Part shown: one piece after another, positions 1 to 43,770 of the stretch
How the letters are laid out: the number at the start of each line of letters is the position of its first letter
Position numbering within the stretch: position 1 is the first letter of the stretch
IMG/VR virus record: IMGVR_UViG_3300036924_000004
Strand: one strand, 5' to 3'
DNA: 43,770 bases
DNA from: a virus
Position numbers and translations under genes: made by a program
The notes under the pieces: generated by a model
Database searches by the model: none
Seen by the model: only the letters and a program-made list of their open reading frames with translations
Told to the model about the DNA's origin: nothing

Positions 1-131
1 CTCCAGCAGCGCAACCGCCACAAGGCTATCCTGCTCCAGCAGCGCAACCGCCACAAGGCTATCCTGCTCCAGCAGCGCAACCGCCACAAGGCTATCCTGC
101 TCCAGCAGCGCAACCGCCACAAGGCTACGCT
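1..131 (+). repeat. 33-bp tandem repeat ctccagcagcgcaaccgccacaaggctatcctg, 3 perfect units plus a diverged 4th; coding (11-aa repeat)
   Basis: Direct reading: units at 1-33, 34-66 and 67-99, diverged copy at 100-131. The same unit occurs at 43660-43770. Confidence 0.95.
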
Positions 132-185
132 ACACCTAGCGGAAACGGGCCTTACGCTCCTGATACTCCTCCCGGATACAGGTAA
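1..185 (+). CDS. ssDNA-binding protein, 3' portion of the gene starting at 43083 (gene spans the window junction)
   Basis: Codons from nt 3 continue the PQGYPAPAAQP repeat frame of 43620-43770. The protein ends PQGYATPSGNGPYAPDTPPGYR with TAA at 183-185. c(43770)+ct(1-2) gives an in-frame CCT. Confidence 0.75.
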   Translation, partial: PAAQPPQGYPAPAAQPPQGYPAPAAQPPQGYPAPAAQPPQGYATPSGNGPYAPDTPPGYR

Positions 186-191
186 CCGATG

Positions 192-223
192 GCTACTCGC
201 TTATAAGCTAGGCGGGTAGCTTT
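192..223 (+). terminator. hairpin plus short T run between SSB and polymerase genes (possible partial terminator/attenuator)
   Basis: gctactcgc (192-200) pairs with gcgggtagc (212-220): 9 bp including one G-U, 11-nt loop, followed by ttt. Confidence 0.3.
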
Positions 224-240
224 AGCCCTGAGGTCATACT

Positions 241-2205
241 TTGAGTGATTTGATAGACATAAGCGAAGACTTTGAAACCTACTCCGAGCTAGATGTAACC
301 GATGTTAGGCCGTGGGCGTACTCTATACATCCTAGCACCGAGGTGATATCATACGCCTATGCGGTGGGAGATGGTCCCGTTCAGCTATGGCTACCCGGTA
401 TGCCCTTACCGGGGCAAGTACTGGAACCCCATAAGTATCGCTGGAACGCTTTCAATGCGTTTTTTGAATTTGTTATTAAAGCTAATGTTTTAGGCTGGCC
501 GCTCCCGCCCATAGCAAATATCAGCTGCACTAGGTCTTTGGCCTTAGCTATGGCGCTGCCTAGGAACCTAGGGGATCTTGGCCGAGTACTAGGCTTACCG
601 GGTGACAAGCAAAAAGACAAACGCGGTAAGAAACTTATTCAGCTACTATGCAAACCGCAAACCAAGGGGCGCGGTAAAACCAAAGAGCGGTACCGTAACC
701 GAGATCCGGAGCTCTACCAAGAGTTCTACCAGTACAACATGCAGGACGTTGTTACGGAGCGCGAGGCTAAAAAGTACCTGCTGCCACTGCAGCCCGAGGA
801 ACGTGTTACCTGGGAGCTAGACTTTCTTATTAACCTTAGGGGTATACCGCTTGACATCGACTTTATAGAGGCCGCTGACGTCGTATATCAAAAGGCTAAG
901 CCCAAGCTAGCTAAGAACCTAGCCGCTATAACGGGGCTAGCTAACCCTAATAGTAACCCGCAGTTTTTAGCCTGGCTACAAGATAGGGGCTACCAAGTAG
1001 CTAATGTCAAGAAAGCGACACTAGAAGAGCTTAAGCTAACGGCTACTCCAGAAGACGCGGCGATAATAGATAAGCGGATATCCCTGGCACGTAGCCCCTC
1101 TACAAAGTACAAAGCGGCGTTCGAAAAGAAAGGGCTTTATAACCGCTTTCACGGGGCCTATGATTTCCATAAGGCTAATACCGGGCGTTTCGCTTCCACA
1201 GTTGTTAACTTCCAGAACTTACCGCATCCTAGTTTAGCCCAAGGCGACATAGAGACATGTATAAGCCTTATAAAAGACTACCGAGACGATGAAATACTGA
1301 CAACGCTTTATGGTGATCCTATAGAAGCGCTATCATCTTGTCTTAGAGGTATGGTTTACGCCAGCGAGGGCAACAAGCTAATCGTAGCTGATTTTAAGTC
1401 TATCGAGGCTGGGGTACTGGCGTGGTTAGCCGGGCAGCTTGATAAGATAGAGATTTTTAACACGCACGGAAAAGTCTACGAGCACGCCGCTAGCTTGATA
1501 TTTAACATCGCACTCGACGCCGTAAACTACACGCAAAGGCAAGCCGGTAAGGTGTCAGAGCTTGCTTGTGGTTACCAAGGGGGCGTAAATGCACTAACCG
1601 GTATGGCTAAAAAACTAGGCATAGACTTAGATAAGTCCGCCGCAGAACTGGGCTATGGTAGTGGCTTTGAGTTCGCGGCCTCTATAGTAAAAAAGTGGCG
1701 ACAAGCTAACAGCAATATTGTAGACCTCTGGTACGCCTCTGATAGGACAGCGCATCGGGCGATGCAATACCCCGGGGTACACCCTGTAAACGATAAGATA
1801 GCCTTTGAACGCTGGCGAGACTTTTTGCTAATGTGGCTCCCCTCGGGGCGCAGGTTATCTTTTAAAGACCCGCATTTTACGGCGGGCAAATACGGCCCAC
1901 AAATAAGCTGCTATAGGGTCAACGATAAGGGCCAATGGGCGCTGCATAATTTATATGGCGGTGACGAGGTACAGTCAGCAACGCAAGCCATAGCAAGAGA
2001 CCTATTGACCGCGGCTATGCCTAGGTTAGAGCATAGAGGCTACACCTTAGTCGGGCACACCCACGACGAGCTGATATCAGAGGTTCCTATCGGCTTTGGC
2101 TCTTTAAAAGAGATGATAGCTATTATGTGCCAACCGACCAGCTGGTCTGCGGGCATACCGATAGACGCTGACGGCTTCGAGGCTAGGCGGTATCAGAAAG
2201 GCTAA
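241..2205 (+). CDS. family A DNA polymerase with N-terminal 3'-5' exonuclease domain
   Basis: DFETYS (ExoI), YNMQDV (ExoII), VADFKSIE (motif A), RQAGKVSELACGYQGG (motif B), VGHTHDEL (motif C). TTG start 7 nt after GAGG; the ExoI motif at aa 10-15 forces this start. Confidence 0.93.
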   Translation: MSDLIDISEDFETYSELDVTDVRPWAYSIHPSTEVISYAYAVGDGPVQLWLPGMPLPGQVLEPHKYRWNAFNAFFEFVIKANVLGWPLPPIANISCTRSLALAMALPRNLGDLGRVLGLPGDKQKDKRGKKLIQLLCKPQTKGRGKTKERYRNRDPELYQEFYQYNMQDVVTEREAKKYLLPLQPEERVTWELDFLINLRGIPLDIDFIEAADVVYQKAKPKLAKNLAAITGLANPNSNPQFLAWLQDRGYQVANVKKATLEELKLTATPEDAAIIDKRISLARSPSTKYKAAFEKKGLYNRFHGAYDFHKANTGRFASTVVNFQNLPHPSLAQGDIETCISLIKDYRDDEILTTLYGDPIEALSSCLRGMVYASEGNKLIVADFKSIEAGVLAWLAGQLDKIEIFNTHGKVYEHAASLIFNIALDAVNYTQRQAGKVSELACGYQGGVNALTGMAKKLGIDLDKSAAELGYGSGFEFAASIVKKWRQANSNIVDLWYASDRTAHRAMQYPGVHPVNDKIAFERWRDFLLMWLPSGRRLSFKDPHFTAGKYGPQISCYRVNDKGQWALHNLYGGDEVQSATQAIARDLLTAAMPRLEHRGYTLVGHTHDELISEVPIGFGSLKEMIAIMCQPTSWSAGIPIDADGFEARRYQKG

Positions 2206-2207
2206 CT

Positions 2208-2492
2208 ATGCTAGAAAAAGACATACAAGCAAAAGTAAGACGGTACGCGGAAAGTAAAGGCTGGTTAACTCGTAAGTGGTCTTCTATGAACGTAAGGGGC
2301 GTACCGGATTGCATTTTCATTAACCCCACCGGCTATGTAATTTTTATCGAGTTTAAGTCTGAAAAGGGTAGGCTAAGTAAGCTACAGAAAATAGAGATAG
2401 ATAAGCTTAAGGCTGTCCGCGCTGTTGTCTATGTTGTGAACTCTGTTGACCTTGGGCGGCACATCGTTGACTTGTACGAGGGAGTAAGCTAA
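2208..2492 (+). CDS. VRR-NUC domain nuclease
   Basis: 94 aa with a PD-(D/E)XK pattern (GVPDCIF ... IEFK) and the typical size. Sits between the polymerase and SNF2 helicase genes, as in known phage replication modules. Confidence 0.8.
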   Translation: MLEKDIQAKVRRYAESKGWLTRKWSSMNVRGVPDCIFINPTGYVIFIEFKSEKGRLSKLQKIEIDKLKAVRAVVYVVNSVDLGRHIVDLYEGVS

Positions 2493-2494
2493 TA

Positions 2495-3850
2495 GTGCTA
2501 GACGAAAGTAACCTACACCGCTACCAGTGGAAAGCTACAAACTGTATATTGCATAACCCCTCGGTAGCCCTATGGATGGACATGGGTCTCGGCAAAACCG
2601 TTAGCACCTTAACAGCTATAGAGTATCTGCTAGGTATAGGCGAGGTTAAGCGCGTTCTAGTCATAGCGCCTTTACGTGTTGCGCTAACAACGTGGCCGGA
2701 AGAGATAAAAAACTGGAAGCACACGCAGCGGCTAAAGTTTAAAGTACTAGCTGGTTTGACCCCTAAAAAGCGCGGCGTTGCTTGCCTTAACGACACGAGT
2801 CCTTTGCACATAATAAACGTGGACTTGGTATCGTGGCTAGTTAATTTCTACGGGCGCCACTGGCCTTATGATATGGTAGTCATAGACGAGTCTTCTATGT
2901 TTAAGTCCGATAGCTCTAAGCGCTTTAGAAACCTGATTCGCATTCTATTTATGGCCCGGATAAACCGCGTAGTGCAGCTTACCGGTACGCCTACTAGTAA
3001 AGGCCTCACGGATTTATGGTCGCAGGTTTTTCTCCTGGACCGCGGCAAGCGCCTAGGTACTAGCTTTAAGACGTTTCTTGAGAAGTACTTCACCTACGAC
3101 GAGTACTCAAGAAAATCAACTATAAAGACTGGGTGCGAGGAGCTTATCTACGATAGCATAGCTGACATAACTCTAAGACTTGCGGCGGAGGACTATCTAG
3201 AAATGCCTAATAGGATAGAAAACTTAGTAGAGGTTACGTTACCGAAGCCCGCTCAAAAGATCTACGATGATATGCATTCGCAGCTCGTATGCGAGCTAGA
3301 GGGTGAAACGTTATCAGTAACCTTCGCGGCGGCTAAGAGCAGTAAGCTTTGCCAGTTAGCTAATGGCGCCGTGTACACAGGAGACGCCGGATCAGGCTTC
3401 TGGCGACCGGTTCACGACGCTAAAATGGAAGCACTAGATAGTATAATTAGCGAGGCCAGGGGAGCGCCGGTACTTATCGCTTACAACTTTAAATTCGACT
3501 GTGAGCGGATACAGGCAAAGTACCCTAACGCCATTAAGATCGGTGACTACCCCGAAGTGATATCAGACTGGAACGCTGGCAAGATACCTATTTTATTGGC
3601 GCACCCTAAGAGCGCAGGACACGGCCTAAACTTGCAACACGGCGGAAATATTCTGGTTTGGTTCTCTCCTAATTGGAGTCTAGAGCTGACCCAGCAGTTT
3701 AACGCGCGTTTACATAGACAAGGCCAGAAAAAGCCTGTATTTATACATACTATAGTGGCACGAGGGACTGTAGACCACGTTATCCTTGGATCGCTCTCCG
3801 GTAAGTTCAAGACTCAGGACGAACTACTAAGGGCGTTAAAAGCGGAGTAA
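2495..3850 (+). CDS. SNF2/DEAD-like superfamily 2 helicase
   Basis: GLGKT (motif I), VVIDESS (motif II), LTGTP (III), GHGLNLQ (V), LHRQGQKKPV (VI). GTG start. Confidence 0.88.
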   Translation: MLDESNLHRYQWKATNCILHNPSVALWMDMGLGKTVSTLTAIEYLLGIGEVKRVLVIAPLRVALTTWPEEIKNWKHTQRLKFKVLAGLTPKKRGVACLNDTSPLHIINVDLVSWLVNFYGRHWPYDMVVIDESSMFKSDSSKRFRNLIRILFMARINRVVQLTGTPTSKGLTDLWSQVFLLDRGKRLGTSFKTFLEKYFTYDEYSRKSTIKTGCEELIYDSIADITLRLAAEDYLEMPNRIENLVEVTLPKPAQKIYDDMHSQLVCELEGETLSVTFAAAKSSKLCQLANGAVYTGDAGSGFWRPVHDAKMEALDSIISEARGAPVLIAYNFKFDCERIQAKYPNAIKIGDYPEVISDWNAGKIPILLAHPKSAGHGLNLQHGGNILVWFSPNWSLELTQQFNARLHRQGQKKPVFIHTIVARGTVDHVILGSLSGKFKTQDELLRALKAE

Positions 3851-3854
3851 CGTT

Positions 3855-4355
3855 ATGCCCTCTTTCGGAAGAAAGTCTCGTGCTATACTGAGTACCCTAT
3901 GCGAAGACGCGCAAGACGTATTAATCGTAGCTATAAAATTTATCGATTTTTCCCTTATAGACGGCGCTAAAAAAGAAGAGCGCCAGACTCGGTTTTTTAC
4001 AAGTAACCCGCCGCTATCCCACGCGCGTTTCGGCCAAAGCGCTCATAACTGGAACTGCTCTTGCTGCTCTAGTAAAAGCTTACCGAAAGCTATGGCGTGG
4101 GATATAGTTCCCTACCCGGTGCCGCCATGGAATGACCCCCGCCCTAGCGCGATAGCCGAAACTGAGCGCAGGTTTAATGAGGTGCTACTAGTCTTATCAG
4201 TGGCCGCAGAAGCCCTTGGAATTGACATTACTCTCGGTAAAAATTTTTCGTCGAAAGATTTTCCGCACATAGAGCTAACGGACTGGGCTTTGCGCAAAAA
4301 GACCTTGATAACCACAGACTGGACCGATATATTCCAGGTTGGTACTAACTTTTGA
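3855..4355 (+). CDS. M15-family zinc peptidase (T5 endolysin-like L-alanoyl-D-glutamate peptidase), putative endolysin
   Basis: DFSLIDG...ERQ, SAHNW...AWDIVPY and DFPHIEL parallel T5 endolysin DFTIVQG, SKHITGDAIDFAPY and DGGHVEL. A Cys-rich insert lies between the His and Asp ligands. Confidence 0.6.
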   Translation: MPSFGRKSRAILSTLCEDAQDVLIVAIKFIDFSLIDGAKKEERQTRFFTSNPPLSHARFGQSAHNWNCSCCSSKSLPKAMAWDIVPYPVPPWNDPRPSAIAETERRFNEVLLVLSVAAEALGIDITLGKNFSSKDFPHIELTDWALRKKTLITTDWTDIFQVGTNF

Positions 4356-4467
4356 TGAAATCACTTGCGGGGAAGCGTGGCACTTAAAGTGAAAAGTTTA
4401 TACATACGGGCGCGAATTTTTAACTTTCGCTACGCTTTCCTGCAACTACCTAAACCGAGGGCCGCAA

Positions 4468-4611
4468 GTGACTTATACAGCAGAATTTATATGCCCTAAG
4501 TGCGGGCACAAGGTATACGTTAAAGGTGATTTAAGCGATGTATCCGAGACCTTAGGAAAGCGTTGCACGCGATGCACTAAAGGCCACTATGTTTTAGCAA
4601 AAAAGACCTAA
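4468..4611 (+). CDS. 47-aa zinc-ribbon protein (not in ORF track)
   Basis: GTG start 7 nt after GAGGG. Sequence VTYTAEFICPKCGHKVYVKGDLSDVSETLGKRCTRCTKGHYVLAKKT has CxxC...CxxC. Fills an otherwise empty gap. Confidence 0.4.
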   Translation: MTYTAEFICPKCGHKVYVKGDLSDVSETLGKRCTRCTKGHYVLAKKT

Positions 4612-4670
4612 AGTCTGTGCTGCCCGGTGCCGTATTAGAGATAAATATCACGGCAAACGAGGTAACGCAT

Positions 4671-4835
4671 ATGGACAACGACGTAACTATCCACTATCTT
4701 AATTGCGAACTAGAACTAAAGTACCAGGAAGACACTGGAAATTGGAAAGGTAAGGTAAACGGACGCTATATAAATTTCGAGTCCGTCGCCGTAGCCGAAG
4801 AGTTCTTACGCGAGATAGCTGACTTAGCAAGTTAA
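4671..4835 (+). CDS. hypothetical protein (54 aa; track ORF begins at GTG 4617)
   Basis: ATG 4671 lies 8 nt after GAGG; the upstream GTG at 4617 has no RBS. Confidence 0.5.
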   Translation: MDNDVTIHYLNCELELKYQEDTGNWKGKVNGRYINFESVAVAEEFLREIADLAS

Positions 4836-4838
4836 CTA

Positions 4839-5138
4839 ATGAGGCTTATCCCTATGACCGACGCCAAAGAAAAATACCTTCAGTATAACCTAGGTAGAGT
4901 ACTACGCGTTTTGACAAGTGTGTCGTTACCTGAGCTAGAGTCATTACTAAGCGAGGAAACCCCAGTCGACGAAAGCTTACTAAAAGCGAGGTTTAGCCAT
5001 GCTAAGGCTAACAAGGGCCACGAGGGTAGCTGCTTCGAAGACGACATAAAACTCGGTAAGCTATTTCTAGAAGACAGGCGAGAAAGTCTAGACAAGGCTT
5101 TTGAGCTGCTCACGGCCGCTAAAGAGGAGCTTAAGTGA
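4839..5138 (+). CDS. hypothetical protein
   Basis: ORF in operon register. Alternative ATG at 4854 after GAGG. The stop overlaps the next start (GTGATG). Confidence 0.55.
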   Translation: MRLIPMTDAKEKYLQYNLGRVLRVLTSVSLPELESLLSEETPVDESLLKARFSHAKANKGHEGSCFEDDIKLGKLFLEDRRESLDKAFELLTAAKEELK

Positions 5139-5317
5139 TGGGCGAACCGCTGTCAATCTGGTATCTTATCTCGGGTCTAGCTGTAGCCGCAGCTGTCTTA
5201 GTGTCGCTTCCTATCGTGCTTACCGGATTACTGTTCTATCTATTCCTGCGAAGTCACTTCGCTATAGCCCCAATGCTTGACGACGAGCCGCGGGACGAGG
5301 ACGACGATTATTACTAA
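5138..5317 (+). CDS. small membrane protein, holin-like
   Basis: 59 aa with two hydrophobic helices (IWYLISGLAVAAAVLVSLPIVLTGLLFYLFL) and a highly charged C-terminus (DDEPRDEDDDYY). AGAGGAG RBS. Confidence 0.5.
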   Translation: MGEPLSIWYLISGLAVAAAVLVSLPIVLTGLLFYLFLRSHFAIAPMLDDEPRDEDDDYY

Positions 5318-5385
5318 TCGGTAATAAGCCTAAAGTTTTTTGGCTCTCTCCCGATAAGATATATGTAACAAGGGAGGGCTTAACG

Positions 5386-5580
5386 ATGACAACTTTGATC
5401 TACAAAAAATTTAACACTTTCGAAGTTATAGACGGCGGAGATGGCATGATTATGGTCGAGGGTGTTATCGTTAATACCTTAACCCAAGCGGACGTTGTTT
5501 GCGAGGCTATCGAAGCTAAAAAACTTAAAACCTTACGCAGCGAGCAAAACGAAATCTGGTACTGCTGTTTAGCCGCTTAA
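5386..5580 (+). CDS. hypothetical protein
   Basis: ATG preceded by a GGGAGGG RBS; 64 aa. Confidence 0.6.
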   Translation: MTTLIYKKFNTFEVIDGGDGMIMVEGVIVNTLTQADVVCEAIEAKKLKTLRSEQNEIWYCCLAA

Positions 5581-5682
5581 CTAATAGGCCCTAAGCGCTA
5601 GCGCGCCACATCATAAAGTTCTCACTTTCGGCCGCAATTTAAGGTATTTACAGGTATCTTTTATTGTGGTCTATTTTTATGC

Positions 5683-5712
5683 TTGTAAAATTTTTTAACA
5701 ATAGGGTATACT
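5683..5712 (+). promoter_or_regulatory. sigma70-like promoter TTGTAA-N18-TATACT upstream of the lipoprotein gene
   Basis: Hexamers at 5683-5688 and 5707-5712 in a 168-bp AT-rich gap. Contains the conserved 17-mer TTGTAAAATTTTTTAAC. Confidence 0.4.
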
Positions 5713-5748
5713 TATTTCGTTACCTAAAAACCAAAGGGGGCAGCTACC

Positions 5749-6078
5749 ATGAGGCATCTAATATTACTGGTTCTATTGTCGGCTTGCGGCGCTACCGTTA
5801 AGCAAGTGCAAAAGGTGGAGGGCCAAGCGACTATAATCGCTAGGGTGGAAATATCTTTCCCGACCTGTGAGGGTATAGAGGATGAGGCCTTGCTTGTGGA
5901 GTGCGTTAAAGCATCGAAACTAGCGATAGAAGCTACCGGCCTAGACCTCAGCGAAGAACAGTTGAAAATACTAGCTGAGCTTGAAAAGCTGGCTGGTGAC
6001 AAGGAAGAAGAAACCGAAGACGAGGAGACTGGCGATGCCGAAAATGAAGACGGAGCTACCGCTGACGAGGGTACTTAA
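5749..6078 (+). CDS. lipoprotein with acidic C-terminal tail
   Basis: Signal peptide MRHLILLVLLSAC with lipobox LSAC. The C-terminus is E/D-rich. AAGGGGG RBS. Confidence 0.75.
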   Translation: MRHLILLVLLSACGATVKQVQKVEGQATIIARVEISFPTCEGIEDEALLVECVKASKLAIEATGLDLSEEQLKILAELEKLAGDKEEETEDEETGDAENEDGATADEGT

Positions 6079-6526
6079 AAAGTCGATAGTCCCGACCCGG
6101 TACGATAGCCTTAACCCTACGCGAAAGCTTATCCTAGAGTATCTAGTCAAAGGCTATAGCCTCCGGGACATGCACCAGACTTCGGGCTTGACGCTCAGCG
6201 CCCTAGATAAGAATAAAGACGAGCTTTTTTACTTAACTGGTTGCTCGTCTAGCCTAGAGCTTATCTTAACGTACTACCGAGATATGAACCCGAGTATGAG
6301 GTTTGAGCCTGTTGATGGACAAAAGCCCCTAGGCCTGCCCGTAGAGTCTCAAGAGCTGCTAACGGCTCTTACTAGAGGAGAGACCGCGGCGGCTATAGCG
6401 AACGACTTAGGACTGCCCGCGCGCACCGTTGGCACCAGGGTGTCTAGATTGCGCGCAAAAGTAGCTGGGGGAAAGAAGCTTAACTATCTGATAGTATTGT
6501 GGCTAAAAGCACTAAATAACTGGTAG
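6035..6526 (+). CDS. transcriptional regulator with two LuxR/GerE-type HTH units
   Basis: ETAAAIANDLGLPARTVGTRVSRLRAKV is a canonical GerE-type HTH. An upstream degenerate copy reads YSLRDMHQTSGLTLSALDKNKDEL. ATG 6035 lies 8 nt after GAGGAG (track start 5981 is inside the previous gene). Confidence 0.65.
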   Translation: MPKMKTELPLTRVLKKSIVPTRYDSLNPTRKLILEYLVKGYSLRDMHQTSGLTLSALDKNKDELFYLTGCSSSLELILTYYRDMNPSMRFEPVDGQKPLGLPVESQELLTALTRGETAAAIANDLGLPARTVGTRVSRLRAKVAGGKKLNYLIVLWLKALNNW

Positions 6527-6618
6527 ATCAAAAACGCTAAAGTTTCAGCTGTCGCTTACCGATAGTAATAATGTCAGCTGGGTTGCTGACGGCATATTTT
6601 AACAAAAGGAGAACCGAT

Positions 6619-6867
6619 ATGCTTAAGAACTTACACTGGCTTATTGCTGCGTTACTACTTATGGCTGTTGTGCTTGTGCTATCTGCGTGCGGGCAAGAGG
6701 CGAAATTTCATTCCGTTTACGAGACCGGTACGCTTAACAAGCCGGCGCCTCAGGACGATGAGAGACGCGTATACATTTGCGACTACGAGATTACTCCCGA
6801 TGGCGTTACTAAGGCCTATGTTTGCCGCGAAGTGCTTGACGAGGCTAGCGAGTTCTGCGGTGGGTAG
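6619..6867 (+). CDS. lipoprotein
   Basis: MLKNLHWLIAALLLMAVVLVLSACGQ signal peptide with lipobox. AAAGGAG RBS before ATG 6619. The mature part has 3 further Cys. Confidence 0.75.
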   Translation: MLKNLHWLIAALLLMAVVLVLSACGQEAKFHSVYETGTLNKPAPQDDERRVYICDYEITPDGVTKAYVCREVLDEASEFCGG

Positions 6868-7075
6868 GCGTAAGAGGCGGCCCAATCCTGAGCGGATTAG
6901 GGCCCGTTACCTTCTAGACGCTAAGGCTTGTATAGAGAAGGAGAAACACCGATACTTTTCTGAGGACGATGCTAAAGGAATGATCAGAAAGATAGCTAAG
7001 ACCCGCCCTGGTCTAGACCTTAAGTGTTACAAATGTTCACACTGTGGCTACTGGCATTTAGCTAAAAACCTATAA
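6860..7075 (+). CDS. small basic protein with C-terminal Cys/His cluster
   Basis: GTG 6860 overlaps the stop of the lipoprotein gene. N-terminus GRRKRRPNPE; C-terminus KCYKCSHCGYWHL. Only the 3' part of track ORF 6644..7075 is taken as real. Confidence 0.5.
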   Translation: MGRRKRRPNPERIRARYLLDAKACIEKEKHRYFSEDDAKGMIRKIAKTRPGLDLKCYKCSHCGYWHLAKNL

Positions 7076-7076
7076 C

Positions 7077-7097
7077 GACTGGGTTACACACCCAGTC
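7077..7097. terminator. 8-bp stem / 5-nt loop hairpin at convergent gene ends
   Basis: gactgggt tacac acccagtc. Overlaps the fibre gene stop, between the + operon end (7075) and the - operon end (7084). Confidence 0.35.
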
Positions 7098-8205
7098 TCC
7101 TCGTCTCTTGGATTCTAAAAATTGTCTTGTCGTTGCCGTTTGTAATACCTGAGGTTCCGCCTACGTGCATCCTAATTTTCTGCCCCGCAGTAAGCTTTAA
7201 GTCCGGAATGGACACGATGCCAACCGACCCGCTAGCGCTGGTTGTTAGGGCGAAACCCTTTCTAGTAGCTATACTAGTTATATCTTGCACGTTGGTACTT
7301 AGCTCCGACGAGTCTACCGTTATACCGAAAAAATTCTCGGTCGTAGTCCGCTCTTGGTAGAAAACAGACGCTAAGCAAGACCTGTTGACTAGGATATAAT
7401 CGGCTTCCGTAGCCGTACGCGGAACATAAGCAAAAGCGTCCCCAAACTCGGTTGTAGCGTTAGTGAGACATCTTATTCGCGTTTCCCCGCTACTAGAGCC
7501 GCCAAAACCTAAACCAGTATCCAGCTCTATGAGACCACAAGGCGCGGGGTAGTTTAGTACAAGCCACTTAGTGCCGTTGCTACATAACGAGATAGAGTCA
7601 TTAATGTTAAAAAGCTGGACGTTGGTGCCGTCGTCTATGGTTCCGACAACTACGACTTTGCCAGTCCCCGAGTCAAGCTTTTTAATGTCTATTATCCGGT
7701 CGGTATTATTAGCCGCAGAAGGTAGTGTGGCGTTTAAGTCAGAAGCCCCGGTAGTAAACCCGGCTATCCTTATGTTATCTGTGTCGGTAAAGGTGTAGCT
7801 CGCGGACTTAGCCGAAAATATAGGCCGAAGCGAAGTTAATGGATACCAGGACGAGGCAACCGTAGGTAAATCCGTGTTGCTGTCTATTAGACTTCGATAT
7901 ACGGACCCGCTATAGCGTACCGTTGCACCTTTGCTGTATGAGAAAGGCGACCCGCCGTTATCGGAAGTAGTTATGAACTCAGGGTACCCGCTTTGCTGGT
8001 ACTGCTGTATTTCGGTTGTTATGTCCGATAACAACCTATTGTACTTTGCGCGTTCTACTCGCCGGGCGGTAGCCGTAGTCGTCGGGTTCTCTGAGTACTG
8101 CGCCCCGTACCCGGTTTCATAGGACACGCTTCCGTCTGAGGGGTCGTCTATTGGGACCGCAATCTTATCGCCGCCCTGGGCAAAGGTGCGTCTAAAATAT
8201 GTCAT
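7084..8205 (-). CDS. tail fibre / receptor-binding protein
   Basis: Last gene of the baseplate block; 373 aa, Ser/Thr/Gly/Asn-rich. Assignment is by position. Confidence 0.6.
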   Translation of the reverse strand: MTYFRRTFAQGGDKIAVPIDDPSDGSVSYETGYGAQYSENPTTTATARRVERAKYNRLLSDITTEIQQYQQSGYPEFITTSDNGGSPFSYSKGATVRYSGSVYRSLIDSNTDLPTVASSWYPLTSLRPIFSAKSASYTFTDTDNIRIAGFTTGASDLNATLPSAANNTDRIIDIKKLDSGTGKVVVVGTIDDGTNVQLFNINDSISLCSNGTKWLVLNYPAPCGLIELDTGLGFGGSSSGETRIRCLTNATTEFGDAFAYVPRTATEADYILVNRSCLASVFYQERTTTENFFGITVDSSELSTNVQDITSIATRKGFALTTSASGSVGIVSIPDLKLTAGQKIRMHVGGTSGITNGNDKTIFRIQETRRLGV

Positions 8206-8219
8206 GGCGAAAAACTCCT

Positions 8220-8915
8220 CTAGCTTAAAAAGCTGCCGTTATCAAAATTTAAGTTATAATCGTCGAACCCAAAGCCGCTAACGCCCGACCTAACAAAATT
8301 AGCCGCTACACCAGCTGGCCTTGGAAGTATGTCTATCTGCTCAAATAAGCCTAGCAGTAAATTTGCTACTGGTCCAACTGATACGTAGGTTATAGCCATG
8401 TTAAGCCCGTCTAGCACGTACAGCTCATTAGGGCCCAGCGCGTAGTTTAGAAAAGCATTTATCTCTGGCAGCGTACCGGTTGTAGTCATTTTAAAGTACT
8501 TAAGCTGGAGCAGCAAGCGCTTGGTGTCTCTCGGTAAACCAAATAGGCCCGTAGTATCTGTAGCGAAAAACCCGCCGTAGTCGCCAGACACGCTCTCAAA
8601 GGCTTGGACCGGAGACTCTTTGTCCGGGTCGCCTATCGTATCAAAGCCAAACGCTGGGGCCTCTGGCGGCGAAACATTAGACTCGCCGAATAGCGGGAAG
8701 TCAAGTATTTTCGCCCATACTGATAGCCCGAAGTCATTAGCCGTTTCTAGGTCAAAAACGTCAACTATCCAGTTCTCCCAAAACGCCGTATGGTTTTCTG
8801 CCAGCCAGGTGTTAGTATCTACTATAAGCTGCCTTATATTAGGCGACGAGTCGTACTGCCATAGTAAATGTCGCAGCAGGTCTACCGAAAAATCGAATGT
8901 CTCAATATTGCTCAT
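8220..8915 (-). CDS. baseplate/tail-fibre attachment protein
   Basis: Follows the J-like gene with overlapping stop/start. The N-terminal LLRHLLWQYDSSPNI motif recalls baseplate proteins of contractile phages. Confidence 0.5.
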   Translation of the reverse strand: MSNIETFDFSVDLLRHLLWQYDSSPNIRQLIVDTNTWLAENHTAFWENWIVDVFDLETANDFGLSVWAKILDFPLFGESNVSPPEAPAFGFDTIGDPDKESPVQAFESVSGDYGGFFATDTTGLFGLPRDTKRLLLQLKYFKMTTTGTLPEINAFLNYALGPNELYVLDGLNMAITYVSVGPVANLLLGLFEQIDILPRPAGVAANFVRSGVSGFGFDDYNLNFDNGSFLS

Positions 8916-10117
8916 ACTTGCACCACTGATACGTCGTCTGCGTCAATAGTAGCTACTTCGGATAAGGCTACCGAGTATGTATCTGTACTGTAGGTAGGCG
9001 ACATGTCAAACAACGCTACCTCTACCTTAGTGATTATAAGCTCAGGGGCCGCTCTAGCGCCAGCTCCCGCAAGCTCAAAAGGCGATACGTCAGCGCCTAT
9101 AGTTAAGCCGTTCTCACCGGACAGAAGCCCCGCAGCATAGTCTACGGCAGCCTGGGGTAAAACAACCGAGGGATCAGCGGCCTGTACACTGTCTGCGCGT
9201 ATAGTGAATCGGACAAGCATGCGCAACTCTGTAGGCCGGTCAAACTTAACGCTATATGTCTGGCCGCTGTATTGGTCAGTATAAGGCACCGTAGTGCCTC
9301 CGGACCAGCCTGAACCTATTGACTTACGCTCCACAAGAGCCTCAGCTACGTCGTTATCGTCTCCGCCGAGGACAACTATACGGATAGAGTTTCCGTCAAT
9401 TAATAGTCCGTCAATAGTGTCTTGGCTACCAGTTACATTTTCTCGGCCTTGCGCGTCCCTAACGTCGGTTACCGTTCGAACGTAAGATAGCACCGATGCT
9501 AATAGTGAAGTACTCTGTCTAAATAGCGTAGTCTTACGACGATTACGGCTAGCAGGGTCTGACTCAACTGCGGTACCTGGCGTAGCTGCTGCCGCGTTAG
9601 TAATGGTATCGAATCCAAGAACGCTGTCTACTATCTCGGTAAGCGTACCGGTTGCTGCGGGTACGGCGCCTATGTCTTCGGACTCGAAAAATACATTAAT
9701 GCTTCCGCCTAGCGGTATAGTGGCGGATTCTGCTGAGCGAAAGGTTACCGAGTCTGTTACGTTAGTCCGTGCCCTAGTACCTTGAGGGATAAATGTACCG
9801 GGAACCCCGGCTACCGTGGCTAAGACCTGGCTACGCGTCCCGCTTGTGCGCGAGCCGCCTGTCAGCTTCCATACGCCATCGAGGAATACGCCGCCCGCCT
9901 GGTCAGGATTAATCTGATTAGCAAGCTTAGCGTTGTTTCTAGCTACGGCTTCCCGGACTGCTACAAACACGTCGATAAGCGCGCCCTCGGGAGTCTCTGG
10001 GTCTACTACAAAGTCGTCACCGAAAATAGCCTTGAACTCAGCTACTACCAGGTCCCGTAAGTCTGCTACGTCGGGTACTATTACTCCACTGGACTGTATG
10101 TACTCAAATGACGCCAT
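8912..10117 (-). CDS. baseplate J-like protein
   Basis: 401 aa; N-terminal PETPEGALIDVFV...ANQINPDQAGGVFLD is typical of the Baseplate_J family. Position is after the gp25-like gene. Confidence 0.75.
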   Translation of the reverse strand: MASFEYIQSSGVIVPDVADLRDLVVAEFKAIFGDDFVVDPETPEGALIDVFVAVREAVARNNAKLANQINPDQAGGVFLDGVWKLTGGSRTSGTRSQVLATVAGVPGTFIPQGTRARTNVTDSVTFRSAESATIPLGGSINVFFESEDIGAVPAATGTLTEIVDSVLGFDTITNAAAATPGTAVESDPASRNRRKTTLFRQSTSLLASVLSYVRTVTDVRDAQGRENVTGSQDTIDGLLIDGNSIRIVVLGGDDNDVAEALVERKSIGSGWSGGTTVPYTDQYSGQTYSVKFDRPTELRMLVRFTIRADSVQAADPSVVLPQAAVDYAAGLLSGENGLTIGADVSPFELAGAGARAAPELIITKVEVALFDMSPTYSTDTYSVALSEVATIDADDVSVVQV

Positions 10118-10475
10118 CTAGGCTACCCCCTCCGCTTATAGTACCTTCGCCGTATATGGTAGATATCGTAAGCTGGTAGCTAAGGATACCGGACTCTAGA
10201 CTATAAGTAAAATCTGTAATAGACCTAACGCCAGCCACTTGGATGACTAGGCTTCTAACGTCAGCCTCGTACGCTGGGAGGTTAGGCGAACCCGTAAACA
10301 CCAGGCCAAAATAGTCAACGCCCTTAGTCCTATCGTAATAAACTTCCGTGAATCTAGTCTTTACGACATGCTCGCAATTTTGCAAAACAGCTTCTATGTC
10401 TCGGCGAATAGCTAACCGGTTAGTACTTGTGGCGTATATATCGTTATTTTCGTTAACAGCAAATATACCTGGCAT
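10104..10475 (-). CDS. baseplate wedge protein (gp25/W-like)
   Basis: 123 aa, located between the spike and J-like genes. Confidence 0.5.
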   Translation of the reverse strand: MPGIFAVNENNDIYATSTNRLAIRRDIEAVLQNCEHVVKTRFTEVYYDRTKGVDYFGLVFTGSPNLPAYEADVRSLVIQVAGVRSITDFTYSLESGILSYQLTISTIYGEGTISGGGSLDGVI

Positions 10476-10487
10476 AGGCCCTCCTTG

Positions 10488-11192
10488 TTACGTACCGGGG
10501 GTAGGCGAATTAGTTGGCGTGCCCGGTAAGAAGCTAACGTGCACGTGAGTCGATAAGCCTACAGCTAACCCGCTTTCCTTAGCGACTACTTCGGTTTTTC
10601 CCGTCACAGTGCCGTCGCTTGTTATGTCCCCGGTAGCTGTTACCGCGCCGGTTATGGACACATCGCCCTCATATTTTAGCACTGCGGCCTTTAGGGTTAT
10701 CTCTCCGTCTTTCATCGCGAACTTAGTGGCGCCGTCGGTGCTCTGTATTACTAGCGAGTTGGCATCCGCTGACGCGATATCATAAGCGCGTATAACGTCG
10801 GGTATGAAAACTGCGTCTTCGAAAGAATGCATCCGCTTAGTATTAGGCTTAGACTCCGTTAGCGACTGTAAAAACAGGCTTATGTCTCGGTCGGAGGCCT
10901 TAACCCATCCAAGATCGCCAGCGGCTAGCGGAAAGCTAATAAAAAACCCGCCGCCGCCCAGCCTAAGAACCGGGATGCTTGGGATAGAAGCCCTGGATAT
11001 GACAGACTTGCCGGTGGTAACCAGAGATATCATCGGCCGCACTTTAACGCGGTTCGTTTCCCGGTCGTGCGCCTCGACTATAGCCGGCAGCATATCGTCT
11101 AGGCCCTGGCTGTGCTTTCTTAGTATCTCGCGGAGAACCCCGGCTAGGGTATCATCGTTAGCCGCGCCCCTTGAAGGAATAGCGTCCACCAT
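10488..11192 (-). CDS. baseplate central spike (gpV / gp5 OB-fold type)
   Basis: PAIVEAHDRETNRVKVRP...IPVLRLGGGGFFISFPLAAGDLGWVKASDRDISLF matches the spike N-terminal OB-fold pattern. The C-terminal STHVHV motif fits a spike tip. Confidence 0.7.
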   Translation of the reverse strand: MVDAIPSRGAANDDTLAGVLREILRKHSQGLDDMLPAIVEAHDRETNRVKVRPMISLVTTGKSVISRASIPSIPVLRLGGGGFFISFPLAAGDLGWVKASDRDISLFLQSLTESKPNTKRMHSFEDAVFIPDVIRAYDIASADANSLVIQSTDGATKFAMKDGEITLKAAVLKYEGDVSITGAVTATGDITSDGTVTGKTEVVAKESGLAVGLSTHVHVSFLPGTPTNSPTPGT

Positions 11193-11196
11193 AACC

Positions 11197-12084
11197 TTAG
11201 TCCTCCAATCGCTGGCAATCAGCTATATAGTAGAACGGTACGTCTCGATTTGATAAGCTGTACGACAACTTGTATATCTTATAGCGTCCATTAGCTGAGG
11301 GGTACCTAGTGCTAGTGATATCTAATAGCCCGCCTATGGCTGTCTGCGAGTCCCATAGCATAGTAACCTGGACCCCGCGCTCGGTAGCTTTAGGTATTCC
11401 TATCATTCCATTTTCAGCGTTAAGCGTCCTAACTCGGCCCCTAACTGTACTGTTACTGTCTATAACGTGAAGTACGTCGCCGTCGACAAAGGCATTATAC
11501 TCTCCGTGCTCATTTAGCTTGTCTACCTGCTTTAGCGATGCTCCGGTAAAGGAGTAATTAGCAACCGATTTATCAGTGGCGCCAAAGTCTAACGTTAGGC
11601 CAAGAGACTCTGCTATCTTACTCGCTATTCGGCTTACCGGGGAACTGTCAGTCTCTGTTACGGCTACGATCTTTCCGGCGTTGAATATACCCGTCTTAGC
11701 CTGTATAGTAAGGACCTTGTCAGGACCGTCAGATATCGTAGCAAACATTATATCGCCTTTGTACAGCAGGGTCGTGCCGGTTGACTCTCTGCCCACAAGT
11801 ACCGATACGCTTTTGCGTTTAAGTACCCCGGTCTGCGTCACCCGTCTTGCTACGTTGAACGGCGTCCCCTCGCGTAGTATGTAGTCGCTCTTATCTTTAG
11901 TCATGTTGGCTATAGATATAGTGCAGTCTCCTTTTATAGCGTTGGTAAACTTTGTGCCCTGCACGGTTATAGCCAGGTTCTCAAAAGTTACAATGCGACC
12001 GGGAAGCTCCACAGACACTTTTATTACCCTACCGTCTATAGGCGTGAACTGGCGCTTTAGGCTAGACTCTAGCGGGCTAGGCAT
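11197..12084 (-). CDS. baseplate hub / tail protein (gpD- or Mu P-like)
   Basis: 295 aa, immediately upstream of the spike gene. Assignment is by position. Confidence 0.45.
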   Translation of the reverse strand: MPSPLESSLKRQFTPIDGRVIKVSVELPGRIVTFENLAITVQGTKFTNAIKGDCTISIANMTKDKSDYILREGTPFNVARRVTQTGVLKRKSVSVLVGRESTGTTLLYKGDIMFATISDGPDKVLTIQAKTGIFNAGKIVAVTETDSSPVSRIASKIAESLGLTLDFGATDKSVANYSFTGASLKQVDKLNEHGEYNAFVDGDVLHVIDSNSTVRGRVRTLNAENGMIGIPKATERGVQVTMLWDSQTAIGGLLDITSTRYPSANGRYKIYKLSYSLSNRDVPFYYIADCQRLED

Positions 12085-12400
12085 CTCTAAGCTCCTCTAG
12101 CTCGGCTTGCGTAAAGTACATTAAAGTAAACGCCTCCCCGAAATGGTCGTAGTATGGAAGCTCGTCTTGAGAAGCAGCGTCGGCGATGAATATAAGGTTA
12201 CCTTTCTCCAAGTAAGTAAAAGGTATAAGCGGGACGCCGGATAAGACCCGCATATTCTGAATGACTACCTCGTCGTCTACTGTGATACTCGCTGACATAA
12301 GGTCGTCTAGAGCTTTTAGCTGAATATCGAATATGTACCCGTCTAAGTTTACAGACAGGGATTGGTTAGGCGTCTGGTTCAAAGGTATAATAACGCTCAT
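12077..12400 (-). CDS. tail/baseplate assembly protein, unknown
   Basis: 107 aa ORF in operon register with overlapping stop/start. Confidence 0.5.
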   Translation of the reverse strand: MSVIIPLNQTPNQSLSVNLDGYIFDIQLKALDDLMSASITVDDEVVIQNMRVLSGVPLIPFTYLEKGNLIFIADAASQDELPYYDHFGEAFTLMYFTQAELEELRDA

Positions 12401-12403
12401 GTC

Positions 12404-13009
12404 TTACCCTCCACCAAACAGTCTAAACAGAGTCGAGCCGCTGTTAGCCTGAGATGCCGTAGCCGTTGATGTCTGCTGCAACCCGCGAGATACCGTGGAC
12501 TGGTCTTTTACGTCTGTTACCTGAGTCTCGCCTAAGACCTGTATGTCAGAGGCGAAAAACTGCACTTCCCGGAAACTAAGGACCATAGTTATCGTATCAA
12601 AAAGCTCAGGGTCCTCCTCGTGGGGCATCTCTTGAATAAATTGATTAGGGTACAGGTCTGTCTTAGTTTGAACCGTGAACCTTATACCGAGTAAGTAAGC
12701 TACTTTTATCAGGGCATATGTCTTTTTATAGTCCTCAGGCTTTAGTATAAAAGCTATTTCAAGCTCTACCGGCCTCACTATCTTATGATCGGTTACTTCC
12801 GAACCCTCCTCTAGTGGGTGGGTCATGAAATCCGAGTACTCTCTTACGCGTACCGACATAGGGCGTGCACTAGCGAATACCTGTATCGGTACAAACCCCG
12901 GTATGCTTAGGAAGCTAGGCGCTCCTGGAATCGGTATCGACCTAGTACCTGGAAATATGGCTACCGCGTCTTGGGAGAACGTTGGTAGCGCTGAGTTTAA
13001 TAGCGTCAT
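12404..13009 (-). CDS. tail protein following the tape measure, unknown
   Basis: 201 aa; its start overlaps the TMP stop. Confidence 0.5.
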   Translation of the reverse strand: MTLLNSALPTFSQDAVAIFPGTRSIPIPGAPSFLSIPGFVPIQVFASARPMSVRVREYSDFMTHPLEEGSEVTDHKIVRPVELEIAFILKPEDYKKTYALIKVAYLLGIRFTVQTKTDLYPNQFIQEMPHEEDPELFDTITMVLSFREVQFFASDIQVLGETQVTDVKDQSTVSRGLQQTSTATASQANSGSTLFRLFGGG

Positions 13010-14607
13010 ATCTCTACCCCATCGTCAAACTCGGTTACCGCGCTGCGTAGTTGACCGCTGAGAGCGTCTTTTGACCGCGCGGCTATGTCCTTAGAGTCTC
13101 CGCCGCGTGCGTCAACGTTCATCGCGCCTATAGATACAGAAGTGTTTCTCGTGCGGGTACTAGTAAGGCTACTAGACGTTTGCGCACCGAGGGGACTCGC
13201 CGCGGCCGTTGCTAAAGCCCCTTGACCGGCTATCATGTTATCAGCTATACCGCTGTCCGTGCCTCCAAATAAGCTTCCGATCCCTGGAATAGCCTCCACG
13301 ATACCTGAGAATATGCCGGAGAAAACTTTCTTTAAAACGTCTACTATAGCGGTGAATTTCTCCTTTAGCGTTTCAAGCCCAGCGTCTATATTTTCACTGG
13401 AAAAAACCTCTGTCCATATATCAGATACGGCCTTACCTATATCCTTAAATATACCTATAATAGCTATTGTTAGCCGCTTGAAACCCCCCTCAACGTCGTC
13501 GGGTATACTCTTGAGTATCTCCCACACTTCGGACGCCTTAGCTTTAACGTAGTCCCAAGCGTCACCGAAGCCCTTTATAATGTCGTTAAGCACCGGGTAC
13601 TTTTCTATCATTTCGCCGATAAGGGAGTCTTGGCCGTTTCTAAAAGCCTGAATGTCTTCATATATTAGGGCAAAAGCCGCGCCTATGGCAAGAACCCCAG
13701 CGGTGACTAGCGCGGCCGTAGCTATAAGCCCGGCAAAAGGGAGGAGTAGCGCGGCTACGACTACGCCTATGCCTATGAAAAAGCCAGTAACAAGCTCTTT
13801 ATTTTCCTTGGCGAAGTCAATTATGGACTTAAGCCCGTCGAGGAAAAACTTGAAGTATGGGAGGACAGAGGTAGCTATAGTCGTGACTACGTTGCTAAAG
13901 ATCTTCTTTACGTCAGCCATTTGGTCATTGAAATCCGCGGCGGCCTTAGCATCCTTCTCATTAACCGTACCGAGTTCCCTTTGAGCCCGTATTATCTTTT
14001 CGACCTCTCCTCGGCCCTGCTGCAAGAGCAATATAGTGCCTTGGTCTAGCCCCAGCTTCTCGGCTATCTCAGCACTCTGGACGGCGGATAACCCGTCTAG
14101 CCTATCGGCTATATCAGGCAGTATGTCTAAGGCATCTTTTACGTTTCCCTGCTCGTCAAAAGCCGCGATACCGAGCTGTCCGAAAAGGTCGGCTAAGCCG
14201 CCGGTTCCTGTTCTAGCGAACTCAGCTAAGTTAGTCGACAAGCCCGCTAGCGTAGACTGGAACCCTTGAACAGACCCCCCGGTACGCACAACGGCTTGGC
14301 CCCACGCGTCAACTTCAGAGACGTTAAGGCCTAACCGCTGGGAAAACTTACCGAGTTCGTCTACGCTTTTAGCATTACCTATAAGCGCAGCGCTAAGCCC
14401 GCCAAGCCCTACAAGCGCGACTAGAGCGCCTTTAGCTGACGATACCGTGTCTAGGAAAGACTTTCCTAGCTCCTTAGACTGTTCATCGGTTTTCTTGGTG
14501 GCCTTTCCTAGGTCTTCGGTCTTCTTTTCAGCGTCGTCTAAACCCTCTTCTAGATTTGACGTATCGGCCTCGAAGAGGTAGACGAAAGATTCTAATAGAC
14601 TAGCCAC
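13006..14607 (-). CDS. tail tape measure protein
   Basis: 533 aa, helical Ala/Gly/Leu-rich with a central hydrophobic block (FFIGIGVVVAALLLPFAGLIATAALV). Follows the chaperone gene. GTG start after AAGAGG. Confidence 0.85.
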   Translation of the reverse strand: MASLLESFVYLFEADTSNLEEGLDDAEKKTEDLGKATKKTDEQSKELGKSFLDTVSSAKGALVALVGLGGLSAALIGNAKSVDELGKFSQRLGLNVSEVDAWGQAVVRTGGSVQGFQSTLAGLSTNLAEFARTGTGGLADLFGQLGIAAFDEQGNVKDALDILPDIADRLDGLSAVQSAEIAEKLGLDQGTILLLQQGRGEVEKIIRAQRELGTVNEKDAKAAADFNDQMADVKKIFSNVVTTIATSVLPYFKFFLDGLKSIIDFAKENKELVTGFFIGIGVVVAALLLPFAGLIATAALVTAGVLAIGAAFALIYEDIQAFRNGQDSLIGEMIEKYPVLNDIIKGFGDAWDYVKAKASEVWEILKSIPDDVEGGFKRLTIAIIGIFKDIGKAVSDIWTEVFSSENIDAGLETLKEKFTAIVDVLKKVFSGIFSGIVEAIPGIGSLFGGTDSGIADNMIAGQGALATAAASPLGAQTSSSLTSTRTRNTSVSIGAMNVDARGGDSKDIAARSKDALSGQLRSAVTEFDDGVEI

Positions 14608-14610
14608 TGT

Positions 14611-15161
14611 TTACCTCTTTTTGTTAGCTGCTTCTACGGCAAGGTACTCGTTTATTCTGGGGATCATTATAGCCTCCCAGATAACTAGCGCGTCTTCGAG
14701 CGAGTAGTCTTCTTGGAGTTCTTTGAGCGAGGCTTTTCCTGACGCGAGTATCGTTCCAATGAATCCGTCAATGTTTTCGAAATCCACTCCGTCACCTCGG
14801 TTTTTAACCCGCTTAAGAGCTCTGAGGCCTTGCCACTTGCTAAAAAATTTGTATTATACTCAAGCATAGCCATCTCAAGCTTACCGAGCATTTGCCAGTC
14901 GGTAACGTGGTTATCGACTAGCGCTTTAGTCCTTAGCATAGTCAGCTTGTTGGGGTCACTACTGTCTAGCTTAACACCAACGTAGGCTAGCATCTTATAA
15001 GACACCTCCTCGTTAACCTCGTAGTCTCCTAGCTTAGGCAGGGATGAAATAGGGTACTTAGCCACTACTTCGCGCCCAACCGTTGCCGGTAGTCTATGAA
15101 TAACAAAGGTCCTAGTTTCGCCGTCTAGACCGGTTATCTCAACTTCTTTAGGTTTTATCAT
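14611..15161 (-). CDS. tail assembly chaperone, -1 frameshifted long form
   Basis: After T TTT TTA (14847-14841) the -1 frame is open for 76 codons (SKWQGLRALKRV...SLEDALVIWEAIMIPRINEYLAVEAANKKR) to TAA 14613-14611. That frame opens just after a TAA immediately upstream of the slip site. Confidence 0.6.
14685..15161 (-). CDS. tail assembly chaperone (zero-frame product)
   Basis: 158 aa, between the tube and tape measure genes. Contains a slippery site at 14847-14841. Confidence 0.7.
   Translation of the reverse strand: MIKPKEVEITGLDGETRTFVIHRLPATVGREVVAKYPISSLPKLGDYEVNEEVSYKMLAYVGVKLDSSDPNKLTMLRTKALVDNHVTDWQMLGKLEMAMLEYNTNFLASGKASELLSGLKTEVTEWISKTLTDSLERYSRQEKPRSKNSKKTTRSKTR
14841..14847 (-). 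other. putative -1 programmed ribosomal frameshift heptamer T TTT TTA
   Basis: The zero-frame codons TTT (14846-14844) and TTA (14843-14841) were verified from the start at 15161. Confidence 0.6.
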
Positions 15162-15178
15162 AGGCTGTTTTCTCCCTA

Positions 15179-15625
15179 TTAGGTTTTAGAGACACTCTCA
15201 AAGTTGAACACGTAAGCGTTAGTTTTAAGCCTACCGGCGCTTGCCAGAGACGGTGCAACGGGACCGCTCATAAGCACTCCCGAAGACAAGGTGACTACCG
15301 TTCCGTCTGGATAGGCAACGTTTATAGTTATATCGTCTTTAGCAACGACCTTACCGCGTGCGTTGCGGTTAGCCTCGTGAAGTATAGACAAGTTAACGTC
15401 GTCGTCTGAGTTAGGTATCACGTTTAACGTTATCGCGATAGGCGTAGCTACGCCCCACCGAATCAAGTCTCCGTTAACACCCATAGCCGTGTTAGCTATA
15501 TCTATAGCCGGTATATCGAACGGGTCAGCGTCGTCAGCGAACTGCGATAAGTCCACGCCTGAGGGGAAAGTTCCGCTAGCTGTTAGCGTAACCACTGCCC
15601 CGAAGCCAGTAACGTCGAAAGACAT
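15179..15625 (-). CDS. tail tube protein
   Basis: 148 aa, directly downstream of the sheath gene. Confidence 0.65.
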   Translation of the reverse strand: MSFDVTGFGAVVTLTASGTFPSGVDLSQFADDADPFDIPAIDIANTAMGVNGDLIRWGVATPIAITLNVIPNSDDDVNLSILHEANRNARGKVVAKDDITINVAYPDGTVVTLSSGVLMSGPVAPSLASAGRLKTNAYVFNFESVSKT

Positions 15626-15638
15626 AGGATTTACCTCC

Positions 15639-17129
15639 TTAAATTAAAGCGTGCTGGCCGTTAACGGCGCGTATAACATCGTCTTTTGAGTATATTAAAA
15701 TGTAGCTTGCTGTCCCCGCTACTGCGTCCACAGAGGCGTTAAGCCAGAAACCGCTTGTAGCTACCTGATACCAAGCGTTGCTGTCCCCCGACAAGTCCGC
15801 TATAGCTATTTTTTGTATCTCTGTTAGCGTCTTTCCAGGAGAGATAGTGCCATTCGTCAAGGCGCTAGTGACCACGCCGCGGATAACACGTATCAGCTTA
15901 TTGCGGCCCTCGGCGTTGGCTGAGAGCTTGTCAAGAGCTAACAGCAAATTAAAGATACTGGTATCAACAGCGTCTTTAAGCCATTGCTCGTTGGCGAAGG
16001 TGTTCATATTGACTATGTCGTTCCCTTGCCCGGTAAGTACTCCGCGCTGATAAAAGCTCAGCGTTGTCCCGCCAGTCTGTGTCTGCCCGATATAGTTTAC
16101 CTTAGCCGCGTCGTAAGTATCCGCGTCGGTATCTGAGGAGACAGTAGGCGTTAAGCTCGCTTGCTGAAACATATAGTTCTTTACAGCGTTAGCTGCACCG
16201 TAGTTAGTCGAGGCAAGAACCGCCATGGGCAGTACTTCTGGGTACTCTTCGGTAAGCGTACTTAGCCGCAAAGTAACGCCGTTACCTGCTAGCGTACCGA
16301 TAGACGCCATTACCGTTGAATAGTTTGACGCTGTTACCGCTACGTGGTACTGATACAGAACATTGTTTCCGTCGTTCCAGGTAGCCGCCTCGATTATTTC
16401 GCTGTCGGACAAAGCCGCGCTGTACAAAAAGGCGAAAGAGCCAAAGTTGTTATTACTTGCGGTACTCGCGGCCAGGACTTCGGTGATCGTTTGCGCGTCA
16501 AGGCCCTCAGATATTATAGCCCCTGTAGCCGACGTCCAAGCGAGAAGCGTGTCCAGGCCCGTCGAACTCGATAGCACTATAACCTCGTCTCCTGTTTCGC
16601 CAGAAGTGAACGTAAACCGCCCGTTAGCCGCGTCCCAGGTGACTACGCACGATGCAAAAGAAGCGTCTACATTGGCGGCTCTTATAGCTACTTGTAAAGC
16701 CGCGGCTACTTCAGTTAAGCTCGTTTCGCTGCTAAGGTCTATACTGGATATGACCTCGGTATCAGCGCCTAGCGTCAGCGTGATAGCTCCAGCCGTAACG
16801 GCCTGTAGATCCGCCAAGGTAGACGTAAACGTTCCGCCTAGGATGTACGCCGCTATAGCCGTGTCTACCCACCTAGCAAAGCTTACCTTGTTTGGCTTAG
16901 TTAGGCTCTTAGATATGAAGCCGAAGTAAAAAGCCGCTCGCTTATACTCTTCGCTAGAACTGCCGAACCGAGTTAAGACCGCGTCGGCACTTGAGAACTC
17001 AGCTATTCCGTTCGCTGGTACCTCTGAGCTAGTGGTAAAAAACCGGCCTATTAGCTCTCGCCTTGTTACAGCGGTGCCTACCCCTAGGGCGCTAACGGTA
17101 GATACGTACCGGGTTATTGGGATGCTCAT
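15639..17129 (-). CDS. contractile tail sheath protein
   Basis: 496 aa, in the order neck genes - this gene - tube - chaperone - TMP. Confidence 0.75.
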   Translation of the reverse strand: MSIPITRYVSTVSALGVGTAVTRRELIGRFFTTSSEVPANGIAEFSSADAVLTRFGSSSEEYKRAAFYFGFISKSLTKPNKVSFARWVDTAIAAYILGGTFTSTLADLQAVTAGAITLTLGADTEVISSIDLSSETSLTEVAAALQVAIRAANVDASFASCVVTWDAANGRFTFTSGETGDEVIVLSSSTGLDTLLAWTSATGAIISEGLDAQTITEVLAASTASNNNFGSFAFLYSAALSDSEIIEAATWNDGNNVLYQYHVAVTASNYSTVMASIGTLAGNGVTLRLSTLTEEYPEVLPMAVLASTNYGAANAVKNYMFQQASLTPTVSSDTDADTYDAAKVNYIGQTQTGGTTLSFYQRGVLTGQGNDIVNMNTFANEQWLKDAVDTSIFNLLLALDKLSANAEGRNKLIRVIRGVVTSALTNGTISPGKTLTEIQKIAIADLSGDSNAWYQVATSGFWLNASVDAVAGTASYILIYSKDDVIRAVNGQHALI

Positions 17130-17146
17130 TTGCTAATCTCCTTTGA

Positions 17147-17692
17147 TTATACCCTATCTATGACAACGCTATCATAGTCTAGGCCGGTTACCGCCGGCAC
17201 TTTAGTAGTTGAAACCACTCTAGCATAGTTTACGTCAAAATCGAAACTAGGCATCTCTTCCGATCGGCCTGAGTCGTTTGTAAAATGTAGTATCCTGGTC
17301 TGGGATATGCGGGCTATTCCTAAACCCAAGGACCTAAGCGCTTGAACCGTAGCGCGAAGCTGCAATAAGCCCCTTGCGCTATTACACAAGTCCTTGGCTG
17401 TTAGCGCCGCCACGTTACCTACGTCGTCTGGCATTAAGGCCGACACTTGAAACGTGTTAAGAACACCCTCAGACTCCACGAAATCAAAGTCCCCGTCGCC
17501 GTCATTATACGTAGTTCGCGCCGCTATATAGCCATAGGGGCGGTCGATTACGCCGTGCACGAAAAGCGCAGGACCTTCGGGAACGCCCTGATCGGTAGGC
17601 TGGTAGCTCTGCTGCACAGTTAGACCTGAGTAGCTCGTTAGTCCTGAGCGTAAGGTAGCTATTATGATAGCCATAACCGCATTATCAGTCAT
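17147..17692 (-). CDS. tail completion / sheath-terminator-like protein
   Basis: Start taken at ATG 17692 in an ATGA overlap with the upstream stop (track start 17731). Confidence 0.5.
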   Translation of the reverse strand: MTDNAVMAIIIATLRSGLTSYSGLTVQQSYQPTDQGVPEGPALFVHGVIDRPYGYIAARTTYNDGDGDFDFVESEGVLNTFQVSALMPDDVGNVAALTAKDLCNSARGLLQLRATVQALRSLGLGIARISQTRILHFTNDSGRSEEMPSFDFDVNYARVVSTTKVPAVTGLDYDSVVIDRV

Positions 17693-18066
17693 GGCACTGC
17701 CCCCACGTCTTCGGCGAGACCCTCGTTCCATGAATCGATAGACGACCAGTCAACGTCCGACTTGAACTCCCAAAGGCGCCCGTTATAGGCTACCTGGTCT
17801 GAAGCCTTGCCCCGACCTAATATGTCGAAATCCGTAACCGCCCATACCTTGATATATTTTTTAGTGAAGTCCAGCCCGAGGTCCTTGTACTTCTCTCTTG
17901 GCACGGCTTGAATGTTAGCCTTAATAGTATCTGGCTCAGCATAATTTGACACCCAGTGGCCAACGGCGTTGTTTGATCTACCTAGGAACTGATAGTAGCC
18001 TACGTCAGTAGCACGTATGACTTTTTGGGCTAGCTTAAGTAGGTTTAACCCCGGTATGTTAGACAC
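17689..18066 (-). CDS. neck/tail terminator-like protein
   Basis: 125 aa in the neck block. Confidence 0.5.
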   Translation of the reverse strand: MSNIPGLNLLKLAQKVIRATDVGYYQFLGRSNNAVGHWVSNYAEPDTIKANIQAVPREKYKDLGLDFTKKYIKVWAVTDFDILGRGKASDQVAYNGRLWEFKSDVDWSSIDSWNEGLAEDVGAVP

Positions 18067-18634
18067 TGCTTTTCTCCTTAACTTCGCTTCCCAAAGTGTT
18101 TAGCATTATAGCATCGTCTACCAAAGGCTTTTTACTCACTCCGCCAGCGTAGCCTAGCTGCCCTGGACCTGTCTCCCCAGTAGCAACGGCCCGCTTCACA
18201 GCGAACACCAGGGGGCCCGTTATCTGCTTTCCCTCAGACTTAAGGCGCCTAAGGGCTAGAGTTACCGGGCTAAGCTCTGGGCTAGATATCTCGGTTATCG
18301 TCTTCCTAATATCACCGGCTACCTTAGCCCCCAATATGCCGTATATCGTTTTAGCGTCAACGCCTTGCCCGGCGCTTAGGCTCTTGAATAACCTTTTAGA
18401 CAGCTCAGTCCACTCCCCGGATTTATTAGCCGCGGTTTGACGCATGAAAGGCCTCGGCGGCGTACCGGTCTTGGGCGAGCCGAACTCCTGGACCGCTGCT
18501 ACGCCAGCCACAGGAGTGCCATCGGAATACTTAGCGGCCTCGTTCCAGCCCGCGGCTACGGTATACTTTCGCATGTCCTCGACCACTTTACGAAGAGCTT
18601 TAGCCTTTCCAGCTTTTCGCGTTATCTTGACCAT
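18059..18634 (-). CDS. HK97 gp10-like head-tail joining protein
   Basis: AGVAAVQEFGSPKTGTPPRPFMR resembles the gp10-family vEfG...PF signature. Start ATG 18634 lies right after the upstream TAG. Confidence 0.55.
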   Translation of the reverse strand: MVKITRKAGKAKALRKVVEDMRKYTVAAGWNEAAKYSDGTPVAGVAAVQEFGSPKTGTPPRPFMRQTAANKSGEWTELSKRLFKSLSAGQGVDAKTIYGILGAKVAGDIRKTITEISSPELSPVTLALRRLKSEGKQITGPLVFAVKRAVATGETGPGQLGYAGGVSKKPLVDDAIMLNTLGSEVKEKSSV

Positions 18635-18635
18635 G

Positions 18636-19073
18636 CTAGTAAAAGCCCCCACCGGATTTTCTAAACGCTGCACGTTCACGGCGCCCGCCAGCGTAAAAGC
18701 CGAAAGCCGCTCGCGTTGCTATAAGCGCCGAAAGCTGCTGGCCGTAGGGCGTCTGGTTAAGCCACCATTGCCATTGAGGCCCATCTGGGGCGGGCTTAAC
18801 AGACACCGATACTGATCCTATGGTAGCTGAGACCACGCTAGCCGGAGACTCCCCGGCTTTTATTAGGTCGCTTAAAGCTACCAAATGCGCAGTCATTAGG
18901 TACAAGGCGAATTTGCGTTTATCGCCGTTTAACCTGCCGTAGTCAGTATCAGATATATAATAGGTAGCCTTAGTGAACGTACCGGATAGATCCGCGTCCG
19001 GGTACGTCGTCGCGTTAGCGAACGCCGGAAACTCGTCCCTAAATTCTGATACGTCAAATACGATGGTACTCAT
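18636..19073 (-). CDS. head-tail adaptor-like protein
   Basis: 145 aa; assignment is by position. Confidence 0.45.
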   Translation of the reverse strand: MSTIVFDVSEFRDEFPAFANATTYPDADLSGTFTKATYYISDTDYGRLNGDKRKFALYLMTAHLVALSDLIKAGESPASVVSATIGSVSVSVKPAPDGPQWQWWLNQTPYGQQLSALIATRAAFGFYAGGRRERAAFRKSGGGFY

Positions 19074-19074
19074 A

Positions 19075-19476
19075 CTACTCTACTGGCTTAATTTTTGGCG
19101 CTTTTTTACCCGCTTTAGTGAACGTCTCTGGCGTTAGCGGCGCGGAATTGTCCCGCTCCTTCATAGCACCTTTGACGATAGTATCGACCGGTTTGTTGCC
19201 GACGTCGGGCCAAATAAAACCGTTATCTCTGTGTTTCTTAAATATCTTATGCGCTTCTAGCTTCTTGTACTGCTCGGCGCTTATCTCGGTTACCTTACCT
19301 TTGACAGACGCGCCGTGCTTATCGGCCACGTTAGCCCCGCCTTTGATAGTGATTTCAGACTCTTTAACACTTGGGCCGCCGGGAGAGTCTTTAGACTTAG
19401 GCCTCCAGAAAGTGTAGGTTACGTCCGAGGCTAGGGTTGAGTAGATAAAAACTGGTTTTACATTAGCTGCACTCAT
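19075..19476 (-). CDS. hypothetical structural protein
   Basis: 133 aa, Lys-rich, the first gene after the capsid terminator. Confidence 0.5.
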   Translation of the reverse strand: MSAANVKPVFIYSTLASDVTYTFWRPKSKDSPGGPSVKESEITIKGGANVADKHGASVKGKVTEISAEQYKKLEAHKIFKKHRDNGFIWPDVGNKPVDTIVKGAMKERDNSAPLTPETFTKAGKKAPKIKPVE

Positions 19477-19498
19477 GTTGCTGTTTTCCTTATTCGTT

Positions 19499-19534
19499 AA
19501 AAAGGCGAAGTCTCGGACTATCCGAAGCTCCGCC
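19499..19534 (-). terminator. rho-independent terminator after the major capsid gene
   Basis: On the - strand, GGCGGAGCTTCGGA-TAG-TCCGAGACTTCGCC forms 14 positions with one A-C mismatch and two G-U pairs, followed by TTTTT. It pairs better on the - strand than on the + strand. Confidence 0.6.
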
Positions 19535-19563
19535 AGAGGTTCTTAATACACTAAGGATTATAT

Positions 19564-20697
19564 CTACGATATACCAGTGGCTCGGTACACCGCGTAGGGC
19601 CTCTTTAAGGTGATACCGGCTAGAGCGTTAGAGAAAACCTCTGTGTAGGCCTTAGCTCCGTTCTCTACGCCTATCGTTACGAACTTAGCCGGGACAATCT
19701 GCGCGAAGGTTTTGCCGTCGTCACTGCCCGAGTCCGCTACCTGCTCAGCGTAAAGATAAAACACTCCCGCGCCGCCGTTCGCCGTGTCGAACTGAGGTAC
19801 AGATACGACCCTGGTACTCGGATACGTGGACCTTAGCCAGTCCCATACCGAGTTACCGTACTGTGAAACCACAGCGAGGTAATCTACAGCGTTGGACGCG
19901 ATAGCTAAGGTAATAGGCGTAGTAGTCGGGTCGATGTTATCGCCACTACTAGCGCGAAGCCCGGCGAACGCTGTAAGCAAGTCAGTAACTATCTCAAGGT
20001 AAGTCTTAGTAGACCACTCCGGATCAGTCGACGCTCCGTCCGCTACCGTTACATAAGACGGTAAGTTGGGATCGTTTAGAAGGCCGTAGGTACGGTTCGC
20101 CCCGGCATTGTAGCCGAAAAACCCTACGCGGTTACGCTCTATTTCAAGAGCTGATACCGCGGCTCGGCGCTTTTGCTCAGCGCTATTTACGTCGGCGGCG
20201 GCGCTTCTGGCCTCTTCCATTTTACCGACTTGGAGACCCTCTTCGAAAGCCACTACCGAACGCCGAACGTAGTTAACGTTCCAAGACGATAGCGGTATGC
20301 CGTTATAGTCACCGTAAGGCCTAGCCTCACCGGTATGCTCTAGGACCCGTTGGATAACTTCCTCGTCGTGCCAGTTTCCTTGCACCGTTATCCCCAAAAG
20401 GTCGTCGATTTTTCTCGCCGTAGTGATTACCTCAACGAAACCCGGTAGCCAGGTTTGTAGGTACTGAACTGGAGAAGCGATACTAGCAGTAGTAGCCGCT
20501 AGACCGGTTAAATCCGCATCCATGGCATGAGCCGCTCGCTGCATGGCGTTAAGCTCACCGGGTCTAAGCACAATGCCTAAACCATGAAGCCCCGCCTGGT
20601 CCATAGCCAAGGCCGCTTGCTGCTCTGGCGTCTTGCAGACAACGGGCTTTATAGCGCGCGGTCCTCGGTACTTAATTACTTTCTGTGGCCGGATCAT
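19564..20697 (-). CDS. major capsid protein
   Basis: 377 aa, after the scaffold and decoration-like genes and followed by a strong terminator. Confidence 0.8.
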   Translation of the reverse strand: MIRPQKVIKYRGPRAIKPVVCKTPEQQAALAMDQAGLHGLGIVLRPGELNAMQRAAHAMDADLTGLAATTASIASPVQYLQTWLPGFVEVITTARKIDDLLGITVQGNWHDEEVIQRVLEHTGEARPYGDYNGIPLSSWNVNYVRRSVVAFEEGLQVGKMEEARSAAADVNSAEQKRRAAVSALEIERNRVGFFGYNAGANRTYGLLNDPNLPSYVTVADGASTDPEWSTKTYLEIVTDLLTAFAGLRASSGDNIDPTTTPITLAIASNAVDYLAVVSQYGNSVWDWLRSTYPSTRVVSVPQFDTANGGAGVFYLYAEQVADSGSDDGKTFAQIVPAKFVTIGVENGAKAYTEVFSNALAGITLKRPYAVYRATGIS

Positions 20698-20709
20698 AGG
20701 TTATCCCCC

Positions 20710-21231
20710 TTAATTTGTAAGCTTGATCTTAGCTAGTCCCGGCGTACCGTCCGCTAAGTTGTTGTCGACAATTACCGCGTTAGGAACTTTAGTGTAGCCT
20801 GTCACCGATCCGGTTCCTGCTACTACCCCCACTAGAATTCCTGTCGTATCCTGATACCAGATTTCGGCGCCTATGGCTCTTGAGCCCGTGGCCGGCGCGT
20901 CTTGGCTAAGGTCTACTAGGATATAGCCCATTAGGAGCAAGCTAACGTTAAGCTCGTTCGGCAGGGTTAGTGTTGGGTTCAAAGGATTAGACGAGTCACC
21001 GAAAAGCGCATAGCTCTTAGGGTGACACAGAATACCGGCAAAAACGCCACTCGCGTCAGCAGATACGTCGGTGTCGCTTGATGCTACGTGGCGAAACGCT
21101 CGACCCACTACGTTGTTTGCGGCAGAAGTGGACGACAAGATACCCGGCTGGGCTCTATAAGGTCCAGTGGTTATAACTTCGCCGACAACGCCAGCCGCTA
21201 GCGAGTCTTGAATAGTGCTTTGAAATGGCAT
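20710..21231 (-). CDS. capsid accessory/decoration-like protein
   Basis: 173 aa, Gly/Ala/Val-rich, between the scaffold and capsid genes. Confidence 0.45.
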   Translation of the reverse strand: MPFQSTIQDSLAAGVVGEVITTGPYRAQPGILSSTSAANNVVGRAFRHVASSDTDVSADASGVFAGILCHPKSYALFGDSSNPLNPTLTLPNELNVSLLLMGYILVDLSQDAPATGSRAIGAEIWYQDTTGILVGVVAGTGSVTGYTKVPNAVIVDNNLADGTPGLAKIKLTN

Positions 21232-21245
21232 AGCTGGTAACTCCT

Positions 21246-22496
21246 TTAGCTATTATAATATTCATCGATAGGGCTAGCTGCCTTTGTCTTTCCGTCTTCC
21301 GCTAGAGCCGTATGAGCATACAGCTTAGGCGTGCTAGGTCGATTATGCAAATAGGCTTTAAGCGCTACGCGCTCTTGGCCGTCTTCGCACGTAAGGCCTA
21401 ACTGCTCGACGCCGTGCTTAGCTACGGCTTTTAGGCTCATGGACTTGTGGTCGAAAGCCGGTATGTAAAAGCTTAGCTTCTCCGCAAGCTCGTCGCGCTC
21501 AGCGACTTCCTTCATGATCCGCTGATCCATGCCGGCGTTCTCGGTTTTAAGCGTGTCGATAGTGTCAAGCAAAGGCTTAGTAGCCTTTTCGACAGCCGTG
21601 CTGATCATTTTTTGAACGGTCGCTCTGTCCATAGCGCCAGACTCCTCTTCTTTAGTCTTATCTTTTTCACCCTCGTCTTCGGCCGGATCAGGATTTTCCG
21701 CCGGTGGGTCCATGTCCATTGGCGTCTCAGTGGGTTCAGCAGGTTCTGAGCCGGGGCTCATGGCGCTGACAACTTTTCCTAGGCTTTGCAGTATAGGAGT
21801 TAGATCGGCCAAGGCCTTAGCAATATCTGTCAGGCCCATTTCTTGATCTTTAGCGGTTCCCGCCTCTGGCGCTTTTGGCTTTGCATCCATAGGTTCACGT
21901 CCTTCGTTATGTGGTAATTTAACAGTTAACTTATCCATACCCAACGCTCCGTCAAAAACAGCAACGTCCATCCGGCTTTGCTCTACCGAGGCCAAGTGAT
22001 TGCCTCGTATCTTACGCTGCACTATGTCATACTCAGCGCCTCTAGGCGTACCGGGGATATACTGGTACGTATTGCCGTCAAGTATACCAGGTGTAAAGTC
22101 GTATTGACAACCGTAACCTAGGCTCAACTCGTCGTTTCCGCTTTCTATTTCCTCTTCGAGGGCGCGTGTGAAGACTTTTATATTACCTTTTAGCCACATG
22201 TCCTGCTCGTCAAAGTAGACTTTTTCGCCTACTATGCCGTGTATGCCGGCTTCAGAAGCGTCCACGCCATACTTATCGCCTAACATAGTGTGACCAAGTA
22301 TCCACGGTCTCAGCCTAAAAGACTCGGCGCACTCCGGATCAGCAAGCTCTTCGATAGGCCTGAGGACTCGGTAGACGCGATCGGGCTCAAGGCTAGGATG
22401 TATCTCTTGCCCTAGGTACTCGAATATGCCGGGGCGAGATAGCTTATTGTCAACTATTTCAAGCCAGCCGTTATCGTCTTTTTTAGCCACTGCCAT
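21246..22496 (-). CDS. scaffold / prohead-processing protein
   Basis: 416 aa with an N-terminal globular part, an acidic P/E-rich linker and a helical C-terminus. Its position is upstream of the capsid gene. Confidence 0.55.
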   Translation of the reverse strand: MAVAKKDDNGWLEIVDNKLSRPGIFEYLGQEIHPSLEPDRVYRVLRPIEELADPECAESFRLRPWILGHTMLGDKYGVDASEAGIHGIVGEKVYFDEQDMWLKGNIKVFTRALEEEIESGNDELSLGYGCQYDFTPGILDGNTYQYIPGTPRGAEYDIVQRKIRGNHLASVEQSRMDVAVFDGALGMDKLTVKLPHNEGREPMDAKPKAPEAGTAKDQEMGLTDIAKALADLTPILQSLGKVVSAMSPGSEPAEPTETPMDMDPPAENPDPAEDEGEKDKTKEEESGAMDRATVQKMISTAVEKATKPLLDTIDTLKTENAGMDQRIMKEVAERDELAEKLSFYIPAFDHKSMSLKAVAKHGVEQLGLTCEDGQERVALKAYLHNRPSTPKLYAHTALAEDGKTKAASPIDEYYNS

Positions 22497-22510
22497 AATG
22501 GACCTTTAAT

Positions 22511-23398
22511 TTAGCCGAGTGGAATAGACGGTATCATAGTACACCGACAATTAATAGCTTGTCCAGGTAAACCCCGCTCACCGGTGTTCTGGTCTATTAT
22601 CGGGGGCTCGGATATCTTGAATGTCTTCCCGTTAAGTACGTCTCTGTGATACGGCCTTGGGGTTTTTCCTCCGCCCGAGTGCACCCACTCAAAGTATTCT
22701 ATTCCCATTGATGTCATTTTCGCGGCGTTAATTTGATTGTAGGCCTTGCGCGTCTGGTCTGTAGCTATTTGATGCGCCCGGTTCCTCACTTTTTTATACC
22801 TGTCGTCAAGCAGACCGTTTATCGAGTCTCTAAGATCCGAGAGACCCTTGTTATCTGGGTTCATTATGGAGTTAAGTATCTGCGTTCTAACCTGCGTAAA
22901 GTACTCGCTAGGTATCGACTTTATTAGGCCCACGTTCTGCGCAACCGCCGCGGTAAGAACGTCGCTTACGCCCTCGGTTACCGCAGACGTTTTTATCGAT
23001 AGGCCTCCTGACAGGTCTTTAAGGCTATTATGTAAAGCCTTAGTGCTGTCCTTGTTAACGGAAGACAGCATGTTTTTAGACAGCCTATCAGCCTTAGAGC
23101 GAAATTCTTTATTGAACTCACGCTCTAGCTTATTTATTACCATACGTACTTTACTGATTATGCTGCTGTCCTGAGCTGTATTAAAGTGGGTTACCAGGGC
23201 CTTATTAATCTCGCTCTTTAAGCTTTTAGTCATTCTAGATACTAGTGACTGTAAACGCTTATTGTACGCCGCCTCGGTTCCTATATTCATGCTGAGCTTT
23301 GACCCCCGTATTGTAACGTCACGGTTCTTTGCCCACTCAGCTTTTCGCTTTGTCAGAAGCTTAGTTTTTAGCTTTTTCGCCATCGCCCTTACCTGCAA
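22511..23398 (-). CDS. minor head protein (Mu F / SPP1 gp7 family)
   Basis: C-terminal YFEWVHSGGGKTPRPYHR...AINCRCTMIP signature. Follows the portal gene. Confidence 0.8.
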   Translation of the reverse strand: MQVRAMAKKLKTKLLTKRKAEWAKNRDVTIRGSKLSMNIGTEAAYNKRLQSLVSRMTKSLKSEINKALVTHFNTAQDSSIISKVRMVINKLEREFNKEFRSKADRLSKNMLSSVNKDSTKALHNSLKDLSGGLSIKTSAVTEGVSDVLTAAVAQNVGLIKSIPSEYFTQVRTQILNSIMNPDNKGLSDLRDSINGLLDDRYKKVRNRAHQIATDQTRKAYNQINAAKMTSMGIEYFEWVHSGGGKTPRPYHRDVLNGKTFKISEPPIIDQNTGERGLPGQAINCRCTMIPSIPLG

Positions 23399-25130
23399 AG
23401 TGCTCTATTTCACCAAGGCGGTTTTTAGCTTTTCGGTAGCTCGGGAAAGGTCCGTCCAGCTTCTTACCTGCTTTTGACGTCACCCAGAACTCGCCGTTCT
23501 CCTTAGTTATCTCGTCGGAAGCTTGCGGCTCGTAGCCTACGTCTGCGCTAGCCTCTGGCGGCGGCTCGTCGGGGACCCTCGGCGGCTCAGGCTCGTTAGG
23601 AACGAGAGCCTCGGGCTCGTCCTCATACTCCGGCTCTTCTATTTTCTCTAACTCGTTGTAACCGCTCTTATCGTCGAGCCTTACCCGGTCCCTAACCTCG
23701 TATGGCGTTACCGCCCCCATATCGAAGTAAAGCTTGTCTGTCTGCGCCTTGGTAGCGTTAAGAGTGGCTTGTTCAGTCTCGCTAGGCATAGCTACAGGAC
23801 GCCAGGCATGGGTAACCCTAACGCCATTAAGCGCCGAAGCCGATAAGCACTCATAGTGCCGCTCTAAAATGTCGTCAAAGTCGTTAACCTGCACGGACTC
23901 AAGCTCCTCATGGTACGTTTTTATCTCGTGCTCTCCGGTTGCGTTGAAGCCTTTCGGAGACGTACCTAGAAGCCTAGTAGCTGGTACCTTAGCTATAGAC
24001 GCGACTAATTGATATTGAGTCATAACCGTGGTATCAAAATCGGATAACGTTGTTTCTAGCTGCGTTACGTCTTCGCCTTTTCCAACGGCTAAGAACCCAT
24101 GGTTATTTTTCATCTCGGTCTGGTATTGTAGCGCCTCTTCAAAAGCATCCTGGTTTTTTATAGCCGCGTCCATATCCATGGTTCTAGTGTATAGCCTCTT
24201 AGTTAAGGCAAGCTCCGGGGCCTCATTAGCGGTACGCTCAGCCGCGTATACCCGCTCGTATATTTGCTGCACCATAGAAACGCCGCCGTAACGGTAAGAC
24301 GGTTTTAAAACGTCAGATACCTCTTCGCCTCTCAGTATTATAAAGTGAGACTTGTGGATCTTAACGCCGTTAACCGTCCAATACGTTGGCTCATAGAAGT
24401 CGAGGGAAGACGGATCAGAGATAGCGCTCTGACTTAGCTCCGGTGCTAGCCAGTACGGATCTATCTGCGATAGGCCTTTATACGTACCGGGTTTTATAGC
24501 TTCGACGCTGAAAGGCTTCTCGTAGTACTGCTTGTCAGAGCTGTCTACCTTAATAAGTACGTGGCGTATCCCAAACACGTTGTTAAACTTGTGGGCCTCT
24601 ACAAGGTTTTTACGCACCTTAAACTTTTTATCGAGGCGTTTAACCCTTTCTATAATGCTATCGTCGCCCCCGGTGTCTCCGGTGACGTTTATATCCCAGC
24701 CGTTCCTAACAGCGTCCTTTCCTTTAGCCGCGCATGCTTTAGACACTAGCCATTGCTGAGCTATTACTGAGCACGTTTGATAACTCAAAAACCCTTGCGC
24801 TATATACCAACGCAAAACGGGAATGGGGACGTATGAGTCGTTAAGAGAAAATATGTTCTTGGCTCTAGTCTCAAAACTAGATAAGTCGCTGTCTTGCGCG
24901 GACCCTGAAAGTGAAGTTATGTCCGGTTTGATGAAAGCTTTCTCGCGACACCAATTAGCTAGTAAAGCCTCGCGCTCCTTAGTCCTAGCATTACTAAAAA
25001 ACGCGCCGGTTCTCTCATTCACCTCAGGATTAACCGAGTCCGTAGCCGAGTCCTTAGCCGAGTCCTTAGCGAGCTTTTTATTGAACAGATTTCTTACGAA
25101 GGAACGCATCGAAAAAACTCCTTGATACAC
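23361..25130 (-). CDS. portal protein with C-terminal P/E-rich linker and basic mini-domain
   Basis: 589 aa, directly after TerL. The start may be ATG 25109. Confidence 0.8.
   Translation of the reverse strand: MYQGVFSMRSFVRNLFNKKLAKDSAKDSATDSVNPEVNERTGAFFSNARTKEREALLANWCREKAFIKPDITSLSGSAQDSDLSSFETRAKNIFSLNDSYVPIPVLRWYIAQGFLSYQTCSVIAQQWLVSKACAAKGKDAVRNGWDINVTGDTGGDDSIIERVKRLDKKFKVRKNLVEAHKFNNVFGIRHVLIKVDSSDKQYYEKPFSVEAIKPGTYKGLSQIDPYWLAPELSQSAISDPSSLDFYEPTYWTVNGVKIHKSHFIILRGEEVSDVLKPSYRYGGVSMVQQIYERVYAAERTANEAPELALTKRLYTRTMDMDAAIKNQDAFEEALQYQTEMKNNHGFLAVGKGEDVTQLETTLSDFDTTVMTQYQLVASIAKVPATRLLGTSPKGFNATGEHEIKTYHEELESVQVNDFDDILERHYECLSASALNGVRVTHAWRPVAMPSETEQATLNATKAQTDKLYFDMGAVTPYEVRDRVRLDDKSGYNELEKIEEPEYEDEPEALVPNEPEPPRVPDEPPPEASADVGYEPQASDEITKENGEFWVTSKAGKKLDGPFPSYRKAKNRLGEIEHFAGKGDGEKAKN
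25036..25071 (-). repeat. 12-bp x3 tandem repeat in the portal N-terminus (AKDSAKDSATDS)
   Basis: gagtccgtagcc gagtccttagcc gagtccttagcg on the + strand. Confidence 0.9.
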
Positions 25131-26544
25131 TTTTAGGGGCCAGACACATATGCAGCGCGTCGGCGATATTAGGTGACGGTTGCTTGGTGCGCTTTTCCAT
25201 ATCCGCCTTACTCTCTACTTTTTTCTTACTGTTAACACCGCTCTTAACCCAAATGGGCGTAGAAAGCTCCTTAACTAACTTATTAAACACCTCATCGTCT
25301 GCTATGTCTATCGATATCATGTCAGCGGGGTCAACGGGTTCGCCGAGTACGGCAAAACGGTATGTGTTATAGAACCTCTGAGCCGTTACGGCGTGAGCCT
25401 GAGCTTTGGCGTTTGCGTACATTTCGCCATTAGTTAAGTTCGTACCGGGTATCATCTCGTCAGGATCAACTACCGGATCGCCAGCGTTAAACGGGGTAAC
25501 CTCGACGCTAAAGGCGTTCATCTTTTCGTCTTTTCCGTTTATAATGTCTTCGACGAAAACACTAACCCCGTCTCCAAAGCCCCCGCACTCGTCGTAGCGA
25601 AAGTCCTCGGCGGCTAGGTCCTTAGTAGCGCTCATAGCGATCCGCGTCGCCTCTCTAAGATCCGGAGACTTTAGCCACTCATGGATATAGTCAAGGGTAT
25701 TCCCATTAACTGACACTACCGCGTTATAGTCTCGACCCTGGCCAGCGGGGTCATAGGCCGCAATGCGCGTACCGGTCTTAGTGAACCCTGGAAGCTTCGA
25801 CGCCCACCTGGCCGCACGTATCCATTCACGGTCTACGATGCAGTCCTCATAGTTACCTAAGGGCTTACCCTCCCAAACGTTCTCATAATCGCGCCTAGGC
25901 CTAGTAGCAAGAAAGTGTTTACGCTCTACGTCTAGATGCTCTGGGAAGTATACATTATCTCGCCAGTTTATCTTGCGAGCTATGGACCCAGGCGGCTGGT
26001 TAACTACGAAACGCTGCCAGGTGTCGTCTAGCTCGTCGTCGGGGTTAAATATTATAACCCGTATCGGCGTTCTCCCGTTAAGAGGTCTTATGGACGGTAG
26101 AAACACGTCCCAGGAGTTCTTAGTTATGTTTTGGCTTTCCTCAGCTAGAACCCCGTCTACGTTAGCTATGGACTTAATGGACAGGATGTTATTTTTCAAG
26201 CCCTTGAATATAAACTTTGTGCCGTTAAGACCAACTATTTCTTTTTTAAGTATCTTGTAAAAACCCTCTAGACCGCGTTTAATTATGGCTGTTTCTATCT
26301 CGGTTTTTATCGACTCTTCTATGGAATTTTGCAGCTCGCGAGTAACAAGGATACGCATAGGCCTTAACGTTCCCTCAACTACAAAGGCATCCGCGAATGT
26401 CCACGTTTTAGCCGAGCCCCTACCGCCATAGGCTATGAAGTAATTATACTTAGAGTTAAACACACTCCGGTTAGCTATTATCTTTTCAGGATCAAGCTCA
26501 AAGAAATCCGCGAAAGCCTCTTGCGGTGACCAGTTTAACTGCAT
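25078..26544 (-). CDS. terL: terminase large subunit
   Basis: Walker A in FIAYGGRGSAKTW, a C-terminal nuclease-type acidic region, 488 aa, follows the small subunit gene. Confidence 0.92.
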   Translation of the reverse strand: MQLNWSPQEAFADFFELDPEKIIANRSVFNSKYNYFIAYGGRGSAKTWTFADAFVVEGTLRPMRILVTRELQNSIEESIKTEIETAIIKRGLEGFYKILKKEIVGLNGTKFIFKGLKNNILSIKSIANVDGVLAEESQNITKNSWDVFLPSIRPLNGRTPIRVIIFNPDDELDDTWQRFVVNQPPGSIARKINWRDNVYFPEHLDVERKHFLATRPRRDYENVWEGKPLGNYEDCIVDREWIRAARWASKLPGFTKTGTRIAAYDPAGQGRDYNAVVSVNGNTLDYIHEWLKSPDLREATRIAMSATKDLAAEDFRYDECGGFGDGVSVFVEDIINGKDEKMNAFSVEVTPFNAGDPVVDPDEMIPGTNLTNGEMYANAKAQAHAVTAQRFYNTYRFAVLGEPVDPADMISIDIADDEVFNKLVKELSTPIWVKSGVNSKKKVESKADMEKRTKQPSPNIADALHMCLAPKSVSRSFFDAFLRKKSVQ

Positions 26545-26931
26545 CTAGGCGCCCTCGTTTTTTCGCGTAACCGATACCTCTATCTTGTCCCAGGGTATTA
26601 ACGCCGCTAGCGTGTCGGTCTCCACTTCAGACTGCTTTCGGTAGTCTTTGAACCTAGACTGCATGAGAAATGTCAACATACCGGGTTGCTCTCTCGTCAT
26701 GCTCTTCTCGCCTGTGGCGCCTCCCTGGAGAACGGTCTCGTAATACGCCTGGGCCTTGGCCAACGCTATCTCGCACGCCTCATTGAACTCGGGAAACTCT
26801 TGGCGCCAGCGGCGTACAGTTGACGGAGAAACGCCTATCTCGGCAGCGAACTGCGTCAAGGTGAGACCCTCCCCCAAAGATACTATAATGTGGTCGCAAA
26901 AAATAGGACTGTATTTTGAATAACCTGCCAT
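26545..26931 (-). CDS. terS: terminase small subunit (HTH)
   Basis: LTLTQFAAEIGVSPSTVRRWRQEFPEF HTH. ATG 26931 follows GGGAGGA (track start 26943). Abuts TerL. Confidence 0.7.
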   Translation of the reverse strand: MAGYSKYSPIFCDHIIVSLGEGLTLTQFAAEIGVSPSTVRRWRQEFPEFNEACEIALAKAQAYYETVLQGGATGEKSMTREQPGMLTFLMQSRFKDYRKQSEVETDTLAALIPWDKIEVSVTRKNEGA

Positions 26932-26954
26932 GCGTCCTCCCATAAAATGCCCCT

Positions 26955-26983
26955 AGCATAGCACGAGCAGCGCTTTTAGCTAA
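26955..26983 (-). promoter_or_regulatory. candidate late-operon promoter TTAGCT-N17-TATGCT
   Basis: The - strand hexamers are the reverse complements of 26978-26983 and 26955-26960. Overlaps one arm of the 15-bp inverted repeat. Confidence 0.3.
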
Positions 26984-27079
26984 AATATTTTTTACTAGCG
27001 TGGTAGGATTACTAAACATAGCGGATAACAGAATAGGCTATACGTGGGTTCTAGAAACGATAGGAGCTAAAAGCGCTGC
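26967..27079. repeat. perfect 15-bp inverted repeat pair GCAGCGCTTTTAGCT / AGCTAAAAGCGCTGC separated by 83 bp
   Basis: Arms at 26967-26981 and 27065-27079, read directly. The left arm continues into the 12-bp palindrome TTTTAGCTAAAA (26974-26985). Confidence 0.95.
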
Positions 27080-27101
27080 GTTAATAGAATAGTACTCCAT
27101 A

Positions 27102-27130
27102 TAGACAAATTAGCAAGCGCAAAGTATAAT
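27102..27130 (+). promoter_or_regulatory. sigma70-like promoter TAGACA-N17-TATAAT
   Basis: Hexamers at 27102-27107 and 27125-27130, 27 nt upstream of the DUF1353 gene. Confidence 0.45.
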
Positions 27131-27156
27131 TTTTTAACACAACGGAGGTTAACTAT

Positions 27157-27618
27157 ATGATAAGAGTACTTGAACCTTTCACCCAGCCGCTAAACGTACC
27201 GGTGCTAGCCCCTCGCGGCAAAAGACGTTATAGGTTAGTCGAGGACTACGTGGCCTACATTTCTATAGACGGGGTCGAGCGGAAAATAGTCGTCCCTAAA
27301 GGCTTCGAATACGACGGCGCATCCGTTCCTCGCCTAGTATGGTCGCTATCAGACCTTACGCCCGACGGCTTAATACGAGCCGCAGCTTGCGTTCACGACT
27401 TTATATATGAGAACAAAGGCGAGATGCCTCTAGGCTCTACCTTCCGCAAAAACCCGGTCTTCCCCGGCGTATACTCTAGCCACTATTTAAAACTCAACCG
27501 CAAACAAGGCGACGATATATTCAAGGCGTTAATGCGACGCGGAGGTGTTAACAAGACGTCTCGCAATAGGGCCCATAAAGCAGTTCGTTGGTTTGGCTGG
27601 TGGGCCTGGCGCACTTAG
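27157..27618 (+). CDS. DUF1353-family protein
   Basis: VPKGFEYDGASVPRLVW ... AAACVHDFIY matches the F-x-DGASIP / HD-x-x-Y pattern remembered for DUF1353. GGAGG RBS. Confidence 0.65.
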   Translation: MIRVLEPFTQPLNVPVLAPRGKRRYRLVEDYVAYISIDGVERKIVVPKGFEYDGASVPRLVWSLSDLTPDGLIRAAACVHDFIYENKGEMPLGSTFRKNPVFPGVYSSHYLKLNRKQGDDIFKALMRRGGVNKTSRNRAHKAVRWFGWWAWRT

Positions 27619-27636
27619 AAAGAAAGGACTTAAGAC

Positions 27637-27882
27637 GTGCAAGATTTCATGAAACTATTGGAAAGCTCTCTAGGCGACAACTCGTGGCTAACCACGTTAG
27701 GCCTTTGGTATATTGGCTGGAATTTACGTTCGCTTAAAAACGCCCCGAGTCTGATATCGAAGTCTATCGAGACGCTACTCGACGCGCTCAATACTCATAC
27801 TAAGCTAATGGAGGACATCCTGGCTAACACCCGGAAAGCCTCAAGAGATCTCAATAAAAATAGCCGAGACCCCCGCAATTAG
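27637..27882 (+). CDS. hypothetical protein
   Basis: 81 aa with a GTG start (alternative ATG 27649). Confidence 0.45.
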   Translation: MQDFMKLLESSLGDNSWLTTLGLWYIGWNLRSLKNAPSLISKSIETLLDALNTHTKLMEDILANTRKASRDLNKNSRDPRN

Positions 27883-27921
27883 AGACCTCGGCACAAGTCT
27901 ATGGCTGAAAGTGACCAGTAG

Positions 27922-28395
27922 CTAAGATCCCAGTAGAACCGCGTGGTAGGTAGAACGCTCTACGGGGTCCAGTACCGCATCAATATTTATACCGAACTGC
28001 ACATCAAGCATAAGGCATAGCATCTTTAACTTACCCTTATCTCTTCGCGCAACCGCTTCCCCGACCTCGGTCAAACGCCGGTCCAAGTCCCGATAAAAGC
28101 TGTTCTCTACCTGAGTACAAGCCTTTTGCCTTAGCTTAGCAACCGGTATATTCTCTAATAGCGTAGGAACGGAAAACTCCTCACCGTTAAGATACTGCTC
28201 AATATCTATAAGCAAGTACTGGTTAAGCAAAGCGTCACAGGCTACGACTTCCAACTGGTCATCGTTCTCTATAGCAACGACCAACTTCTGCGCGATATCG
28301 TACGCAACGGTAAAATACGATCTAGTTAGCTTGGATAATGACTGGCGCTTTAGCCCATCTAAGTCTAGCCTCAGCACCCGGTGAGCGTTTTTCAT
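27922..28395 (-). CDS. hypothetical protein (helical)
   Basis: 157 aa, last gene of the SLOG operon. Confidence 0.6.
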   Translation of the reverse strand: MKNAHRVLRLDLDGLKRQSLSKLTRSYFTVAYDIAQKLVVAIENDDQLEVVACDALLNQYLLIDIEQYLNGEEFSVPTLLENIPVAKLRQKACTQVENSFYRDLDRRLTEVGEAVARRDKGKLKMLCLMLDVQFGINIDAVLDPVERSTYHAVLLGS

Positions 28396-28462
28396 AGTGC
28401 ACCCCGAAAATAGTGATTGTTAACTTTTACCTCTTCGGCTCGTGCACGTCAAAACTTTAGGC

Positions 28463-28738
28463 CTAAGTAATACACAGCGCAGCTCTAACAGCAGCGTCCT
28501 TAGCTTCTAGTAGCTTACGTAGCGCTACCTCAGCCTCTTCCTTAGCTCTTGAAAGCTCAAGCGGATTATAGAGGCCTTCACTAGCCCCAGTGCTTACGTA
28601 CTTATCGTATACGCTTTTCGCTACTACCAAGGCTAAGTCCTTGAACGGCTTGCTTACCGGTTTAAGCTTGTCAGGTAGGTGCTCATAATCGAAAAACTTC
28701 AACGTAGTAAAGCAAAAATCCATATCTATTGGAATCAT
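28463..28738 (-). CDS. hypothetical protein (conserved phage family ending ALRKLLEAKDAAVRA)
   Basis: AAGGAGG RBS. The C-terminal motif is remembered from many phage hypothetical proteins. Confidence 0.65.
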   Translation of the reverse strand: MIPIDMDFCFTTLKFFDYEHLPDKLKPVSKPFKDLALVVAKSVYDKYVSTGASEGLYNPLELSRAKEEAEVALRKLLEAKDAAVRAALCIT

Positions 28739-28753
28739 ATCAGTCCTCCTTAC

Positions 28754-29227
28754 TTAACAAAAAGAAACGGCGCCAGTTACCGAGTCGACAATAGCTACTG
28801 GTTTCCGGAGCTTAACAAGTTTAGTCACCATATCGTGGGTACCGCGGCGCTTGCCGGTGTATACCGCTATACCAAAGTCCGAGAAATCCGCCATAGCCGT
28901 GTTGCGCCTAGACACTGCGGCTTTTCCGTATTTAGCCCGAGCCTCTTTAGTAACGGGGAACTCATGAACTACTCCTGTAATAAACGGCGGGAAACCACTA
29001 GCGTGCGGGGTAACCTCCCGTAGCATATACGGAACCATATCAGGGCTGTTTTCACAACACCCAGACACAAGGTCAAGTGGCGATAAGCTAAGTAAGCTAA
29101 GAGCCGGCATGCTGAGCAGTAGTTTCCCAATTATTAGCGAGTACTGCCTGGTTATAAAATCTAACGCGACGTAAGGACTTATCCCTTGGGCCCCAAAAAT
29201 TACTAGTCTATTCGGTCTGTTTAGCAT
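28754..29227 (-). CDS. SLOG-superfamily protein (DUF2493/YspA-like)
   Basis: LVIFGAQG..., SGCCENSPD, KYGKAAVSRRNTAM and GKRRGTHDM parallel the DUF2493 blocks vtGsR, hGac.GAD, G.aAg..RN..M and GsrGT. GGAGGGAG RBS. Confidence 0.6.
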   Translation of the reverse strand: MLNRPNRLVIFGAQGISPYVALDFITRQYSLIIGKLLLSMPALSLLSLSPLDLVSGCCENSPDMVPYMLREVTPHASGFPPFITGVVHEFPVTKEARAKYGKAAVSRRNTAMADFSDFGIAVYTGKRRGTHDMVTKLVKLRKPVAIVDSVTGAVSFC

Positions 29228-29271
29228 TGCACTCCCTCCAATGGCGCTGGTTTTCTCTAGCCCTAAGAAAA

Positions 29272-29300
29272 GTTTTAGTTAAAAAATTTTACAAAGTCAA
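29272..29300 (-). promoter_or_regulatory. sigma70-like promoter TTGACT-N17-TAAAAC for the SLOG operon
   Basis: The hexamers are the reverse complements of 29295-29300 and 29272-29277. The spacer is exactly the conserved 17-mer. Confidence 0.45.
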
Positions 29301-29316
29301 GTTTTTACTGTAGAGT
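29288..29316 (+). promoter_or_regulatory. sigma70-like promoter TTTACA-N17-TAGAGT for the pentapeptide operon
   Basis: Hexamers at 29288-29293 and 29311-29316. Overlaps the divergent promoter back to back. Confidence 0.4.
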
Positions 29317-29355
29317 GCCGATAGTAATACACAACCTCTATAGGAGAAACTATAA

Positions 29356-29589
29356 ATGACAGATATAAAAGACATTTGGCTTATAGCCCTAGGAGTAGCC
29401 ATAACATCTACTGTGTCTATCATGGCTTATGCCTCGCTAACCGAGAAACCCACGCCCGGCAAAACGCACTACTCGATATGCGTGGATAACACCTACCCCA
29501 AGTGCGTCCTAGCTAATAAGACGCTGCCGAGCCTTGAAACTTTTTGCAAGGTAGCTACAGAAATCCAATGTAAGGAGCTAAAATTATGA
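29356..29589 (+). CDS. N-terminally anchored small membrane protein with 4 Cys
   Basis: IWLIALGVAITSTVSIMAYA transmembrane segment followed by a Cys-containing domain. AGGAGA RBS. Confidence 0.6.
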   Translation: MTDIKDIWLIALGVAITSTVSIMAYASLTEKPTPGKTHYSICVDNTYPKCVLANKTLPSLETFCKVATEIQCKELKL

Positions 29590-30167
29590 CACAAGACAGA
29601 TATTTCAGCCCTGGCTCTAGCCTGGCGCTATACGCCGGAATGTGGTTCCTTCTGCTCGCTATCGCGTTCACCGGCGAGCCCGCCTATTTCTACCTCTTCA
29701 TAAGCGCTGCGGCGCTTGCCGTGTTCAGCGTCCTAGCGCGTTTCGTTTTCGCCCAGTACCGCTGCTATCTATACGCTAAGAAAGCGATCAGGTATGGCGC
29801 TAACGCGATTAACTATTTCGTCGCAGCTAGAGCCACAGAAGACACGCTAAAGCGCTTCGAAAGAGACGAGTATAGTAAAATGCTAGAAGTGGTCATGCCT
29901 AGAGCCTACAAGGGGCAAGTAAAAGCGCGCCGAGATAAAATAGATTACTATTATAGCTGCTTAGACCACTGCAAAAAGCGTCAAGATTTTTACCTAAAGC
30001 TATTGCACGCTGAGGGCATGGACTACAGAGAAACGGCCGGCAATGTCCTTGCCGCGTCTAGCGATCTAGCCGAGCTAAACCCTGCCGTAGCTAAGATGCG
30101 CGCGAACCCTAAAGCGCGTTTCAGTATCGATGATATCGTAAACGCAATGAGCAAAGTGGAGGACTGA
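29586..30167 (+). CDS. two-TM membrane protein with helical cytoplasmic domain
   Basis: LALYAGMWFLLLAIAF and YFYLFISAAALAVFSVLARFVF segments. ATGA overlap with the upstream gene. Confidence 0.65.
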   Translation: MTQDRYFSPGSSLALYAGMWFLLLAIAFTGEPAYFYLFISAAALAVFSVLARFVFAQYRCYLYAKKAIRYGANAINYFVAARATEDTLKRFERDEYSKMLEVVMPRAYKGQVKARRDKIDYYYSCLDHCKKRQDFYLKLLHAEGMDYRETAGNVLAASSDLAELNPAVAKMRANPKARFSIDDIVNAMSKVED

Positions 30168-30169
30168 AA

Positions 30170-30697
30170 ATGGCATTTACAGAGGAACAGCTAAAGGCTA
30201 TCCTATCAAGTCACGCGCTATGGGTGAGAAGTAGCGAAACTGAGGGCGAGAAAGCCTCCTTTATGGGCGCAGACCTGGGCGGAGTCGACCTTAGGCACGC
30301 CTGCCTGTGTGAGGCGGACTTTAGAAACGCTACCCTTGACAGGGTAAACCTACACGGAGCGGACCTATATGGCGCCGATTTTAGCGGCTCTGACCTACAG
30401 CATTCGTCTCTGTCTTGTGCGAACCTCAGTGACGCGGACTTTAGAGGCGCAAATCTATATTGCGCAGACCTATACGGTGTCTACGCCGCTCGCACACAGG
30501 GCCTAATAACGTTCTACCTTGGAGTCTTTTCCGGCCATATGACCCTACATGACAAGCAAGTAACTATAGGCTGTACTAGCTTGTCTTTGGACGACTTTCT
30601 AGCACGCGCTGACGAGCTCATAATCGAGCACGACATACCGGGGGACTTAGCCCATAAGCTAAAAGCCTTTGGCTTGTTTCTTAAAGCTAACTACTAA
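30170..30697 (+). CDS. pentapeptide-repeat protein
   Basis: ADLGGVDLRHACLCEADFRNATLDRVNLHGADLYGADFSGSDLQHSSLSCANLSDADFRGANLYCADLYG gives about 14 consecutive A(D/N)LXX pentads. Confidence 0.88.
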   Translation: MAFTEEQLKAILSSHALWVRSSETEGEKASFMGADLGGVDLRHACLCEADFRNATLDRVNLHGADLYGADFSGSDLQHSSLSCANLSDADFRGANLYCADLYGVYAARTQGLITFYLGVFSGHMTLHDKQVTIGCTSLSLDDFLARADELIIEHDIPGDLAHKLKAFGLFLKANY

Positions 30698-30713
30698 AAA
30701 CAGGAGGACTGAA

Positions 30714-30815
30714 ATGAATGATTTGATACTGGCCTGGTGTATAGGGCTAGCCGTCGTATCGCTGATAGCCGCGATGATAACTGACAAGAACGATGATAAC
30801 CGTCCCCGAAAGTAG
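30714..30815 (+). CDS. 33-aa membrane mini-protein (not in ORF track)
   Basis: MNDLILAWCIGLAVVSLIAAMITDKNDDNRPRK. Its initiation region GGAGGACTGAAATG is nearly identical to that of the pentapeptide gene (GGAGGACTGAAAATG at 30158-30172). Confidence 0.55.
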   Translation: MNDLILAWCIGLAVVSLIAAMITDKNDDNRPRK

Positions 30816-30858
30816 CTACCCCGAGAGCCGCTAGTACGAGATGCTAGCGACTTTTAGC

Positions 30859-31098
30859 TTAAGACCCACCTAGAGCCCCTAACAAGCCAAGCATATCGTC
30901 TCGCATCTTAGCCGTTCTCGGTATGTGTATAGTAGTAGCGTCTTTTGCGCCGCATTCGCACTCACCGGTAGAGATACCAACGGAGCGCGAGGCGATAAAC
31001 GGCGTAACCTCGTACACCGCAGCGCCGCATATACAGTGTAACGGTAAGTCCTCTTCGAACGTAGGGTAACGCTTTAACCAAAAATCAGTGTATTTCAA
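30859..31098 (-). CDS. small Cys-containing protein
   Basis: TTG start after AGAGGGA. Contains HCICG ... ECECG pairs. Confidence 0.5.
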   Translation of the reverse strand: MKYTDFWLKRYPTFEEDLPLHCICGAAVYEVTPFIASRSVGISTGECECGAKDATTIHIPRTAKMRDDMLGLLGALGGS

Positions 31099-31099
31099 A

Positions 31100-31663
31100 T
31101 TATCCCTCTAACGCTTTTAAGATTTGCTTAAGCTTTATTCGAAGCTCAGTCTTAACGCCCTTAGGGATACTGGCCGCTTTTTGCGTCTTTAGCATGTTAC
31201 TGAACCTAGAAGTGTAGCTTAGATACGTGCTGCTGTATACTCCGACGTCTCGCAGAGAGCTAGCACTTACAGCCTTGCGGGCTACCGTATTAGATTTACC
31301 AGTTTTAGCGTTCAACTTACTGACCTGGGCCGCCCGACGCGCTTCCTTATACGGAACCGAGCTCGGTTTCTTCGGGTTCACAGCTTTAGCCCCATACTCG
31401 TAAGCGGCCACCCAGTCCATTAGCGTCGCATATACGACGCCTGACCTTTCAGCGAAGTCGGCTAGCGTGGTAATGTCTTTCGGCTTTTCCGCCATAGCGT
31501 TATATTTTCTTCCGTCCCTAACGCATACACTTAGCGCTATCTCGGCTATTTTCATTTTCCGCTGCTTGATTTCCGACATTAGCTGCTTAACCTCAGCGAT
31601 AGCCTTGTCCACTCGGTTCGGTTTGAGGGCCGTCCAGGCCTCTTTTATCTGTTTCTCGTTCAT
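31100..31663 (-). CDS. hypothetical protein (basic, helical; possible DNA-binding)
   Basis: 187 aa ORF in operon register. Confidence 0.6.
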   Translation of the reverse strand: MNEKQIKEAWTALKPNRVDKAIAEVKQLMSEIKQRKMKIAEIALSVCVRDGRKYNAMAEKPKDITTLADFAERSGVVYATLMDWVAAYEYGAKAVNPKKPSSVPYKEARRAAQVSKLNAKTGKSNTVARKAVSASSLRDVGVYSSTYLSYTSRFSNMLKTQKAASIPKGVKTELRIKLKQILKALEG

Positions 31664-31668
31664 TCTTA

Positions 31669-31878
31669 CTAATCCTTATATTCCATTTTTACTCGCCATC
31701 CGTTGTCGCAAAAGAACGTGCCGGAAGAATCGACTCCTGTAACATAGCACATTTTATTGGCTTTGATCCAAAAGGCCCTAGAGACGTGCGTTTTGCGGAC
31801 CTCTGAAGCAAATACATAGCCTATAAGACCGATAGCTAGCAAGAAAATACTTAACCAGAAAAAATTGTCGTTTCTCAT
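31669..31878 (-). CDS. small membrane protein
   Basis: ATG 31878 forms an ATGA overlap with the upstream stop. FFWLSIFLLAIGLIGYVF transmembrane segment. Confidence 0.55.
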   Translation of the reverse strand: MRNDNFFWLSIFLLAIGLIGYVFASEVRKTHVSRAFWIKANKMCYVTGVDSSGTFFCDNGWRVKMEYKD

Positions 31879-32264
31879 ATTAACCCCTGTGAAATAGCCG
31901 CTGCCAATACCTGGTCTAAGAGCTTCCACTCAAAGTAGCTACCGGTAGTAGCGTTACATAAAGTCATAATCTTAGTTCCGTACTCGGCCTTGCCTTGAGC
32001 CATCCGCGTTAGCCGCCGTATGTGCGCAGCTGGCAGGAAATCAAGAGGCGGGTACTCCGGTAAGTCGATAATCCCTGCCCTAACGGCCTCGCAGAAAAGA
32101 TGCCTGAAGCTCTCGACGCTTGGATCGCTAAATACCGCGGCTTGGCGTATCGTAGTAAGTTTCTTCTCGCAGATATCGAGTACCACGCTAGCCTCTTTAA
32201 CGTTAACGCCTCGCGCCATCAATTCCATTAACCTTATTTCCATTGGGCGTAGTTTGTAATCCAT
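31875..32264 (-). CDS. LuxR/GerE-type HTH regulator (two HTH-like units)
   Basis: LRPMEIRLMELMARGVNVKEASVVLDICEKKLTTIRQA plus a second unit LPAAHIRRLTRMAQGKAEYGTKIM. GGAGGGA RBS. Confidence 0.55.
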   Translation of the reverse strand: MDYKLRPMEIRLMELMARGVNVKEASVVLDICEKKLTTIRQAAVFSDPSVESFRHLFCEAVRAGIIDLPEYPPLDFLPAAHIRRLTRMAQGKAEYGTKIMTLCNATTGSYFEWKLLDQVLAAAISQGLI

Positions 32265-32323
32265 ACGCGTCCCTCCTTAGTGATAGCTTACTTATCGGCA
32301 GGTTTAGCACTAAAACTTAGACT

Positions 32324-32353
32324 AAAATACTCCTATTTTTGTAAATGTAGCAA
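32324..32353 (-). promoter_or_regulatory. candidate promoter TTGCTA-N18-TATTTT for the 32264 operon
   Basis: Reverse complements of 32348-32353 and 32324-32329. Confidence 0.35.
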
Positions 32354-32574
32354 ATATCTACGCAACCGTTGCGCAGTGTTGTGAATTTACCACAGTGCAT
32401 AGGGATTACGCTAAATAAGCGCTGGTAATGATAACAGCTAGTTGCGAGGAGGTGTCCCGTGTCGACGTATCGCAATTAGCCGTTTCGCGCATTTCGCTAC
32501 GCCTTTCTTTCCTCGCCCGCCAATAGCGCGTAGCTTTTCACTACGTTTTGCCTAGATACGTACCGGGGTTTAAA

Positions 32575-32841
32575 CCTGTCCAGGGTAAGTCCAGAGCATT
32601 TGCCATACATGCGATTAAGCGTAAAGCATTGATTTTTATATATTAGTCTAGTGTATCCATACTATCTATAGATAAATATATTTATTATGTATATATAAAA
32701 AGTAAAAACGCATAAAATAGTACACATATAGATATACGTATATAGCGTGTAGTGAATATACCCCCTAGCTGTGGACAGGGGTGGACAGGAACGCAACCCA
32801 CCGTAATCAAAACTAAAATAGCGAATGGCGTAGTGGACAAG
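32575..32841. promoter_or_regulatory. putative replication origin: AT-rich unwinding region flanked by TGGACAGG iterons
   Basis: CCTGTCCA (32575-32582, inverted), an AT-rich block at about 32630-32760 with ATATAGATA twice, GTGGACAGG at 32771 and 32781, and GTGGACAAG at 32833. Lies upstream of the primase-helicase gene. Confidence 0.45.
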
Positions 32842-32928
32842 CTCTGGCCAAGCAATGGCCTCTCCGGACTTTTCTAGTCTTTTTAGTGATTTATCTTATT
32901 TTGGCTGGGTTTTTGGCGTTTTATCTAG

Positions 32929-32957
32929 TTGACTGGAGTCTCGATCTTGGTTAAGAA
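32929..32957 (+). promoter_or_regulatory. sigma70-like promoter TTGACT-N17-TAAGAA for the primase-helicase gene
   Basis: Hexamers at 32929-32934 and 32952-32957. Followed by a 7-bp stem hairpin gtcgggg-cgagaa-ccccgac (32961-32980). Confidence 0.4.
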
Positions 32958-33029
32958 TAAGTCGGGGCGAGAACCCCGACCGGCTTTGAGAAAACAGACT
33001 CTAAACCTAAACCGATACGGAGAATCTAG

Positions 33030-35645
33030 ATGCACCAGCTAAAGTTGTCAACAGGAAAGTTCGACCTAGGCCGCTGTGATGAGACTACAACCTCCTGGCC
33101 CTCGTTCTCAAGATCCCTAATGAATCCGCTGCGTTTAGACAAGCCTCAAAGCTACATCGATGGGCTAAAGTCCCGCGCCTTGGCCGCGACGCCTGAGGCC
33201 TCAGAGGCGGACCGGGAGCTGCGAACGCTCAAGGGCGCAGCTGGCTACTTTGTCGGTGGCACGTTCAAAACAAAGCTGGAAAAGTCCAATAGTTACGCTA
33301 GGAAAAACTTTAACCTAGCCGCCCGAACCCTCATAACGCTGGACGCAGACTTTGCCCCAACCAACTTCCCGGCTGTTATTCACAATTCCAGCGTTAGCCC
33401 CTATATCGGTACGTACTACACGACCTTTTCCCACAAGGATGATCGCCCAAAAATACGCATAGTTATGCCGCTAACAGGGCCCATATCGCCTGAAAAATAC
33501 CAACCTATAGCGCGGAAAATAGCCCAGTTAATATCGCCTGATCTAAGCTGGTTTGACCCCGTCTCCTTTGTAGAGGCGCAGCTTATGTTCTTTCCGGTAG
33601 TCCCTTTAGATAATCCATTTTGGGCGGACTCTTGGGGCTACGTGCCAGTCGATGGCGACGAGATACTCGCTTTGTATGAGAACTGGCAAAATCCGCTTTC
33701 CTGGCCCTTAACGCCTAAGGAGCTCGCTGACCCCCGAACGTACCGGGTCGACCAACTGAACGACCCGAGGCAAAAACCGGGCCTCATAGGGGCATTTTGC
33801 AACGCCTACTCGATATCTGAGGTAATCGAGACCTACCTCAACGATAAATACGTGCCGGTAGAGTCTAACCGCTACACCCATCTGGGCGGTAGTGGACACG
33901 CTGGCGCAGTGGCTTACGACGGCGACACCCATCTTTACTCGCGGCACACCCATGACCCTGCTAATACGGGAACCTGCCATAACGCGTTCGATCTAGTCCG
34001 CATCCATAAGTTCGGCTACCTCGACCAGACGGCCCCTGCGGGAACCCCGAGCAATGAGCTGCCAAGCCTAAAAGCCATGCTCGACTTCGCTAGCCGCGAT
34101 CCGGCCCTAGCGATAATGGGCTTTGGCAAGGTTACGCCCGATGCGCTTCCTGAGGAGGTTAGAGACTTGCCTCCTGAGGTTCTGGCTACTCTAGGCTACA
34201 ACGTGGACACGCAGATAGGGGCAAAGCCCAAGCCGCTAAGCCCTGGGCAAATCCAAGACGATATCCTTGAGGTACTGTCTGGGCGAAAAGGCCGCTGCTT
34301 TAACTCTGACTCGGATATCCAAAAGTGGGGAAGCGTCGACTTTTTCTCGTGTAACTATAAGGTCGTCGCGCCGATGACTGAGGGCTCAAACCCGATCATA
34401 ATACGCCTAGGCGACTCGTGCAAGCTAGCCGAACCCGAGGAAGTCGTCCTTGAGCTAATGGACTGGCTTAGGGTCGCCGTGGAAAGAGATAAGCGCTTTT
34501 TGCCGTATTTTAAGGACTCAAAGGACCTTATCCGTTACGTTAAGCTGTGGACCCACAAGCAAGCTGACCTTGAAGAGCTGCCAAAGCCTGTAGCGTTCCG
34601 AAGCGACCCCGAGCTGACGATGAACCGTCTAAGCTACGACCCACTACCATGTGACGACGTGCAGCTTCCGAGCGTAGCGCCTACGTTCCACTCGATGCTA
34701 AAGCGGATATCTACTAACAGGACAGCGCTTGTGCAGCGGCTAGGAAGTATCTTCGATATGAAAGCTAACCGCAAGCAAGCCGTTTGGCTATACGGTCCAG
34801 GCGATGCGGGAAAGAGCACTATCCAATGGCTAATCTCGCAAATGACCGGCCCAAAGCCCGTGTGCACGTTAAGCCAGGAGCTTATAAAATCGGCGTTCTT
34901 TACGCAAAACCTAGTGGGTCGAAGGGTAGCCCTAGTGCCAGAAGCCGGGGCTTGGTTTATACGCCAGGACAGATTCAAGTCGCTCACCGGTGACAGGATA
35001 CACGGCGTTAACCCAAAGGGGAAGCCGAGCTACTCAGCAAATATCGATACGATGTTCTTTTTCTTTTCAAACGATAAGCCCGAGATAGCGAACTCCAAGG
35101 AGTTTTTGAGCCGGCTCATAGACTGCAAGATCGACTCGATACCCGAAGACGAGATACTCGGCGAGTTCGAGGTTCAGCAGCGTCTGACAAGCGAGATGGC
35201 TTATATAATCGGTTACTGCGTATCAGCGTACAATAGGGTTAACCTGGGCCGAAGCATACCGGTTGAGCAAGCGACTCTAAAAGAGATAGCCGAGGACTTC
35301 CAGTCGAGCGAGTATGAGTTCGTTGAGCGCTACCTTAAGCCGGGAGAACCCGACGACTATAACGAGCACGAGCACGTTACGCCCAACCAGCTTTGCCGCA
35401 TGTATGCCGAGTGGCTGGGAACCGGCAGAAACGGGGCCAAGGAGCGCGACCTAAAGACCTTCCTGCGCCGCGACTACAAGGCCTATATCAAGAAACTAGG
35501 CTTCATGTCCGGTAAGCGCTATAGGGTTTGGTGCGGCGTGCTGTGGCGAGACCCGACGGAGCTAATGGCACTAGACCCGCCACCGGTATCACCGGCGCAG
35601 GTCAAAAGCAGCTTAATACTAGTACCGCCAGAAAATAGGCAGTAG
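33030..35645 (+). CDS. primase-polymerase (AEP-like) fused to P4/D5-type SF3 helicase
   Basis: N-terminal ITLDADF (DxD) and TFSHKDDRPKIRIVMPL. C-terminal Walker A in VWLYGPGDAGKSTI and Walker B-like RVALVPEAG. 871 aa. Confidence 0.85.
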   Translation: MHQLKLSTGKFDLGRCDETTTSWPSFSRSLMNPLRLDKPQSYIDGLKSRALAATPEASEADRELRTLKGAAGYFVGGTFKTKLEKSNSYARKNFNLAARTLITLDADFAPTNFPAVIHNSSVSPYIGTYYTTFSHKDDRPKIRIVMPLTGPISPEKYQPIARKIAQLISPDLSWFDPVSFVEAQLMFFPVVPLDNPFWADSWGYVPVDGDEILALYENWQNPLSWPLTPKELADPRTYRVDQLNDPRQKPGLIGAFCNAYSISEVIETYLNDKYVPVESNRYTHLGGSGHAGAVAYDGDTHLYSRHTHDPANTGTCHNAFDLVRIHKFGYLDQTAPAGTPSNELPSLKAMLDFASRDPALAIMGFGKVTPDALPEEVRDLPPEVLATLGYNVDTQIGAKPKPLSPGQIQDDILEVLSGRKGRCFNSDSDIQKWGSVDFFSCNYKVVAPMTEGSNPIIIRLGDSCKLAEPEEVVLELMDWLRVAVERDKRFLPYFKDSKDLIRYVKLWTHKQADLEELPKPVAFRSDPELTMNRLSYDPLPCDDVQLPSVAPTFHSMLKRISTNRTALVQRLGSIFDMKANRKQAVWLYGPGDAGKSTIQWLISQMTGPKPVCTLSQELIKSAFFTQNLVGRRVALVPEAGAWFIRQDRFKSLTGDRIHGVNPKGKPSYSANIDTMFFFFSNDKPEIANSKEFLSRLIDCKIDSIPEDEILGEFEVQQRLTSEMAYIIGYCVSAYNRVNLGRSIPVEQATLKEIAEDFQSSEYEFVERYLKPGEPDDYNEHEHVTPNQLCRMYAEWLGTGRNGAKERDLKTFLRRDYKAYIKKLGFMSGKRYRVWCGVLWRDPTELMALDPPPVSPAQVKSSLILVPPENRQ

Positions 35646-35658
35646 CTCTACGCTACTG
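35640..35658. terminator. 7-bp stem / 5-nt loop hairpin at convergent gene ends
   Basis: cagtagc tctac gctactg spans both stop codons (35643-35645 and 35653-35655). Confidence 0.35.
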
Positions 35659-36060
35659 GTCTTCGTCTAGACGAATATTTTTACCTGAATCTAGCGCGGA
35701 TTCTAGCGCTTTTTTGAAGTTAGCGGAAGACGAATCAATAGTAAACTCGGCCGCGTTCTTACTGCCGTCCCCGTCAAACAAAGCGGCTATAGTTCTTACG
35801 TCAAAGTCGCCTTTTGATCTTAAGAAAAATGTTGCCTTATGCTCGAATACTGTGAAGGCTATAGCTAAATCGGCTTTTGGGTATTTATCGAGTAGCGCAT
35901 CGCCTACCTCACTTCTAAGTATGGGCGTATTCACCATGGCGATATTAAGATAAGTCGCAACGTCAGTCATAAGCCAAGAGCCGTCTACTACTCCTTTAAT
36001 AAGCATTTCGTTCATATCGCCAAGCATTTTGTCTAATGCTTGTAGCTCTTTTATATTCAT
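35653..36060 (-). CDS. stand-alone degenerate DHHA1-like domain protein
   Basis: FFLRSKGDFDVRTIAALFDGDGSKNAAEF resembles the DHHA1 signature (LRS..dv..iA..fGGGGH..AAG) with GGGH replaced by GDGS. There is no DHH domain. Confidence 0.45.
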   Translation of the reverse strand: MNIKELQALDKMLGDMNEMLIKGVVDGSWLMTDVATYLNIAMVNTPILRSEVGDALLDKYPKADLAIAFTVFEHKATFFLRSKGDFDVRTIAALFDGDGSKNAAEFTIDSSSANFKKALESALDSGKNIRLDEDQ

Positions 36061-36063
36061 GCT

Positions 36064-36459
36064 TTACTCCTTTTCGTAAGTCAGCCCCCAGTTATCAGCT
36101 AGCCGGGCTGTGTCGCTCATAAACATGTATATAAACATAGTGTTGTTGCCGACAGCTTCTAGGGCCCATTCGTCGTGTATACGCTGTAAGCCTTGGATCA
36201 TAGGGTGATATTTTAACCCCGTTACCTTTTCGAATATTTTGGCGGTATCGCTATTTTCTAGATACGGGCAACCTTCTAGTTCATTTAATAGCTGTGTGTC
36301 TCCTATGATATGTCCTATAGGACAGCGCATACCGGTTTCTGTTTTATAAAGAGGTATTACGCCAGACCGCACGTCAATTCTTACGCTTGATGAGCCTTGG
36401 CTAAATACGCCGTTAACGCCCTTATAAAAAGCTTGTCTATAGGTTAACTTACTGGTCAT
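36064..36459 (-). CDS. hypothetical protein (paralog of 38794..39183)
   Basis: Shared blocks: LTYR, G-M-x-C-x-x-G-x-x-I-x-D, LQ-x-x-HD. Confidence 0.55.
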   Translation of the reverse strand: MTSKLTYRQAFYKGVNGVFSQGSSSVRIDVRSGVIPLYKTETGMRCPIGHIIGDTQLLNELEGCPYLENSDTAKIFEKVTGLKYHPMIQGLQRIHDEWALEAVGNNTMFIYMFMSDTARLADNWGLTYEKE

Positions 36460-36462
36460 GTT

Positions 36463-36903
36463 CTACTCCTTTTCGAGAAGGGCGGTATAAATTTCTCCTG
36501 GCTCTTCTAACCCGGTAGGTCCTGCTATCACGGCATTAACTTTGAAGTCTCGCAGCGTGTAGCCCTCAGCTAGTAGCGCGTTAACTTGCTCGTCAAAAGC
36601 CTTTCGGCTAAACCGTACCGTTACGGTCTTAATCGTACCGGTTGGGGCTATACAGGACTCAGGCTTAGGCTTAATTAGTTTCTGCACTTCGCGACAAAAC
36701 TCCCCGAAAGTCATGGTAGCCGCAGCCGTAGACCCACACCAAGTTCCGCCGGAAGCCTCTAGGTTATTTACGGTTTCGTATATAAATGTTCTAGTAAAGG
36801 TTGCCTCGCCCAGAGCTTTAAGCGTGTGCCACACTATTCTCATTTCCTCTAGCGAGGCGCAGCCAATAACGTGCGTTCGCAGCTCGTGTATGTTCATTTT
36901 CAC
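36463..36903 (-). CDS. hypothetical protein with N-terminal ELR..H.IG..SLEEMR..W..LK..GE domain
   Basis: The domain is also present twice in 37460..38164. Confidence 0.6.
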   Translation of the reverse strand: MKMNIHELRTHVIGCASLEEMRIVWHTLKALGEATFTRTFIYETVNNLEASGGTWCGSTAAATMTFGEFCREVQKLIKPKPESCIAPTGTIKTVTVRFSRKAFDEQVNALLAEGYTLRDFKVNAVIAGPTGLEEPGEIYTALLEKE

Positions 36904-36922
36904 CCTCTCTTAATAAACAGGT

Positions 36923-37108
36923 TTAGTCGTCGCAAACAGCAAAACTACATTTCTCGGTGTCGCCTAGCTGCTCCCCCGGACTGTGATTCGGGCACTCAGG
37001 ATTAGAACAGTAGTACCAATAGTCGCAGTACTGCTCTACGGCTTGTGTTACGACTATAGGGTATTCGCAAAAGTTACACTTGCGGCCTGTCATGAGCCAA
37101 GCATCCAT
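36923..37108 (-). CDS. Cys-rich small protein (putative zinc-binding)
   Basis: 61 aa with 8 Cys (CNFC, CDYWYYC, ECPNH, C..AVC). Confidence 0.55.
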   Translation of the reverse strand: MDAWLMTGRKCNFCEYPIVVTQAVEQYCDYWYYCSNPECPNHSPGEQLGDTEKCSFAVCDD

Positions 37109-37118
37109 TATTTTCTCC

Positions 37119-37463
37119 CTATATCAGTACCCATGATTTTAGATGTCGATGCCAAGCGGTGCTTTTGTCATCTAGCCCTAAGCAATGGGTACATTCCTCA
37201 CTTTCATAGACGGCTACACCATCTAAATCCTTCCATTTCTCAGGACAATTAGGAGGTTCAACTATATCTCCCTTCTTACGTTGCGCTAGGCCGGTTATGG
37301 TAAATATGTGGCCCTCAAAACCATTAGCTACTTTCCTAGCTTTAAATGGAAAGGGAGGGTTAAATTTATCAACTATTTCATCTAGGCTCATAGGCTCATT
37401 AGTCTTCTCGACTATTTCTAATATCGCTTTAGGTAGTTTTATTTTGTCTATTAGCTCACTCAT
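37119..37463 (-). CDS. hypothetical protein
   Basis: 114 aa with an overlapping stop/start with the upstream gene. Confidence 0.55.
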   Translation of the reverse strand: MSELIDKIKLPKAILEIVEKTNEPMSLDEIVDKFNPPFPFKARKVANGFEGHIFTITGLAQRKKGDIVEPPNCPEKWKDLDGVAVYESEECTHCLGLDDKSTAWHRHLKSWVLI

Positions 37464-38164
37464 TTTCTCCCCCGTTTAACTTCTGCGATGAATTCCTGCT
37501 GTCTGCGCTCCTCGTCAAGAATACCATATAGGCCCGCCTTGTTTCGTGGGTCAAGGTCCTTGTTACACTTCACACAGCAACCCAGAGAAACGTACCAGTG
37601 GAGCGAGCAATCATGGTCGGGAACCTGAGGCGTCACGTATGCCTCAGCCGGGTCAACCGCTTGTAACCCCGTCAGAAAAAGGACTAGCTCTTGAGGCGTC
37701 ATAGTTCCCCTATTCCCGGCCGTACCCCAGCCGGTCTTACTAGAGAAGCTTAAGGTTTGGGGAATAGTGTACTCGAAATTCGTTCGCGCGGTTGGCCCCC
37801 CGTATAGCCTTAGCATTTCCCAGGCTTGTCGCATTTCGTCTAAAGACTCAAAAGGCCCGATAGTGTGCTTACGCAGCTCTTTTGTGTCTATCTCGGAGTG
37901 CTGGGCTACGGCTTCCCTGTTCGCTTTTATCTTAAGGCCCATGAAGTACTCACAGCGAAGGAAGGCTCTATTCGAAAACGAGTCTGGCCAGCAGTCGCCC
38001 CACGTATTATGTTTTTCGCTATACTTAAGACTCTTAGCCTCACGGTAGCCACAGGATTTTCGCGCCATAGGTTCGCCTATAGCTTTAAGCTTGTCGAAAG
38101 CCTTTTTCATCTCTTCCATGTTTCCGCATTTAATAATGTATTTACGTAGTTTGCTAACTTCCAT
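37460..38164 (-). CDS. hypothetical protein with two tandem copies of the ELR..EEM..LK..GE domain
   Basis: Copies at about aa 1-75 and aa 93-170. C-terminal C..HW..LGCCVKC cluster. Confidence 0.6.
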   Translation of the reverse strand: MEVSKLRKYIIKCGNMEEMKKAFDKLKAIGEPMARKSCGYREAKSLKYSEKHNTWGDCWPDSFSNRAFLRCEYFMGLKIKANREAVAQHSEIDTKELRKHTIGPFESLDEMRQAWEMLRLYGGPTARTNFEYTIPQTLSFSSKTGWGTAGNRGTMTPQELVLFLTGLQAVDPAEAYVTPQVPDHDCSLHWYVSLGCCVKCNKDLDPRNKAGLYGILDEERRQQEFIAEVKRGRK

Positions 38165-38166
38165 GA

Positions 38167-38793
38167 TTACTCCTCGATTAGCTCGTCAAGTTTTTCCCAT
38201 TCGCCGAATGTTTTGTAGTTTTTCCAGGCCTCGTCAAAGGCCTCTTTAGTGGGCATAAATAGCGCCGTAGTCATAACGTTACCGTTCTTGAACTGGACCT
38301 TTCTCCGCCACCCTACGATACGCTTACCGGCGTCTATGAGAACGAACTGTTTAGCGTTTTCCGGGTACCACTCATAGACGCCGCCTTTAAACCCTACACA
38401 CATAGGAGTGCCATCGTACTCACCGCAGTACTGACGTTCAATACTCTTGACTAGTCTTCCGTCTACGTGCTGGATAAGTTCAGGCCTGTTTATGTACTCC
38501 ATTATGTTAACTGGAACCGTAGCCTTATCCGGTTTAGGCCTAAGCTCTGGGTAGTTAGCCCATGTCGCCTCTTGGTCGTAAACGCCAGGAAACTTATCTA
38601 GTTTAGACGTCGGTTTAGGCGTCTCTTTACGCGCTAGTTCGCTGAGTATCCCGCTAGCTGCGTCCGTAAGCTGAGCCAATAGCGAAGCTAATACAATTTC
38701 CTCAGGCTCAAAGCCCTGGTCTCTTATGTCTAGCGCGATACTGCGCGCGGCGCTTACAATTTCTTTCAGACTTTGCTCGTCGTCATTTAGCAT
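38167..38793 (-). CDS. hypothetical protein
   Basis: 208 aa ORF in operon register. Confidence 0.6.
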   Translation of the reverse strand: MLNDDEQSLKEIVSAARSIALDIRDQGFEPEEIVLASLLAQLTDAASGILSELARKETPKPTSKLDKFPGVYDQEATWANYPELRPKPDKATVPVNIMEYINRPELIQHVDGRLVKSIERQYCGEYDGTPMCVGFKGGVYEWYPENAKQFVLIDAGKRIVGWRRKVQFKNGNVMTTALFMPTKEAFDEAWKNYKTFGEWEKLDELIEE

Positions 38794-39183
38794 TCAGTAC
38801 TCCCACTCGGTTATTAGGTCTATGGCGTCGGGTTTAAGCTTGTGGTTTTTAGCCGTAAGTTTCAGCCGCTCTTTAAGAGCTTCCGCGTTTATCCCTATAT
38901 CGTGGTCTACTTGCAGGTCACGGCATAAGCGCCCTACGGAACCCGCAACCGGGAACCACTTGTCTATCACAATTTCGGCGCTGCAATTCTTGTCGTCCAT
39001 TACCCGGTCGTAGTCCTCGTCACTAATAAGCGAGCCCACAGCACAAGACATTTCTCCGTAGCGGTATCTGCACTGGTCAGCTTTCGGGTCAAAGCAGCGC
39101 TTTTTCTGCTTAGCTAGGTGCTTGCAGACATGATCGAAAATCTCTTGCTCGTTAGGCCTATAAGTTAGTAAAGTCTTTTCCAT
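38794..39183 (-). CDS. hypothetical Cys-rich protein (paralog of 36064..36459)
   Basis: QCRYRYGEMSCAVGSLISDEDY ... LQVDHD. Confidence 0.6.
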   Translation of the reverse strand: MEKTLLTYRPNEQEIFDHVCKHLAKQKKRCFDPKADQCRYRYGEMSCAVGSLISDEDYDRVMDDKNCSAEIVIDKWFPVAGSVGRLCRDLQVDHDIGINAEALKERLKLTAKNHKLKPDAIDLITEWEY

Positions 39184-39192
39184 GCGCGTCTC

Positions 39193-39258
39193 CTATCGGT
39201 CCAGGGCGTAAATCACGGCAAGCACTGCCACGACTTCGATTAGTAGTATTAGTCCCAT
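39193..39258 (-). CDS. 21-aa hydrophobic mini-protein (not in ORF track)
   Basis: MGLILLIEVVAVLAVIYALDR. An AGGAGAA RBS lies 8 nt upstream. Its stop sits inside the RBS of the next gene. Confidence 0.3.
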   Translation of the reverse strand: MGLILLIEVVAVLAVIYALDR

Positions 39259-39262
39259 GCGT

Positions 39263-39709
39263 TTAGTTCTCCTGTTTTTCTCTCTTCTCGGCTATAGGCT
39301 CTTCGGTTCTCGTTTCTTTGGTGTCCGTTAACTGCTGCACCCACTCGACTGAGCCGACGTTAGTAACGCTCTCGTAATAGGCTATAGCCTCCTTACCGTT
39401 AGCAAAATGCTTAGTGCTAACTTCTGGGTGTCTACCTTTGACTTTAACAGCGAATTGATAAACATCTAATTTTCTCGGCGCTAGGCGCAACCCCGGTATG
39501 CCTAGGAACTTCGAGGTATCCTTAAAGAACTTCGCTAATATAAAGCCATTAGGATCAGTTAAGACCATACGATAGAGGCTTTTCTCGGCCCCTCGTCCCA
39601 CTAACCACGTGCGTTCGCCATTAGTTACTTCTCGGCCAACAAGTTTGTCAAGGCCGCCATGAGCGTCTATAAACTCGGCTATTGTTTGGCACTTAATATC
39701 CTTTGGCAT
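39263..39709 (-). CDS. hypothetical protein
   Basis: 148 aa ORF. Confidence 0.6.
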   Translation of the reverse strand: MPKDIKCQTIAEFIDAHGGLDKLVGREVTNGERTWLVGRGAEKSLYRMVLTDPNGFILAKFFKDTSKFLGIPGLRLAPRKLDVYQFAVKVKGRHPEVSTKHFANGKEAIAYYESVTNVGSVEWVQQLTDTKETRTEEPIAEKREKQEN

Positions 39710-39911
39710 AGCTTTCTCCTGCTAGATAAGTTCGTTCAAATTCGCCCACGTAGTACACGCCCTTAGCGCCATCCAAGGTTACGAATCCTGGCCGCTCCGC
39801 GCTAGTGTCTTTCACACGGTATAGCGCACCGGTTCTGAGGTCCGGGTAAAAGTCACCGGTGTAGGCTATAACCGCCCCAGGCTTTAGGTTCTCGGCGTCT
39901 TTGATATTCAT
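39693..39911 (-). CDS. hypothetical protein
   Basis: 72 aa. ATGA overlap with the upstream 58-aa ORF. Confidence 0.55.
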   Translation of the reverse strand: MNIKDAENLKPGAVIAYTGDFYPDLRTGALYRVKDTSAERPGFVTLDGAKGVYYVGEFERTYLAGESYAKGY

Positions 39912-40084
39912 TCAGTGTCTCCCTCTTTGAATGTCACTTTCTTACAGGCGATACGTTTTTCAGCGCTGTGCTCGTTAGCCTCGTCGGCGCTTGTCTTGTC
40001 CGGGTGAACGACGCCGTAAATAATCCCGTGGCCGTTCTTGAAAACGTTAAGCCTAATAGTGTAAGTAGTTTCGGTGTCTTCCAT
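39908..40084 (-). CDS. 58-aa hypothetical protein (not in ORF track)
   Basis: ATG 40084 after AAGGAGG. Sequence MEDTETTYTIRLNVFKNGHGIIYGVVHPDKTSADEANEHSAEKRIACKKVTFKEGDTE. Its TGA overlaps the next ATG. Confidence 0.5.
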   Translation of the reverse strand: MEDTETTYTIRLNVFKNGHGIIYGVVHPDKTSADEANEHSAEKRIACKKVTFKEGDTE

Positions 40085-40097
40085 GGTAACCTCCTTG

Positions 40098-40682
40098 TTA
40101 CGGTGTATTATTAATAGCCTTATCGGCTAACTCGAACGTTTCCTTTAACTCGTCAAAACTAGTTATCGGTAGGCCCCGGCCTTGTGCCTCTTCGCAGCTG
40201 TCAAATAGTAGCGCCTGAGCGTTAAAAGGTTTTCCGTCTACGCGGCAGTAAACGCCATTAGCTATTGGCTTAGACGCGGCGTCTATAGACATGCCGATGT
40301 CGATACCGCCAGCATTGCGAAGTACCCGGGTCACTAAGCCTAGGTCCTCGTTGTCACATACTGGCCCTATGTAGCCCCTATCTAGCGCGGACCTTATAGC
40401 CACTGTTTTTCCGTAATATTTGTCCGGCCAGTACCCGAAAAGGCCCTCGCGTCGGTCTATCGATAAGTCAACACCTACCCCGGTAAGCGGCCGGTTGAGA
40501 TCTATCTCGTGCGGGCCGCTGTAGAACCCCGCGGCCCGACCTCCCCAAGTACTCGGGTGATCTTTATAGGTTAATAAGTTACGCAGAGCCGCGGTTTCTT
40601 CAGTAAGCGACTCCACTTGCCGCTCCAGTTCTGCTATGCGTCTAGATTTTTTAGAAAAGATGAATCTCATAGGGCTCCTCAC
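40098..40682 (-). CDS. hypothetical protein with N-terminal coiled coil
   Basis: 194 aa ORF. Confidence 0.6.
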   Translation of the reverse strand: MRSPMRFIFSKKSRRIAELERQVESLTEETAALRNLLTYKDHPSTWGGRAAGFYSGPHEIDLNRPLTGVGVDLSIDRREGLFGYWPDKYYGKTVAIRSALDRGYIGPVCDNEDLGLVTRVLRNAGGIDIGMSIDAASKPIANGVYCRVDGKPFNAQALLFDSCEEAQGRGLPITSFDELKETFELADKAINNTP

Positions 40683-40885
40683 TGCTTAGTTGGTATATCC
40701 GATATTTTAACACCGTAGGCTTTTGCCAGTTTTGGCGCCTGGCGCTTAGAACAGAAACGTTTGCCGCACTCTAGAAGGGATAAGAAGCCAATAGAGACGC
40801 CAGCTACAGGAGTTAGCTGCTCCAGAGTCTTGCCCATAGCGGTGCGCTTTACTTTTAACTTGCGGCCTTTACTTAGTTTTACCAA
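40679..40885 (-). CDS. small HTH DNA-binding protein (Cro/XRE-like), first gene of the early operon
   Basis: KTLEQLTPVAGVSIGFLSLLECGKR HTH-like segment. TTG start 6 nt after AAGGAGA. Confidence 0.55.
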   Translation of the reverse strand: MVKLSKGRKLKVKRTAMGKTLEQLTPVAGVSIGFLSLLECGKRFCSKRQAPKLAKAYGVKISDIPTKQ

Positions 40886-40934
40886 TGTAGGTCTCCTTTA
40901 ATTTATACGCGGCGCAAAAATTCCCCTTGTGGAG

Positions 40935-40963
40935 TTTATAAGTTAAAAATTTTTACAAATCAA
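40935..40963 (-). promoter_or_regulatory. sigma70-like early promoter TTGATT-N17-TATAAA
   Basis: Reverse complements of 40958-40963 and 40935-40940. The spacer is the conserved 17-mer with 1 mismatch. Confidence 0.5.
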
Positions 40964-40965
40964 GC

Positions 40966-40994
40966 TTGCTTTTCGATTTTCTTGAGAGTATCTT
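40966..40994 (+). promoter_or_regulatory. sigma70-like promoter TTGCTT-N17-TATCTT for the replication operon
   Basis: Hexamers at 40966-40971 and 40989-40994. Confidence 0.4.
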
Positions 40995-41037
40995 TAGGCG
41001 TGTAGTCGCTTAACTAATACTTAAGGAGTATATACCA

Positions 41038-41673
41038 TTGTTAGAGCAAGCTATTCAAACGTTAACGCAGCACGTAGCCGCGCTGACAGAAACCGTAAAA
41101 ACTCTAGACCAGTCGATAAAAGCCGCTAATACCATTAGCGCTAAACCGAAAGCCACTCGAAAGCCTACCAAGGCGAGCGCGTCCAAGGACAAGGCGGAGG
41201 CCCCCCGCGAGCAGGTGCAGATAGACGCTAACGGTAACGGCGTGACGATGTCACAAGCGCCACAGCCACAAGCGCCACAGCCACAAGCGCCACAGCCACA
41301 AGCGCCACAGCCACAGCAGTACGCCGCAACTTTCGTTCCGGGCCAAGGGTACTCACCGGGTGTTCCCCCTTACGCTCCGCACGCTCCGGAAGCCGTGTAT
41401 CAACCGCCGCCGCCGCCCCAAGCTCCGCAGCAGTACGCGCCTCCCGCGCAACCCTTACCGCCGCCGGCTAATCAAGCGCCTCTTGAGATAACCGAGCAAA
41501 CGGTACGAGATGCGCTTGTAGGCCTTTACAAGGAGACTATGGACAATACGATAACCGCGCAGATACTAGCGCCTTTTGGGGCTAAGACAGCTATAGACCT
41601 AAAGCCTGATCAGCTAGTTCCGGTGTACAATGCGATTCAGGAACGCCGGGCGCAAATACCTAGACGAGGGTAG
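41038..41673 (+). CDS. P/Q-rich protein: coiled-coil N-terminus, PQPQA repeats, small globular C-terminus
   Basis: TTG start 9 nt after AAGGAG. (PQPQA)x4 is followed by about 70 aa of P/Q/A/Y-rich sequence. Confidence 0.65.
   Translation: MLEQAIQTLTQHVAALTETVKTLDQSIKAANTISAKPKATRKPTKASASKDKAEAPREQVQIDANGNGVTMSQAPQPQAPQPQAPQPQAPQPQQYAATFVPGQGYSPGVPPYAPHAPEAVYQPPPPPQAPQQYAPPAQPLPPPANQAPLEITEQTVRDALVGLYKETMDNTITAQILAPFGAKTAIDLKPDQLVPVYNAIQERRAQIPRRG
41254..41313 (+). repeat. 15-bp x4 perfect tandem repeat caagcgccacagcca (coding)
   Basis: Units at 41254, 41269, 41284 and 41299. Confidence 0.95.
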
Positions 41674-41680
41674 AACTACT

Positions 41681-42880
41681 ATGAATAAAGACAGGTTTAG
41701 CTTAGCGGCGTCCAACGCCCATAGGTACTTGACTTGCTTGGCGTCTCCTCGCGAAGAGGCGCGGTATAAAAGAGCGAGGACTAAATATACGGAAGAGGGC
41801 GACATCGCCCACGCGCTTTTAACTAAGTGCTTCGAGGATAACGTAGACCCCCTGGAATGCGTTGGGCATACCGTTAAGGTTCTTAACAAGGGCTTTGAGG
41901 GCGTTGTTACCAAGGAAATGGCGGCCGCCGTAAGCCAAGCTTATGACTTCGCTATTGGCGTAAAAGAGTCTTGTGGCGGAGACCTGCACACGGAGTACCC
42001 TTTCGGCTTAAGCTGGTTAAAGCCGGGGCAAAGCGGAATAGCCGACATCATAATCATGGACATGAAGTCCAAAACTATGCACATCATGGACTTTAAATAC
42101 GGTAGTGGTCACCTAGTCGACGCCGAATGGAATGAGCAAATGTTAATTTACGCCGAGGCGGCGCGGCGCGCTTTACTCATGTTTTACGGGCCTATAGCGC
42201 GCATTAAGCTTTACATACTGCAACCACGACGAGAGCACTACTCGGTATGGGATTTAACGGTAGACAAGCTAAGAGACTGGGTTAACGGCGTAGTCCTGCC
42301 AACGGCTAAACGGATATCCGACGGCAATGACTTACCCTACGTACCGAGTGAAAAAGCTTGCAAATTCTGTAGGGCTAAAGGTGAGTGCCGCGCGCTAGCC
42401 GAAGAGGCCCTTAAAACCGTATCGGAGGGTTTCGGCCCAGTTAATGGAGTGCGGCTAGAAGAGCCTATCGAGCTTAAGCCAACTACGGCCTTATCGGTAG
42501 ACGAGGTATTTGCTTGCAAAAGCGCCGTTAAGCTAATAAGGCTATGGTGCGACGCCATAGATGATAAGGCTAAGGAGTACCTGGAAGTAGGCCTAGCAGA
42601 CGAGTCCTGCGGCTGGAAGCTAGGCGAGGCTACAACTAAGCGTAAGTGGCTAGACGAGGAAAAGGTAGATAAGGCGTTAGCGCGTGCTGGGGTCCCTGTA
42701 GATGCAAGACGCAAGACCACGCTAATATCACCAGCACAAGTCGAGAAAAAGCTAGGCTCTGATCACCCTATCCTTAAGAAATACGCGGTTAAGCCTAAAG
42801 GCGGCCCAGTGGTTATACCGGTAAGTGACCCACGGGAAGCGGTGAACCCAGCGAAAGGCTTCGGCCCTGTTTTGGTATGA
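41681..42880 (+). CDS. PD-(D/E)XK exonuclease, DUF2800/Cas4-like with C-terminal Cys cluster
   Basis: ADIIIMDMKSKTMHIMDFKYG (D...D-x-K), QMLIYA, CKFCRAKGEC. ATG 41681 (track ORF starts upstream at 41630, inside the previous gene). Confidence 0.8.
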   Translation: MNKDRFSLAASNAHRYLTCLASPREEARYKRARTKYTEEGDIAHALLTKCFEDNVDPLECVGHTVKVLNKGFEGVVTKEMAAAVSQAYDFAIGVKESCGGDLHTEYPFGLSWLKPGQSGIADIIIMDMKSKTMHIMDFKYGSGHLVDAEWNEQMLIYAEAARRALLMFYGPIARIKLYILQPRREHYSVWDLTVDKLRDWVNGVVLPTAKRISDGNDLPYVPSEKACKFCRAKGECRALAEEALKTVSEGFGPVNGVRLEEPIELKPTTALSVDEVFACKSAVKLIRLWCDAIDDKAKEYLEVGLADESCGWKLGEATTKRKWLDEEKVDKALARAGVPVDARRKTTLISPAQVEKKLGSDHPILKKYAVKPKGGPVVIPVSDPREAVNPAKGFGPVLV

Positions 42881-42911
42881 ACTTTATTTAGGTCCGACAC
42901 TAAGTTTTTAC

Positions 42912-42940
42912 TTGAAATCGGGCTTCACTAACTGTATAAA
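42912..42940 (+). promoter_or_regulatory. sigma70-like promoter TTGAAA-N17-TATAAA upstream of the repeat array and SSB gene
   Basis: Hexamers at 42912-42917 and 42935-42940. Confidence 0.5.
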
Positions 42941-42949
42941 AAATTAACT

Positions 42950-43041
42950 AAAGTAACAGCGTAACAAAGTAACAGCGTAACAAAGTAACAGCGTAACAAA
43001 GTAACAGCGTAACAAAGTAACAGCGTAACAAAGTAACAGCG
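42950..43041 (+). repeat. 16-bp tandem repeat aaagtaacagcgtaac x5.75 (11 GTAACA hexamers at 8-nt spacing), non-coding
   Basis: Direct reading with zero mismatches. Hexamers occur at 42953 + 8n for n = 0..10. Confidence 0.97.
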
Positions 43042-43082
43042 AAAACGAAAATTTTAACAGCTTTTAAAAGGAACCACGTAAC

Positions 43083-43770
43083 ATGGCAAGACTAATGTTC
43101 AAAGACGTGCGGGTGTCTTTCCCCGCACTATTTAGCAGCCCGGTCATTAACGGAAAAGAAGCCAAGATGGGGGCTAAACTCCTGTTAGACCCGGCTAAAG
43201 ACGCCGCCTATGTGCAGCAGACAAACGAGGCTATAACCCGAGTAATGCAGGAAAAGTGGGGAGCTAACCCGCCGCAAATACCAGCCGACAAGTATTGCTT
43301 GCGTATAGGCAATCGACCCGAATATCAAGGAGCGCTAGTGCTTACCGCTAGCAATAAAAACAGGCCCTGGGTGTGGGACTCAGACGGACAGACCCGCATC
43401 GACGACGAAAGTAGGTGCCGTATATATTCCGGCTGCCGGGTAAACGCCGCAGTCGATATCTATGCTTTCGTTCACAAGCAGTACGGGGCGCAGATTAGCG
43501 CCGAGCTAGTAGCTATCCAGTTTAACGGCGACGACGTTCCGCTTGAAGGTGGCGTGATAACACGCGAGCAAGCAGCGGAGGGCTTCGGCTCGGTAAATGC
43601 GGTTAGCCCAATGCCAGGAATGCCAGGCCCCGGCGCCGGACTTCCACAAGGCTATCCTGCTCCAGCAGCGCAACCGCCACAAGGCTATCCTGCTCCAGCA
43701 GCGCAACCGCCACAAGGCTATCCTGCTCCAGCAGCGCAACCGCCACAAGGCTATCCTGCTCCAGCAGCGC
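43083..43770 (+). CDS. ssDNA-binding protein (T7 gp2.5 / DUF2815-like), 5' portion; continues at 1..185
   Basis: MARLMFKDVRVSFPALF... N-terminus is typical of gp2.5-like SSBs found next to DUF2800 nucleases and family A polymerases. The C-terminal part is PQGYPAPAAQP repeats running off the window end. Confidence 0.8.
   Translation, partial: MARLMFKDVRVSFPALFSSPVINGKEAKMGAKLLLDPAKDAAYVQQTNEAITRVMQEKWGANPPQIPADKYCLRIGNRPEYQGALVLTASNKNRPWVWDSDGQTRIDDESRCRIYSGCRVNAAVDIYAFVHKQYGAQISAELVAIQFNGDDVPLEGGVITREQAAEGFGSVNAVSPMPGMPGPGAGLPQGYPAPAAQPPQGYPAPAAQPPQGYPAPAAQPPQGYPAPAA
43660..43770 (+). repeat. 33-bp tandem repeat, 3 units plus a 12-nt partial; same family as 1-131
   Basis: Units at 43660, 43693 and 43726, with a partial unit at 43759-43770. 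Confidence 0.95.

Follow-up and report, generated by a model that had tools for sequence, protein, structure and literature searches.

Pentapeptide-repeat proteins (PRPs) are very common in phages: the PRP described here matched 417 phage records in a tblastn search, BFVD contains dozens of predicted PRP structures, and almost none of these proteins has an assigned function. The sole one that is genetically implicated in counter-defence is gp60, the product of gene 24_60 (SBVc24_0060) of Vibrio phage 24. Sucellos escaper mutations map to this gene, and its deletion sensitises phage 24 to Sucellos, a RexAB-like abortive-infection system (10.1101/2024.07.02.601686). The evidence is genetic, comes from a preprint, and concerns one defence system (Darracq et al., bioRxiv 10.1101/2024.07.02.601686). 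The published escaper residues, 110-115, could not be mapped to the sequence as deposited, since the authors corrected the repeat number. The gene is inserted between homologues of genes 15 and 16 of CP-T1, a sister phage without 24_60. In lambdoid phages, PRPs are encoded in the early-left operon, by ral, sieB, gene 17, cIII, and kil, and orf232 of ST64T lies between ral and gene 17, at the site of sieB in P22 (PMC8022706). In the Hailong defence system, HalA, a DNA-gated ion channel (mechanism: PMC13434031), is described as combining pentapeptide repeats with an IRK channel domain (PMC13586616). Mycobacteriophage Sbash gp30, whose partner in defence is a membrane protein, was considered as a further PRP analogue and dropped, as the paper on it never mentions pentapeptide repeats.

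The DNA analysed here (the window, 43,770 nt at its full length) is that of a ca. 43.8-kb contractile-tailed phage. It encodes a DNA polymerase, helicases, a primase-type replication protein, tail sheath, baseplate, major capsid protein, portal, and TerL, the last being ca. 59% identical to the TerLs of Vibrio myoviruses. No integrase or repressor was found in the window, and the cassette family described below has no member in 185,579 genomes of bacteria and archaea; the phage therefore appears to be virulent. A blastn search with the cassette region against 50,697 phage records returned no match.

Four tightly packed ORFs, coding for products of 77, 193, 175, and 33 aa, are present on the plus strand at positions 29356-30815, as had been claimed in an earlier note on this DNA, and the cassette is bounded on either side by minus-strand genes. 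Gene 1 (29356-29589; 77 aa) codes for a protein with a hydrophobic segment at residues ca. 7-27 and cysteines at positions 42, 50, 64, and 72, while the product of gene 2 (29586-30167; 193 aa) has hydrophobic segments at residues ca. 10-30 and 32-57. The PRP gene (30170-30697; 175 aa; Pfam PF00805), an optional cargo, ends with a TAA codon at 30695-30697, and is followed by gene 3 (30714-30815), which codes for a 33-aa peptide with a single transmembrane (TM) segment and a charged C-terminal tail. The start codon of gene 2 overlaps the stop codon of gene 1 (ATGA), and the later gaps are 2 and 16 nt. Coding is supported by the divergence of relatives, which is greater at codon position 3 than at positions 1 and 2, and by the small ORFs of the cassette, which stay open among relatives that are 53-64% identical.

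A σ70-like site (TTTACA-17-TAGAGT, preceded by an A-rich tract) was found by consensus scan at 29288-29316 on the plus strand, in agreement with the claim that the cassette has a promoter of its own. This is the sole such site in any intergenic region of the window, and a conserved 5' UTR continues from it to position 29355. The region is 90% identical to that of L010. The block containing the -35 and -10 elements is near-identical in the window and in relatives L007 and L008, and L010 differs at the -10 hexamer; the core of the 5' UTR, ACAACCnCTATAGGAG, is kept also in L013 and L015. The site would be expected to function as a promoter. Early expression of the cassette is suggested by one feature, the consensus-like promoter; no shared promoter motif that could give a temporal class was found elsewhere in the window. 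A hairpin lies on the plus strand at 30829-30849, between convergent genes, and its sequence, GCCGCTAGTACGAGATGCTAGCGGC, is also kept in L007 and L010. It probably serves as a terminator, although the T-tract is weak.

Co-occurrence of the four genes was checked in nine distinct cassette lineages, several of them on short contigs, with all cassette relatives retrieved by exact-protein look-ups. The triad of 77-, 193-, and 33-aa products was present in 9/9 lineages. The slot between the 193-aa gene and the TM-peptide gene held the PRP in two of the nine (the window, to which L024 and L025 are identical, and L010 with a JGI place that has no DNA) and a 2H-phosphoesterase-like gene in another two (L008/L009 and L022/L023); in the remaining five it was empty (L007, L021, L013/L014, L015, and L017). 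More distant triads, whose 193-aa protein is 44-48% identical, also come without a PRP, and the empty slot is therefore the ancestral state. The 2H-phosphoesterase-like cargo matched 2H phosphoesterases in three libraries, in each case under the curated cut-offs (Pfam Acb1, E=0.047, and 2_5_RNA_ligase2, E=0.005; phrog_755, E=4e-4; TIGR02258, E=6e-5), and had no tblastn match in phages and no match in the PDB. Its identification as Acb1 was dropped, since sub-threshold profiles were all that pointed to it. Enzymes of the 2H class are known from counter-defence and RNA repair.

The genes of the cassette also differ in their history. Aligned with its L010 counterpart, the PRP gene of the window shows 89.8% DNA identity (78% at third codon positions); for the 77- and 193-aa genes, the values are 70.7% and 69.3%, respectively (55-61% at third positions). 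These values indicate that the PRP gene moved recently and that its ancestry differs from that of the flanking genes. A foreign origin of the PRP gene by composition was considered and rejected (GC content 51.1%, versus 49.3% for the window). Occupancy of the slot is optional, and the ancestry of the cassette is mosaic.

These observations bear directly on the view, put forward in the earlier note, that the four products form one fixed module, whose DNA-mimicking PRP is anchored at the membrane or controlled there by its three partners and serves in exclusion, at the injection site, or against restriction. The tight coupling of the genes in a single promoter-to-hairpin unit is what one would expect of such a module, as is the charge of the PRP (net -11), which is opposite to that of the cytoplasmic domain of the 193-aa protein (net +6), and the pairing of a PRP with a membrane channel is known in defence from HalA (PMC13586616). 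However, the triad does without the PRP in 5/9 lineages and is combined with an unrelated enzyme in 2/9, the ancestry of the PRP is distinct from, and more recent than, that of the adjoining genes, homologous phage PRPs occur elsewhere without membrane partners, and no PADLOC match was obtained. We consider a four-gene module unlikely. The statement that no phage system of this composition has been described holds true, and loses its meaning because the composition is incidental. The guilt-by-association argument is corrected accordingly: the membrane proteins are stable residents, and the PRP is a visitor.

The initiation region of the TM-peptide gene had been described as a copy of that of the PRP gene. 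An exact 12-mer, GGAGGACTGAAA, is indeed present at 30158-30169 and at 30703-30714, while 0.1 occurrences with at most one mismatch are expected in the window. The left junction copy (AAAGTGGAGGACTGAAA, 30153-30169, plus strand) includes the end of gene 2 and the ribosome-binding site (RBS) of the PRP gene, and the right one (AAACAGGAGGACTGAAA, 30698-30714, plus strand) combines the RBS of gene 3 with a vestigial, unused stop context of gene 2. The last codons of gene 2, GTG GAG GAC TGA, are the source of the RBS for the gene that follows, and the right copy retains GAG GAC TGA of the end of the 193-aa gene; its TGA is not used as a stop, because the PRP gene already ends at TAA 30695-30697. 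In PRP-less L007, L021, L013, L015, and L017, the junction runs straight into the TM-peptide gene. The repeat is best read as a duplicated junction, containing the end of the 193-aa gene and the start of the TM-peptide gene, and as a scar of PRP insertion: GGAGGACTGAAA would be repeated because the insertion duplicated the RBS together with the stop junction of the 193-aa gene. A third near-copy (11/12) lies at the RBS of a minus-strand gene (28463-28738), and GGAGGACT is present in 4/62 initiation regions of the window, so that the repeat may in part be a favoured initiation sequence and not purely a duplication scar. The copy itself is real, and does not point to co-regulation of the PRP and the peptide.

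The 77-aa protein has nine homologues with an invariant core, KT.YS.C..NT...CVL.NK.LPSLE. Its N-terminal anchor is variable, and a C-terminal mini-domain of ca. 45 aa with four cysteines is strongly conserved; three of the four cysteines are invariant, and Cys64 is replaced by Arg in one homologue (P0133). The protein is probably bitopic, with the four-Cys domain in the periplasm and disulfide-bonded. It had no match in Pfam, PHROG, PADLOC, NCBIfam, or the PDB. The 193-aa protein begins with a hairpin of two TM segments; its C-terminal domain is basic (pI 9.2, net charge +6), all-helical, and probably cytoplasmic. Docking of the PRP on the triad would be compatible with its optional presence, the PRP being acidic and this domain basic. 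Homologues of the 193-aa protein are 61-65% identical to it, and more distant ones 44-48%. The AlphaFold2 model is all-helical (pLDDT 76.6), and a search of the PDB with it yielded no fold match (best E=0.7). A HMMER profile of the 193-aa protein, run against 1.84 billion representatives, recovered its own cluster and one weak remote match (P0136), while tblastn against phages found nothing. Pattern scans for the 193- and 77-aa proteins in IMG/VR, JGI metagenome contigs, and the 185,579 genomes also found nothing, nor did these two triad members, the ones searched, match any PDB sequence. Orthologues of the TM peptide, 32-38 aa long, are present in L007, L010, L013, L015, L017, and L021 and share the core LL(A/G)W..GLA.V.L. 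None of the 77-, 193-, and 33-aa proteins matched a PHROG or Pfam family, those of Imm/Sp and of lysis proteins included; none of the four cassette products matched PADLOC-DB v2, a library that covers RexAB-type systems and predates Hailong and Sucellos, at E<=0.05. Taken together, the searches indicate that the triad is a tiny orphan family of membrane proteins, confined to a small clade of marine phages with contractile tails, all of them uncultured.

Our best guess for the triad, made by analogy, is superinfection exclusion at the envelope. In a bolder version, the triad would be a new envelope apparatus, acting in exclusion or at the injection site, and its operon would contain a dedicated recombination hotspot, the RBS-stop junction, at which counter-defence genes (the PRP, the 2H phosphoesterase, and a 54-aa TM protein) are exchanged and so gain early expression; in its strongest form, the acidic PRP would dock on the basic cytoplasmic part of the 193-aa protein, thereby placing a DNA-mimic decoy at the membrane, at the point of contact with host sensors or incoming DNA. 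We give this scenario an outside chance.

A further possibility is that the phage uses the triad and its variable cargo as a defence or exclusion system of its own, aimed at rival phages, with a membrane effector and an exchangeable sensor or modulator, be it the PRP or the 2H enzyme. The moron-like layout, with its own promoter and hairpin, and the variable middle gene are compatible with this, and RexAB and Sucellos show that a sensor combined with a membrane pore is a common logic. However, in most lineages the triad is complete without cargo, the lack of a PADLOC match applies here too, the phage is apparently virulent and the family absent from bacterial and archaeal genomes, and the one PRP of the family that has been studied, 24_60, counters a defence instead. 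We regard a phage-borne defence as quite unlikely.

It is similarly improbable that the cassette is lysis machinery, with the 193-aa protein as a holin, small TM regulators, and the PRP as irrelevant cargo. Class II holins have two TM segments, as does the 193-aa protein; the core products are all three small membrane proteins, and the anchored periplasmic Cys protein recalls RI of T4. But the candidate endolysin gene (3855-4355; phrog_465, E=1.6e-10) is 25 kb away, and it is near this gene that a 60-aa protein with two TM segments and a charged tail (5135-5317) and lipoproteins (5749-6078 and 6571-6867) are encoded. The triad neither adjoins an endolysin gene nor matches any holin or spanin family in PHROG, a basic cytoplasmic domain of 130 aa is atypical of holins, and the σ70-like promoter suggests early and not late expression.

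The PRP matches Pfam PF00805 with E=1.7e-22 (79 bits, cut-off 20.2). Its repeats, estimated in the earlier note at about 14 uninterrupted pentads, amount to 15 contiguous, in-register A(D/N)LXX pentads at residues 31-105, as compared with the at least eight that define the family. [quoted passage not shown] In the model, a capping helix at the N-terminus (residues 5-20) is followed by 15-16 pentads, i.e. ca. four coils, and by a separate alpha/beta domain at residues 113-174, which bears out the non-repeat C-terminal domain noted earlier. Foldseek gave a probability of 1.0 for Np275, Rfr23, HetL, and MfpA, and the best structural matches were generic PRPs of cyanobacteria rather than Qnr, MfpA, or AlbG. 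The protein has a pI of 4.96 and a net charge of -11.

Among phage families, the PRP matches phrog_7713 (E=1.7e-28, residues 3-76) and phrog_31567 (E=2.2e-9, residues 79-152), and has no match to phrog_37032 at E<=0.1. The phrog_7713 family also matches 24_60, orf232, PEi21 ORF-67, and the PRP of L015, and both its N-terminal capping helix and its type of repeats are found in the window PRP. The PRPs of lambdoid phages and PEi21 were among the best tblastn matches (35-38% identity over residues 4-155). In an alignment of 11 sequences with phage PRPs, all agree at residues G134, C135, and I151; of the C-terminal consensus, ...IGCQ.H...EW..FS..EI..MD..AL.FW..., the window PRP does not retain the Gln, Trp, and Met-Asp. 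A custom HMM of the C-terminal domain scored the PRP at 10.7 bits, a weak match, and its L010 orthologue at 16.2 bits, with at most 4.8 bits in 2000 shuffles. The PHROG matches indicate that the PRP belongs to a widespread family of early phage proteins, in which an N-terminal capping helix is followed by a short beta-helix and a Gly-Cys C-terminal domain; its own C-terminal domain may be homologous to the last of these.

Qnr and MfpA have about eight or more coils and a C-terminal dimerising helix, and form a rod of ca. 100 Å, of the size of a DNA duplex; Qnr has in addition loops A and B. The window PRP falls outside the Qnr/MfpA family by curated thresholds (24.6 bits against a cut-off of 240 for NCBIfam NF033086 Qnr, and 25.4 bits against 360 for NF000349 MfpA), and its modelled helix lacks both the length and the loop insertions, with the alpha/beta domain of 70 aa in place of the dimerising helix. 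That it could, as the earlier note argued from Qnr, MfpA, and AlbG, be a topoisomerase modulator that retunes or protects host gyrase in infection is very unlikely: the pentapeptide beta-helix, the acidic surface, weak local similarity to structures and models of MfpA and Qnr, and the existence of small phage-encoded gyrase inhibitors of other folds (PMC10886550) are compatible with the idea, but the scores are ca. one tenth of the cut-offs, the roughly 19-Å helix has ca. four coils against at least eight, Qnr-type loops are absent, the C-terminal domain is different, and generic cyanobacterial PRPs are the better structural matches.

The reading that we favour, as having somewhat better than an even chance, is that the PRP is an optional passenger in a self-contained accessory cassette, and that it acts in counter-defence alone and not together with the membrane proteins. 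The cassette would be transcribed by the host polymerase, probably early; its conserved core is made up of the three small inner-membrane proteins, with a hypervariable cargo slot between the second and third core genes, which in the window phage has captured a mobile phage PRP gene. We infer that the PRP acts in the cytoplasm, by binding and neutralising a host sensor or effector, and that a plausible target is a component of an abortive-infection system that senses DNA or nucleoprotein, in line with the genetics of gp60 and Sucellos. What the PRP gains from its place in the cassette would be early expression along with the triad, and not a physical partner. Inference likewise underlies the early timing, the role against defence, its target, and the function proposed for the triad. 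The anti-defence role proposed in the earlier note has gained a precedent of the same architecture, 24_60 against Sucellos, and the PRP that it was proposed for is real, acidic, and phage-borne; it is the part assigned to the membrane proteins that lacks support. What is known is a phage PRP family, of which the window PRP is a further member, located in a variable cargo slot. Membership in the family of the sole genetically implicated PRP makes counter-defence a concrete and testable hypothesis, and a further testable hypothesis follows from the alternation of the PRP, as mobile cargo, with a 2H-phosphoesterase-like gene. The triad is itself a candidate, at the level of a guess, for a new superinfection-exclusion or host-takeover function.

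[quoted passage not shown] T4 Imm is a small inner-membrane protein with two TM segments that blocks DNA entry, and T4 Sp is a small periplasmic inhibitor of the tail lysozyme gp5. As in Imm/Sp, the triad pairs a two-TM hairpin in the inner membrane with a small, anchored, probably periplasmic Cys domain; it is preceded by a host-type promoter, and its phage is apparently virulent. Imm lacks the large, basic cytoplasmic domain of the 193-aa protein; the triad also adds a third TM peptide and has no sequence or profile similarity to Imm/Sp, so that the analogy is one of architecture. With Hailong HalA, there is in common a pentapeptide-repeat module linked with a membrane protein in phage-host conflict. 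In Hailong, however, repeats and channel form one polypeptide, which has a nucleotidyltransferase partner, whereas here the PRP is separate, optional, phage-borne, and without a nucleotidyltransferase; PADLOC v2 has no Hailong model.

The phage PRPs provide the nearest parallels. Salmonella phage ST64T/L orf232, the related lambdoid PRPs ST104 ORF19 and Oslo gp46, and Edwardsiella phage PEi21 ORF-67 belong to the same PRP family and occupy variable accessory positions; in contrast to the window PRP, the lambdoid ones are found in temperate phages (PMC8022706), without an adjoining membrane triad. In L015, a separate PRP is encoded at another variable position, and the IMG/VR PRPs of L001 and L002 lie among DNA-metabolism genes, without membrane partners. 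As for 24_60, BLAST aligns the repeat region alone (ca. 33% identity), and the C-terminal domain of the window PRP is divergent and without phrog_37032; the window PRP has 15 pentads versus ca. 8-9 in the deposited 24_60, which lies among small soluble early genes and not in a cassette of membrane proteins, and phage 24 and the window phage are otherwise barely related. Yet the two proteins share phrog_7713 and phrog_31567, their C-terminal domains can be aligned, and both combine an N-terminal helix carrying an (I/V)L..H motif with a short A(D/N)LXX run and a C-terminal domain that carries the Gly-Cys motif. In both cases, the carrier is a contractile-tailed marine or Vibrio phage of ca. 44 kb, and the gene is an inserted accessory gene.

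ORF and hydropathy analysis bore out the coordinates and products of the four plus-strand genes described in the earlier note. They are a 77-aa gene (29356-29589), whose product has a single N-terminal hydrophobic anchor and cysteines at positions 42, 50, 64, and 72; a 193-aa gene (29586-30167), coding for two adjoining transmembrane (TM) segments followed by an all-helical, basic stretch of ca. 135 aa; the gene of a 175-aa pentapeptide-repeat protein (PRP; 30170-30697); and a gene for a 33-aa peptide with one TM segment (30714-30815). Successive genes are joined by an ATGA overlap and then by 2-nt and 16-nt gaps, and flanking genes are oriented opposite to the unit. The promoter claimed for the unit was found as a σ70-like element, TTTACA-17-TAGAGT (29288-29316), at its start; a hairpin (30829-30849) marks its end.

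Relatives of the 193-aa and 77-aa proteins formed five and eight clusters, respectively, among 5.8 billion proteins, and a profile search run exhaustively against 1.84 billion representatives returned one cluster and one remote match. Searches of IMG/VR, the JGI contig set, and 185,579 prokaryotic genomes found none. Contigs encoding such relatives were retrieved and yielded nine distinct cassette versions. The 77-aa and 193-aa genes are present in all nine, and the small TM peptide in every contig extending that far. The position between the 193-aa and TM-peptide genes (the slot) is occupied by the PRP gene in the window (two further samples, L024 and L025, carry it in identical form) and in contig L010 and one JGI place. 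A gene for a 145-aa protein occupies it in L008/L009 (3741-4178 and 1630-1758) and L022/L023 (1260-1415 and 797-952), and it is empty in L007, L021, L013/L014, L015, and L017. An extra 54-aa TM ORF is found in the slot of L008 and L010. Since the PRP is missing from most of the nine versions, the view of the four genes as one system had to be abandoned. The 40.7-kb contig L007 is syntenic with the window between the portal and primase genes and differs here by the absence of the PRP; the most divergent triads of membrane-protein genes (44-48% identity in the 193-aa protein) lie in another genomic neighborhood and likewise have no PRP, so the empty slot is the ancestral state. We conclude that the PRP occupies a hypervariable cargo slot within an orphan cassette of three membrane proteins.

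The alternative cargo, the 145-aa protein, contains two H-x-T motifs and has sub-threshold 2H-phosphoesterase matches in Pfam, PHROGs, and NCBIfam (2_5_RNA_ligase2, E=0.005; Acb1, E=0.047; phrog_755, E=4e-4; TIGR02258, E=6e-5). An Acb1-like or LigT-like enzyme of counter-defence is one possible identity. The surroundings of the cassette also vary. The gene divergently upstream codes for a 115-aa HNH_3 endonuclease in L008 (2465-2812), L010 (263-610), and L021 (204-551); the same position in the window (28754-29227) and L007 holds an unrelated 157/158-aa gene with weak phrog_289 and ShosA-like matches. A homing endonuclease near the variable slot may drive local mosaicism. Convergent with the cassette is a 79-aa gene (30859-31098, minus strand) that starts at TTG and encodes paired Cys-x-Cys motifs; L007 keeps it (82% identity), while the distant triad loci have an unrelated basic Cys-containing 79-aa protein instead (L013, 5970-6209; L015, 5967-6206; L017, 965-1204).

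Comparison of the window with L010 revealed that the PRP genes are 89.8% identical at the DNA level (78% at third codon positions), against 70.7% (61%) for the 77-aa gene and 69.3% (55%) for the 193-aa gene; protein identity is 92% for the PRP versus 59-64% for the other two products. Because synonymous positions are more identical than in the neighboring genes, this points to a more recent common ancestry of the PRP gene through lateral exchange, beyond mere protein constraint. The 193-aa gene terminates in ...GTG GAG G(A/G)N TGA in all relatives. This sequence doubles as the Shine-Dalgarno element of the next gene, and in PRP-less genomes this end leads directly into the TM-peptide start (GTGGAGGGTTGATATGAAT in L007). 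In the window, the 12-mer GGAGGACTGAAA stands upstream of both the PRP and TM-peptide genes, within a 17-nt repeat whose copies are 545 nt apart, in agreement with the copied initiation region that had been noticed before. The second copy retains the GAG GAC TGA of the 193-aa gene end, with the PRP gene already stopped by a TAA at 30695-30697. The simplest reading of these sequences is that the junction was duplicated upon PRP gene insertion. An 11/12 near-copy of GGAGGACTGAAA at 28738-28749 (minus strand) is the RBS of a minus-strand gene (28463-28738), and GGAGGACT is present at four of 62 gene starts; a favored initiation sequence may thus contribute to the repeat, perhaps as the substrate of recombination.

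At both ends (1-127 and 43644-43770), the 43,770-bp phage genome carries 3.8 perfect copies of a 33-nt tandem repeat. Since the ends overlap by 111 nt, built of this repeat, the assembly probably represents a complete, circular genome, with the circle-closing junction probably inside a coding tandem repeat. Other perfect or near-perfect tandem repeats are 15 nt x 4.3 at 41252-41315, within gene 41038-41673, and 16 nt x 6 at 42945-43041, 3' of the exonuclease gene. The phage encodes a DNA polymerase, helicases, an exonuclease, an 871-aa primase-type replication protein, a full contractile-tail structural module, and a block of portal, protease, capsid, and terminase; no integrase or repressor was found in the window. 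The large terminase is ca. 59% identical to that of Vibrio myoviruses of 45-49 kb, and the cassette region had no DNA-level match among deposited phages. Between divergent genes 31875-32264 (minus) and 33030-35645 (plus, the primase-type protein), ca. 766 bp (32265-33029) contain no ORF of at least 70 aa, just short ones of 25-52 aa, and are a candidate early-promoter or origin region.

Sequence-library, profile, and structure searches gave no lead on the triad proteins. The anchor of the 77-aa protein is variable, and its ca. 45-aa domain is very strongly conserved, with three of four cysteines invariant (P0133, the L008 copy, has Arg in place of Cys64); the simplest reading is of a periplasmic, disulfide-bonded domain. 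The public call for the 193-aa product, P0121 (175 aa), begins at internal Met19, which removes the first TM segment; the longer start is favored by 192-aa homologues. Alignment showed its TM hairpin and juxtamembrane segment to be unusually conserved, and the basic helical domain is predicted by the positive-inside rule to be cytoplasmic. The core of the TM peptide is conserved among relatives. Our preferred guess, a tentative one, is that the triad acts in superinfection exclusion, by analogy with T4 Imm and Sp; the host-type promoter and the apparently virulent phage also favor it. A close second is that the triad interferes with a target in the host inner membrane. A lysis cassette is unlikely, because a candidate endolysin (3855-4355; phrog_465, E=1.6e-10), a holin-like 60-aa protein with two TM segments and a highly acidic tail (5135-5317), and two proteins bearing the lipobox-like signals LLSAC and VLSAC (5749-6078 and 6571-6867) are encoded elsewhere, in what is likely the lysis neighborhood.

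The PRP matched Pfam PF00805 (E=1.7e-22), with 15 in-register pentads at residues 31-105, where about 14 pentads and a C-terminal domain had been claimed. In the AlphaFold2 model (mean pLDDT 85.8), an N-terminal capping helix is followed by a β-helix (30-105; one rung per five residues, ca. four coils) and a separate α/β domain (113-174). The protein is acidic (pI 4.96, net charge -11). The proposed gyrase analogy fails: NCBIfam scores were 24.6 for Qnr (cut-off 240) and 25.4 for MfpA (cut-off 360), about one tenth of the cut-offs. As modelled, the PRP would have ca. four coils versus at least eight in Qnr/MfpA, would lack the Qnr loops, and would carry a 70-aa domain in place of their dimerising C-terminal helix. 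Its nearest solved folds are generic cyanobacterial PRPs.

A tblastn search with the PRP matched 417 phage records, and BFVD lists dozens of models for uncharacterised phage PRPs. The best matches span residues 4-155, past the repeat end at 105, and include Edwardsiella phage PEi21 ORF-67, Rheinheimera Barba phages, Staphylococcus Kayvirus-like phages, and Salmonella ST64T orf232. An alignment with phage PRPs points to a common C-terminal domain (consensus ...IGCQ.H...EW..FS..EI..MD..AL.FW), in which Gly134, Cys135, and Ile151 of the window PRP are invariant. The window domain is divergent: its phrog_31567 match reaches residue 152 (E=2.2e-9), phrog_37032 gave no match, and an HMM of the other members' domains scored it at 10.7 bits, with 2000 shuffles at or below 4.8 bits. 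We conclude that the window PRP is a new and divergent representative of a phage PRP family that is known but poorly understood.

Other family members occupy accessory or early positions, without membrane partners. ST64T orf232 is found between ral and gene 17, at the place of sieB in P22 (PMC8022706), and Oslo gp46 between a sieB-type gene and cIII; two IMG/VR PRPs (L001 and L002) lie among DNA-metabolism genes. Contig L015 carries a second, 139-aa PRP (2577-2996), also with the Gly-Cys C-terminal domain, flanked by RusA and a DUF3799 nuclease; an unrelated 219-aa gene (2330-2989) takes its place in the sister contig L013, making this a second variable site accepting PRP genes. In Vibrio phage 24, PRP gene 24_60 is inserted between two genes homologous to CP-T1 genes 15 and 16.

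The product of 24_60 is the one experimentally examined family member that we found in the literature. All phage 24 escapers of Sucellos, a V. cholerae integron-cassette system of SclA and SclB with a RexAB-like structure (sensor plus membrane pore), were mutated in 24_60; its deletion made the phage far more sensitive to Sucellos, and the authors proposed an anti-defence protein (bioRxiv 10.1101/2024.07.02.601686). By analogy with these genetics, a phage PRP could well weaken a defence that senses DNA or works by abortive infection, the part of the earlier interpretation that stands once the four-gene system and the gyrase analogy are given up. What the analysis adds is this clear, testable link to an anti-Sucellos PRP, together with a newly defined small hotspot of accessory genes. 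The 140-aa product of 24_60 (KJ572844), 48% identical to ST64T orf232 and 42% to PEi21 ORF-67, has the same layout of cap, repeat, and Gly-Cys domain as the window PRP, and phrog_7713 and phrog_31567 are common to both.

Follow-up and report, generated by a model that had tools for sequence, protein, structure and literature searches.

The SSB locus and its repeat array

Toward the end of the window (the whole 43,770-nt stretch of viral DNA analysed here, IMG/VR record IMGVR_UViG_3300036924_000004), two genes on the plus strand flank a tandem repeat array. The upstream gene (41678-42880, with an alternative start at 41630), which directly precedes the array region, encodes a DUF2800 nuclease (PD-(D/E)XK, Cas4-like; Pfam PF10926, E = 3.9e-66). 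The downstream gene encodes an Enc34/gp2.5-type SSB (Pfam PF10991, E = 6.4e-23). The ends of the window overlap by 111 nt, and the SSB gene crosses the circular junction, running on the plus strand from 43083 to 43770 and on into positions 112-185; its stitched translation is 253 aa long as assembled.

The array itself occupies positions 42953-43040 of the plus strand and consists of GTAACAGC and GTAACAAA in perfect alternation, (GTAACAGC GTAACAAA) x5 plus a final GTAACAGC. Read from the sequence, it holds 11 GTAACA hexamers, every one at 8-nt spacing and with 0 mismatches, as the first-pass annotation had stated; its count of 5.75 copies of a 16-bp unit has to be corrected to 5.5 perfect units (88 nt). 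TRF reported a period of 8 x 11.1 copies for the array, and a period of 16 x 6.0 copies with 98% matches for positions 42945-43041. The count of 6.0 arises because a degenerate first unit, TTAACTAA (42945-42952, plus strand), which lies in the phase of the array, was taken into the 16-nt repeat. This unit belongs to 'aaaaattaactaaa', the initial transcribed block, which is conserved in the two related genomes L124 and L251. The motif GTAACANNGTAACA was counted 10 times against 0.13 in dinucleotide-preserving shuffles, and a count of 10 was reached in 0 of 100 shuffles.

No second GTAAC-N3-GTAAC cluster was found elsewhere in the window, and TRF together with the cluster scan detected no comparable noncoding array before any other of its genes. 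Inverted repeats were absent from 42850-43100, as were TGTTAC pairs from the vicinity of the array. Rfam returned no family at E <= 1, and the exact array 24-mer had no match in IMG/VR. A CRISPR array was rejected, in agreement with the earlier reading of the sequence, on the ground that the units are contiguous and unique spacers are lacking.

Downstream of the perfect array follows an A-rich leader tail (43041-43067, plus strand) with the decayed units GAAAACGA and AAATTTTAACAGC and a TTAACA variant at 43054-43059; its counterpart in the relatives, according to the alignment, is AAAACAAG GTATCTCG TAAAACAA. Array and decayed units together take up 42945-43067. The ribosome-binding region (43068-43085, plus strand) comprises AAGGA at 43068-43072, a 10-nt spacer and the ATG at 43083-43085, and a further GTAACA (43078-43083) overlaps the start codon so that its last base is the A of the ATG. 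The positions of the TTAACA variant, of this last GTAACA and of AAGGA about 10 nt before the ATG all agree with those first annotated. The elements 'TTTAAAAGGAA' and 'CGTAACATGGCAAGA' of this region are invariant in the alignment of the 3 genomes.

A promoter-like site, TTGAAA (42912-42917), N17 and TATAAA (42935-42940), with a TG at 42933-42934, lies at 42912-42940 on the plus strand. The first-pass annotation had called it a strong promoter. The sequence is as described, but the adjective calls for caution, as a sigma-70 consensus scan did not call the site, which it missed because the -10 hexamer has no T at position 6. The case for a real promoter rests on conservation in L124 and L251, in which both hexamer blocks and 'aaaaattaactaaa' are identical and the intervening spacer varies. 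The array begins approximately 12 nt past the -10 hexamer, and only about 6 nt would separate the predicted transcription start from the array.

The folding of the leader RNA was evaluated next to that of shuffled sequences. The predicted leader is about 136 nt long and 49% A. With a z of +2.82, it folds so poorly that 200 of 200 dinucleotide-preserving shuffles fold at least as well, which bears out the claim that the tract has almost no self-complementarity. The leader of L124 behaves similarly (z = +2.11, equalled or surpassed in folding by 196 of 200 shuffles), and that of another genome, L354, has an MFE of -6.4 kcal/mol over 121 nt. No stable structure was predicted 5' of the array by folding.

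Repeat leaders upstream of SSB genes

Synteny and copy number, which had been proposed for comparison, were examined in the relatives. In L124 and L251, whose nucleases are 79-82% identical to that of the window, the nuclease-array-SSB layout is kept, as are the two promoter blocks (-35 and -10), the RBS, and GTAACA with its 8-nt phase. The spacer dinucleotide is TC in both, versus GC/AA in the window, and the number of hexamers is 7 versus 11, in the arrangements 1+6 and 5+2. The same layout is found in L354, of which the SSB is only 34% and the nuclease 29% identical to those of the window; here the order is nuclease, hairpin, a perfect CACAAAAG x8.2 array and an SSB ATG without SD. The 61% relative L125 ends in another 8-nt array, AAGTCAGA x3.8. 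Other SSB leaders carry GATAAANC x3, TTAAACNA x3 or AAAAACGA x3, and further ones (AAAACT/C)x5, TAAAACC x3 or CAATAAA x3. In the other lineages, the sense strand of every one of these SSB-leader repeats is A-rich. Such arrays are also points at which contigs break.

Across two independent locus sets, period 6-8 repeats were found upstream of 13-17% of SSB starts, and of approximately 1-2% of the starts of other ORFs. In the metagenome set, such arrays precede 7 of 41 non-redundant SSB starts, while approximately 635 starts of other ORFs have 5 nearby; in the independent IMG/VR set, 7 of 55 SSB starts have one, and approximately 604 starts of other ORFs have 11. When only period 8 is counted, 297 kb contain 9 arrays, 4 of them at SSB starts (0.12 expected). 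The 3-copy arrays overlap the SD, and A-rich low complexity may partly account for them. All arrays with at least 3.8 copies have period 8 (the window, L124, L251, L125 and L354).

Searches by similarity yielded little beyond these loci. The DNA of the region had no match among 50,697 phage records, and IMG/VR contained no close relatives of the SSB or of the primase-helicase. The SSB protein search returned only 2 distant matches, one without an array and one with a 3-unit 8-nt repeat. The conserved 20-mer TGTATAAAAAATTAACTAAA, in a scan of genome contigs, gave 19 chance matches in AT-rich genomes, 0 of which encode a window protein. Among 8 cultured phages with an SSB of this family there were no arrays; the gap between nuclease and SSB gene is 93 nt in PHS21 and -4 to 15 nt in the others. 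The statement that no element of this form is described before gp2.5-like SSB genes thus appears correct for cultured phages, given these gaps, but analogues do occur in uncultured ones.

A candidate SSB-titrated mRNA leader

[quoted passage not shown] The 8-nt period of the array therefore coincides with the site size of 7-8 nt published for the Enc34/gp2.5 SSB family. We consider it possible, though somewhat short of probable, that the array makes up most of the 5' leader of the SSB mRNA and acts at the RNA level on SSB translation. The most likely form of such a role appears to be that of a structure-free periodic leader serving as a landing pad for cooperative SSB binding, in the manner of T4 gp32.

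Transcription would begin a few bases past TATAAA, or read through from the nuclease gene. Since the 8-nt unit is unable to pair with itself, the leader would be single-stranded as far as the weak RBS, and while uncoated, being structure-free and A-rich, it would aid ribosome loading. Once free SSB exceeds the available ssDNA, cooperative monomers with a site of 7-8 nt would fill the leader, one per unit; the assembly of a filament in register is proposed because the 8-nt unit matches this site size. The SSB filament would then spread across AAGGA and the ATG and turn SSB translation off. The repeat number, which would shift readily by slippage, would set the threshold. In this scheme we infer the transcription start, the binding of RNA by the SSB of the window and the repression of SSB translation.

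The first-pass annotation had proposed a multi-site element for a cooperative binder, which is still the best fit and is supported in part. Its first reading, autogenous control of SSB translation on an unstructured repeat leader, came in two versions. The gp32-like version is favoured, considering the SSB-specific recurrence of arrays with unrelated units, their A-richness on the sense strand and a period equal to the site size. The other version did not survive: TRAP sites comprise 11 (G/U)AG repeats with triplets 2-3 nt apart, and a TRAP-type leader was rejected here because the units GUAACAGC and GUAACAAA have neither GAG nor UAG and recur at a period of 8 nt, not 5-6.

The gene 32 operator of T4 and RB69 resembles the array in belonging to the leader of the mRNA that encodes the SSB itself, up to the RBS, and in being intrinsically unstructured over more than 40 nt, a property which is predicted by folding in the present case. 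In T4, this less structured leader of >40 nt extends to the RBS and has UUAAA/UAAA as its repeated elements (PMC535899); the array likewise has several short repeats, with GUAACA x11 as the motif. Cooperative filling by SSB after saturation of the ssDNA is described for the T4/RB69 operator (PMC535899) and is what we propose for the window. On the other hand, the protein is gp32 in the one case and a PF10991 protein of the Enc34/gp2.5 type in the other, and the repeats of the array, unlike those of gene 32, are exact, tandem, phased at the site size and far more numerous (7-11). The gene 32 operator also has a 5' pseudoknot, which the array does not, although RB49 reportedly has none either (PMC535899).

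Several observations count against an SSB operator. A 5' structured nucleation site akin to the gp32 pseudoknot is absent according to folding, and cultured relatives have no leader at all. Structurelessness by itself would not hold GTAACA constant while the spacers change, and the 6+2 pattern of fixed hexamer and changing spacer matches the dsDNA iterons of other phages, which speaks against a role as RNA. RNA is not mentioned in the Enc34 SSB paper (PMC5686142). More tentatively still, phased repeat leaders may constitute an unrecognised type of autogenous operator for gp2.5/Enc34 SSBs, in which an 8-nt-unit ruler would guide a filament in register to the start codon, the repeat number would correspond to the SSB concentration at shut-off, and the arrays would have had several origins (GTAACANN, CACAAAAG, AAGTCAGA).

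SSB has to be supplied stoichiometrically; to our knowledge, T4 gene 32 is the sole well-worked phage case of how such a supply is achieved. Were the SSB-titrated leader to prove true, self-titration of an SSB on its own unstructured mRNA would be a general design, and the large gp2.5/Enc34 SSB family would provide an independently evolved second solution. The operator would be a tandem array with a period equal to the protein footprint, a simple tunable part with the repeat number as its set-point. It would also account for the assembly breaks on either side of the SSB gene in these phages.

Alternative explanations for the array

The nearest rival, which we regard as unlikely, is a plain translation enhancer. 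The structure-free A/C-rich leader would only aid the loading of 30S (S1) on an mRNA with a weak SD or none, with no SSB feedback; the purpose would be high SSB output for replication, and repeats would be the easiest route, by slippage, to a long non-pairing leader. Such leaders are known: the TMV omega leader combines CAA repeats with 8-nt direct repeats of ACAAUUAC, and E. coli has CA-rich enhancers. Like the array, these are G-poor, non-pairing leaders, partly with 8-nt direct repeats, and they are able to act where a Shine-Dalgarno sequence is missing, which the array of L354 has to do. Unlike the array, they are not gene-specific and have no known tie to SSB or to its site size. The unstructured leaders of the window, L124 and L354 (folding) are what an enhancer would predict, as are an SD that is weak with 10-nt spacing in the window and absent in L354, and unit sequences that vary freely among lineages. 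Moreover, sense arrays abut other starts, namely those of a 102-aa ORF that follows the gene for the major tail protein (L028) and of a tape-measure gene (L077), and a CACAAAAG x3 leader stands at another gene in L361. However, an enhancer leaves unexplained the 5-10x enrichment at SSB over other ORF starts, the period 8 of all long arrays, and the constant hexamer with changing spacers in three relatives, and the late genes of the window have no such leader.

A role at the DNA level appears still less probable. Here the array would consist of dsDNA iterons for the winged-helix, origin-binding domain of an SF3-type primase-helicase, whether the phage's own, that of a co-infecting phage or that of a satellite, and would act as a second origin, as an enhancer or titration site of the P4 crr or plasmid incA kind, or as a decoy. 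In P4, type I iterons are common to ori and crr. The origins of SaPI Rep/PriRep and P4 alpha resemble the array in having iterons of 5-8 bp in 6-12 copies, and the SaPI Reps recognise between 6 and 12 iterons of five or six nucleotides (PMC9371898). Origin-like regions of the SaPI/P4 type beside SF3 helicase genes of other phages even share GTAACA NN at an 8-bp phase. GTAACA x3 at this phase was found in at least 120 IMG/VR stretches, versus 23 and 22 for two control hexamers, so that its frequency in phage contigs is at least 5 times that of the controls. Among the matches listed, there were 83 distinct contexts with variable spacers, arrays in both orientations to the neighbouring genes, and, repeatedly, ORFs for DUF927+HTH_56, DUF5906, VapE-like or MCM-like helicases 120-220 bp away. 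L014, which shares replication-module genes with the window (SNF2, VRR-NUC, PolA), has a SaPI-like layout: an 848-aa ORF, inverted TGTTAC copies, an AT/Pu-Py tract and then GTAACA x3. This ORF is of primase-helicase size, and its N-terminus resembles the DUF5906 protein of L078.

The genome's own origin-like region argues otherwise. Located beside the primase gene at 32574-32841, it uses CCTGTCCA / GTGGACAGG and has no GTAACA pair; the same iteron serves in L124, and that of L125 is CCATAG/CTATGG, as expected for a cognate site of the primase-helicase. The array, unlike SaPI and P4 origins, is all-direct, without an inverted set or a central AT-rich tract, lies 7.3 kb from the primase-helicase gene (33030-35645), and differs in its iteron from that origin-like region. 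Pfam and PHROGs revealed no second initiator in the window, most small ORFs having no match, and the unrelated A-rich arrays before the SSB genes of other lineages are left unexplained. The first-pass proposal that the array cooperates with the origin at 32.6 kb is consequently unsupported in that form, as the iteron there differs and an inverted partner is missing. A DNA-level role is retained because GTAACA x3 is a common origin-type iteron beside SF3 helicase genes elsewhere. GC skew tracks gene orientation and does not locate the origin.

GTAACA x3 at an 8-bp phase deserves mention as an observation in its own right, being an over-represented origin-type iteron beside unrelated SF3 helicase families; it points to a widespread, undescribed origin grammar in uncultured phages. 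Among the array-adjacent helicases of different families, and between these and the protein of the window, BLAST detected no similarity in the C-terminal regions. Among the matches listed, 16 ORFs in sense and 9 in antisense lie within 60 nt, which is not a significant bias; this class therefore behaves as DNA sites and lends no support to an RNA reading. Enc34-type SSB genes were not seen beside these arrays among the matches listed.

We judge it improbable that a small RHH-type repressor or activator binds the array as tandem 7-8-bp sites and thereby sets transcription of the SSB/polymerase operon. Tandem 8-bp sites are the typical geometry of RHH operators, such as the 8-bp met boxes of MetJ, the 7-bp heptads of omega, and ParG/parH. 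The array shares with these operators many direct 7-8-bp units beside a promoter, starting about 12 nt past the -10 hexamer, and many small ORFs of the window have no assignable function. Yet RHH operators are duplex DNA sites without strand composition bias, for which the strict A-richness of the sense strand elsewhere would be unexpected, and the arrays of L002 and L354 have no convincing promoter of their own. A search of 30 window ORFs (Pfam, PHROGs) found no RHH gene, with one weak Cro-type HTH at 40679-40885 and most small ORFs matchless.

There is also little to favour neutral slippage, by which the array would be a hypermutable, microsatellite-like tract without function in a tolerant intergenic leader. 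The copies are perfect, suggesting a recent expansion, their number and arrangement vary among close relatives, and contigs break at such arrays. Against this, hexamer and phase persist despite approximately 20% divergence of the flanking protein, and decayed units flank the live array, which indicates that the tract is old. Independent lineages, moreover, have gained analogous arrays at the SSB gene far oftener than at others.

A pac site bound by the small terminase, the third reading of the first-pass annotation, found no support and is highly improbable: in one IMG/VR family GTAACA x3 does lie a median 122 bp from TerS (27 array loci in 3 locus groups, among the matches listed), but some 16 kb lie between the array and the terminase genes of the window (25078-26943), the array sits inside the replication operon, and the assembly closes within a coding repeat. 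A decoy or sensor for MazF, which recognises ACA, was discarded because ACA is not depleted in the window genes (observed/expected 0.98). Finally, GTAACAAGGTAAC equals what we take to be 16S positions 1497-1509 (the 1492R primer site); mimicry of 16S rRNA was considered, and the match was judged a coincidence, since the spacers vary freely in other arrays.

Anatomy and turnover of the array upstream of the SSB gene

The phage contig that makes up the window (49% GC) closes into a circle, with a 111-nt end overlap that falls inside a coding repeat. Gene and family annotation places the array in the replication module, between a DUF2800 nuclease gene (41678-42880) and an Enc34/gp2.5-type SSB gene (ATG at 43083) that crosses the circular junction; PolA (241-2205), VRR-NUC and SNF2 helicase genes follow in the same module, and the D5/DUF5906 primase-helicase gene (33030-35645) lies apart from it. 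The nuclease-SSB gap of 202 nt contains, as read from the sequence, a promoter-like site, TTGAAA-N17-TATAAA (42912-42940), a degenerate unit TTAACTAA, the array (GTAACAGC GTAACAAA)x5 + GTAACAGC (42953-43040), a tail rich in A that includes TTAACA (43054), AAGGA at 43068, and a last GTAACA overlapping the SSB ATG. The array holds 11 GTAACA in exact 8-nt phase, its copy number, like that of all other arrays, deriving from short-read assemblies. Re-reading of the sequence and repeat detection confirmed every coordinate that the first-pass annotation had assigned to the array and its flanks. The double-hexamer pattern was observed 10 times in the window, against 0.13 expected by chance, and no copy was found in the window genome outside the array. 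Depletion of ACA was not found in this genome.

The primase-helicase search yielded relatives at 97, 90, 74 and 61% identity, and the nuclease search one further relative at 82%. The region was reached by three contigs, L124 and L251 (nuclease 79% and 82% identical to the window's, respectively) and L125, the 61% relative. Alignment of the window with L124 and L251 revealed an unchanged -35 block, -10 block with 'aaaaattaactaaa', 'tttaaaaggaa' and 'cgtaacatggcaaga', and a promoter spacer that differs among the three. The strong promoter claimed at first reading is not called under a strict sigma-70 consensus, since the last T of the -10 is missing, but both of its blocks are conserved in the relatives; conservation rather than consensus score thus supports this promoter-like site, from which transcription would start. 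The arrays read GTAACAGC aaaaacatc (GTAACATC)x5 GTAACAGC in L124 and (GTAACATC)x4 GTAACAGC aaaaacatc GTAACATC GTAACAGC in L251. Hexamer and 8-nt phase are constant in all three, and spacer dinucleotide, arrangement and copy number (7 in L124 and L251 vs 11 in the window) are not. Decayed units (AAAACAAG, GTATCTCG, TAAAACAA) flank perfect ones, indicating that the repeat tract is old and continually renewed by slippage. The L125 contig terminates in a different 8-nt array, AAGTCAGA x3.8, which leaves its SSB side outside view, and its noncoding stretch after the nuclease gene is longer than the window's: at least 380 nt (15393-15774) separate gene and array, including a second TATAAA followed by AGTAACTTAA, resembling the window's -10/leader start.

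Coding repeats occur as well. The SSB C-terminus (43644-43770 and 1-127) is encoded by a 33-nt repeat, PQGYPAPAAQP, of at least four copies, the true number being uncertain because the circular assembly closes inside it; the tail is P/Q/G/Y-rich, ends in PPGYR and lacks the acidic C-terminus described for T7-type SSBs. L124 carries a 30-nt variant. Upstream of the nuclease gene, ORF 41038-41673 (211 aa; no match in a family search) contains a perfect 15-nt repeat, PQAPQ x4.3 (41252-41315), within a proline/glutamine-rich linker, and 15-nt and 24-nt repeats occupy the matching position in L124.

Recurrence of repeat leaders at SSB genes

For a metagenome set, 80 loci were collected with nuclease alignment, and SSB starts were then located. 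Among 42 non-redundant SSB upstream regions, period-8 repeats (shuffle p <= 0.01) occurred in the window, L124 and the comparison loci L002, L141, L188 and L189, and period-6 repeats in 2 further. Nine period-8 three-copy arrays were detected in 297 kb, and four of them lay within -90..+10 of an SSB start, against 0.12 expected, although such arrays are short and overlap the SD, and A-rich low complexity may explain part of this. Arrays of period 6-8 were present at 7/41 SSB starts and 5 near about 635 other ORF starts; in an independent set (80 IMG/VR loci by SSB alignment, 55 non-redundant SSB starts, 332 kb), the counts were 7/55 and 11 near about 604. The other-ORF counts include spurious ORFs; with the denominator halved, the excess at SSB starts was still four- to ten-fold. 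On the sense strand, every unit is rich in A (GATAAANC, TTAAACNA, AAAAACGA, AAAACT/AAAACC, TAAAACC, CAATAAA).

L354, a distant locus, is the most informative example. Judged from its sequence, it repeats this architecture around an 8-mer unrelated to that of the window: nuclease of the DUF2800 family (29% identity to the window protein, E = 5e-36), hairpin, CACAAAAG x8.2 (perfect, 2925-2990), SSB ATG at 2998 (protein 34% identical) and a PolA-size ORF, with no Shine-Dalgarno sequence before the SSB ATG. Arrays with at least 3.8 copies all have period 8 (window 11, L124 7, L251 7, L125 at least 3.8, L354 8.2). No array of any length was found in 8 cultured relatives (APSE-1, BPP-1, Xfas53 and others), where the nuclease-SSB gaps are -4 to 15 nt (93 nt in PHS21), and cultured phages with this type of SSB infect Proteobacteria. 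Given its presence in several lineages and absence from the cultured relatives, the element is lineage-specific but recurrent. In L188, the entire A-rich repeat leader (ttttcagaataacaaaccagtAAAAACGAAAAAAGGAGAAAACGAAATG) is present twice (2138-2193 and 2389-2444), before a small inserted gene and before the SSB gene, as if moving as a cassette.

A putative role of the leader RNA in SSB translation

The leader is predicted to span about 136 nt, of which 49% are A. In predicted folding it was less stable than 200/200 dinucleotide-preserving shuffles (z = +2.82); the L124 leader gave z = +2.11 against such shuffles, and that of L354 was essentially unpaired. In the crystal of Enc34 SSB with (dT), each monomer contacts eight bases and a ninth phosphate (PMC5686142), a site size equal to the 8-nt array period. 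Considering the recurrence at SSB genes rather than at others, sense-strand A-richness, predicted lack of structure, period equal to site size and units that differ between lineages, a role of the array at the RNA level in SSB translation is favoured. Autogenous control, as proposed in the first-pass annotation, is a real possibility to which we give somewhat less than an even chance: the SSB would bind its own mRNA leader in register with the 8-nt units and thereby repress its translation. In the T4 gp32 operator, a 5' pseudoknot precedes an RNA stretch of >40 nt that is less structured, carries repeated UUAAA/UAAA elements and the RBS, and is filled cooperatively by gp32 (PMC535899). Since protein homology and the pseudoknot, two defining features, are missing here, the array is filed as putatively working like that operator without belonging to its family. 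The same leader could also serve as a translation enhancer free of feedback, which we regard as rather unlikely.

GTAACA iterons and the remaining readings

An IMG/VR scan for GTAACA x3 at 8-nt phase matched at least 120 stretches (L003-L122), representing 83 separate contexts whose spacers vary. For two control hexamers in that phase, 23 and 22 matches were obtained, so that GTAACA x3 is at least 5 times as frequent. Genes 120-220 bp from these arrays repeatedly encode SF3-type initiator-helicases of different families: DUF927 + Cch-HTH (HTH_56), DUF5906, VapE-like and MCM-like, the last being the helicase of Roseburia phage Jekyll (L123, array 4596-4617). In many of them, TGTTAC copies in inverted orientation lie on the other side of a tract that is AT-rich or alternates purines and pyrimidines. 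This is the architecture of SaPI origins, where 6-12 iterons of five or six nucleotides flank an AT-rich region beside rep and serve as binding sites for the C-terminal winged helix of Rep (PMC9371898). The layout is clearly SaPI-like at L014 6709-6863 (minus strand), just past an ORF of primase-helicase size (848 aa). No significant sense-strand preference was found for the IMG/VR arrays. Collectively, enrichment, helicase neighbours, layout and lack of strand preference indicate that GTAACA x3 is a real, widespread origin-type DNA element.

The window array is strikingly identical in hexamer and phase to this common iteron and likewise combines a conserved hexamer with free spacers, which keeps a role as dsDNA iterons in play. 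However, the window already has an origin-like region (32574-32841) with another iteron just upstream of the primase-helicase gene: inverted CCTGTCCAGG near 32574, then a tract of AT-rich/alternating Pu-Py sequence (32630-32750), and GTGGACAGG x2 (10-nt spacing) + GTGGACAAG (32771-32841). L124 has the same layout and L125 a different iteron (CCATAC/CCATAG x3, Pu-Py tract, CTATGG x5); the iteron thus changes along with the helicase, as expected of a cognate site. The SSB-proximal array, by contrast, is all-direct, with no inverted set or central AT-rich tract, and lies 7.3 kb from the helicase gene. Pfam and PHROGs scans of 30 window ORFs detected neither a second initiator nor an RHH-type binder. 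An iteron role is accordingly improbable. A transcriptional operator is more doubtful still, and neutral slippage equally so; a pac site is barely credible.

The array unit CGTAACAAAGTAACAG (42958-42973) matches, at 14/16 bases, CGTAACAAGGTAACCG, which we take to be the 16S rRNA 3' region at the 1492R primer site (about 1496-1511) and which presumably contains two GTAAC copies 8 nt apart; as spacers vary among other arrays, the match is probably coincidence. Leaders of genes other than SSB genes also carry 8-nt arrays in sense orientation: units of the GTAACAAA type in L028 (minus strand; reverse-complement positions 7758-7787), which follow the terminator of the major tail protein and extend to the ATG that opens a 102-aa ORF; GTAACA x3 before the tape-measure gene in L077 (1745-1766); and CACAAAAG x3 in L361 (3073-3096, minus strand), after a terminator and promoter and before a small gene without assigned function.
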